The translations under genes were made by a program, and so were the position numbers. This document shows positions 1 to 64,000 of a stretch of 64,000 nt of DNA, in pieces. The number at the start of each line of letters is the position of its first letter. Positions within the stretch are counted from its first letter, which is position 1. This DNA is from Amoebophrya sp. A120 (Eukaryota > Protista > Dinoflagellata): contig CAJINV010000004.1 of assembly GCA_905178155.1 (NCBI GenBank), forward strand, positions 3,443,320 to 3,507,319, given 5' to 3'. Below the pieces are notes generated by a model. The model saw only the letters and a list, made by a program, of their open reading frames with translations. It searched no databases and was not told the origin of the DNA.

Positions 1-1639
1 GCCCGCCTTTCTAAACTGCTTTGCGCAGCATTATAGTTGCCGCTTGCACCCGGACCCGCTGCAGCGGCCGAAACTAAACCTCGGTCCTCTTCTTCCTCTA
101 AGATAGCCTGCTTGGTTTGCTCGACTGCCTCGGTGAACGACAAATTTCGGGTGCGGCAGTGCACGACCCACAGCACTATCAAATGCAAAAATGTCTGGGT
201 CTGGAAACTTGTGATGCTAAAATGTGGATGATGGAAACAGTTCCGGACGCAACCCAGCATGACAACTTTCCAGAACGCTTTCTCATAGGCAATTCGCATG
301 AGAAGCTGCGTTTTCGCATGTACAAAAGAGGCTGCGACTTTTGTTGGTTACGCAACACAGATTTTCTAGGTTTGGAAAGCTAGCATATTACAAGTTCCAA
401 CCATCCAGACCCAGACATATTTGGATTTGATAAGCACGACAGCGAGACATATCAGCTCGCACATAGCGACGATCCACCCGGGGCGATGCTGGTACACGGT
501 ATCCACGGAAAAAACTGTGTTAGTCTAACTTTCTTGGAGGAATAGCATCACAAGTTTGCTCTGCATGACAGAGAGAGCCTGTCATGCGCGGCTAGTACGT
601 GAAAACACGTATGGAATACAGAGCCTCTGATGCATGTCCAGCATGACAAGTGTAAACTGTTTTGCATTTTCTGCATCACAGACTTACACTTACACAGTTT
701 TTTTCTTGCATACACAGTGTTGGTCATGTAATACATCAGGTACGTGGTCCGCGACAGGCTGGTCGACGGGTTGTCATCGTCAATGTTGCGCCGCGAAAGC
801 TTCACCAAGTCGGAAAACGAGAACACCTCGCTGAATATTATCGCAAGAAAAAACTGTAGTTTCACTGTAAACTTGTAATGCAGAAACTGTATCTCAGAAT
901 TGTTTGTCTTGCTACACATGCAAGACAGGCGATTTTTAGCTGTGTTTTCCCTTAGGAACCTCGCATGACAAGTTTTCCCTGTCATGTAGAGCAAACTTGT
1001 GTTGCAAAACTTGCAAAATCCTTACAGTGAAACACTTTTTTCGTACGATAAATATGTCACTCGAAACAAACAGCAAAGCCGTGACCAGGTATCCTGAGTA
1101 AAAACGTACCCACACCAGAGCCAGGATGGGGATTTTGCAACACAAACATAGGAGTTTTGTGAGTCACGCATGACAAGTTGCACTCTGCAGTGTAGTGCAG
1201 GTTAGCAAGTGCAGCCGCATCACAAATCCAGCTGCTCATCCTGTTCACAGCATCACAAATTCCAAAACACGACTGGAAATGGCTCTCATGGGGATGCGCA
1301 TTACAAGTCTTCCTGTCTTTGCAAATCTGCATTACAACTCTGGTGTGGGTACGTTTTTACTCAGGATACCAGGAGTGCCAGAATCACGTAGCAGGCTGTG
1401 CAACAACCGATGCAGCAGTGCGCCGTGCAGGAAAACTGGTTCGGAGCGAGGCAAACATCTTCAATTGAGCTACGCCCTCCCGACGACGATGAGGCTTTAG
1501 AAGTACCGGCAGAGTACCTTATTTTGCTTTGCATCGTGGAAGCCGCGTGCTGCGACAGCGTGCGTCGACTCGTCAACGCCTCCGTAGTACCTGCAAACTG
1601 GGCAGTTGCCCGGAAACTGTTGTTGCCCGTCGAGGCCAT
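1..1639 (-). CDS. Hypothetical membrane protein (3' end outside window), 4 introner introns
   Basis: Removing elements 1090-1368, 839-1050, 500-712 and 177-432 plus one TSD copy each gives one open frame: MASTGNN...CYVILALL|VTALLFVSSDIF|SEVFSF...MTNTV|YQHRPGWIVAMCELICLAVVL|WVVHCR... Two hydrophobic segments. Confidence 0.85.
177..432. mobile_element. Introner family A (TIR TATCAAATGCAAAAATGTCTGGGTCTGGA)
   Basis: TIR pair; TSD AGCAC/AGCAC; frame restored. Confidence 0.95.
500..712. mobile_element. Introner family D-like
   Basis: TATCCACGGAAAAAACTGTGT...ACACAGTTTTTTTCTTGCATA; TSD CACGG/CACAG; frame restored. Confidence 0.85.
839..1050. mobile_element. Introner family D (TATCGCAAGAAAAAACTGT)
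   Basis: TSD AATAT/AATAT; close copy at 62190-62401. Confidence 0.95.
1090..1368. mobile_element. Introner family B (TATCCTGAGTAAAAACGTACCCACACCAGAG)
   Basis: 31-bp perfect TIR; TSD CCAGG/CCAGG; inverted near-identical copy at 63276-63554. Confidence 0.97.
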
Positions 1640-1956
1640 CTTCGGCTGCCTTCTTCAAGTAGAAATAAAACCGAGCTTCAACTAAAAGTGACAGCGAAAG
1701 GTCCTTGTTCTATCATTTTCTAAACCTCCTCGGACGGCGGGCACAGGGCAGCCGAGAAAATGTAGATAAAGAGCTCAGAAAAAAATCTCAATCTTCATGC
1801 GTAACGTTGCTATTCATCTATAATATCTTTTCTGCTTCACAAAAACATTTCGCCAAATTGAAATTCTGTGCGTATCTGCAAAATCATACAGGGATGGTTA
1901 ACGTAGTGCGCTCCTGAGTCGTCCACAAATACCTTTCGCAATAAATCCGCGCTGCT

Positions 1957-2220
1957 GATTATATTGTGTGAGTGTACAATTACAAACTCGCCGGTTAATG
2001 ATGCATTTTTCAGAAGTACAGAAGGAACCGCATCAAGACCGAAAGCTCAATTGCGAGCATTTCCGTGAGTCGTGTACAGTGACTCGCTGTACAATGTTGA
2101 GACTCGCAACTTCCTAATTCTCATATTTCTTGACACCGACACAATAGTCTGCTGAGAAAAATTATACCACGACCAAATATCGTAGCAGAAGATCAACATC
2201 TCGGACAGACGTCCGAATTG
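1957..2220. repeat. Dispersed direct repeat R, copy 1
   Basis: Aligns with 3662-3885 (ATGCATTTTTCAGAAGTACAGAAGGAACCGCATCAAGACCGAAAGCTCAAT...TATCGTAGCAGAAGATCAACATCTCGGACA) and partly with 5058-5128. Confidence 0.9.
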
Positions 2221-2307
2221 TTTGGTGGGGAACCGGGGGCGCCGGCTTGCATCTTTCGGGGAGCTCGGATCCTGAGGTCGCTGTTAAGACTTTGAGACCT
2301 CCTGGCT

Positions 2308-2428
2308 CCGGATTGAATCCGGGAAGTTAAGGTTTTGAGACCTTACCTTAAGGTTTCAAAACCTTACGTTAAGGTTTTGAAACCTTAAGGTAAGGTCTCA
2401 AAACCTTAACTTCCCGGATTCAATCCGG
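2308..2428. repeat. Perfect palindrome, 59-bp arms, 3-nt loop
   Basis: 2308-2366 is the exact reverse complement of 2370-2428; loop CGT. Confidence 0.97.
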
Positions 2429-3661
2429 GAAAGAGACTTTGGACTCCACCAAATACCTCAAAGTCTTTCCTTTCCGGAGTCACCGCGAAGGCCGCAGAAC
2501 AGAGCGATCCGGGAGACCAAAAAGACATGCCAACCCGCCACCCTTGCCCCCCGCCGCCGGGCGCGCGGCCCCTACCGACGCGAAAGACCCCGGCGCCAGA
2601 ACCAAACACCAAGTCTCTTCACGCGGGCCAGCCTGCCCCGCGTGAAGAGGCTGTTTGGCCCTTCGAACTGTTTGGCGCCATGGCCAGGCGGAAGAAACTC
2701 CGGTGGCCTCTTCCCCGAAGCGCCCCAGGATATGTCTGGGATTTCAAAAAGCCCCCGGCCCCGGGCCTTCTAAATCAAGTGGCGCCCCCCCTTCCCCCGA
2801 ATCGCAGAACGAAAAATCGCCCCCGCACCAAGCATGCAACGAACGAAGGGCCCGGCGGCAGCGAACGCGCCGAGCATCACAATTACCAACCTCAGGCGCC
2901 CTGAGTTGCGCAACCAGTCCCACCACCGCCACGCCCCTGAAGCTGCGACACGCGACAGCCTCGGGCGCCCAAGCCCGTCCCGCAAGACACTCTGCCCCGC
3001 AGCGCTTACCAAAGGAAGGGCCCGAGCTCTGGCCTCCGCACGAAAATTAGTCCGCGGGCTGCGCAGGCAGTGCCGGGCAGCACGAAAATTAGACGAAGCG
3101 GCGCCCGGCAGGGCCTGCCACATCGAGCAGCCGGAGCTTTAACTTGCAAGCCCGGAAGAAGTAGTGGAATTGGAAAACAAATCCGGCCGGAATGCCGAGG
3201 CCCGGAAGTGCAGTCGCCAGAGAGTTGCCCTGCCCCAACTGCGAAGCGGGCGCGTGCCGCCGAAGAGGCCGGCTATAGGGGCAGAAGCAGCACCGGCCGC
3301 CCCCGCCCCAAATATGAGGCCGCAGCCTGGTTCCGCCGTCTGGCAGCACATTTACAGCCCCAGCCGCTGCTCGACTGGCGCGGGCCAGTTGCTTCGCAAC
3401 TCTCGCCGCCTCATCATCCTGCCGACGAACACACGCGGCCCCGCCGATTGCTGATGGCGCGGGCGGCATGAAAACGAGACACATTGCCCCACATCGTTCG
3501 TTCTGAACAGCGGGCGGAGACGTGCTTTCCGGGTGCATTTTTTGATGCTTTTTGCCGCAGAACGGAAGGCACAGAGGTCGGCACCGCAACACTCAATCCC
3601 GAAAAGTTAAGGTTTCAATACCTTAACTTAAGGTTAATGATTCCACGTTCGTTCCCTCCAA

Positions 3662-3885
3662 GATTATATTGCGTGAGTATACGGATAATAAATGCATTTT
3701 TCAGAAGTACAGAAGGAACCGCATCAAGACCGAAAGCTCAATGAATTACGAGCATGTCCGTGAGTGTACAGTGCATGTTGAGACTCGCTACTTCATAATT
3801 TTCATTCTTCTTGAGACCGACACAATATTCTGCTATTTTACCACGAACAAGTATCGTAGCAGAAGATCAACATCTCGGACATACG
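3662..3885. repeat. Dispersed direct repeat R, copy 2
   Basis: Aligns with 1957-2220. Confidence 0.9.
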
Positions 3886-3944
3886 TTGTGGCTCTCTTCG
3901 GATAGCCGATCGTTCACGTTCTGGCTCTCGTTGCTCCGCACTAG

Positions 3945-4380
3945 GAAAATAAGAAATCCTCGCCTCCGCGCGGAGGCGTGGCCCACGACTTGTTTCCGAG
4001 GCCAGTAGATGCAACAACAAAAAAATTATTCTTCGGCGCGCTGCGCGCGCCGTTCCGAAAATAAGAAATCGACCCCTCCGCGCGGAGGGATCGATTTCTT
4101 ATTTTTCGCTTTCTTCTTGCGCCGCTGGCGGGCCAGAAAGAAACCGGCCCCTCCGCACGGAGGGGGCAGTTTCTTTGCTAGCCGAAAAGCAATCTTTCCC
4201 CCAGAAAACAACGGAAGTCGGGGTTTTTGGAAAAAGAATTGATTTCCGGGTCCCAAAGAAACCGCCCCCTCCGGCCGGAGGGGCCGGTTTCTTTCTGGGC
4301 CGCCAGCGACGCAAGAAGCAGCCGAAATTTCCTGTCCAACGAAGCGCGACAACCTCCCTCCACCTTCCACACGGAGGGCC
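3945..4380. repeat. Nested inverted repeats built on CCTCCG-N2/3-CGGAGG
   Basis: Palindromic units near 3963, 4075, 4150 and 4267; a larger inverted repeat pairs ~4113-4165 with ~4257-4318. Confidence 0.85.
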
Positions 4381-5057
4381 CAACTTCTTGGCTTTCAGAA
4401 TTGCGCGAACTGCGCGCGGAACATTTGTTCGCTTTTGGTGTTGTCGCGAAGTGGCGCCGCAGCTCGTGCAGTAGCTCCGCACCGCGGCCAGCTGTTTTTT
4501 TTATTCCCGGCCACCCTATGAAACGCGCAACACCTCCCCTGCCTGCGCCGCCACCTCTGGCGCGCGCGAGTAAAAACGTCGCGGCGGGCTGCCTTGCTTC
4601 CGAGTGGCCGCGTGTGCCTCTACGAATATGCCGCGAAGAGTGAAAATGCGCCACATCGTACAGCAAGGGCAAGTCAACGCAGGCGCACGAGGTGAGGCTG
4701 CATAGCGAAAAATGAAGCTGGAGTGCCATAAAAATGGCGACGCTAAAAAATGCGCCTGCTCCAACAAAAATACTAGAAGCAGGCCAGAGGGTAACCGGGG
4801 TAGCAATACCGGGCGGACAGAAATTTTGTTGGCTGCAGGGGCCGACCGCACTTCTCAGTCGCCCTCTCTATCCCGGTCGGCCCAAGCGAGTGCATAACCC
4901 CCGCGCAAGCGGATTCAGCGGTAAGCTTCTCCAGCATGCAGCCAGATGGCTGTCATGGGGAGCGCCGCCTGGACATGCTACCTGTACCTTGACCTTCGTC
5001 CTCGCAGTGCCAAGAAAATAAAAAGCGGCAACTTTTGGATCTGCTTAAATTCGCGAA

Positions 5058-5128
5058 GTATCTGCTACAATTTCCTTCTGGTGAGTATCGTAGCAGAAGA
5101 TCAACATCTCGGACAGACGTCTGAACTT
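5058..5128. repeat. Dispersed direct repeat R, copy 3 (3' part only)
   Basis: GTATCGTAGCAGAAGATCAACATCTCGGACAGACGTC shared with copies 1 and 2. Confidence 0.85.
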
Positions 5129-7132
5129 GTTCACTGTGCGTGACAATCACTTGCACCTACCGATCTTTTGGCCACCTGACCGTCGTCACAGAAGCAGGCA
5201 TGTGATTACACACGGGGCATATCAAGACCGATTCTGTGGTAGTATCGAGAACCGAATGACGGATGGTCTGAAAACCGAAGCGCCATAGATAGAAGATCTA
5301 TCATGAGCCTATTACATATACTAATCTCTCATGCTGAAGATAGATTCGGCTTCCGAAGTCAGTGAAATATTTTTAACATCAGGCCACTTACATGGTATTT
5401 TTCACAGAAAAAACATCGTCCGCAAGAAAAAACTTGATTCTTATCTAAATATTTTCATTCAGATTCCAATACCGATGCAGCACTCAACGGAGATGTTGAA
5501 CACCGCCTGAATTACTGTCCGAGCTTGTGAAAAGCAGAGCCAGAGGTAGAACAAGAGCAGCTCAAAAAAAAAAAGCTCGACTTCTTCTTTGATAGGTCAC
5601 CGCTCCTATGATTTTTGCAACCTGCTTATTCGTCTTCTTGTGTGGACACTCGTTTGCTTCCTCCGGCGAAACGTTTCAATTTGGTCCTCCCCTAGTACCA
5701 TCTAGTAACAGAACTGGAACTGGAAGTTTGTTGCAATACATTTTGTCCACAAAATCGTATTACCAGATGAGTTTATCTTCATTCTACTTGCAGTTGTTAC
5801 CATGGTGGTCCTCGTCTACTTGCAGGCATCTTCACGCCTCCAATGGTATCCACTGCCGATCTTTCCGGTTCAGCTTGATTTCGCCTGATGTAATAGTCAT
5901 ACGTACTTATCGTCTACGGAGTCCTCGTGGAGACAGTCATCGAATGGAGGATGAATCGTCTGGATTTCGATTTTCAAAACAAAAAACATGCTGAAGAAGT
6001 AGAATCGAGTGACAGTGCGAAAAAACAAATTCTTATTATTCTCTACTGGAACAATACCTCCCACTTTGCTGAGTTCGGCAATGTTGCTCAGCTTCCCTTC
6101 TCCGGGTCGGAGCTCCCGATACACTTTCGTTTTCTCCATAAGGAGTGGGTTTTGTCGCGGGGGGCTGGATTTTTTTTCATATCTTACGATCGTGGTGTGA
6201 TTAGTTTTTTGCAGTCTGAAGTCCTCAAGAGCCACATCCAAAGCTTTGATATCGTGCTACTCGTCTGCACAACTAGCTCGCGCCACAAGAAGAGAAATAA
6301 AGGGCTTCTACTTGTTCCCACAACAGGCAGGAAACAAAGCAAGGGATCCTTTTCTGTAGTTCTTGCGCATATTTATTTGTGAAGCCCATATTAATTCCTA
6401 TACCTGTTTGCCCGGAGTTTTTCGCTCGGCCCGCGGCCCCTCTGCATATACATGTCGTGATTTCCGAGCACCTTTCGCTTGCAGCAGGCTGGTATGCAGT
6501 GCAAATAGCAAAAATCTTCTGGCGGGTCATCTGCAAAGGCTTGTGACGATGCTCGTCACGACACTGCAGATGTAGTACTGAAACGTCGTGCGCAGCAACT
6601 TGTCATGCTTTTGGCTGCATGTAGATATAGATGCGCCGTCTCAATAGTCCGCAACTATCAGCATGACAGGCTTGTTGTACCAGACGACCCAAAAGACCAC
6701 ATATTATTTGCTGGTGATAGATGGGTCTAACCTGTCTTGCTCGATCTGCTCTATGCTATTCAGCTCTTGGACGTGTCGGGCCTGCGATAAGAATTGAATC
6801 ATCACACCAAACGAAATTCAGATATTTCATCTTATAAGTAAGTAGAGCGGCGCTCCTGGTGCAGCTGCTTGTGCATGTAATCGTCTCGGAGTGTAAAATT
6901 GTGCTTGCAAGTTTTAGCAATGAAAATACCTTCATCAGGTTTGCATCTTGCCCGAATGCCCTGGTTCCAAAAAGCGCCTGGTCTCTTTTGATTGACTTCC
7001 GGAACTCCAGCCCCTCGCGTTTACCTTTTTGTGTAGTGGATGTCATACTTACTTCTACGTGCACCAGCACTTGTGAGTTTGAATTTTTTATGGTATCTTC
7101 GCATCCACTCTCACCACCAAATTGTGCACAAA

Positions 7133-7781
7133 TTATCGCAAACTAGAAGTGCCAGGATGTTGTTGAGACCAAATAGAAGACGAGTACGGAAGTGTTCTTC
7201 TACTGATGCATACCAACAACCCCAACGCACGACCACGAGCAGCACACCGTATGAGTAAAAAATAGAAACGAAAAAGGAAAACTTTACTTGGCAGTGTGCT
7301 TTTCACGGCCCTTTCCGGATCGAACTCGCGATTCCACTTGTCTACGGACGCGACCACCGTTGGCTTATCGCACGAAAAAAATGTTTCACTGCAACGCATT
7401 TGTATTGCAAACAGGTTTGCATCACAAGAAGTTGTGCTCTTGTTTCTACACAACAACAGAAAAAATGCCACGCGTGCTTCCGAAGAGAATAGCATGCCAC
7501 GCGTGTCTAGCATGGCGTGTTGCATAGGACAGGCACGTCTGTGTCAGTGGCTGTTGCTGATGCAACATGAAAATATCCTGTCTGTGCGTCGCGAGTTTAC
7601 AACTTTACATCAACATCGGCGCAGTGAAGAGACATTTTTTTTTCTTGCGATATGGGTTGTTTTCGTCATAGTAATTGTACAGCGTGCTCATGGGCTTCCG
7701 GTTTGTCTGCCGCGAGAAATTGGGCACCAGCTTCGGGCCGGGCATCGTCTGCAGGCTGAACTCCGAAGTGAGATTCGCCAT
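7133..7781 (-). CDS. Hypothetical protein fragment, ends uncertain
   Basis: MANLTSEFSLQ...YDENNP|TVVASVDKWNREFDPERAVK is joined in frame across element 7366-7652. Confidence 0.45.
7366..7652. mobile_element. Introner family D
   Basis: TATCGCACGAAAAAAATGT...ACATTTTTTTTCTTGCGATA; TSD TGGCT/TGGGT. Confidence 0.88.
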
Positions 7782-9620
7782 TGTCTTGATGCAATTTATT
7801 ATCTTCGTGCAGGTCTTGTCGTCTTCGACTTTTCGGACGAGAAGTGCTCGATGTAGCCGTTTGTAGCAAGAAGTTCCGCCGGGGATGTAGTAGTAGTTCT
7901 TGTTTTTCGTGCTTTACTGTGCTTGGTTGTTGCGATCGTCCCTTTACTACTTCACTCCAAGTGGTTCACTGGTGGATGATAATGTGGGTGCACTATTCGA
8001 GTCGGAGGAGTAGAAGTTCTTGGTGAACAAGTTCCACCGATAATATTATCGGGCGGAAGCAGATGGAGTAGATGCGTGCATGCAGTTCAACAAAAAACCG
8101 AGTTGAGGTAGCCGAAGGTCGTATTTCTTTTAACGTTTAAGCAAGTGACCACCTTTCCCTGCTGCACGAGGACGTACTAGTATTGGACGCAAAGTTGTAC
8201 AAGTCGCCAAGGACAGTACTACTGCTCGAAAGTACAACTTCTAGTGAAGTAATACCGCCGGAAAGGACGTACGAGCAGCAGGCAGCTCTCACAAGGTTGA
8301 TGTAGTTGCACAATTTATTTTATGGGGTATCTAGATCTGCCACTCTGATGGAATACAGCTACTGTGCGCTCTATTGCCTGTGCTCTTCTTTGTAAAAAAA
8401 TCACCACCCTATTTCTTCTGGTCATCTCGCGATTGACTCAACCACAGATGAAACAGACTGTCAAAAGAATCCTAGTCCTGCTGATGTAGTTTCGTCCACA
8501 ATGATGAATGTATAGCGGGACGACAAGAGGACCACGACTTTGTTCTGCAGCGAAGAAAATTTTTGCACGTAGGAACGAGCACGAGAGTCTTCGTTCAGGT
8601 CGCAGGAAAAACCCCTCTCGACGTCCCACGAGAACTACTCCCAATACAGTAGACATAGGAACGAACGACCCAAATTTTTTACAGATATCGACCTGGGTAG
8701 CAGGTACTAATCGGAACGAAAAACAAAAAAATCTTCGGTACGGAGAAGTAAAGAAGCAGGTTAATGTTGCTGATTGGACGAGTGTCGTGTGTAGTTCTTT
8801 CACGAATTCACAACTCTCAAGTTTTGTTTCAGGACGAGGAATTCATCGCTCTCGAGTAGTTGTACATGAACTACTTACCTGCGGCAATGTCGTGGAATAA
8901 TTTTACGAATGGACCCAAAGAATGAAGTTGATTCTGGCCCCCGAGCACCATTTCTATCAACTTCGACTAGTCTTCGAAGAACCCATTTTCTAGCTGTCGA
9001 AGTTCATGTCGCCCTGTATCCGATCAACTAAACGAACGTAACATTAAGACGATATAATCAAAAACACCTCCACGTCGAACAAGCAATTGTTATTCAAAAC
9101 GCTCGTGACTGACACGAAACAGGACAATTCTCGATGCAGATGTCACCTGCATCGAGAGTTATCCTCAAGGACCGAACCGGAGGTTGCGTGCACTGCAGAA
9201 ACTGCGGCCACACAGTGATTCTTTTCTTGCATTTGTTCCCAGCATTCACAAAAAAATGGCAACTGCTTACATTGAATTTCAGTATCTTACTTCATGCTGG
9301 CTCATTAAAAATCATTCAATTCATTGTACAGTGATTCATTCGCTTTTCCTCGCACTAGAGTTGTAGCAGTTCCTGATGTTCTTGGGAGAGTTATACATTT
9401 AGATTTAAAGAAACTTTTACTTTCTTTGAAACAAAAACGGAATTTCATAACAGGGCCTCCTAGGAACCACGACCACGCTGCAATTATCTATTTTTGTCCC
9501 CAGAGGACCTCGCCGTGTGACGAGTTCCTTTCTGTCGTTGCTTTGGCATTTCAAAATTTTGACTTTTGGTAAAAAAACTCATTTAATCCATACCAATTCG
9601 TTCGGGCATATAATTTTTTA

Positions 9621-12600
9621 CTATATCGGAGGTGGGGAAAAGCGAAACTTGATTCGTCGCCCCGTTTCCTCCCCATACAGGTTCTGCAGCAACTTCCGCA
9701 AAGCTCTGCTGTCTTGTTCCTGCGCGGGGAAATAGTGGTACCCGAAGTCATCGCCCGAGTGGTCCTTCTGCAGCAAAGCGGTCGACGATTTTTGGTAATT
9801 GATTTTGTTCTCCAGGTCCCCGTCGCTGTAGTCGGCTTGCGCGTTCGGACTGCCATACGAGACGGCGTCATCTGCGACGCCCGGCTGCACCGCGTACCGT
9901 GTGCGGTATTTCGGACCGGACAGGTAGGGATCGGCGCTGTAGTCCTGATTGTAATACTTGCCTTGCTCGTAATCCTTCAACCCCGACCGGTATTCCACGT
10001 CCACCCGCTGGTCTTGCACCGTGGATCTGGCACCCGAAGCAAGCTCCGTTTCCACCACCTGTTCGTCCAGCGTCAAAAGCTCGAACTGCTCAGGCGGTAA
10101 CACGTTGTTCTGTCGCAACGCGGATTCCAGCCCTTCCTTGGTGTTCGCGTCATAATTCACAGCGAGCTGATAGAAGTTTTTGTCAGGTTTTTAATCTGAG
10201 CACGCGCCGGAGTATACTGAAGGTGACATGAAGTTGAAGACGATGAAAATCGCAAGATGAAAGAACCATAGTACCCCTAGTAAGTTAGTATACTGAAATA
10301 CCGCAGACAACCTCCGGCCGAACATCTGCGAAATTTCTTCTTCCGGTGCAGCGATCGCGAAGGAGATCCGCAAGCACCGGTCCGGATTGGCGGTGCAGAA
10401 ATTTGGCGGCTTGCCCCGCTGGTGCTGCAGGAGAATGGTCGCCGGGGTTTGGTCCAGAGCCTTCCCACCACGCACGATGCCCTGCTCGAAGGGGATTGTT
10501 GCTAGTGCCCGCTCGTGCAGCTGTTGCTCCGACGCATCAACTGGCGAGGACCGCGGGTTATTTTTTTCACCCGAGCGACTGCTTGATGCTGACACAGCAA
10601 GAACATGATCTTCTTCTGCTCGGTCGTAGTTCAAACGACCGTCAATAGCCCTTTTCGCACTACCCTCGTCGACCTTGGCGTTTTGCAAATCGACTTCTTC
10701 GGTCCCTTTGCGGTGCTGGTCTTCATCCGTCGTCGGCGACGTCATCTTCTTCCGGTGATACTTGTATTCGTACACCGCTGGTCCTCGATCGCGTTGCTGC
10801 TGCACTCTCCTCATCTTCGGCTGAGACGTTCTTGACGACGGGGTGACACTTCTACTACGCTGCTGCAGAGCAGTTCTTGATCCTGTAGCACCTCCACGAC
10901 CCATAAAAAACCTCCCCCTACTCGTCGCGGCTGCACCTGCACCCGCGGTGTTCATCATTCGTGATGCTTTCGATCTTCCTCCCGTGCGGCGCATCCGCAT
11001 CTGCAGCGCCGCAAAAGTACTAGAGGGGGCCGCTCCTCCGGACCTTTTCTGTCCTCGACCAGCCTCCCGCGCCACCGCCACCCGTTCGTGGTCCTCCCAC
11101 TGCACAAACGTTGGCACCACGACGGGTTTGTTTCGTGGCCGCTTGTGGTCTTCACTGCCCGACGGCCTTGCAAGCATTTTCTGTACCGAGTTGAACTGGA
11201 GACTGTTCGTGGAGGAGCGGAGCTGCGAAACCTCTGCCTCGTCTTGCTTCGAGGCAGAAGAAGGCACGACGTGATCGCCGTTCTGGCTCTTCGTAGAAGA
11301 TTGCTGTTCTTGTGCATCTACTCCCGCCGGGCCTCCTGATCTGTTTTCACGCAGACCTTTTTTCCTCCCAGAGGACAGCGCTAAGAGCATCAGGTTGTTG
11401 CCTCCAAAAGTCAGCTTCTGGGCGACACTAGGCTGTTTGTCCGGTCCAAACGCGGATCTGCCTCGCTCGCCCTCCAACTTCGTGCTTTCCTTCGTGTTGT
11501 ACTCGTTCACGTCCGTTTTGGGAAGTTTCCTTCCCCAGTCCTCGCTGTTTAACAATCGGTCCACCACCACGTCCATCCGCAGCCGCTCCGGACTCCAGAG
11601 CCCCGCATCTTTCGGGGTGAGGTCAAATCGTTCCGCCATGATGGAGCGCACGAGAAAGGCCTTCACCGCCGTTTGCATATCAAATGCAAAAGTGTCTGGG
11701 TCTGAAAACTTGTAATTACACAAAATAGAACACACTTCAATCCCAAAATAAATCTCCTTTCTTCCTTTTTTCCTTGTTTCCTTTTTCTTTCCAATTCGCA
11801 CGCAATAATTATCGCTACGGGCCTTGAGCGCTAGCCTAAACCGGAACCGAAGTCCCAGCCTATCGATATGCGACCCGATTGCCTGTCAGCGTCCAGAAAA
11901 GGTGAATGATAGACGTACTGCAGTACGCAGCTATGCATAACAAATTTTTTGGCTGCAATGTCTTACGTATTCCGCATGGCAAACTGCGTTTTTGCATGAC
12001 AGGTAAGAGGGCCTTTTCGTGCCTATGCAACACAGATTCTCGAATCGTGCCAGACATAAGCATGACAAACTTGCACTCTTCCAGACCCAGACATTTTTGC
12101 ATTTGATATTGCACCTGCTGGGACATCTCCGGGTCTTGCAGGATTCGTTCCTTGTCGGGGCAGGTCAGAATCACGTTGCCAAACAGCATGTGCGTCGGAA
12201 CGCTCAGGGGCATCACCGTCTGGTCGAGCAAAGCGGTATCAACTGCAAAAACTATGTCTGGGTCTGCAAGATTGCAGGAGTTTGCCATGCTGATTTGCCA
12301 TGGCGCAGGAGGTCTCGAATGCCGAACTTAGCATGACAAACTCTGTGCCTCTCCTGCATGAGAAACTTTAACTTCCCCTACACTTGCACAACTCCTGGTA
12401 ATCATGCAACACAAATTTCTTTGCATCGGATTCGGATCATGTCATCATCATCCAGACATAGCATGACAAGTTGCATCAACCTTTCAGACCCAGACATATT
12501 TGCGATGCTTAAGCGGAGACTTTCGACAACGACCGCGTCTTGCAGATGGAAGAAACCTTTTTTGGTTCTCAATTGAAAAAGTCAAGATGTTGCAGAAAAA

Positions 12601-14480
12601 ACCGAAACGCCCACTCCCGCTCGCCCTTGCACTTACAAAGTTACAAAATATGCAAGTAAAAGACCTACACTGAAAATTGTGTGTGGAGCAAAACCAACAG
12701 CAAGTACATAAGTCGTTGCAACAGAAAAAGTACGTACATCAGGATTCGCGCTGTCGACTTTGCCGTCCTTGTTGAAGAACATGCGTTGGCTATGGAGAGA
12801 GAAAACTTCGTCGATAGTATAGGCCGTGGTCTTCTGCATGTTATTGTTAATGTTTCTCCGAAAGTCACAGGCTTTTCTCGTATTAAAATTGCAAAAAACA
12901 CGAAGAGAAACTCCGCATCAGATTTGATTGTGTGTGATGCAGCAAGATTCTAGCTGATGAGGGATTGTGACGAACTTTTCTTGTTGGATATTGGTGACCC
13001 TTGTGGTAGATGCAACCTTATCCGGGTACAAAGTGCACTACCGCTGGAAGTGGCAAAAATTTAGTTTCTGATGCAAAGTTTTTGTGTTGCATGAAAGGAG
13101 CATGAGTCTTCCTGATTCAGAGCGTCGGCCTAGGAAGTATCTCTCACAAGCGACAAATTTTGCAGTTGCTAGGCCTTTGCGAAACACAGATTTTTGCTAT
13201 TCCCTACTGAAAATTTCTCATGCTGGAAGATGCAAGATAGCAGGAAGAAGGCTGAACTTAGAAATACAAACACTTTCCCTTTCCAGAGGTAGGGGCACGA
13301 CTTTTCACTTCGATACACCTTGGGGCAAAATTTCCGGCAATTTGATCTGGTCAACCTGTACGCTGCCTATCAAAGAACAAAACAGTGTAAGTGTAAGTCT
13401 GTCGTGCAAAGCAAGCATTTGCAACATAGTTACACTTGTCATGCTGGCCAGACATGAAGTCCTCTTTTCATAGAAAGATATATGTTGTTATGTGCTAGCT
13501 GCGCAGCACACGCTTTTATTCTCTGAAGTCATGCAGAACGTATTATTTGTCAGACTTCGACACTAACACAGCTTTTTTCGTGGAATACTGCCTGCATCCC
13601 GGTTAATGCCCAGCCGTTTCGCAGCAAAATCGCACTCCTCTACACTCTGCAACTTTCCCTTGGCCGGGCAAACCTCGCCGTAATCTGGTTTTTGATTTTG
13701 GAAAATTATAAACGCACTATTGTAAACCTAATACGCGTTTTTTCAATAGCGGCGTAGGATCAAAATTTTCTGTACAACTGTAAATGCTGACAGCATGATC
13801 ACAGCGATGATCCTATCGCGACATCCATGATCGCCATTTGATTTTCACTTTTCATTTCCTGCTTTTACATCACAAAAAGCTCAGTTGTAGTAAGTACCCA
13901 GCTTGAAGTAGGTCGGCGGCAAAATCGACACGCCCGTCTCGCTTTCAACTGTAAAAATGTCTGGCTCTGGAAGGTCCTGACAGTTCTTGTCATGCACGTT
14001 TTACATGAGCCACGATGTCTGTGATGCATACCCTAGCAATACAGAGGGCTTCTTGATGGCTATTCCGCATGGCAAATGCCTTCTCAGCGTAGCAAAAACT
14101 GCATTCCCTTTGCTACTCATGCAATACAGATTTTTTTGGAATCCAAATGCAGCATCACAAATTGCATTCTTCCAGACCTAGACATTTTTGCACTTGGTAC
14201 TCGCGGAAGGGACCGGCAAGGGGCGGTCCTTGCTCGCCCGCGAGAGAGATCCCGAGGGCCTCCGAGCCTGTAGATTGGGCTGTGTACTTGTTTCTACTCA
14301 AAGCGGCTGCAAACTTAGAGCGCTCCTGCAGAAGCCCACTGCGCACGCTTTCCTGCAGAAAGGACGCCGCACCCTTTATTTTCCCTCCTGTGGTCGATGC
14401 CGTGCCGGGAAGGAAATTCGGATTCGTAGGATCGCTGTAGCCAGTCACACTGGATGCGGAGGCCGCCGCGTGCTCTGTGT
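9621..14480 (-). CDS. Large hypothetical protein with a Cys-containing module (C..EEC..AAxxLG..PQGCIY..FFN..ICK); 5' end uncertain
   Basis: GT-AG intron 10167-10301 joins RRLSA|LAVNYD in frame. Introners at 11678, 12237, 13019, 13368 and 13943 restore frame. Further GT introns inferred near 12570-12735, 12860-12975 and 13690-13897. Confidence 0.65.
11678..12108. mobile_element. Introner family A with ~180-bp internal insertion
   Basis: TSD TTGCA/TTGCA; extra segment ~11717-11896 relative to sister copies at 45083 and 53692. Confidence 0.92.
12237..12511. mobile_element. Introner family A
   Basis: TSD AGCGG/AGCGG; right terminus decayed. Confidence 0.88.
13019..13315. mobile_element. Degenerate introner
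   Basis: TAT...ATA ends; TSD AACCT/CACCT; frame restored (LPQG|CIY). Confidence 0.7.
13368..13587. mobile_element. Introner family D-like
   Basis: TSD CTGCC/CTGCC; frame restored. Confidence 0.82.
13943..14199. mobile_element. Introner family A
   Basis: TSD CTCGC/CTCGC; ends TTT...GTA. Confidence 0.9.
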
Positions 14481-16060
14481 AACAGATTCTTCGGAGATTG
14501 AAACTGTAACTGGTGAAAGAACAAAGAAGTTCTCTGCATAGTACTTACATGAGTCGTGTGAGAGAAATGGAAATCAAAGAGGAACGAAAAATACCCGTGG
14601 ATGTAATTTTTCAACTGACTAAAAAAAGCACTTTGAATTTGATACTACACAGACATACACAACTTTTGAAAACAAGCCGTAGAAGTACCACTTTCCAGGC
14701 GTGCCGCGGAGCTTCGCATTACGGAGGCGAAAGCGTTCGCAAAACGTGACCTAGTGTTCGAAGGGTTCATAACCTCCTGATCGAGTCGATTATTTTCAAG
14801 GAACCCTGGACGAGGAGGATTACTATTCCCGCCGCCGGAATACGCGGCCACTGCACCCGTCAATACCACCATGTGCTCTGCCGCAAAGCGCAACTGAAAG
14901 GCGATCCAGGAACTGATCGGGAGCCAAAACGCCCCGGAACCTTGACCTCGATGCAGTTCCCTCATTCTCATCGCAGAGGACCCTTTCATCTCTTCGGCGG
15001 TAGTACCAGCGGTGTTCCTCCCTGTGACCTCGCGCCGCCGGGGGTGCTCCTCCGTGTCACCTCGCGCCGCGGCCCCCGCAGTTTGTTCTTACACAACTTC
15101 AACTTCGTTGCTTCGTACTTCTAAAATTCTATCGCCCGCCACACGAGAGCAACTGTTTCGCTTCAGGCCCGGAAGGCCGCAGCGGCGGACCCAATGGCAC
15201 GGCCCCATGATATTCGAACGCTGATGTTGTCCGTTTCTATAGCTGCGCGCGTGGAAAAATGTGAAAGAAATAAACAAAGGAGCGGAAGGTGATTTGGCCC
15301 AGATAATCTTTCTAGCATACAACTACAGGCGTGATTAAGTGCAACCTAACTTTTTGAAGTTGATGCAGAGAGCAGAGAGTTTTTAAAAGTCTTCAACTCG
15401 TCGTGTTTATACCCGTCCCTCAAGTAGTAGACAGTCGCGCGTGGCCGGTCTTACTAGCCACACAAATGATCTCGACTATGTATAATACAGAAAGCAAAAA
15501 CAACTCAACAACCTATACTGAAATGATGTTGAACAGTGTCCGTGTGTGCAAGGGCGGCCAGAAGTTGTGCGAGCTCTAGTAGTCGGATGGAGTTGTTTTG
15601 TGCTTTTCGTTTCTCTTTCTGGATAAAAATTCATATCTGAGTACCACCCCATGCTCTCTTCCTCCCAAATTTGGCATCGCAACCGACGCAACTAGTGCAA
15701 ATCGCGAAAATGTTCTACTAGCCTTGACGCCAAGATGGACCAACTTGCTCTTGGTCATCAAGAAACGGAGAAGCATGACAAAGTAAAGATGAGTCGGTCT
15801 GTATTCTCGGTACTACAGAAAAAAAATGTATACTCTGCGTCGCAAAAAGAGCTAGAGCACCCAAAAAAATAAAAATAACTCTGCGGCCCCCCATTCAACA
15901 TCCAGAAGCAGGTGGAGAACTTGCAAAATATTCAACCGATGTTGTAACAAGCAGGTTGGTTGCCAAAGGAAGGAGTTTTCATCTTCATCGCCTGACTTGA
16001 CAAAAACATAGAAAAACAAAATCACTGTGAAATGAAAGAATAAAGCAAGCTGAAGCTTTT

Positions 16061-19000
16061 TCACAAGAAACTTCCCTCCGGCACAATTCTGGTTGCTACG
16101 TCCGGCGACACCACGCGCAGCGCCTGCGCGTTCAGCTTCCCACTTGGGGGCGGCAGAAGTTTGATCGCAAAGGACGGCAGGTCGTCCCAGGTCGCGAACG
16201 GGCCTTCCGCGAGGACGGATACCCGTATCGGGGCTACGTGCTGCTTTTTCCGCGGCCCCTGCAGCATGAACGGAATTTCGTACATGTCCCAAAATTTCGT
16301 CATCCGCGCAACGTTGTCCGCAATGCTGCCCCACATCTCGTTCCCGTTTCCCTGGTAGGTCCCGAGCACGTTGGGGTTGTTCCATACTATTCTGTGGAAA
16401 AACGTCCGCACCTCCCCAGTGTCAAATTCTTTAGTAATTTTGCTTGTACACAAATCAAAAAATGATCTTGGCTGTTACGCATCAAGAGTCCCAGCTCGCA
16501 GTGTAGTTAGAAATCGTGTGTAGGAGCTAGTCCTAGTATGTAAAGGTGCATCACAAAAAATCGATCATCTTTATCTTGATTCTAGCATGCAATAAGCTGC
16601 CTGATCCAGACAACACTCCTCGAAGACAAAATGCTCTTTATGGAGCTCGAGCTACAACGCATGTGCAGAGATATAATTTGAGGTTCGTTGTAGATTCGCT
16701 CCACAAGCCGGGAGTGAGGACGTTTCTAAGTACACAGGATACACACCAGAATCTCTTCTTCCGGCACATACCGATGGATAGGGAGGTCCCGCCCAATGCC
16801 AAACTCAAACCGCCCCCGCGTCATCATTTGGGGGTTTCCCGCCTTTTGCCCGCCCCACGCCTGGTTCTGCAGTTTCTGGGCGCGCTTCTCGTAGAACCGG
16901 TCATTGTAGTCCGCCCACTATGCACTTTGCATACATGTCTAGAGAACATGAAACGCATGACGAATAATCGAACCGTGACAAAAAAGAACTGGCGTTGCAT
17001 CGTGAGCGTGACACGCATGTAGCTGACTGGTTTTTGATAAATAAGAACTGAATATAATGCCAGCCAAGCATGACAAAGAACCCTGCTGCATGTAGTTGTA
17101 CTATTCTGGACCAAGACATACTTGCATTTCGTACCCTCTCCGCCACCATGCCCTGCTTCCAGGGGTAGTACACCCCGCTCGCCACTAACTGCGCGTCGTA
17201 GTCTTCGGGAATGGCGCCGTCGGCCTCCGTTTGCTTCTTGAATTGCTTCACCGCCTGCGACGCTTCCGGCCCGAATTCCGCGATCTCCACGTCCCCAGTG
17301 GTGGGATTCATCTTTTTCGCATACTTGCTATCCAGGACAAAAACTGTGCTAGTGCATAGAAAGATACTCTCTTGTTGGATGAGCTGCAGCAGGAGCGCCA
17401 ATTTGTTTCCCATGATGACGGAAAAAACTTACTTGTCGGGCGCCAGTAGCGCCTGAATAGTCAATCGCTCATGAAGTACTTATGGTGGATGTAGTAACTG
17501 AGCATCATCATGAAGGCAAGTGTGAAAAGGAAAACCGTGCTGCATTTGGATTTTGATATTCATCAGCTTCTGCATCAGAGACAACTACACACTCAAATCG
17601 ACAGTTTTGTTTCTGCATACTCGCCGTCGAAGTTGTAGCCGTGCTATCCTGAGTAAAAACGTACCCACACCAGAGTTGTAATGCAAATCTGCATCCTGAA
17701 AATGTTTCTCATGCGGAGCCCCATGAGAAGCATTTTCTAGTCGTGTTTTGCAATTTGTCATGCTCCAATCAGCATGGTGTGCTAGATCTGTGATGCTGCT
17801 GAGCTAGCTCAAACAGCACTGCACTACGAATCCAAATTTGTCATGCAAAACATCCAAAACTTGTGGATTTGTCTAGCCGATTCCCCATCTTGACTATGGT
17901 GTGGGTACGTTTTTACTCAGGATACGTGCTCATTCCACCCCATGTAGTAGGCACCGAGCAGGCCCGCGACCGGCTATCCTGAGTAAAAACGTACCCACCC
18001 CATAGTTGTCATGCAGATTTGCCATGACAGGAACAGTTGTGATGCGCAACCCCATGACACGCATTTTCAATCGTGTTATGGGAACTTGTAATGCTGTAAA
18101 CAGGATCAGAAGGTCGATTTGTGATGCGGCTTTCCTTGCGAACCTGCACTACACTACGGACTGCAACTTGTCACGCGTGACTCACAAAGCTACTAGGTTT
18201 GTGTTGCAAAATCCCCATCCTGACTCTGGTGTGGGTACGTTTTTACTGAGGATACCGGCGACGCCATGTTTCCCAGCGAATTCAGAAAGCCCTTCCACAT
18301 GGCCGGCTGCGTGTTTAAAAGTTGGTCGTAGGCCGGGAACCCGCGAAAGTAGTTGTCGTCCATCTGTTTGAGCTGCGGATTAGGCGGGTACTTCACCTCA
18401 CCGACCGTGGCGTCGCCATGCACCTCGATGTGGTCCGCCGGGCCGCCGTAATAGTATCCCGTGTAAAAACGTCCCAAAGAGCCCTAGACTTATTGTCATG
18501 CAAATCTGCATGCCTAGAATGTTTGTTCTCATGCGCAACAGCTGCCCCACCTGTTGATTATAGATTTGTATACTGCAAAATTATTAACCCATGATCTTGA
18601 CAACAATGCGGTCTTGTTGCGGAAGATCAGACGTTTCGGACGTTTTTACTCCGGATCATAACCTGGGCCGCATAATCTCGATCTCCACTGGTAAAGAGGT
18701 GTCCCCCATGCGGTACAGGTGGTGTATGGGGGTGTCAGGATCGAAATCGACAAAATCGAAATAATTTGCGATGCATAAAATCGATACCAGTTGGACCCAC
18801 AGTTTCTAGTCAGCTCATGACAAATTTTGTCCGTACAACCGGAAGCCAGTTTGTCATGCTGTTTAGGGCATCAAAGGGGCTCGCCCCCTCTGTGATGCTA
18901 ATCAGCAGCCCAAAGCTCGACCCTTGCCAGCGCTACAATCTGCCTTCCTTGCGTCCTCTGCAATAGAGGCAATTTCAGCGCTGCATTTCATGCATGGCAA

Positions 19001-19208
19001 ACTATTTCAACTTTGACGATTTCGATCCTGGCACTCCCATATGGTGGTCGCCCAGCTTCGTCCCGTGCTCCCGACCGCGCTCCGGGTCCAGCTGGTGGGC
19101 GCCGAGGCACTTGCGCAGCTCCGCCGTCATCTTCCCCCCGTTCTCCATGGCCGTCTTGACGTCGGCCAAACAGGCCGGGCTCGCGCCCTCGACTAGCTTC
19201 AGAGCCAT
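16061..19208 (-). CDS. Hypothetical protein (~390 aa), 7 introner introns
   Basis: MALKLVEG...GDHH|LYRMG...MRPR|YGGPADH...MASP|VAGLLG...NEH|GYNFDGE|YAKKM...VAER|ADYND...EILVW|NNPNV...EGSFL* reads continuously after removal; GC-ending codons; no family recognised. Confidence 0.85.
16388..16741. mobile_element. Degenerate introner (B-like)
   Basis: TSD CATAC/CACAC; frame restored. Confidence 0.75.
16919..17133. mobile_element. Degenerate introner (A-like)
   Basis: TSD CCCAC/CCCTC; frame restored. Confidence 0.75.
17329..17619. mobile_element. Introner (D-like)
   Basis: TSD CTTGC/CTCGC; frame restored. Confidence 0.8.
17645..17924. mobile_element. Introner family B
   Basis: TSD CGTGC/CGTGC; perfect TIR. 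Confidence 0.96.
17975..18254. mobile_element. Introner family B
   Basis: TSD CCGGC/CCGGC. Confidence 0.95.
18455..18660. mobile_element. Degenerate introner (B-like)
   Basis: GTAAAAACGTCC inverted pair; TSD decayed, but removing element + 5 nt restores frame. Confidence 0.7.
18725..19041. mobile_element. Introner family F (TATGG..GTCAGG..GAAATCG)
   Basis: TSD TGGTG/TGGTG; related to 24522-24828. Confidence 0.9.
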
Positions 19209-19873
19209 GGCAACTTCTAGGTTGCTCTTCTAGTAGTTCTACAGGCAAAGGGTGGCGCTGTGGTCTTTTCTGTTTACTTCAAGAATTACATCTAACGCTA
19301 CTTATTACTTTTCATTTCATCGCGTCGACATTCTACTAAGAAAAGGATCCTCCGTGGTAAGAATCAATGTGATAGATTTGTTCCGCGCAAATGCCACAGG
19401 CGGCTCCTGCGGTAGAAAGATAACTCTCAAACTCTCTTACGTCACGACCTTTATTCTCATTCTTTCTTCCAAAATAACGTGCGTCACCTTCCACCAACTC
19501 CTCTCATTCTCGCGAGACGACGTCCGACGTGTGTTCCAGACGCCGAAAATTTCTAAGAGGTCCTTACACCTACGATACTCAAAACTGTTCCGAATAATCG
19601 GGAGCGATAAGACGGCTTCACAATTATCGATAAGAACTCTTGGCATTTATCCGACCAGTCCACAAGGTCACAACGGCACAAAGAACTGCACAAGCAGTAG
19701 TTCGCTATCGCAGGTAGTTTGATGCTATTGTACAAAATCTTAATTGGCTTTTCGCAGATGCATGCAGGCAGAAGTTCCTGACAAAAACAAAAACTCCTTC
19801 AGAAACAGAAGGTGTGCTCTACATTGTCTTTTGCATTTTTGCATTTTTGCAGATATCAAATTTATCAAAATTG

Positions 19874-22078
19874 GAGTAGGCGTGTGCCTGTAGGCGTTAA
19901 TTCGGGGTGGGTTGGTTGGTCGGTTGGTTGGTTATGCAAATGCTGAAGACGGCGGGCCGTCGCGGGTTATAGAAAAACATTCTTCCGGAGTCGCAGTGCG
20001 TGGCGAGGTCGACGTGCGTCTGGTTTGCGTTTGGTGGTGGACGTATTGTGGCGGAGACATATTCGGCGTCGCGGTGTCGCTATTTCGCTTATCCTGATGT
20101 ACGTGAGTCTGTCGACGACGTTCTGCTTCCCACAATCGAAGCTGGAGAAAGTTGTGCTTTGATATCGGGAATGAGATGCACGCTACCCACCTACCTCCCT
20201 ACCTACCTACCTCGTGATACTGACGCTCCTCTCGTCCATTCATAATCAACCGAAACAAAAAAGATCACGCCCTCCTTCGTGGCTGAGCAGTGGGTAGGTG
20301 GGTTGGTTGGTCGTCATTGGACAATGATGCGTCCGCGTGTCCTCCAGGTGTGGGCGATTTTCACTTGCGGGGCGCAACGGAGGCGCGTCTACACCTACCT
20401 TCCCACCCACCTACTTCTTGATGCGTGTGACAACGAAAATGCGGGAGCTGGGGCAGCGCCCAGTTAGAGTGAAGTGATGAAGAACTACAACTGCTCAGAG
20501 ACAGTCTTGGCTGCAGGCCGGCGACGCCTGGCCCGTGTGTGGTGGCCCGCAAAGGCTCCCGCGTAAACGGTTTGCTATCGCGGGCACCGAAATGGGTGAA
20601 ATGATGCCCATCCTGATGAAAAGCGCCCCGCCCGTAAAGGGCGGTCTTTGATCTAGCAGCCTGTGGCGCTTTTAGTTGCCCGGGGCCCATCGGCGCGGCA
20701 CGGCCACAACGCCGACCGCATCCGCGGGGCGCCACTTGAAGTCTAGAACCCCACTGCTATGGCAGCTTTTAGATTTCCCCTCGCAAGTGATCGGGGTTTT
20801 AGTTGCGATAGAGTGAACTACATACACTGAGGTAGGCGATACGTCTATGCGCGGCGCTTCTCCACCCTCGCCACAAAGCGCACTGCGTGCGCAGGCCAGG
20901 GCCAGAGAGAACGAGCTGCGACATTTTTCTTCCTCCCGCCGAAGGAGCTCGGCTTCATCTTGTGAGAATGAAACGAACCAAGCCAGCGCACCAATGAAGG
21001 CCTGACCCTGAGGCAGAGGATTTGTTTTTCTTTTCTCGTTGTGATTGTGCCACTCACAACAAAGTCACTGAGGATCAGAATCAATTTGAGAACCAAGAAC
21101 AAACTTAAGTGCCTGGGATCGCATTGGGTGCAAGTATGTCTGTGTCTGGTCGAAGCGTTGAACCTTTAGGGCGCGCCCTCACCCCTGCCAGGGAAGGTGG
21201 GTGGGTGGGTCGGCATGTGTGGTCAGCAGGCAGCGCATGCTTGCTCACCCGTGCCAAGGCAGGTGGGTCGGTAGGTCGGTAGGCGTGGCCAGCAGGCAGC
21301 GCATGCTCACCCGTGCCAAGGTAGGTGGGCCGGGAGGTCGGTAGGCGTGGCCAATAGGCAAGGCACACTCGCCCCACCCCCCCACCAGGCAGGTGGGTGG
21401 GTAGGTCGGTAGGCCTGGCCACTAGGCAACGCACGCTCGCCCCACCCCCCCACCAGGCAGGTGGGTGGGTAGGTCGGTAGGCGTGGCCAATAGGCAGCAC
21501 ACGCCTGCCCCCCCCCAACCCGGCAGGTGGTTGGGTAGGTCGGTGGGCGTGGCCAATAGGCAACGCACGCGCGCCCCACCCCTCCCACCAGGCAGGCAGG
21601 GGGGTGGGTAGGTCGGTAGGCGTGGCCAATAGACAACGCACGCTCACCCCACCCGCCCACCAGGCAAGTGGTTGGGTAGGCCGGTAGGTGTGGCCAATGA
21701 ATGCATAGGCCGCGCACCCTTGCCCCCCGCACCAGGCAGGTGGGTGGGTAGGTCGGTAGGCGTGGCCAATAGGCAACGCAAGCTCGGCCCACCCACCCAC
21801 CCGGCAGGTGGGTGGGTGGGTCGGTAGGCGTGGTCACCGATCTCCTCTGGGTGGAAAGGGGTAGGTAGGTAGTTGGGTCGGCGCGATCACGGTAGTACGA
21901 TCGTAAAGAGAGGCGGTAGGTGGGTAGGTAGGCAGCTTCAACGGTGATAGTAGTTAGATGAATCTCAGAAAAACACAAGATACAGCGCAGCGGGTTTGGT
22001 TCCACGGGAAATTTGCATAACCAACCAACCGACCAACCAACCCACCCCGAATTAACGCCTACAGGCCCACGCCTATTG
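19874..22078. mobile_element. Non-autonomous DNA transposon with 65-bp TIRs (Mutator- or hAT-like by TSD length)
   Basis: TIRs 19877-19941 and 22011-22075 (1 mismatch); flanking CAAAATTG(G) duplicated (8-9 bp); no transposase ORF. Confidence 0.85.
21182..21835. repeat. ~60-bp G-rich minisatellite (about 10-11 units)
   Basis: Unit ~CCACCAGGCAGGTGGGTGGGTAGGTCGGTAGGCGTGGCCAATAGGCAACGCACGCTCGCCCCACCC. Confidence 0.95.
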
Positions 22079-23605
22079 CAAAATTGGTTCGTTTTCGCAG
22101 AAATTCTCCTCCTAAACGAGTTGCATCCAGGCTCGTCGTCCTTGTTCTATCGCGGCATCGTATTCGTGGTTCGTAAGTGCCATCTGACCCCTTCGCCTTT
22201 CGGCTCCAGACTGCTTGTCCCTTCTCGTCGCGACATGCTACAGTTGTTCACATGGTCAGCAGGCGGCGAGTCACACCACCGAGTTGCCTCCAGCCTCGCT
22301 GTGCAAGAGAGTCGACAACTGTAGTGATGCAACAGCGCAGGTGCTGTGTTGCTCTTCCTTTTTTCGGTGGTGCTTCTGTACCTGATCCGAGTGGCCCACT
22401 GCCCCGCCCCGCACGCCTAAAAAAACTAAGCCTAAAGGTCGGGAAATCTCGAATCACATCTGCGTGAGTTTTGAAGAAGCAACTTTTGGGATCCTGTGTT
22501 GCCATGACATGCATGGCTTGGCGCAGCGCGATGTTGATGGTCCTACTGAGCTCTTTTTGGAAGTATTGCTACAGGAGGAAGGCAGAGAAGGGGATAGTTG
22601 CTGACTTGTATTTTCACTTCGAGTCCGACTCGACAAAATAAACGCATGATGAGAATATTCAGAAACTACCCCCAAGCAAGCCCTCTGAGATGCACGGCTG
22701 CGCTTTTTACGTAGCAGCAAGCCTTTCCCCTTCCCCCTGCAGTATGCTTCTTTGTGGCTTTTTAATTCTTGTCAAAAATGCTCTTTGGTATAATTGTCGG
22801 CGTGGGTTTGGAGACAGTGTGGCAGCGTGATTCCTGAGACCTTAGAGGGGTAAGGCAAAAACCCTCCCGCGCAGTCGAGCATAGGCGTAAACTTCAACAC
22901 CGCAGCAACTCAAGGAAGGGAATAGAAGCTGGGTCAAGAAATTCACACCCGAACCTTAGGTCTCCTATTTTGGGTCCATTTGCAAAGAAATAAGTCACTA
23001 CGTAAAAAGGCCTTCTTGAACATTAGGAATCACGCCCTAGCGACATCTTTATCTTTGCCCTTCTTTTTTAACCCCGCCAAAAAACAAGCAAGCTAGTAAC
23101 AGATAAAGAATGTCGTTGAGTCTGTTGGGGCATCAGGCGTAGTGGACATCTAAGCTACCTACTCCACTACCCCATCCTTTGCCCCAACTGTGGAATCTGT
23201 TTGGTATTGTGTGTTGCTTTAGCCAATCGAACAACGAGCGCTAACGCTGTGAAACCTCGATACGCAAACAGATATCGAAATCGAGATTCTCTATCCTACT
23301 CAGCTAGCCCTCCCCATACGAACCTCTACGCGATACGAAACTTTTTGTTTTTCTTATGCATTTATACGACAGTACTATACAACTTTTGCAGTTCATAGCA
23401 AAATCGGTTCGTTTTCGCAAAAATTCCTCCTAAACGACCTCCTAAACGAGTTGTTCAGGGTTCTTGTAAGGCAACCTCGAAAACTGAAGAGATGAACAAC
23501 AGAAACAGATGAGAAAGAGATAATACTGTACTTCAGCTGGAGCGTCTACAGCGAAAATCAAAATCAAACACAACACCACCAGAAACTGCAAGTTTCCTCT
23601 ATCGC

Positions 23606-26600
23606 TCAAAAAAATCCCCCGGACACGAAGCCGCCTTTGCGCGAGAAGCAGCAGGGGCAGGGGTTGTCGTCCGCGAGGTCGCTGGAGTAGTCTGCTTTTC
23701 CCCCGATATTGTCTGGAAATTCCATTACCAGTATCCAATATTGGAAAAAGTTCGTCACGATCACGATTCCTGCTCAGGTGCGCTTTTGCAAAAAAATGTC
23801 TGTCGTGCGTGTGTAAAAATGCATCGCAGCCAAGCTTTTTCATCCTACAGGACAAATTGCATCTACAAAGTCAGTGCAGTTTCTGCAACCCACGGGAAAA
23901 TTTTGTGTGCCAAAAAAGTTTCTAAGTACTCATTGCAAAACCTGCAAGGACATGACTTAGTGCCTGTGACAAAGCTTTTTCTCTTCCTAAACGGTGTGCT
24001 GTTGCTGTTGTATCCCCGACCGTGTCTCACGGAAGAGGAGACAGGAAAGACCTGCTGCGAGCGGCGCGACGAGCCCGCGGTCCTGCTTGTCTCAGCCATG
24101 GAAGCCGCACTAGAGACCTATGCCCTGCTCAGCCCTGGAACAATCTCAACCTATTAAGTATGTTTGTAGCTGGAACTCAATGCAATAATAAAGCTGGGAA
24201 AATCTTCACAACTCTTGTACTATACACGGAAAGAGCAGTAGAGCGTATTTCCTGCCACTTCTACATGACAAATTTTGTGCGAATTGCAATGCGATTGGGT
24301 GGACGAGGAGTGTTCACGCTAGACTCCATTTGCATCACCTTTCTTGTTCTTCCGGTTGTATAATTGAGTTTGAGATTGTTCCAGGTGGTCCGAGGAGGCC
24401 ATAAAACCGTCCGACAGGATGCGCTCGACCCCGGTGCCGCAACCACCGCCGTCCGCGCCGAGGGTGCGAGGGAGGCGGCGGAGTTCGGGCCGCTTCGGCT
24501 TGTCGGCGTGGTGCCCCACCGTATGGAAGCGTCAGGTTTGAAATCGTCAAAGTTGAAATAATTTGTAATGCATAAAATGCATGACCCGAGGCACGTGCGT
24601 TGCAGAGCAGGCAAGTGAGGCCGAGTGTAAGCGTGTTTGGGGTTACAGCTCGAGCTGCTAAAGTAGCATGAGAAAATCACTCTTCTTTGCCTAAACAGCA
24701 TGACAAACTGGATTTAGGCACCACCGAAATTTGTCATGCGCCACTTGGAAACTGGGTTCCAACTGGCATTCATTTTATGCATTACAAATCATTTCAACTT
24801 TGATGATTTCAAACCTGACGCTTCCATACACCGGCTCGTGGGCGTAGCCTGCGACCGGGATGTCGGTTCGTAAGTCGGGGACGAGAGGTATCAAAAGGAA
24901 AAATCCCCCCACCCCATATCAAAACGGAAATCTGTGATGCAGATTTGTTGTCACAAATCAGCTTTGTCATGCTACACGGGAAAAGATGCGGACTGTAGTG
25001 CTGGGTGGCGTGGGGGAGCCTTGCATCTTCAGCATGATTGGAGGCAGCTGAGAGTGGGAAACAGCATGACAAATTGCCTGCAAACAAGACCACGACTGCG
25101 GCTCTTGGCCTTCTAGCATGACAAGTCGACTTGGTGCCTCAAATCCTGCATCACAGATTTCCATTTCGATATGGGGAGGGGGGATTTTTCCGTTTGATAA
25201 GAGGTAGCGACTGTTCTCCGACCCAGACGTCGTTGCCCCGCCGGTGAACACCGGCGCACGGCCTGCAGCGTAACCATCACCAGTTTCCCCGCCACTCATA
25301 TCATATGTAAAAACGTCCCCAACCCATAGTTGTCGTGCAAATCCGCAAGTTGAAAGCGTCTCTCATGCGGCGCAGCCCCATGAGAGCCATTTTCTATCTA
25401 ATGCTATCTGGGAGCTTGTCATGCTAGAATCAGGATAAGATAGTCAATTTGTCATGCGGCTGCACGAGCTAAACAGGATTACACTACGGGCCAGAACTTG
25501 TCATGCTAAACCGAAGTGCGACACACTTTGCCTCCCCCTGTGCAAACGGCCGCAGATGGCTGTCACGCAGGGAAGGTGGGTCAGGCGGACATCGAAATGC
25601 CATCACCATCATCTCCCGGCCACGATACCTACTCACTTTACGCCAACTTATCCCACTTAGCCAAACTTCGCCAACAAGTGCCAACCAATCCAACTTTCGC
25701 TACATATAGAAAGCCAAACCAAGGAACCTGGATTTTGTCATGCACAGAAGCAACCATCAAACACCTACGAAATCATTCTATACCGGTTTCTCCTGATAAT
25801 ACGGTGACTCATCAACCTCCTTCCGGTTAACATCCCCTTCCTCTCTTATCCCCTCGTTTACGCTCTCCGTGAAAGCGCCTTCCTTTACCAACTTCACGTC
25901 CTTTTGTTTTTCGTTTTTGGACTGCAGTTTCCGCTCTTTCTTTGCTGCTTTCTTTTCGGAAGAAGTTTCAAAAAACTTGTCATGCTCGACAGCCAAAACT
26001 TGTGGATTTGTGTAGCAGATTCCCCATCTTGACTATGGGGTGGGGACCCGACGTTTTTACAAATGATAACTCATCGTCTGGTCCTCGTTCAACGGTGGTA
26101 AGAACTCCTGGGGAGACGGGTGGTTCACCCCGGGAACGTTCCAGCGTATCAAATGCAAATGTGCTGTCTGGGTCTGGAAGAGTCGTGCTACTTTTGCACG
26201 ACACAGAAGGTCTGGCATGGAAGCTCTAGCATCACAGGTTTCGAGAAACTTCTGCAATGCCGAATTCGCATGACACATGCCCCATTTTGGTGACAGAAAG
26301 TGGGCAAGTTTTGCTGCCTATACATGAGAGATTTTTATGTGTTGTGAAATGCGCATCACAAGTTTGCACTCTTCCAGACCCAGACATATTTGCAATGCAT
26401 ACAGCCACGATAATTGCTATTCGCGGTTGCAACTGTTCCGGAAGATGCGGCGGTGGCGAAAGGGTTGTTTTCCGCCACGGAGCCGATCGTGCCCGGGCTG
26501 TGTGGACTGGTACCCACTCTGGTGCCTCCGAAGTTTTGATGCGCGGTCCCGGACGCTGCAGTGGTGGCGTCCTCTAACGCGGGCGATAAGATTGTCCCCG

Positions 26601-27265
26601 GCAACGCAACGGAGCTCGCCGTCGTTCCCGGTGGTGGTGGCAGGATCGTATTCTGCAGAAAAGTACAACACGAGGCAAACAAATTTACAACATCAACAAC
26701 TACAAACAACAACAACAAAACTCCTTTGGCTGTTGAGCAGGGCCAACTTTTTTGGTACGCGCTGGTACTGGAGCAGCAGCAGGAGGAGCTCTGTCATTCC
26801 TAATACGTACGCATGACAGCAAACTGCACTCTGCGTGCCAGAACGTTGTCTGTGGTCTTGTGGTTTTCGCATTTTTGCAAAGTTTATTTTTCATTTTTCC
26901 GGGACGCGACTATCACTATAGCAACACAAATTCTCGCTCCTTTTTCTGGCAATCTGGGTGTGCTTTTCTGTGGGATAGATCGTGGAGGGCGCACTGTGCG
27001 GCACCCGCGTTGTTGGCGCTCCCGTTGTCGTTCCGGGCAGAGAATTTTCTCCTTGCAAGCTCGGCGCCGTTGCTTTCATTTTCCCGAATCGGTGTGCCTG
27101 CAGCTGTGTCGGGAAAAGTTGCAGTAAAACGCAAAGATTCGGAAGAACAGGAAGAAGCACGTGCTTCATCTTGGAAACGACACTGCTCTTGCGCAACGGC
27201 GACATCTTTTCTTCTCCGGTCGTGCCACCAGCAACACCAGCTTCTTCGGTTTTCAATGTTGACAC
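23606..27265 (-). CDS. Ser/Thr/Pro-rich, possibly secreted protein, 7 introner introns
   Basis: Signal-like MKHVLLPVLPNLCVLLQLFPTQLQA; frame continuous across 26649, 26147, 25299, 24889, 24522, 24119 and 23734 to ...DDNPCPCCFSRKGGFVSGGFF*. Confidence 0.8.
23734..23991. mobile_element. Degenerate introner
   Basis: GAAAAAG..GTCAC inverted pair; TSD CAGTA/CGGTG; frame restored. Confidence 0.65.
24119..24403. mobile_element. Introner family J (TATG.C...CCTGGAACAATCTCAA)
   Basis: TSD AGACC/AAACC; frame restored. Confidence 0.82.
24522..24828. mobile_element. Introner family F
   Basis: ~58-bp near-perfect TIR; TSD CACCG/CACCG. Confidence 0.96.
24889..25199. mobile_element. Introner family C (TATCAAAAGGAAAAATCCCCCC)
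   Basis: TSD AGAGG/AGAGG. Confidence 0.95.
25299..26068. mobile_element. Introner family B carrying a nested insertion
   Basis: TSD ACTCA/ACTCA; frame restored (QTMS|GGETG). Confidence 0.9.
25508..25973 (-). mobile_element. 466-bp insertion with 13-bp TSD (probable 5'-truncated retro-copy)
   Basis: AACTTGTCATGCT at 25495-25507 and 25974-25986; minus strand carries a Lys/Glu-rich ORF end followed by a UTR-like tail. Confidence 0.75.
26147..26401. mobile_element. Introner family A
   Basis: TSD CAGCG/CAGCC. Confidence 0.92.
26649..26977. mobile_element. Introner family I (TAT..CAGAAAAG.ACA)
   Basis: TSD GATCG/GATCG; frame restored. Confidence 0.85.
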
Positions 27266-27871
27266 AGCTAGTGTCGTCTCTAAGAGTTGTTCCGTCGTGA
27301 TGAAGTTTTCGTACTATCGTTCTTAACAGTAGGAAAGCTCGTGGCAAAACGAAAAAAGCAGCCCGAAACTACAGTGTACGGTCACGAAATAAGAGGGAAA
27401 GACTGATATACTTACTAACTCACCACCTCCTGCAGGCACGAAACACGAGATCATGCGTAGTACATTCGAACAAGACCTTTGGCCTCTTCAAATCGATTCG
27501 TGGAAGAGCCACTATTTCGCACCGATTCTGTCTCTTTTGCCTCGAAGGGCTGACAAGCAGTTTAGCTTTAGTTTTTCTTGCGCACGGCATAGCATTAATA
27601 AAATCCATAGCTAATCTAATTTTACAGTGAAGGCAGCCATCTGAATAGTATCTTTTTCGGTGCAGAGTGAACAAGCATCTTGAACCTCAAAATTTCCGCA
27701 CACCTACTCGAATTCAATCAATTTTGATCTTGACAAAAATTGTACATCTTGAAAATAATGGAATAGGAAATCTAATACAGGCTGCTCCAGCAGTATTGGG
27801 TGCTGTCTTGTTCCTGCAGACCCCTTTCTCCTGCTGCTGCTCCGCAACTACGTCACCCTCATACGATATCC

Positions 27872-28158
27872 TATGCATCGCAAGTATGTCCGGGTCTGGA
27901 TGGATGCAATAAACTTGTGCTGCGCGTTTGGAGGACCAGACACGCATCTGTCACGCATGGACAGCGAATGCGGCCATTTTTGCGCCTTGAAAGTCACGGA
28001 GTCCTCATGCCAGATAGGCATTGGGAAACGTTCTCGCTGAAACTTGTGATGCTATTGCTGGAATGCCAGAGCATGATCTGGGTCAGGGTCATGCAAATGC
28101 CGCATGACAAACGTCTCCACTTTATGTTCAAATAACCCAAACATACTTGCATTTGGTA
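27872..28158. mobile_element. Introner family A (diverged)
   Basis: TATGCATCGCAAGTATGTCCGGG...ACATACTTGCATTTGGTA; TSD TATCC/TGACC; host frame not resolved. Confidence 0.75.
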
Positions 28159-28585
28159 TGACCGGCTGTCCGACCATGATTTTCCGTGGCGGCTATCCCA
28201 GGAAAATGAAGCTATTTAGGTTCAGGCTTCGTGTGAGTATGTTTCTCTTGCTAGTAGTTTAAACGCTTTTATTCACGCATGTACATAAACCTCCAGATGA
28301 TGCAAAAGCAAAACTCACTTCTACAAGAAAATAAACCTGTCAATCGGAACTACCGCACAAAACGCTTTTGCTTGATTGCAGACACAGCACACAATAAACA
28401 CCAAAAGCTTTTTTCCTAAAGCATAGCGTGCCGGGCCTCGATGTTTGCTGCCACAATTTCGGCCTCCACACTTGCAAATGATACAGCGACACGGCATCAC
28501 GGAAAAATAAACCTCCCAACTTGCAGGCACATCGTAGAGTACAATTCACGTTCTATCTTCTGCTTTGCAGGAGTTCAAGTGCACA

Positions 28586-30411
28586 TTATAACAACCGTCG
28601 GACACTACAGCCGCCCCTAACTTTTCTATTCGGTAAAACGTGGCATCGAGCAGCACGACACACTTTCACATCTGTGCTGATGTCCCGTTCGGACAACGTA
28701 CACGACGGTATAGGTAAAAAGCAAAGTGAAGAGCTTTTGCAAATGAAAAACAAAAAGAGGAATGATGTGCTTGCACGACGAAGTGAAGATGATTTCTCGT
28801 TCAGATACAGCAACGCAAATACCAGGTACGCCATAAGGAACAAGCCCAGGAAAATGCAAAAAAAGGTATTCACCCCGGGTCCCCTTCCGTAAACATTATG
28901 CACGACGGGGAAACAGCATGCGTCGCAAGGGTCTCCTACGGTACCATACGTGCCCGTGACCGCGTAGCAGGAGCAGAGGCACAGGATGAGAATCAAGAAA
29001 AAACTGGCGAAGAGCCCCAAGTATGCAGTGCAAAAGCATTGTGGATGGAGGTGAGAAGATCTCGCTGCTCCACATGGAGTACATGTAAGTACTTATCCCG
29101 AGTTGTAGTAAAAACGAGCCCACGGCGGAAATTTTTCATGCTGGAACCAATCACCAGTTGATGCTGCGGTATTAAACGCCGACTAAGTAGATGCTTACTG
29201 ACAGCAGCGTCATTTGCCATGCCCAGATGCCGCAGCTTTTGCACATGATACAAAGATGTAGAGGGCGATTTGCGCCTTGCAGGATGGGCCTGCAATTATA
29301 TATTTGCAGCGATAAAGGTACTTTTTTTCACTTGTCGTAAAGTTTCGGTTTCCATCAAATCATAATTTATGAACCAGCACTTTCGATAGAAGCAAAAGCC
29401 GTAGTACTTACGACACACACCTGCTATAGACGATAACGCTTGCGCTCAAAACGTATAATATCTCATGAAAAAAATAGCAGCAGTATATATTTAACTACTT
29501 CCGATTCCGTCCCAGTTCCCTGTGACGCAGGCCCCGACGAAGAAGCAGTGAAAAACCCCTCCAAGCACCCTGAGCCAGGTATCACAGAGAAAAAAGCAGG
29601 CAGGTCACATTTGTAATGCAAAAATAAATACACAACGAAATCTTCTGTATTGCATATTCTAAACAGCATGCTATTGGGCCGCCCATGACAGACTTTTCTG
29701 TGTATCTATTTTTGCATTACAACAGAGATGACCTGCCTGCTTTTTTCTGTGTGATACCACGGGCTTGGCTCCAACCGACGATCGCAGCCATATCCGGTGC
29801 AAAAGTATCGCAGTCGTACAAATGCAAGCTCAGCATTACAAATCTTGTTTCCAAGGCAAATCTGCATTACAAACTTTATTTCTCATGCTGAGGAAATTTG
29901 TAATGCATTTATACGAGTACGATACTTTTGCAATGCATAAGCCACAGCACCCGACCACTTCGCGGTCCCGGGTGCTTTCGTCGCTAAAAAGCGTGTATCG
30001 TGCGTCGCAAATATCATCGATCTGGGTGTGGGAACTTCAGCTTGTGATAGTCAACTATGCAGCATGACCCCGCCATCTTCAGGCGCCGAGAAGCCAAGCA
30101 CACGACGACGCTTCCGCAGGACCAAAGAAACTGCGCTTTTACCGTAGTAGGTCACGCAAAAATACAGATTTGTGTTGTTTTTCAGGAAAAAATTTCATTT
30201 TTGCCACATACATTTTCCACTTTTCAAGACCACCCAGACCGATACTTGCGATGGATAGGGTCTCGAGGCAGAACCGCTGGTAAGAGGATGACGGTGTTTT
30301 TCCTTTTCCGGCGCGTGGGGAGTTGATAGGCGTGGCATTTGTCCCCGCCGACCTCGCGTAGTAGTTCCGCTCCGCGCTTTCGGGCGAGCGGACAGGAGAC
30401 GCCATCGCCAT
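28586..30411 (-). CDS. Cys-rich multi-pass membrane protein; 3' end uncertain (may extend to ~27700)
   Basis: MAMASPVR...CLET|LFSDE...GCCG|CDRRLEPSPW|LRVLGGVFHCFFVGACV... and IALYIF|GLFASFFLILILCLC...FFCIFLGLFLMAYLVFALL are joined across introners. Confidence 0.7.
29022..29250. mobile_element. Introner (A/G-like)
   Basis: TSD CCAAG/CAAAG; frame restored. Confidence 0.78.
29580..29756. mobile_element. Introner family E (TATCACAGAGAAAAAAGCAGG)
   Basis: Long TIR; TSD CCAGG/CCACG. Confidence 0.92.
29791..29939. mobile_element. Introner family G (short)
   Basis: TSD AGCCA/AGCCA; related to 41106-41241. Confidence 0.9.
29996..30257. mobile_element. Degenerate introner (A-like)
   Basis: TSD GCGTG/GGGTC; frame restored. 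Confidence 0.7.
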
Positions 30412-30876
30412 AGGGGTCGTCGCTTAGGGAGCGTAAGGAGAAAATGATCAAGTGTTAGTGTAGTATAGCAGGTACCTTGTCGTTCCAAAAAAAAAACGCT
30501 CAACAATCAGTTCTTGCAGTAGCAAACAAACGCAGATCTGTCTCGTCCGAGTCCGATAGCCAGAAACTTTTTCATCTATACTTCGATTACTTAGCGCCCT
30601 CGCCGTCGCCGTTTACGACACCGCCGCGAAACAATAAGCACGACAGATGATTTTAGGATTCGCATATATATTGAAAACTAAAATCCCAAAGGGATTGCCC
30701 AACGAGTTCCTCTGATCCGATTGCAGGAAGCATGTATGCATCACGACGAGAGGGACAGCAGCGGCCAAGAGGACCGATAATTTGAATTTCCGACGGCCCA
30801 GGTTTCTTTCGCATTACATGCTTCTTGTTCTTTTTCGGATCATCAGAAAGACAGTGCACTAGTCACTCGAAAGAGA

Positions 30877-31870
30877 AGATGAAGATCTTTCCATGGTCCA
30901 CGAACCGAACAGTAGCCCGCCTAGTAGAACTGTTTTATTGCTCCGAGAAAGTACCAGTACCGAATGAAGAGACGAGTACTACCTTTGTCGAAACAAGTAC
31001 GCCCGTCGCAACGATGTGGCCAAGCGACGTCCTCTTCTTCGTCCGATGTAGTTGCCAACAAGCTGGAACATTTTTACGAAGACGATTTACGCAAAAGAAC
31101 TCACCGTCTGGACGAGTCGATCAAACGATCATAGCGGAACCATGTACAACTGTGGAAGAGTAGTAAACTTCTGAAGCCCAACTCCTCCACGCTGGGGATG
31201 CGTCATTGCATGCCGGAACAGTAAAGCTGGCACATAGATTTGGTGTACAATCAGCACAGCGTCGTCCACAAGACACCGTCATGCTTTCCTACGCTAGTCC
31301 ATGACTCAGCTTCAGAAAATTATTTGTTTTTGCCACCCCCTGCTGCTTCGTCGGCCGAGACGTCGAAAGGAAAAATTTAAGGAGTACTTGTTTCTTGCAT
31401 CGGTTTAATATATAAACCGAAATAGAGCCGCGGCACAGCTCGTCTTCATCGTACAGCTTTAGTCTGTGCACGTCCATGGGAATGTATCTAGTAAGTGCTT
31501 AATAGTCGTAGCCGATGTGTAGAAGTGCCCTCCTTGCCTACTGCTCGGACTGCGAATCAAGCGGAGATATGTATGTATTGTACACGTGGATGTAGTTTAC
31601 AACCGGGAGTATATCTTGAAAATGCACCAGCTTCAGCGCCAACCTGTAAGCGCTATCGTATTGTTCCACGACTTCGCTCGCTTTAGATGAGTAACACTTA
31701 CTCTACGATTTAGAGATGAAGATCTTTCCATGGTCTACGAACCGAACGGTAGTCCGCCTAGTAGAACTGTTTTATTACTCCGAGAAAGTACTAGTACCGA
31801 ATGAAAAGAGAAAGACGAGTACTACCTTTGTCGAAATAAGTGTGCCCGGTGCAACGATGTGGCCAAGCGA
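30877..31870. repeat. Pair of ~155-bp direct repeats (30877-31027 and 31714-31870)
   Basis: AGATGAAGATCTTTCCATGGTC...ATGTGGCCAAGCGA in both copies. Confidence 0.9.
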
Positions 31871-32611
31871 TGTGCCCTCACACACTACTGAGTGTGAGGC
31901 AATCGTGATTTGGGCGAACAACTCAAGAGGTGAACAAGGATCCTGGAGGTGCCTGGGCCGCCCGCCGACTTAGAGCGCACCGGCGGGCTCTAATTCCAAT
32001 GTTCCTGATGGCAGCGCCAGTGCGTCTTCGCTAGTACAAGCGTCGCGCTGATTGATTTCACCACGGTCTTTCAATGGCGGCGGCGGGCTACAAGCCTTGT
32101 GCCGCGTTCATTGTGCATCCTGCACCCTAGCGGATGCTGCTGCCTCCTTGCAGGAGCAATATTCAAAATCAACACGCGAGAGCAGTGCAGTTGAGTGCGA
32201 AAACTCTGCTCTATGCGCGTTTCGCAACAAGAATCATGCTTCCCCTACGTGCTAGCAAAACTCTGCACAAGTGCGGTTTTGGGATGCTTGCTAAAGGATT
32301 TCATGCGTTCTGGACCATATCAATGGACCAGAAGGGTCTCATCCTCACTTGTCGCCGTCAACCCGCCACCGGAGACTGACAGACAACACACAAACCTTCA
32401 CTAGCATCCCAGGATTTACGCTGAAAAACGTACTGCCGCTACTCCTCGGCGCACACATTGCAGAAAAATACGTAGGAATAAAGGTGGGAACGCGGTTACT
32501 CACCTTTTTGTTCTAGCGCTACTATCTATCCATCTATCTATAGTGCGCGCGTGCTTTTTTTTAGAACTTCAGGTGGTACGCCACGGCCCTCGCAGTTCGC
32601 ACTTCTGATGG

Positions 32612-32769
32612 TAAGACACCACAAAGGGCGGCCAGTGGTGAGGAAAGATTCAAAACTTGGGTAGTACTAAGACACCACACAGGGCGGCCAGTGGTGAGGA
32701 AAGATTCAAAACTTGGGTAGTACTAAGACACCACAAAGGGCGGCCAGTGGTGAGGAAAGATTCAAAACT
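32612..32769. repeat. 56-bp tandem repeat, ~2.8 copies
   Basis: TAAGACACCACAAAGGGCGGCCAGTGGTGAGGAAAGATTCAAAACTTGGGTAGTAC at 32612, 32668 and 32724. Confidence 0.95.
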
Positions 32770-33192
32770 AGGCAAGTGCCACAGCGCTACGTTCTGATTT
32801 CGATTTTTTACACACTACTTCAACAAAAACCCTTTGTTGCGAGATGAAAACGCTGAAAAAAGGGACTAACGCTGAAAAAAGTTCTCATCAAAAGTTGATT
32901 TTGTAATTCAGAAGTTCTCGTAAAAGTAATTTTTCTTCTCCTTCTCGTGGGGAGTGGCTGAGCTATCTCGTGCTGTACCGTCTATCAGACTCTTTTACGA
33001 ACCACACTTCACCCACGCTCAATTCCTCCTTGCACGAATTTGCGAACAAAATAAAGGTGTCCGAAATTTCGCATACGACGTCTGGATTGTCTTGCAGTTG
33101 CCAACGCCGTCGCCCGTGTGCCGATGGTGTCCTCGTCCACCCAAGTCAAGTCAAGTCAACGCGTGGGCTAGTCTCTGGTTAGTAATCCTCGC

Positions 33193-34407
33193 TCAGAGAT
33201 TTGTCGAAATTATCGTAGCCGTGCGTGTATTGTTATCAAGTTCTTCTTTCAGTGGGGGCTGTGGCCATGCTATCTGACTGTCGTCCGCACTACGCCCACC
33301 CGTTTCTATTTCGTTGACAAGGGTCGGGCCATCGTAAACCTCCCCAAGGCATGCGCCTACAGCTTCTGCGGCTTCCTCGGTTCGGATCCACGCCCCGGCC
33401 CCCTTTTTCGCGATCTTCTTCTTGGTGATAGAAAGGGATATTTCTGCCTCCACCAGTCTGTGGTCACTCTTGTGATACGTCTGTCCCCGCACCTGGAACG
33501 CACGCACGTACCCCCGGTGCTTCCACGAGACAAAAGTGTGGTCGTACTCGCGCCGTGGCCTCGCCCCCTTCCAAGCTCCCTCGAAAGTGTACCGCCGCAC
33601 CCACGGTTTTTTGAACAAGGACGAAACGTCGACCATCTCCGCTGCGGCTGCCAGTGCCTGGAGCCTGTCAGCGTTGTCGGTCCGGCGCGCGAAACCAGCG
33701 GAGAGGCCACAAGGACCTACTGTAAACGGAAGCCCGGCCTCCTGTAGTTCCCGCTGCGGGCCTCCCGCCATCTCAGCATTAAAATCTCCTACCGCAATCA
33801 CGATGTCCCTGCCACTGTGATTGGCGATTTTTCTCGTTGCTTTTTCCCAGAAGCTGTCTTTATCCCCGATGTCTGCCGCGTTCGTTGGAGCGTAGCAGCC
33901 GTGAAGATGGACTTTTTGTCCATACGGGGTCCGGAGGGAAATTCGGCCATGTCGCCCGCACTGCTCGTTGTCAAAGTCAACAACTTCGATGCTGTGGTGG
34001 ACGACAAACAATACCCCCCCGACCGGCGTTCCGGAACTATTTAGCCACGCCCCGCCTCCATACAGAAGATACTCGTCAACACGCTCACCAGTGATCCACT
34101 CAGTCACTCTGCTCTCCTGTGTCACCACAACATCGAGTTTTCTGGATCTAGCGTCCTTGATCAAGCATTCCATTTCCACCGTTCGTGTCCCGCTGTCCTC
34201 CCTCTTGCCGAGGGTAAGCACGTTCCATGTGCCCAGCCTCAGCTTCTTTTTTGCGGAAGCGTGCGCGCCGCGTCGGCCTCGGGAGGGATCCTCCCTCCCG
34301 GCAGGCTTCGTCCTGCTGCCGCCTACAGCAGGGCTCCTCCCTGCTGTGGTGTCGTAAGTCGCGGCGCCTTCAGCTGCGGCTTGGTTAATTTGGGATCTCG
34401 CTTGCAT
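33193..34407 (-). mobile_element. APE-like (L1-EN/EEP) endonuclease ORF of an RTE-like non-LTR retrotransposon, without reverse transcriptase
   Basis: Motifs GTWNV, TQES, YAPT, GDFNA, YDH and SDHRLV in canonical order; ORF stops ~80 aa later; no RT motifs downstream. Confidence 0.9.
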
Positions 34408-35049
34408 CTTCAGTTCGTACTACTCTGTCCAGATTCCAACAACCTCCACTCCACCTCGTATCGTACGTTGAACACAAGTCGATCGCGTTTCTTCCGCGAA
34501 GGATAGAGCCCCGGGATTATGTCTTTTCACTGAGCGCAAGGTAGCAGGTGCACAACAGTCCAGCTCTTCTCTTCTTCTCTTCGATAACAATACTAATGCC
34601 TTCAATACAGCAACGCGGTTGGCGGCCACGAGCTAGGTCAGGTCCATCAACTAATCTCTCAGATCTTCTTTCCAATCAGCCCGACCCGGTCAGTCTGCTA
34701 CCAGGACGTTGCAGCTCGTGTAGATACAGCTGAGCAGACTCGAAGATCAGACCCACACTCGACTTTCTAAATACCCTGCACAGAGTCCACTTTCGCCCCG
34801 TTTGTTGGTTTTCCAAACGTGTTCTGCTTCCCACCTCCTCCTTCGGTAACTACCGCAGCAGTTAGTGTGGCGCAAAAACCAGTCTCTCAGTAGATCGAAT
34901 TCCGAGCGAACTGCTCCAGTTTCTCCTCGTCACCGTCAAAAAAGTACTATCTTACACGTGGCGCTCGAGGTACTGCAACTCACTCTTCGTAGTTCACGTT
35001 CTTGTTCAAAGTTTATCTTCCAAATTCAGACTGCAATAAACAACTTCAT

Positions 35050-35228
35050 TCATTTTACATTCGCCATCATTTTACATTCGCCATCATTTTACATTCGCCA
35101 TCATTTTACATTCGCCAATCATTTTACATTCGCCAACTATCATATAAATATACATATGTCCACTATCATATAAATATACATATGTCCACTTCATGTCCTC
35201 GTCCACTATCATATAAATATACATATGT
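35050..35228. repeat. 17-bp x5 and 26-bp x3 tandem repeats
   Basis: TCATTTTACATTCGCCA x5 (35050-35135), then ACTATCATATAAATATACATATGTCC x3. Confidence 0.95.
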
Positions 35229-35265
35229 TTCTCTTCGTTCCCTAGTACAACTTAGTAGTACGGGT

Positions 35266-36645
35266 TCAAGAGCCGATTTTTACTGAAAAACGGAGCTCCA
35301 GATTGTACTTCAGGCCGTCGATCCCGGGATTCGTAGAATATTTTTTCGTAACCCCTAGATGAGCATGTGCCACCCACCCCCACTCCATCAGCAGGCACCA
35401 TTCTGATGGTAATTTGCCACAGAAATCGAACGAGACCGAGACCTGCTCCGTGTACTCAGAGTGGTTGGCGCGGGTGTTAATTTGGCGAAAGAGCGCTTCT
35501 CCTTGTGTCCTGTCGACATCTGTGGCGCTTATAATCACTAACCTGCTCCCTGGGGGCGAGTTCACTCTGGCTTCGAAAAACGTGCACGGACCGCGTCTCT
35601 CGTCGTATGTGCGTGTGTGCGTGCCGCTGCAAGTTGCCGACGGTCCGTACGTAAGCGTCAATGTTTCCGAGGAACCTCGACGATCCACCTCGAAATCGAG
35701 GTCCCCGTTCGGCCCGTAGCTTTTTGCCCCGGGCCGCTCCAGCGCGCTGACCAAAGCGTCGACAAATGCAGCAACGAGGGCACGCGTTTCAGCGTCGACA
35801 TGATGATGATGATGTACCCAACTGCCGGCTCCATACGGTAACGCATCAAATACTAGCGTGTCAGCGTCGTGCAGCAAGGGGGGAAAGAGCTCACCCATCA
35901 AGAACGACGCCAAGGCAGCGTAACTCCGGTCCGCCGGGCTCCTTTCCACTACTGTCGTAGCTTCGCGAAAGGCCGTGCTCACTGCAGCAAGGGGTGGATG
36001 ATCGCGCCACGGGTGGAAAAAAAGCTTCCACCAGATCGCGGCCTCCTCAACCCTCGTGAATACTGGCGCTGCGGGTGCCGCTTCTACCAGGTCGCGGACT
36101 TCGGCACGTTGACCCATGCGGGGGTCGCACCGCATCTCGGTGACCGGGGGCCCCTGCGTCTTGCCGGAAAACAACAGCCGGAATAGGCTCCGCAAGTAGT
36201 GACCTGGGTCTTCATTGCTCACATAAGACTGGATCGCCCCCCAAGGAATCCCCCCATGTTCGGCAAGTTCGGCGAGTTCGCGCTTTTTGCGCTGAGTTTC
36301 CCTCGCGTGCCGGCGATCGGGCCGGGTGGTCACCCACCCAGCGAGGCCTGCTCGCAGGGGCTGCGCTGAGGCTGATGTTGGAGGTAGACGCACCATTTCC
36401 ATTCCTTCCCGCGCGCGACTTGATCCTCTGTGCTGACCCGAAGAAGGATCTCTTCCCTGTCGCGGCTGGCCAGCCTGAACAGCGGGCAGAAACAGGTGTT
36501 GCAAGTAGATAAAGGGCACAAGCAGCAGCAAGGGCAAAACGCCGGAACTAGCGGAAGAACGGGCCGCCCCGAAGATATTTTTATTTTTACAACGCGCCAT
36601 GTTTACTTTCCAGTCCTCTCGCAAGAACAAGAAGGTGCACAGCAA
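35266..36645 (-). CDS. Intronless hypothetical protein with signal-peptide-like segment (ATG probably ~36600)
   Basis: 459-codon uninterrupted ORF; GVLPLLLLVPFIYLQHLFLPAVQAG. Confidence 0.75.
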   Translation of the reverse strand: MLCTFLFLREDWKVNMARCKNKNIFGAARSSASSGVLPLLLLVPFIYLQHLFLPAVQAGQPRQGRDPSSGQHRGSSRAREGMEMVRLPPTSASAQPLRAGLAGWVTTRPDRRHARETQRKKRELAELAEHGGIPWGAIQSYVSNEDPGHYLRSLFRLLFSGKTQGPPVTEMRCDPRMGQRAEVRDLVEAAPAAPVFTRVEEAAIWWKLFFHPWRDHPPLAAVSTAFREATTVVERSPADRSYAALASFLMGELFPPLLHDADTLVFDALPYGAGSWVHHHHHVDAETRALVAAFVDALVSALERPGAKSYGPNGDLDFEVDRRGSSETLTLTYGPSATCSGTHTRTYDERRGPCTFFEARVNSPPGSRLVIISATDVDRTQGEALFRQINTRANHSEYTEQVSVSFDFCGKLPSEWCLLMEWGWVAHAHLGVTKKYSTNPGIDGLKYNLELRFSVKIGS

Positions 36646-37540
36646 TCGGCTGAATAAACCAGATGAAAATAAAGCAGAGAAGACTTTTGTCTAGACAAAT
36701 CGTTGAAGTTGTGGTGGTAGAGTTCTTCGTAAGCAAGATATAGCACGGAGACGGAAGGTCAAGTTGCAGCTGTTGCCAAACATTAGGCTTTTTTTTTTTG
36801 CAAAGCTTATCACTTTTTGATTTTCCTGGCGATTTGCCGCGATTTGCCTACCCTTTGATTTACAATGATCATGACGACTACCAGTACGACATACAGTAAA
36901 TAAATTTGAACTTCAGCAACAAAATAAGTAAATAAGCCGACGACTTTCATACGGTACGGAGCACCCCCACGGGATCCATTCTGCCATGGGCTTTCGACGA
37001 CCCCGATGAAATTTATTAAATTTGTTGATTTTTCTTATTGCAGTTGATCTTTTGCTGTCCGACGTTGATCGGTGCTGTATGGGTTCTATCTTGTCCTCGA
37101 CGTGTGAACTTGTTGAACATTAGATCTTATTTAACATTTGATGATCTCGGGTCGTGCAACATGATCTTTCCGTTCTTTTGTGCTGCTGTCCTATGATCTA
37201 CTACTTCGCAACCGGTGTGGGAAAAATCATTGTGTTCCTTTGGAAAGAGTCATGCGCTCGACAGGACGACCACGGTAGTCAAATTTGGTCTATAAGAAAA
37301 CCCGAGGAAGTTCTACTTGACGGTCTTGTTCAGAAATTGTTGCTCCAACGGCACTTCATGTCCATTTCATTTTTCTCTATTCTTTCGGCGGCCGGGATGC
37401 TTCGAATTTTCTTTTTCATTGCAGGGCCCACTTTACTGCATTTGGTTGATTTGATTCGTCTTTGATCATTTCTATTTGTCATTCTATCTTGCTTCAAAAA
37501 ATTCCAAATCCTCTCCCCCTGCCCAATATCTACTCAGGTC

Positions 37541-40500
37541 CTCACCAAGTTGTACGCACTATTGCTCTATGGAATGCAAATACGTCTGGGTCTGGAAGGT
37601 TGCAACTTGTGATGCTGTCTCTGGAAGGTAAAAAAAATCTGTATTGCATGACCAGCAAGAGGAGTGCAGTTTGTGCTACGCGGAGGGGGCGTTTCTCATG
37701 CGGAATACGCATCAGAAGGCCCTTCAAAAATCTGTAACGCTAGGTCATGCTTTACAGGCATCATGGGTTACGCAAACTATGCATGACAAACCTGGCAATC
37801 TTCCAGACCCAGACATTTTTGCACTTGATATGCTCAGTTCTACCTGCTCCAAAAATTCGTACCAGGCGAGCTTTTATCAACTGTAAAAATGTCTGGGTCT
37901 GGAAGATTCTAAACTTGTAATGCTGTCTCTGGATTCTAAAAAAAAATGTATTGCATGACCAGCAAAAGGACTCCACTTTGTGCTACGTGGAGAGGGCATT
38001 TCTCATACGGTAGAGGCATCACAAAGTCCTCTAAAAGTCTGTGATTCTAGGGCATGCATCACAGACATCATGGGTCATTCAAAATATGCATGACAAACCT
38101 GGCAATCTTCCAGACCCAGACATTTTTACATTTGATAGCTTTCGCTTCCGCGCCTCGAGCTCTTCCTCCGCCTCTCTTATTAGCTTCTCCTGTTTTATAC
38201 GAGTGCACAACACAACAATTCCCCTTGGTCGTGCTCCTCTCGCGTATAAAAATTTCTTGTCATGCAATAAACTACCAAGTCCACATCTTTGTCTTTCCTT
38301 TCATCAGCACCACGTAATGCATCAACTGCACACACAGTACAATCATCCGCGCTGCGGGGAAAGTTATTTGTCATGCGGAAATTAGATTTGCTGCAGTGCC
38401 TCTATTGCTGCTTATGCTGTTCACAGGAGGGGCAGGAGGGCAAATCGAAATTATAGTTGTGCACTCTCATATTTTCCTCTTCCTGTTTCTCCGAGGGAAC
38501 CAGTATCCCAGAGAAAAAACCTAGCATATCAGAATGAGATTGATTATACAGACTATTTGTATAAAAATGCAAACCTACCTACACCCAGAGATGATGAATC
38601 TTCTCCTGCCTATTCTTACATTCTGCTTCTACGCTAGCTTTTTTCTGTGTGATAACCAGATGCAGTCCGGTGGCCGCGAGGATCTCGTCTTCGAGCGCAG
38701 ATGAAGTATTCGTTTCTTTCTTGTTGATCTTCTTGACGCTTTTACTGCTCGGAGGCTCCTTACTGAAGTGTTTTGAAGACGGGGCCCCCAGTGGTTCTTG
38801 TTCCTCTTCTGCTTCTTCAATCTGTGAAGTGGAAGTAGGTCGTGTGCAGCTATCTTCAACATTCTTTCCTCTCGTGGTGATGTTTCCAACGTGGTCGTGG
38901 TTCTGTACGACTTCTTCTTCTTCTTGTTTTGCGGTACTCAAGCTGCCGGGTGTAGCTGCACTTTTTTTCTTTCTTCGTTCCCCCTGCTCCTGGTCGAACG
39001 CGTTTTTGCATGTAAAAGAGCAAAACACCCGCTCTTGGCCGAGAAACTGCGCGACGAACTCCGGCGTCGCGGAAAGTTCCAGCTGGAACTTATCGCAAGA
39101 AAAAAGTGTCACGGCTACACATTGTGTTGCAGGCCAAGCAAGACAGACAAGCTCTGTCATGCCGGATATGCATGGGAGCCTCGTTTCATAGGTGTTTTCC
39201 CGTAGGATTTCTGCATTACGAGTCTCTCATGCAGAGAAATTTGCGTTGCTGAATTGACTACAAATGTGTAACTGTAACACGACTTTTTTCGTGGGATAGA
39301 ACTGCTTGTAACAGTAGTAGCAAACCTGTCGCTATCAACTGTAAAAATGTCTGGGTCTGGAAGAATCCAACTTGTCATGCTGATTTTGGATTCTAAAAAA
39401 ATCTGTATTGCATGAGCAGCAAAGAGTGTCCAAGTTTTGCTACACGGAAAGAGCATTTGTCATGCGGTATAGGCATCAGGAAGCCCTCACAAAATCTGTG
39501 ATGCTAGGGCATGCATCACAGACATCAGGAGTCATGCAAAATGTGCATGACAAACCTGGCAATCTTCCAGACCCAGACATTTTTACATTTGATAGTCGCT
39601 GCTTCGTTATCAGCTGGTTCCAGTCGACCGCCGTTTCTTGTGACTGGCTTGTGCTTATGGATTGCAAAATTGTCTGCGTCTGGATTGTGGCCGGGTTTGT
39701 CATGCATATTTTGCATGACCCAGGATGTCTGTGATGCATGACCTAGCAACACCGATTTTTAGGGGACTTCCTGGTGCCTAATCCGCATGACAAATGCCCT
39801 CCCCGCCTAGCACAAAGTAGACTCCTCTTGCTGGTCATGCAATACAGATTTTCTTCGAGTCCAGAGTGAGCATCACAAACTCCAACCTTCCAGACCCAGA
39901 CACTTTTGCATTTGATAGTGCTGGACTTGTACTCGATCACTTCCACACAATTTTCCTGTATGGAAACCTCCCTCGCCTTGTTTGATATTTTGCCGCGGTT
40001 CTCAATCCTCGACCAGTTTTTCGGCAAAGCGAGGGGCGCGGTACTTGGACGCGGTGGAAGAGTCCTGTTCGTTTGCGACGTTGTGGAATAAACAGAAGCT
40101 TCCCCGGTCCCCGTGCTGGAAGTTATCCTCTCTCCCTGAACACCTTTGTCGTCATGCCTGCCGATTGTAGTGCCGCTGCTGGACTGCGGGCGCGCGGCAG
40201 GCTTGGAAAAATTTGCTGTCTGGCCGAGGTGAACTTCTGCGGTTGTAGTTTCAATAGCTGCCAAGGCCTCGTCCTCGTCGCTGGGGAGCTCCTCCAGGAG
40301 GTTCTCTTGCTGCTGCTCCTCTTCTTCAAAAATGTTGCTCCGGGAATTGAAGTTGTTCGAGCTGCGCCTCTCTACTTCCTCTTCCTCTTCCAAGAACTGC
40401 ACGGGGCTCCCAACATCCGCAGCAGCAGCTCCTCCTTCTGGAAGCATGCAGCCCGGATTTTTTACATTTAGTATTTCTACTCCGCCTGGTGTTGTTGAAA

Positions 40501-42446
40501 AATTCTTGTGCAGCTGCTCGTTTTGCTCTTGCTCGTGGTCCTCGTCCTGCTCAACATCTCTACAACTTCCTAGTGCAGCTGTCTCGGCTGTTTTGATTTT
40601 CCCCAAACCGCCGCCGAGTGTCTTGCACGCTCGGAGCAGGAGGGTCGCGGCGGCTTTGGGCAGGTTCAGTTCGTCCGCGAGGTCAGTTTCATTCTCCTCG
40701 GAGCTGCTTATTGCAGTGAAAAGTGCCCCCCACCCCTGATATTGCAAAAATTTGTGATGCATAAGGTTTTCAAATGAAGAACTTTTTATCTATGCATGAA
40801 AGGAGGATGAATTTTTCTGCTGCAGAACCTACGCGTGTATCTTCGCATCGCTTGCATGACAAGCGCCGCTCTACTTGCTGGGGTCTTTTGCAATACAAAT
40901 TTTTGCTTTATTCACGGATGGAAATAACTTGTGATGCTGATAGATGCAAGCGGGCGAATGTTTCATTTGGAAAGGTTTGCAATACAAATGCTCCCAAGTA
41001 GTTCGGGGGTGGGGGCATTTTTCATTGTAATACTGCGGCCCAACTCTTGCAACAGCGACAGCTCGTCAAACCCATGCTCCTCGATGACTGTACTCGCGTA
41101 TCTCGTATCAAATGCAAAAGCATCGTATTCGTATTGCAGTCATGCATTACAAATCTTTTTGTTGAGTCAAATCCGCATTATTTCTCATGGTGAGGAAATT
41201 TGTAATGCATTTATACGAGTGCGATACTTTTGCAGTCCATATTTCGCCAGACCCCAAGTCGTGAGGAACTTTTCGACCGAAGTCTTCCCCAACTTGCTGT
41301 CATCTTGCTCCGTGTTTGCTGCAAGAACGCTGTCACCTTGGTTTCCGCCCGAGGCTCGGTCCACGTCGAGCAAGGCCTTAAACAAGGCACTGGGCTCATC
41401 CGGCTGCTCCAATAAGGGCGCGTCCGCGAACTTCTTCGGCTGCTTGTACGACTGCTTCCGCCCCGTTTTCACATCGATCAGAGGGGGAACGGAGAGGTCT
41501 GGATTTTGGTTGTTTTCATCGTTGACAAGAACAACTTACCCTAAAAAAAGCGAAACAAATCTTCGGATATAAAACTTCTCTCATCTCTACGTCTACTATA
41601 ATTCCTATGCAAATAAGTGACCTCGGGGTTTGTAGATAGAACCAGCACAGCACAGCAACTGCTTGTTTATGAAAACTCGGTAAAACAAATAATGTATTTT
41701 ACCAGTTTTGCCCTGGGTCGGGCGCACGAGTATCTTTGCCTTGGGATACGCACTTTTCCGAACCCCGGTGGTGCCGGCGGTCGGCAGGGCGCTAGGGATG
41801 GGCTATCAAATGCAGATATGTCTGGTGTTTTGTCTGGAAACAAGACCTTGGTACAGCACGGGGAAGAGAACGACTTGAACTTTTTGAAGAAAGAAAAGAA
41901 AAGAGAACTACGTGGATGCACTATGTAGAGAGAGATTAAAACATGCTATTATGTCCACCGGTGGAACTAACTACTGCTACTTATACTATCGCTTGCGCAA
42001 CATACAAATTGGGTGCAATGAACTTCTGCCCACGGGGTCCCGCAGGCTCTACCAAGGTGCTACGCTGGCCAAAGCGCTAGGCACCTGGGAGCCTGTGGGT
42101 GCTCGACTGGGTCTGGGTCTGGAAACTTGTGATGCTGAACTGTGCACGACTGAACTACTTCGTAAGGCAGCCAAGCATGACAAGTTTGCCGAACACTTTG
42201 TCATGCGCAGTCGGCATGACAAGCTGCGCTTTTATATGACAAAAGAGCGCGTTTCTACAACTTTGTTGGTCATGCAGTACAGTCCTTACAGGAACGTAGG
42301 ACTAGCACTACAAGTTCCATGTTTCCAGACTCAGACACTTTTGCAATGCATATGGGCGGAAGCTTGTCGATCTCCTTCTGCAGCTTCTTCCGCTCCACCG
42401 CCTGGCGATTGCTGTAGTGAAAATCCAGCGTGGACCACTTCGACAT
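37541..42446 (-). CDS. SAM-domain and FCS/MYM-type zinc-finger protein, 10 introner introns; 3' end uncertain
   Basis: Spliced VEKFLTTWGLAK|YASTVIEEHGFDELSLLQELGRS|...DLADELNLPKAAATLLLRAC is SAM-like; CYYCYKQF|...RVFCSFTCK fits C-x2-C...FCS-x2-C. Confidence 0.75.
37568..37830. mobile_element. Introner family A
   Basis: TSD TGCTC/TGCTC. Confidence 0.95.
37875..38137. mobile_element. Introner family A
   Basis: TSD GCTTT/GCTTT. Confidence 0.95.
38196..38471. mobile_element. Introner family H (TAT..GAGTGCACAAC)
   Basis: TIR pair; TSD decayed; frame restored. Confidence 0.8.
38504..38654. mobile_element. Introner family E-like
   Basis: TSD ACCAG/ACCAG; frame restored. Confidence 0.9.
39091..39298. 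mobile_element. Introner family D
   Basis: TSD GAACT/GAACT; splits the zinc finger. Confidence 0.92.
39333..39594. mobile_element. Introner family A
   Basis: TSD GTCGC/GTCGC. Confidence 0.96.
39656..39917. mobile_element. Introner family A, inverted relative to 39333-39594
   Basis: TSD GTGCT/GTGCT. Confidence 0.94.
40709..41032. mobile_element. Introner family C-like
   Basis: TSD CTGCT/CTGCG. Confidence 0.88.
41106..41241. mobile_element. Introner family G (short)
   Basis: TSD TCTCG/TTTCG. Confidence 0.88.
41804..42352. mobile_element. Introner family A with ~280-bp insertion inside its left TIR
   Basis: TSD TGGGC/TGGGC; TIR is interrupted at ~41826 and resumes at ~42108. Confidence 0.85.
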
Positions 42447-43122
42447 TCTGTTAGTTGTTCTATTGAAAACCTAAATAAATTCTACCGGGTACGTAGTTGT
42501 ACCCGAAACCAAGCTTGTAGTTGCACGACTAACAAAATTGTAGTAGTACACACAAGTCATGCAACATGACTATCAAATTATACCGAGACTGGCTAAGAAC
42601 TGATGTACCAACTGAATCCTTCTTACACGAAAATTTTGCACTCAAGATGTTGAAAGACCAAAAGCTGCCACAAGTTGTGACCTCAAGAAGCGACAGTGAT
42701 ACAATAATTTGGAAGCGACTCACACTTTTGCACTTTCGCGTTTCTTCCCTTTGAAACTATTGTTACAACTTCGGTCGTCACTTTGCGGACTGTATTAGGG
42801 ACAACACTCGCGGCATGGTACTAGACGTCCCCTACTTCGAACCCGAGGCCGAGCCCCCTGGTGCTCGCCACATTCAATAAAACCTCCTGCTCTAACGCTC
42901 ACGTAAGAAGTAGTATAACACTCGTCAGATCTCGCGTCTTTCCGCCGGCGCCCAGTGATGTTGTGGGATGACGGAATTAAGGTAAGGAACAGAACTACAC
43001 TCTCATCTCCGTTCGGCGGAAGGTGTCGTCGTGAGAATTCTTTAAAGAAAGAACGCTGAGATCATCAGCAACATATTACATCATGGTGAGAAGTATAGAG
43101 GTTCATCAAAATCTTAAATGTC

Positions 43123-46100
43123 TCATCGCCACAGATCCCACAAGTCCCAGGCAGCGAATTTTCGATGATTCCCATTGCTGTTAGTGGTCCAATCGTAGCG
43201 GTTATATTCGATTTTCACAGAGCATTCTTGTTCCTGTAACAACCTCACCAGCTTCTCTCGTTTTTCCCCCCGCGTGTGCCTGGTCAGTAGGGAGACGAGT
43301 CGCTGCTGGTCGGAAAAATTATCATTATTATATGGGGTTTCAAGAACGTCCTGATCTTGTCCCACCTCCCCTGCGCTGGAAGTTGTATCCATCCTGCTTG
43401 GTGTACCAACATCCTCGTGCTGTGAGTTGTATCGGTAGTTCCTGGAGGTTGTGGTCGTGAAGTCCCTGCTGTACCAGTGAAAAATCTTGCTCAAGTACAA
43501 AACCGCGGACTTCGTTTATCAAAAGGAAAAATCCCCCCACCCCATATCGAAATGGAAATCTGTGATGCGGGATTTGTGTACACAAATCGGCTTTGTCTTG
43601 CAATAGAGGACTGCAGACAGATACGCAGCCGGATTAAGGACGTTTTGGTGTAGGCGCCTAGCAAGGTATGGACATTCTCTGTAGGCCAGACAGCATCACA
43701 AATTGCCTGCATAACGCGGCGGGGTTTTTTTATTTGTCTTCTTGCAATACAGAGACGATTTGTGACCTCAAATCAGCATGACAAATTTTGAGAAGTATCC
43801 CGTTCTGGTATGGGGAGGGGGGATTTTTCCTCTCAATATCGTTCCCTCGTTCTCCGAAACTGCCAAATTTTCCTCTTGCTCCAGAAACGCCATCGACACA
43901 ATCCGGAGCTCCTCGTCATATATGCATCACAAACTTGATGTCTGGGTTCTTCTGGAAGAAGTTGTAAAAATGTGCGGAATAAACTTGTAATGCTTAGCTA
44001 GCAAGTGTATCGATGCTGTCATGTTGTATCGATTGCGCTGGAGAAGCCTAGGGGTTTCTTTGTGACGCAAAAGAACTGTAAACTATTTTGAAGATGCGTA
44101 TGTTGTATAGGCAAAGCGTAGGAGCGGGAACTTTTTTTGTCATAAAGATGCGGAAGTGTGGTCTATGCATTGCTTGCCAACATCCGCATGTTGCTACTAG
44201 CATGACAACTTTCATCCAGAGGACCCGCGACACATATTTGCCGTTGCTACCGCACGCTTCTGCAGAGAACCACTTGATCGGTGGGCAGCTGCGGGCACTA
44301 TAAGAGTGCAAAACTTAAACTTCTCTTTCTGTTTCTCATCCTCCCAGTTATTTAGAAAAGTTGTGATGCTGCAGGAGCAGCAACGGAAGCAGTGCCACGA
44401 ATGAAGCTTCCGCACTACGAATCTTCCATATTGTACGCATTGCAATAGCATTTGGCCCGCTACTTCCGGAACTTGTCATGCAAACAGTGGCAGTGTCAAA
44501 GCCAAGACTTCTAGTTCTAAGAGCATCTGGAAAAATTTTGCATGAAAAAAGGAGACAAATACTTCCACCAGGAGAAAGACCGTCAAATGCTGTTGTGCAC
44601 TCTGATAGGCGCCGCAGTTTAGCGCAAAGTGCAGCCGGTACTCGCCGCGAGGAAGGATGAACTTTTCGTTTTTCATATCAAGAAGAAAAATCCCCCCTCC
44701 CCATATCAAAACGGAAATCTGTGATGCAGATTTGTGGCCACAAATGAGGTTTGTCATGCTACAAGGGAAAAGATGCGGACTGTAGTGCTGGGCGGCGTGG
44801 GAAGGCCTTGCATCTGCAGCATGACAGGGGCCAGCTGGAAATGGGAAACAGCATGACAAATTGCCTGCACACGAGGCCACACCACGGCTCTTGGCCTTCT
44901 TGCAATACACGTCGGTTTGTGTACTCAAATACAGCATCACAAATTTCGTTTCCGACATGGGGAGGGGAGATTTTTCCCCTTGATATTTCAAGCGGTCGGG
45001 CGAAAAGGGCGGCTTCATCTGGATCGCCCCCGGCAGGTTTCCCCGAAGAATCCCGTTCTCGATTTCGTGCAGGGAAAAGGGCTATAAAGTGCAAATATGT
45101 CTGGGTCTGGAAAGCTGTAATGCTAAAAGTGAATGATAGACGCACTGCAATACGCAGCTACGCATGACAAATTTTTTGGCTGCCATGTCTTACGTATTCC
45201 GCATGGCAAAGAAAGGCAAGCTGCGTTTTTGCATGACAGGTAAGAGGGCCTTTTCGTGCCTATGCAACACAGATTCTCGAGTATGACAAACCTGCATTCT
45301 TCCAGACCCAGACATTTTTGCATTTGATAAGGGCAGTAGCGGTTTGATAGCATAATTATCTTGCTGGGTTGTAGTTGTACTATGACTGCTAAAAATATTC
45401 TCCTCTGATGTTGTCCCAGAAATAAATGCTCCGGCTGAGAAGGAGAACTGGTACTTTACAGCGGCGAAAAAATGCAACCGCCCGAGATCTATCAAATGTA
45501 AAAATGTCTGGATCTGGAAGAATGCAAGATTTGTCATGCATATTTCTCATGACCCATGATTGTCTGTGATGTATGCCCTACCATCACAGGTTTTTAGAGC
45601 TCTTCCTGATGCACCTTCCGCATGAAAAATGCCCTGTCCGTGTAGCACAAATTGTACCCCTCTTGCTGGTCATGCAATACAAATTTTTTTAGAGTCCAAA
45701 AACAGCATGACAATTTGCAATCTTCCAGACACAGACATTTTTGTAGTTGATAAGATCGAACTCGGCTATCCCAGCCTCGGCGAACGCGTGGAGGGTGAAA
45801 CGGAAAAGTGCCCTTCTACCCCCGGTAAGACAGAGAGTTTGCGTTGAAAAGTTTCATCTACACGGAAACTTTTTGCATTGCGCGCGGAACGTGCGCTGCA
45901 TCTTGCTGAAGAATCAAAGCGAGTGAAGTAGATCGATACGTCTTTAGCATGAGACATTATACTGCTTAATACATTGCGCCGCTTCTTGACAACACAGATA
46001 ATTGTCGCTAGAATGGAGATTCTGGGTCGAAAATTATCTGTGATGCTGCTCTGCGCGGCATGGCAAATGTTCATATCCCACGACCGGGCAGCACATTTTT

Positions 46101-58806: not shown

Positions 58807-59068
58807 TATCAAATGTAAAAATGTCTGGGTCTGGAAGAAGGCAACTTGTGATGCTGAACTTGGATTCTAAAAAAATCTGTATTGCATGAGCAGCAAAGGG
58901 AACGCAATTTTTGCTACGCGGAGAGGGCATTTGTCATGCGGAATAGGCATCGCGAAGCCCTCAAAAAATCTGTGATGCTAGGGCATGCATCGCAGACATC
59001 ATGGCCAATGCAAAACATGCATGACAAGTCTCAGAATCTTCCAGACCCAGACATTTTTACATTTGATA
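58807..59068. mobile_element. Family A element upstream of the ATG (5' UTR or intergenic)
   Basis: TSD GGGAG/GGGAC; near-perfect TIR. Confidence 0.93.
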
Positions 59069-59786
59069 GGGACGAGGACGATACAATCTTTATTACAGCT
59101 GCGGGATTACGTCGCGTTATTCTTGTGAAGTGGTGTAAAACCTTCGGGAACGCCTACACTTGCATCACGATCATCAAAGTCGACAAGTATAGCGTACAGG
59201 AAAGAACTTAAGTAAAAATATCTCCCTCTGATCCACTACCTCTCTCATCACGAACTCCTTTTACAACAACGACTCACACGGGCCAAGACGCGTTACGCTC
59301 ACTCTGCTCTCCTCCCAACGTGCGTCGTGTTTCTTCACGCACAGTCGCGAAACATCAAACTACAGGCTATTCCCAAGTAGAAAAGCTGCATTTACGCAGC
59401 ACCAAACGGTGGCTGCTGGCAGTCCACTCGATCTTCGATTTTTTAGCGGTTCTTATGATATAAAAACTATGTACTTTCGAAGTAAGTTCGACGCGTCTTC
59501 GTGCGGCCAGCAACTGCGCCTTCTACAGGGTGCATTGAGCCGGATCTTTTTGACATCATCTCAACCGGGGTTTTTGTTCTTAAATAGGGCTGAAATCTGA
59601 AAAGCCTCTCTACGTGTTGAGCCGTGAATACTATACTGATCAGGCTTCTGACGAGGACCATCGATTATACCGCACATAGTGATTCTGCAGCCGCACGACG
59701 AGAATCTTCCTCACATCATGACCTTTTCCCGCAATCAAAGTGATCATCCAGCTCTGCATGTGGACCTAAGTGCGCAGCCGTCTGTC

Positions 59787-62700
59787 CTAAGTCCCCCGGG
59801 TCGCGCCGTGACCGTAAATGTTTCTGCCCTGCAATTTTAAAGCGTTGATAACTTCGGCCGGGCGCACGGTGGTGCGGCCCTGAAATTTGGTCAGGATCCA
59901 CAGCTGTTCGACGGTTTTTTCCAACCAGGACTGGAACATGAGCCGAAGTTTTGTGAGGAAAAATTTCCCCTCCCCATACCGACCAGGACATTTGTGATGC
60001 CGGATTTGCGTAGACAAATCGACTTGTATTGCCAGAAGGCCAAAAGACGCAGCTGTGGCCTGAATTGTAGGCAAGTTGTGATGCTGTTTCCCTGTTCCAG
60101 TTGCCTCCTGTCATGCTGAAGATGCAAGGCTTTGTTCCCACGCCAGCCAGCATTACAGTCCGCATTCTTTGCCCTCTAGCATGACAACATGATTTGTGGC
60201 CACAAATCAGCACCACAAATTTTCGTTTTGATATGGGGAGGATGGATTTTTCCTTACGATACGAATCGGATGGTACACTCCGGAGCCGATCCGCTTCACG
60301 CCGCCCCGCCGCGCGAGCCGCCGGATCGCGCTCTTGCACAGGTTGTTCTCGATCACCTCTTGGAGGACGGGGCTTTTCTTCATATTTTGTCCACTCCGCT
60401 GGTCCAGCTCCTGCATCGCGTTCAGGTCTTTGCCGCTCAGAAGCGCCTTTTGCAAGGGATGAAATCCGGCACGGTAGGCATCGTTTTCGTTCCTCCATTT
60501 CTTCAGGTAGAGCTTCACTTCCTTCCATTTTTCTTTATCTAATTCTTCCCCGGTGCAGTCGCACATTTCCTGCTCGAACTTCATTTTGCTCCCCTTTCCC
60601 CACGGAGTTTCGGTGGGGCCGTCCTTGTTCTGCTTCACCCGGATCTCCTCCTGGGCCGCAAACTGCAGCTGGTAGGTGTTTTTGTACATGTACTGCAGCA
60701 TCTTGCCGAAGGTGGCCAGGTACCACATGCGGTAGCTGAAGTACTGCACGCTTGTCGTGCATTGAGCCCCGCCGGTCGCCTTCTCGAACTTCCCCGACGT
60801 GTAGAACTCGAGCGCCCCGAACGCCGTCGTGCGCAGAACGGGCACCGGGGTGGTCTGGATGCGCGTACAAAACTGCTCTTGCTCCTTGGACCGGTTCTCC
60901 GGCTCTGTGACGTAGCCCAGCATCAGACTACTTCGAAAAGGTAGGTCGACTGTGTCGTGGCCCACGGGCTGCAAACTCGTGACCGCGTTGAGAAATCCGG
61001 GGTTCGGGTAGCGGTCCGGCACCACGATTTCCCCCGAAGCAGCATTCTGCATGTTCTTGTAATAGCCACCCTGGTAGGAGGAAGTGTCGTGAAACAGTCC
61101 GTAATCCGGCTGGTGCACGACTCCGCCGAGCAACTGCAGGCCGGCGTGCGGTCCGAGTGGTCCTGCGGCACCGAAGAGCGAGTCACTGCTCTTCCCGCCC
61201 ATGGCACCCAGCTTGGTGCCCTGCGCAAAGGCCTTTTTGGACTGAAAGTTGCCACCCAGCGTGGAGGACGCAGCTGCACCTTTTTTCTTGGACGCAAAAG
61301 GGCGCGAGCCGCGGCCGAAGGGGTCCGCGAAGAGAGAGGACTGTTCCGTACCCGGCGTGCTCTCGGTGCCGCAAATGTGGAACGACTCGGAGTCACAGGA
61401 CCCCGCGCTGGCGCCGCTGCTCGCAAGGTAGCTCGAGGCCGGCGCGCGGCGGGGAACTCCGCTGGTGACGCTGCTGCCTCCTGGGTTGCCAACGCCGCTC
61501 GTCGCGAGACCATCGTTAGGAAGCTGGTCGTGTCGACGCCCGCCGTTCTCGTAGTACATGGGCTCGCTTATGAGACAGAGAAAAGAAGACAGGGCATAAG
61601 TATCTGTAATGCGAAGCATGAGTAGCAGGAAAATCTGTCATGGGCGCGACCCCATAGCACGCTGCTTGGAGGGATATGGATATGCAGTGCAGAAGCAGAT
61701 CTTTTAATTCATTTCTACTATATACAAATGTGCCCTGCCCGCTTTTTTCTGTGGGATATCGGCGGACGACGAGACCGCCGACGGTGTGGCCGCGTTAATA
61801 TCTCCGTGACTTCTGCCGCCGAACCGCTGCTCCTCCTCTTCCTCTATCAAGTGCAAATATGTCTGGGTCTGGGAGAGTGTAAACTTGTCACGCAGCTTTT
61901 CCATGGCCCATGAGGCCTGGAATGCGGGACTTAGCATGACAGACCCTGCGAGGTCTCTGCCATGCCTATCCTGCATGGGAAACTCCTTCCCAACTTGGTC
62001 GAAAGTGGACAGCTTTTGGCACTCATGCAACACAGATTTTTGTATGCTTCAGATTTACCATGACAAGTTACCATCTTCCAGACCCAGACACTTTTGCATT
62101 TGATATCCTCATCCGTGCAGCACTGTTCCCGCCCGCTGTCCGGATCCTCCAATCCTGGCGCGAGGATGAAACCGCGGCCGGCGCTATTTTATCGCAAGAA
62201 AAAACTGTTTCACTGTAAACTTGTAATGCAGAAACTGCAGCTGAGAAGTGTTTGTCTTGCTACACATGCAAGACACTAGATTTTTAACTGTGTTTTCCTT
62301 TAAAAGTCTCGCATGCCAAGTTTTCTTTGTCATGTGTAACAAACTTGTGATGCAAAACTTGCAAAATCCTTACAGTGAAACACTACTTTTTTCGTACGAT
62401 ATACTGGGTCGTTTTTTCGCTCGCTTAGACGAACACAACGCCTCCTCGTCATCATCATCGCCATCCTGAAGTAGAGAGCAGCGCCAGCGGCCCGATCTTC
62501 TACTACTCGGCCTCTTTCCAGCACCACGACCAAGCTCGCGACGAACAGAAATAGAGTTCTTCGATCCCACTAGACTGGCCTCCGCGACCTGTGAGGCCGC
62601 TGCTCTACTTGCGGAGGTAGACGCTCGTCCTTTGTTGATCTTCAGATTTTTGAAGGCAGTAGCAGTACCACTGTGGAGGTCCAGCCCCGGAGCAGCAGGG

Positions 62701-63964
62701 ACACGACCCCGGGAAGAAGAAGAAGAGGCAGAAGCACGACTCCCCCGCCCGGTCACCATCTTGAACTCTCCGCGGCTCCTTCTGGAAAAGCTATCCTCTC
62801 GCGAGGCGCCGCCGCCCCCGCCCCCGCAATTCGAGACCGGCGTCCCGTCACTGTCTGCGCCGCCGCTGGTATCAAAATGAAAAGCCCCCCCCCCGCCGCA
62901 CAATCAAGTGGAAGCCTGTGCAGGAGCAGCGCGACCTGTGTACACAGATGAGGTTTATTGTCCTGCCGAGAGGGACCAGTGCGCGAAGTGGAGGTCCTAA
63001 GCGTAGTACGCAGAGATGTTTTTGTGCTAGCTTAGCATAGCAGAGGCTGCGGCCTGCCCCAGCATTAGAAGTACAAATCGCCTGCAAAATACAATCATGC
63101 AGCGGGCTCTCTGGATTTGCCCGCCTGCAAAAAACTTCGTGGCAGTTCAGTATCACGAAGCTTTCGGAGCGTAAATAGTACTTTAACTTTTTCATCACAA
63201 TGGGGACGAGCAAGGGGGGGTCCACATATTTTCCCCTCAATAACTGGCGAGGAAACCGCCCGGCGGGTTGCCGCCTATCCTGAGTAAAAACGTACCCACA
63301 CCAGAGTTGTAATGCAGATTTGCAAAGACAGGAAGACTTGTAACGCGCATCCCCATGAGAGCCATTTCCAGTCGTGTTTTGGAATTTGTGATGCCGTGAA
63401 CAGGATGAGCAGATGAATCTGTGATGCGGCTGCACTTGCTAACCTGCACTACACTGCATAGCGCACCTTGTCATGCGTGACTCACAAAACTCCTAGGTTT
63501 GTGTTGCAAAATCTCCATCCTGACTTTGGTGTGGGTACGTTTTTACTCAGGATACCGCCGAGCATGTGTTCGCGCCGGTAGGACCCGTCGCTCGCGAAAT
63601 CGTCCGTCGGATCGTTGCCCAGGCCCAAGTGCCGCGCACTGTCCGAGGAATATTCCCCCTCGGAATTATCGTAGCTGTTTTCGCTGTGCAGCTCTGGACG
63701 AACTGCATTTTTCATTCGTCCCAGGCTGCTCTTGTTTCCCATTTGTAGTCCCGATTGCAATTCATCGCCACAGCGAAGATCTCGTTGTAGGGACGATGAC
63801 ACGTTATTTGCTGTTGTTCCTATAGTCCCTCGTCCTAGTGAACAACTACTACCATGGCGCCCTTGATGCTCGCAGTTCTCTGCGCCAGGGCTGGGTCTCA
63901 TGGTCTCTGAAGCCCCTGCTCGTGCTGGCTCGGGTACAGCTCCCCCTTTGCTGGCCGCCTTCCG
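59787..63964 (-). CDS. >839-aa protein with a C-terminal divergent histone H4 fold (5' end outside window)
   Basis: 2520 exonic nt are open across six introners; ends LCKSAIRRLARRGGVKRIGSGVYHPIR|LMFQSWLEKTVEQLWILTKFQGRTTVRPAEVINALKLQGRNIYGHGATRGT*, colinear with H4. Confidence 0.9.
59949..60261. mobile_element. Introner family C, inside the H4 fold
   Basis: TSD CGAAG/CGAAT; inverted relative to copies at 24889 and 44676. Confidence 0.92.
61569..61758. mobile_element. Introner family E-like
   Basis: TSD TCGCT/TCGGC; frame restored. Confidence 0.8.
61845..62105. mobile_element. Introner family A
   Basis: TSD TCCTC/TCCTC. Confidence 0.95.
62190..62401. mobile_element. Introner family D
   Basis: Sister of 839-1050; TSD TATTT/TACTG; frame restored. 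Confidence 0.9.
62870..63242. mobile_element. Introner family C-like
   Basis: TSD GCTGG/ACTGG; frame restored. Confidence 0.82.
63276..63554. mobile_element. Introner family B
   Basis: TSD CCGCC/CCGCC. Confidence 0.97.
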
Positions 63965-64000
63965 TATCACACAGAAAAAAGCAGGCATTTGTAATGCAAA
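63965..64000. mobile_element. Introner family E (partial, runs off the window)
   Basis: TATCACACAGAAAAAAGCAGGCATTTGTAATGC matches the TIR at 29580. Confidence 0.85.

What the first reader, a model, noticed from the sequence alone, without database searches (positions are those of the whole stretch)
59787..63964. Giant protein ending in a complete, divergent histone H4 fold
Seen: after removing six introners, one frame of at least 839 aa ends in a domain that aligns gap-free to histone H4. AIRRLARRGGVKRI is exact, followed by Y..R, LE, T..R.TV, V..ALK.QGR..YG.G, with a heavily substituted central helix. The basic H4 tail is replaced by >750 aa, mostly G/S/R-rich low complexity, plus a ~150-aa ordered-looking segment just before the fold. 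An introner splits the fold, so ORF callers see only half of it. Known: canonical H4 is ~102 aa and extremely conserved, dinoflagellate-lineage histones are divergent, and CENP-T has a long disordered arm plus a C-terminal histone fold. Inference: an undescribed H4-derived chromatin scaffold, possibly a kinetochore (CENP-T-like) linker or a host-nucleus effector.
Basis: partly seen in the sequence, partly recalled or inferred. Interest (0 to 1): 0.85.

Follow-up and report, generated by a model that had tools for sequence, protein, structure and literature searches.

The report
Giant histone H4 with fused domain
This marine parasite transcribes and splices a gene for an 861-residue protein that ends in a divergent histone H4 fold behind a long flexible arm and a conserved, likely folded domain of no recognised family; it likely pairs with histone H3 on DNA and would be a rare case of a core histone carrying its own extra domain.

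Summary
The gene is real. RNA-like contigs (four runs, one sample) skip the introners as modelled, and one contig joins arm, domain and H4 fold. The intron in the fold is 318 nt, not 313. The 839-aa model equals residues 23-861 of a public 'unnamed' Amoebophrya A120 protein. New here: a paralogue (807 aa, A120) and an orthologue (502 aa, A25) share the layout of G/S/P-rich arm, conserved ~190-aa domain (46 invariant residues) and H4 fold. The fold is H4-derived (33-37 of 73 identical, no gaps; PDB hits E~1e-15). It is not CENP-T: ordinary H4s score higher on that model. The basic tail is gone, and 0-2 of 7 H2B-binding residues remain. No protein has a signal peptide. Best reading: a 'macro-H4' variant that likely pairs with H3, binds DNA and carries a built-in adaptor domain. 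H3 pairing and function are untested. Divergent, elongated Amoebophrya H4s were mentioned in 2015, but without extra domains. The scan had not noted this family before.

The parts
63555..63964 (-). coding exon, P0001 aa 23-159 (arm); preceded by a further introner that runs off the window (63965-64000)
   Evidence: (X1-4, X3-17)
63271..63554 (-). introner 1, 284 nt, 5-nt direct repeat, long terminal inverted repeat
   Evidence: (I2)
63244..63270 (-). 27-nt mini-exon
   Evidence: match to P0001; contig lengths fit
62866..63243 (-). intron 2, 378 nt, 4-nt direct repeat, weak inverted repeat
   Evidence: zero depth at 63008-63174 in X1-X3
62402..62865 (-). coding exon (arm, with basic clusters that may be NLSs)
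62185..62401 (-). introner 3, 217 nt, 2-nt direct repeat
   Evidence: (I9)
62106..62184 (-). 79-nt coding exon
61840..62105 (-). introner 4, 266 nt, 5-nt direct repeat; same family as the element at 58807-59068
   Evidence: (I1, I5)
61759..61839 (-). 81-nt coding exon; holds the start of a short TP-x-x-SS motif found in all three family members
61564..61758 (-). introner 5, 195 nt, 3-nt direct repeat
60262..61563 (-). 1302-nt coding exon: end of arm, conserved domain, linker and first half of the H4 fold, with no stop
60450..61016 (-). conserved pre-fold domain, P0001 aa 559-747; 46 residues invariant in 3 of 3 proteins; no family found
60262..60341 (-). H4 fold, first half (helix 1, loop 1, start of helix 2)
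59944..60261 (-). introner 6, 318 nt, 4-nt direct repeat, 53-nt arms 72% complementary; splits the H4 fold
   Evidence: (I3)
59787..59943 (-). last coding exon: rest of helix 2, loop 2, helix 3, C-terminal strand and stop
59445..59786 (-). 3' untranslated region covered by RNA-like contigs (ends at 59445-59492)

Best explanation
This is a transcribed, spliced gene for a lineage-specific histone H4 derivative ('macro-H4') of Amoebophrya, which likely dimerises with an H3-type histone and binds DNA through its fold, and likely uses its conserved ~190-aa domain as a built-in protein adaptor at specialised chromatin sites. Shown: the gene model, transcription, the H4 origin of the fold, and the three-part layout in three proteins from two distant strains. 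Inferred: nuclear location (basic clusters, no signal peptide); H3 pairing (the hydrophobic core is kept or conservatively changed); DNA contact (helix 1/loop 1 arginines and R78/T80 kept); a folded domain. Also inferred: it does not make an ordinary octamer with a standard H2B, because the H2B-facing residues are replaced, so it would sit in an H3-H4-type particle or one with co-diverged partners. The ancestral tail with its modification sites is replaced by the domain and a variable flexible arm. In a genome that also encodes DVNPs, it would mark or scaffold particular loci rather than package bulk DNA.
For: Spliced contigs join arm, domain and fold. The paralogue is 52% identical over 319 aa. 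The orthologue was found with the domain alone, E=5e-10 among 1.84 billion proteins; domain alignment score 189 against a maximum of 50 in 500 shuffles. The fold is 61-72% identical within the family, above the 48-51% average for Amoebophrya orthologues (PMC7789003, passage). The three form one branch, 100/99, on a long stem. The best 60 shown of 91 PDB sequence hits are all H4. DNA-contact positions are 8-9 of 14 identical and H3-facing core 14-15 of 26, mostly hydrophobic swaps (residue classes recalled). Four-helix-bundle residues listed in PMC9659345 are kept 0/7, 1/7, 2/7. The domain has 30% large hydrophobic and 12% aromatic residues against 17-19% and 5-6.5% in the arms, and reaches pLDDT 69-79 over about 80 residues.
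Against: No protein-level evidence, and all RNA-like data come from one sample; the public model probably rests on similar data and is not independent. The loss of the bundle residues is not clearly beyond general divergence (P=0.05, 0.19, 0.36). The domain is only 33-34% identical between strains, below the genome average. The structure model is weak: mean pLDDT 55, the other four models 38-42, and the H4 part at 33-54 with 7-8 A rmsd to H4. A simple fold index did not separate domain from arm. Some H3-facing substitutions are bulky (F61W, V70W/Y/F). The adaptor role has no direct evidence.
Confidence: 0.55

Rival explanations
1. Kinetochore linker by convergence: an H4-derived fold pairs with a centromeric H3 or CENP-W-like partner, and the long arm reaches the outer kinetochore as CENP-T does.
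For: Same coarse layout as CENP-T, a long unstructured N-terminus and a C-terminal histone fold (PMC9252888, passages). Amoebophrya expresses NDC80 and histones together in one spore type (bioRxiv 2025.04.10.648098, passage). A review names kinetochore assembly as a possible job of dinoflagellate histones (PMC6723414).
Against: No CENP-T homology beyond what any H4 shows. Full CDK sites number 0, 0, 1. Arm length varies from 222 to 558 aa and few motifs are shared. The CENP-T description read mentions no folded domain between arm and fold.
Confidence: 0.15
2. A non-nucleosomal histone-fold subunit: the fold is only a dimerisation handle in a transcription complex (TAF6-like) or a non-nuclear complex (like Plasmodium ORP1/ORP2).
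For: The H2B-facing surface and tail are lost. Large alveolate proteins with histone folds act outside chromatin (PMC5172368, search listing only).
Against: The DNA-binding helix 1/loop 1 block of H4 is kept almost exactly in 3 of 3. There is no Pfam TAF or NF-Y hit at E<=1. ORPs are NF-YB/YC-like (listing), not H4-like.
Confidence: 0.12
3. The working product is a short H4, made from an internal start (Met770 would give 92 aa) or by clipping a precursor; the upstream part is a separate or disposable module.
For: Contig depth is higher at the 3' end in X2-X4. A Met lies just before the fold in P0001 and P0003.
Against: 4 of 4 contigs run unbroken through that site and at least 300 nt beyond it, and their upstream ends differ (61563+, 61196, 60680, 60786), as 3' bias would give. 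P0002 has no such Met. The domain is fused in frame in 3 of 3 genes.
Confidence: 0.1
4. Effector delivered into the host nucleus, like the bracovirus H4 with an extended tail.
For: The parasite grows inside the host nucleus (PMC9478091, passages). A precedent exists (PMC9145170, passages).
Against: No signal peptide or hydrophobic segment in 3 of 3. Bracovirus H4s stay close to insect H4, whereas this fold is under 51% identical to standard H4. The host dinoflagellate packs little DNA in nucleosomes (PMC6723414).
Confidence: 0.05
5. Gene-model artefact: two genes fused by assembly or annotation.
For: Short-read contigs do not prove a single molecule.
Against: A 1302-nt exon carries arm end, domain and half the fold without a stop. 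DNA-like run X5 covers 60200-61871 in one piece without differences. The same fusion is in two other genes, one from another strain.
Confidence: 0.02

Closest known systems
Canonical histone H4 (PDB 7wlr_B, 1id3_B, 1aoi_B)
   Same: Gap-free fold over residues 29-101, exact helix 1/loop 1 block, C-terminal YG motif; E~1e-15.
   Different: 5-8 times longer; 33-37/73 identity; no K5/K8/K12/K16/K20 tail or basic patch; H2B-facing residues replaced; extra conserved domain.
Divergent, elongated H4 variants of dinoflagellates, Amoebophrya and Perkinsus (PMC4751559; PMC6723414)
   Same: Same lineage; four very divergent Amoebophrya H4s lacking K20, 'many elongated', were noted.
   Different: That paper says the elongation is not due to extra domains, and the review describes the extensions as often K/R-rich. 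Here the arms are about neutral and a conserved domain is present. I could not see the figure with lengths, so overlap with those four sequences is unknown.
macroH2A
   Same: [quoted passage not shown]
   Different: H2A rather than H4; its domain is C-terminal, a macro domain, and animal-specific. No Pfam macro hit here.
CENP-T
   Same: Long unstructured N-terminus with a C-terminal histone fold.
   Different: The fold here is plainly H4; CENP-T_C score is below cut-off and below that of ordinary H4; few CDK sites; extra folded domain.
Amoebophrya introner elements (PMC7789003)
   Same: Inverted repeats with 3-5 nt direct repeats at non-canonical junctions; 5 of 6 introns here have 3-5 nt direct repeats.
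   Different: Nothing new; intron 3 has only a 2-nt direct repeat.
Bracovirus CvBV-H4
   Same: H4 with an extended N-terminus in a parasitic setting.
   Different: Viral, close to insect H4, enters host octamers; no folded domain is described in the passages read.

Membership tests
Histone H4 (by descent, variant) | Gap-free homology to the H4 fold, closest to H4 among solved structures | tested here: met
   33, 34, 37 of 73 identical; best 60 shown of 91 PDB hits are all H4, E~1e-15
Histone H4 (by descent, variant) | DNA-contact residues of helix 1/loop 1/loop 2 and hydrophobic H3-facing core | tested here: met
   8-9 of 14 and 14-15 of 26 identical, most others conservative (residue lists recalled)
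Histone H4 (by descent, variant) | Forms a dimer with H3 | not tested
Canonical H4 | ~102 aa with basic tail (K5, K8, K12, K16, K20, basic patch) | tested here: not met
   0-1 of 8 tail positions kept; lengths 502-861 aa
Canonical H4 | Four-helix-bundle residues D68, Y72, E74, H75, D85, Y88, R92 (PMC9659345) | tested here: not met
   0/7, 1/7, 2/7; the 38 other distinct H4 folds keep 3-7 of 7
CENP-T | CENP-T_C fold above Pfam cut-off and closer to CENP-T than to H4 | tested here: not met
   no hit, 14.2 and 11.8 bits against cut-off 28.1; ordinary H4s 28.9-35.5
CENP-T | Long unstructured N-terminal region | tested here: met
   G+S+P 35-41%; pLDDT about 30
CENP-T | CDK-regulated Ndc80-binding motifs at the N-terminus | tested here: inconclusive
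   full CDK consensus 0, 0, 1; minimal S/T-P 4, 13, 8; the motif itself was not modelled
CENP-T | CENP-W partner and kinetochore location | not testable with these tools
   no genome held
macroH2A | H2A fold plus macro domain | tested here: not met
   fold is H4; no Pfam macro hit at E<=1
TAF6 | N-terminal TAF histone fold plus TAF6_C HEAT domain | tested here: not met
   fold is C-terminal; no PF02969 or PF07571 hit
Secreted effector | N-terminal signal peptide | tested here: not met
   highest 15-residue hydropathy in the first 60 aa is below 0 in 3 of 3; unconventional secretion not testable
Known folds (pre-fold domain) | Structural match to a solved domain | tested here: inconclusive
   fold searches were filled by the H4 part and the model is weak
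Amoebophrya introner | Terminal inverted repeat, 3-5 nt direct repeat, spliced out of mRNA | tested here: met
   one of six has a 2-nt direct repeat

The most novel reading that the evidence does not exclude
The giant H4 builds a new kind of chromatin particle. Its own conserved domain packs onto the remodelled H2B-facing surface and stands in for H2A-H2B, so H3 plus macro-H4 wraps DNA without an octamer at centromeres or other special loci of a DVNP-bearing genome. These giants may be the main H4s of the organism.
Probability: 0.15. Interest if true: 0.9.

Novelty: new variant of a known kind. Interest (0 to 1): 0.7.

Why it matters
[quoted passage not shown] A conserved H4-plus-domain fusion in a basal dinoflagellate would be a second case, and the first on H4 that my searches found. 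What histones still do in dinoflagellates, whose DNA is packed largely without nucleosomes, is an open question (PMC6723414). This family gives a handle on it: a unique domain for antibodies, ChIP and pull-downs in a cultured organism with a compact genome. It also shows a blind spot: Pfam finds nothing in the full 861-aa protein at E<=1, so domain-based histone surveys miss it.

Tried and rejected
Raw-read runs X7-X9 laid only 5, 1 and 424 reads, almost all on introner ends, so they say nothing on transcript starts. No holder is on record as RNA; X1-X4 are RNA by guess and by behaviour. No whole genome was held, so the organism's other histones (short H4, H3, H2A, H2B, CENP-W) could not be counted. 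The full-length AlphaFold model was useless (pLDDT 33). Fold searches against PDB, PDB-wide and viral libraries gave only H4/histone-like or generic helical matches over the C-terminus, Z<=4.7, and barely tested the pre-fold domain. The domain had no match in Pfam, NCBIfam, PHROGs or PDB sequences. The Atlas gave short phage-capsid clusters at 0.87 with low recognition; rejected as weak. Metagenome scan: 1 of 124 pattern hits passed, but L001 reads as an ATP-citrate-lyase-like gene (my reading of the translation, not a database call) that shares one 8-residue motif; rejected as chance. Viral scan: 0 of 43. Searches at 156-541 aa (42 hits) and 30-442 aa (11 hits) found no further protein with the domain; apart from P0003 all matched only the H4 part. 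Absence in other Syndiniales is not shown. No spliced-leader relic was found in the gene. The gene ids were not found in the supplements held for PMC9478091 and PMC6176090, so stage of expression is unknown. Earlier scan notes: none by sequence or place; two by words, unrelated. Rows dropped: P0058 (no anchor), P0008 (indel) and duplicate cores.
Full report
GENE MODEL. The region is on the minus strand and is cut by repeated introns with terminal inverted repeats and short direct repeats, the pattern described for Amoebophrya introners (PMC7789003, passages). Four runs guessed to be RNA (X1-X4, one sample, one study) hold 50-61% of the region's words, and two others hold about 90%. Laid on the window, contig X1-1 (2419 nt, no mismatches) joins 62861-62402, 62184-62106, 61839-61759, 61563-60262 and 59943-59447. 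X2, X3 and X4 also skip the 318-nt intron inside the fold. X1-X3 have zero depth at 59167-59333 and 63008-63174, while X5 is continuous there, so X1-X4 behave as spliced RNA. The first two junctions were not displayed; they follow from direct repeats, contig lengths and depth bins. The joined frame is 839 aa and is identical to residues 23-861 of P0001, a public 'unnamed protein product' of Amoebophrya sp. A120.

IS THE FUSION REAL? One 1302-nt exon carries the end of the arm, the domain and half the fold with no stop. All 4 of 4 RNA-like contigs pass unbroken through the site where a short H4 could start (Met770, 60383). Depth is higher towards the 3' end in three runs, but the break points differ, and contig depth cannot show starts, so a minor short transcript is not excluded. 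Raw-read runs did not cover the gene.

FAMILY. A search of long proteins found 2 hits among 1465 candidates: P0001 and a paralogue, P0002 (807 aa, A120, another contig), 52% identical over 319 aa. A full HMMER search of 1.84 billion representatives with the domain alone found 3 proteins; the third is P0003 (502 aa, A25; E=5e-10). All three end in the H4 fold. Domain identity is 50% between paralogues and 33-34% between strains; fold identity is 72% and 61-62%. Average orthologue identity between strains is 48-51% (PMC7789003), so the fold is well constrained and the domain is moderately so. Forty-six domain residues are invariant, including W, Y, F, C, G and P. The arms (558, 511, 222 aa) are G/S/P-rich, about neutral, and share only short motifs. 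On 72 columns the three form one branch (100/99) on a long stem; the two A120 copies are sisters (96/91 in one tree, 92/40 in the other). The trees hold only H4s, so they do not test H4 against TAF6 or CENP-T. No further member was found; this does not show absence in other Syndiniales.

THE FOLD. It aligns without gaps to H4 29-101 with 33, 34 and 37 identities of 73. The best 60 shown of 91 PDB sequence hits are all H4. Pfam finds nothing in P0001 at E<=1, and only sub-threshold CENP-T_C in the relatives; ordinary H4s score higher on that model, so it is no sign of CENP-T. With residue classes recalled from nucleosome structures, DNA contacts are 8-9 of 14 identical, the H3-facing core 14-15 of 26 with mostly hydrophobic swaps, and the tail 0-1 of 8. 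Of the seven residues that PMC9659345 lists for the H4 four-helix bundle (passages), 0, 1 and 2 are kept, against 3-7 in 38 other distinct H4 folds; this is not clearly beyond the general divergence (P=0.05-0.36). Loss of tyrosines at this interface goes with unstable nucleosomes in trypanosomes and Melbournevirus (PMC10450195, passages).

THE DOMAIN. It has about 30% large hydrophobic residues, against 17-19% in the arms. AlphaFold on a three-sequence alignment gave mean pLDDT 55, with 69-79 over about residues 653-732 (two long helices around short strands); the other four models scored 38-42 and the H4 part was poorly modelled. Fold searches returned only histone-like or generic matches to the C-terminus. 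Sequence libraries gave nothing. It is probably folded, but its fold and function are unknown.

MECHANISM. Shown: expression as RNA, splicing, architecture, conservation and H4 origin. Inferred: a nuclear H4 variant that pairs with H3 and touches DNA, has traded its modifiable tail for a domain and a flexible arm, and probably does not join a standard octamer. The simplest role is a locus-specific scaffold, as macroH2A is for H2A. Confidence 0.55. The rivals are a convergent kinetochore linker (0.15), a non-nucleosomal histone-fold subunit (0.12), a short or clipped product (0.10), a host effector (0.05) and an artefact (0.02).

WHAT IS KNOWN. Marinov and Lynch (PMC4751559; section 10 and passages read; supplement files 1 and 13-18 not searched; figures not visible) report four very divergent Amoebophrya H4s, none with K20, many such variants elongated, and state that elongation is not due to extra domains. 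Their length figure may include members of this family. PMC6723414 (section 9) describes long, often K/R-rich N-termini in dinoflagellate histones. [quoted passage not shown] Other papers seen: PMC9252888, PMC9145170, PMC9478091, PMC13693241, PMC6482013, bioRxiv 2025.04.10.648098 and 2024.02.09.579734 (passages; bioRxiv supplements are closed and could list these genes); PMC12005148 (term search, no hit); PMC6176090 (supplement search only); PMC5172368 (listing only). Searches showed no description of a 500-860-aa H4 with a conserved domain; subscription papers are mostly outside the library.

VERDICT. Observation confirmed with small corrections; interpretation partly supported. A real, conserved, apparently undescribed giant H4 variant family with a fused domain: a new variant of a known kind. 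Interest 0.70.

Noticed in passing
P0007 (unnamed, 304 aa): Another long-armed divergent H4 without the conserved domain. It shares 3 of the family's 12 derived residues and groups with it weakly (86/81, 94/91), with a long-branch warning.
   Followed up: partly
P0043 (423 aa, named Histone H4.1 in Yarrowia): Divergent H4 behind a ~320-aa acidic low-complexity arm that ends in a near-normal H4 tail; long-armed H4s may have arisen more than once.
   Followed up: no
P0040, P0041, P0036, P0042: Environmental proteins with H3 and H4 in one chain (both orders) or H4 with long C-terminal extensions; they may be viral doublets or read-through calls.
   Followed up: no
window 63515-63554: About 400 raw reads of X9 match only this introner end and run on into another sequence; X4 has a similar loose end. 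This is an expressed element elsewhere that shares the terminal repeat.
   Followed up: no
window 58807-59068 and 61840-62105: Two copies of one introner family in opposite orientation, 71% complementary over 223 nt.
   Followed up: no
window 50062-51228 (-): 389-aa frame with a weak RING finger match (zf-RING_2, E=3e-4, below cut-off).
   Followed up: no
window 33196-34419 (-): Exo/endo/phosphatase domain (E=2e-6), possibly from a LINE-type element.
   Followed up: no
window 44479-45081 (-): DUF547 match (E=4e-6).
   Followed up: no
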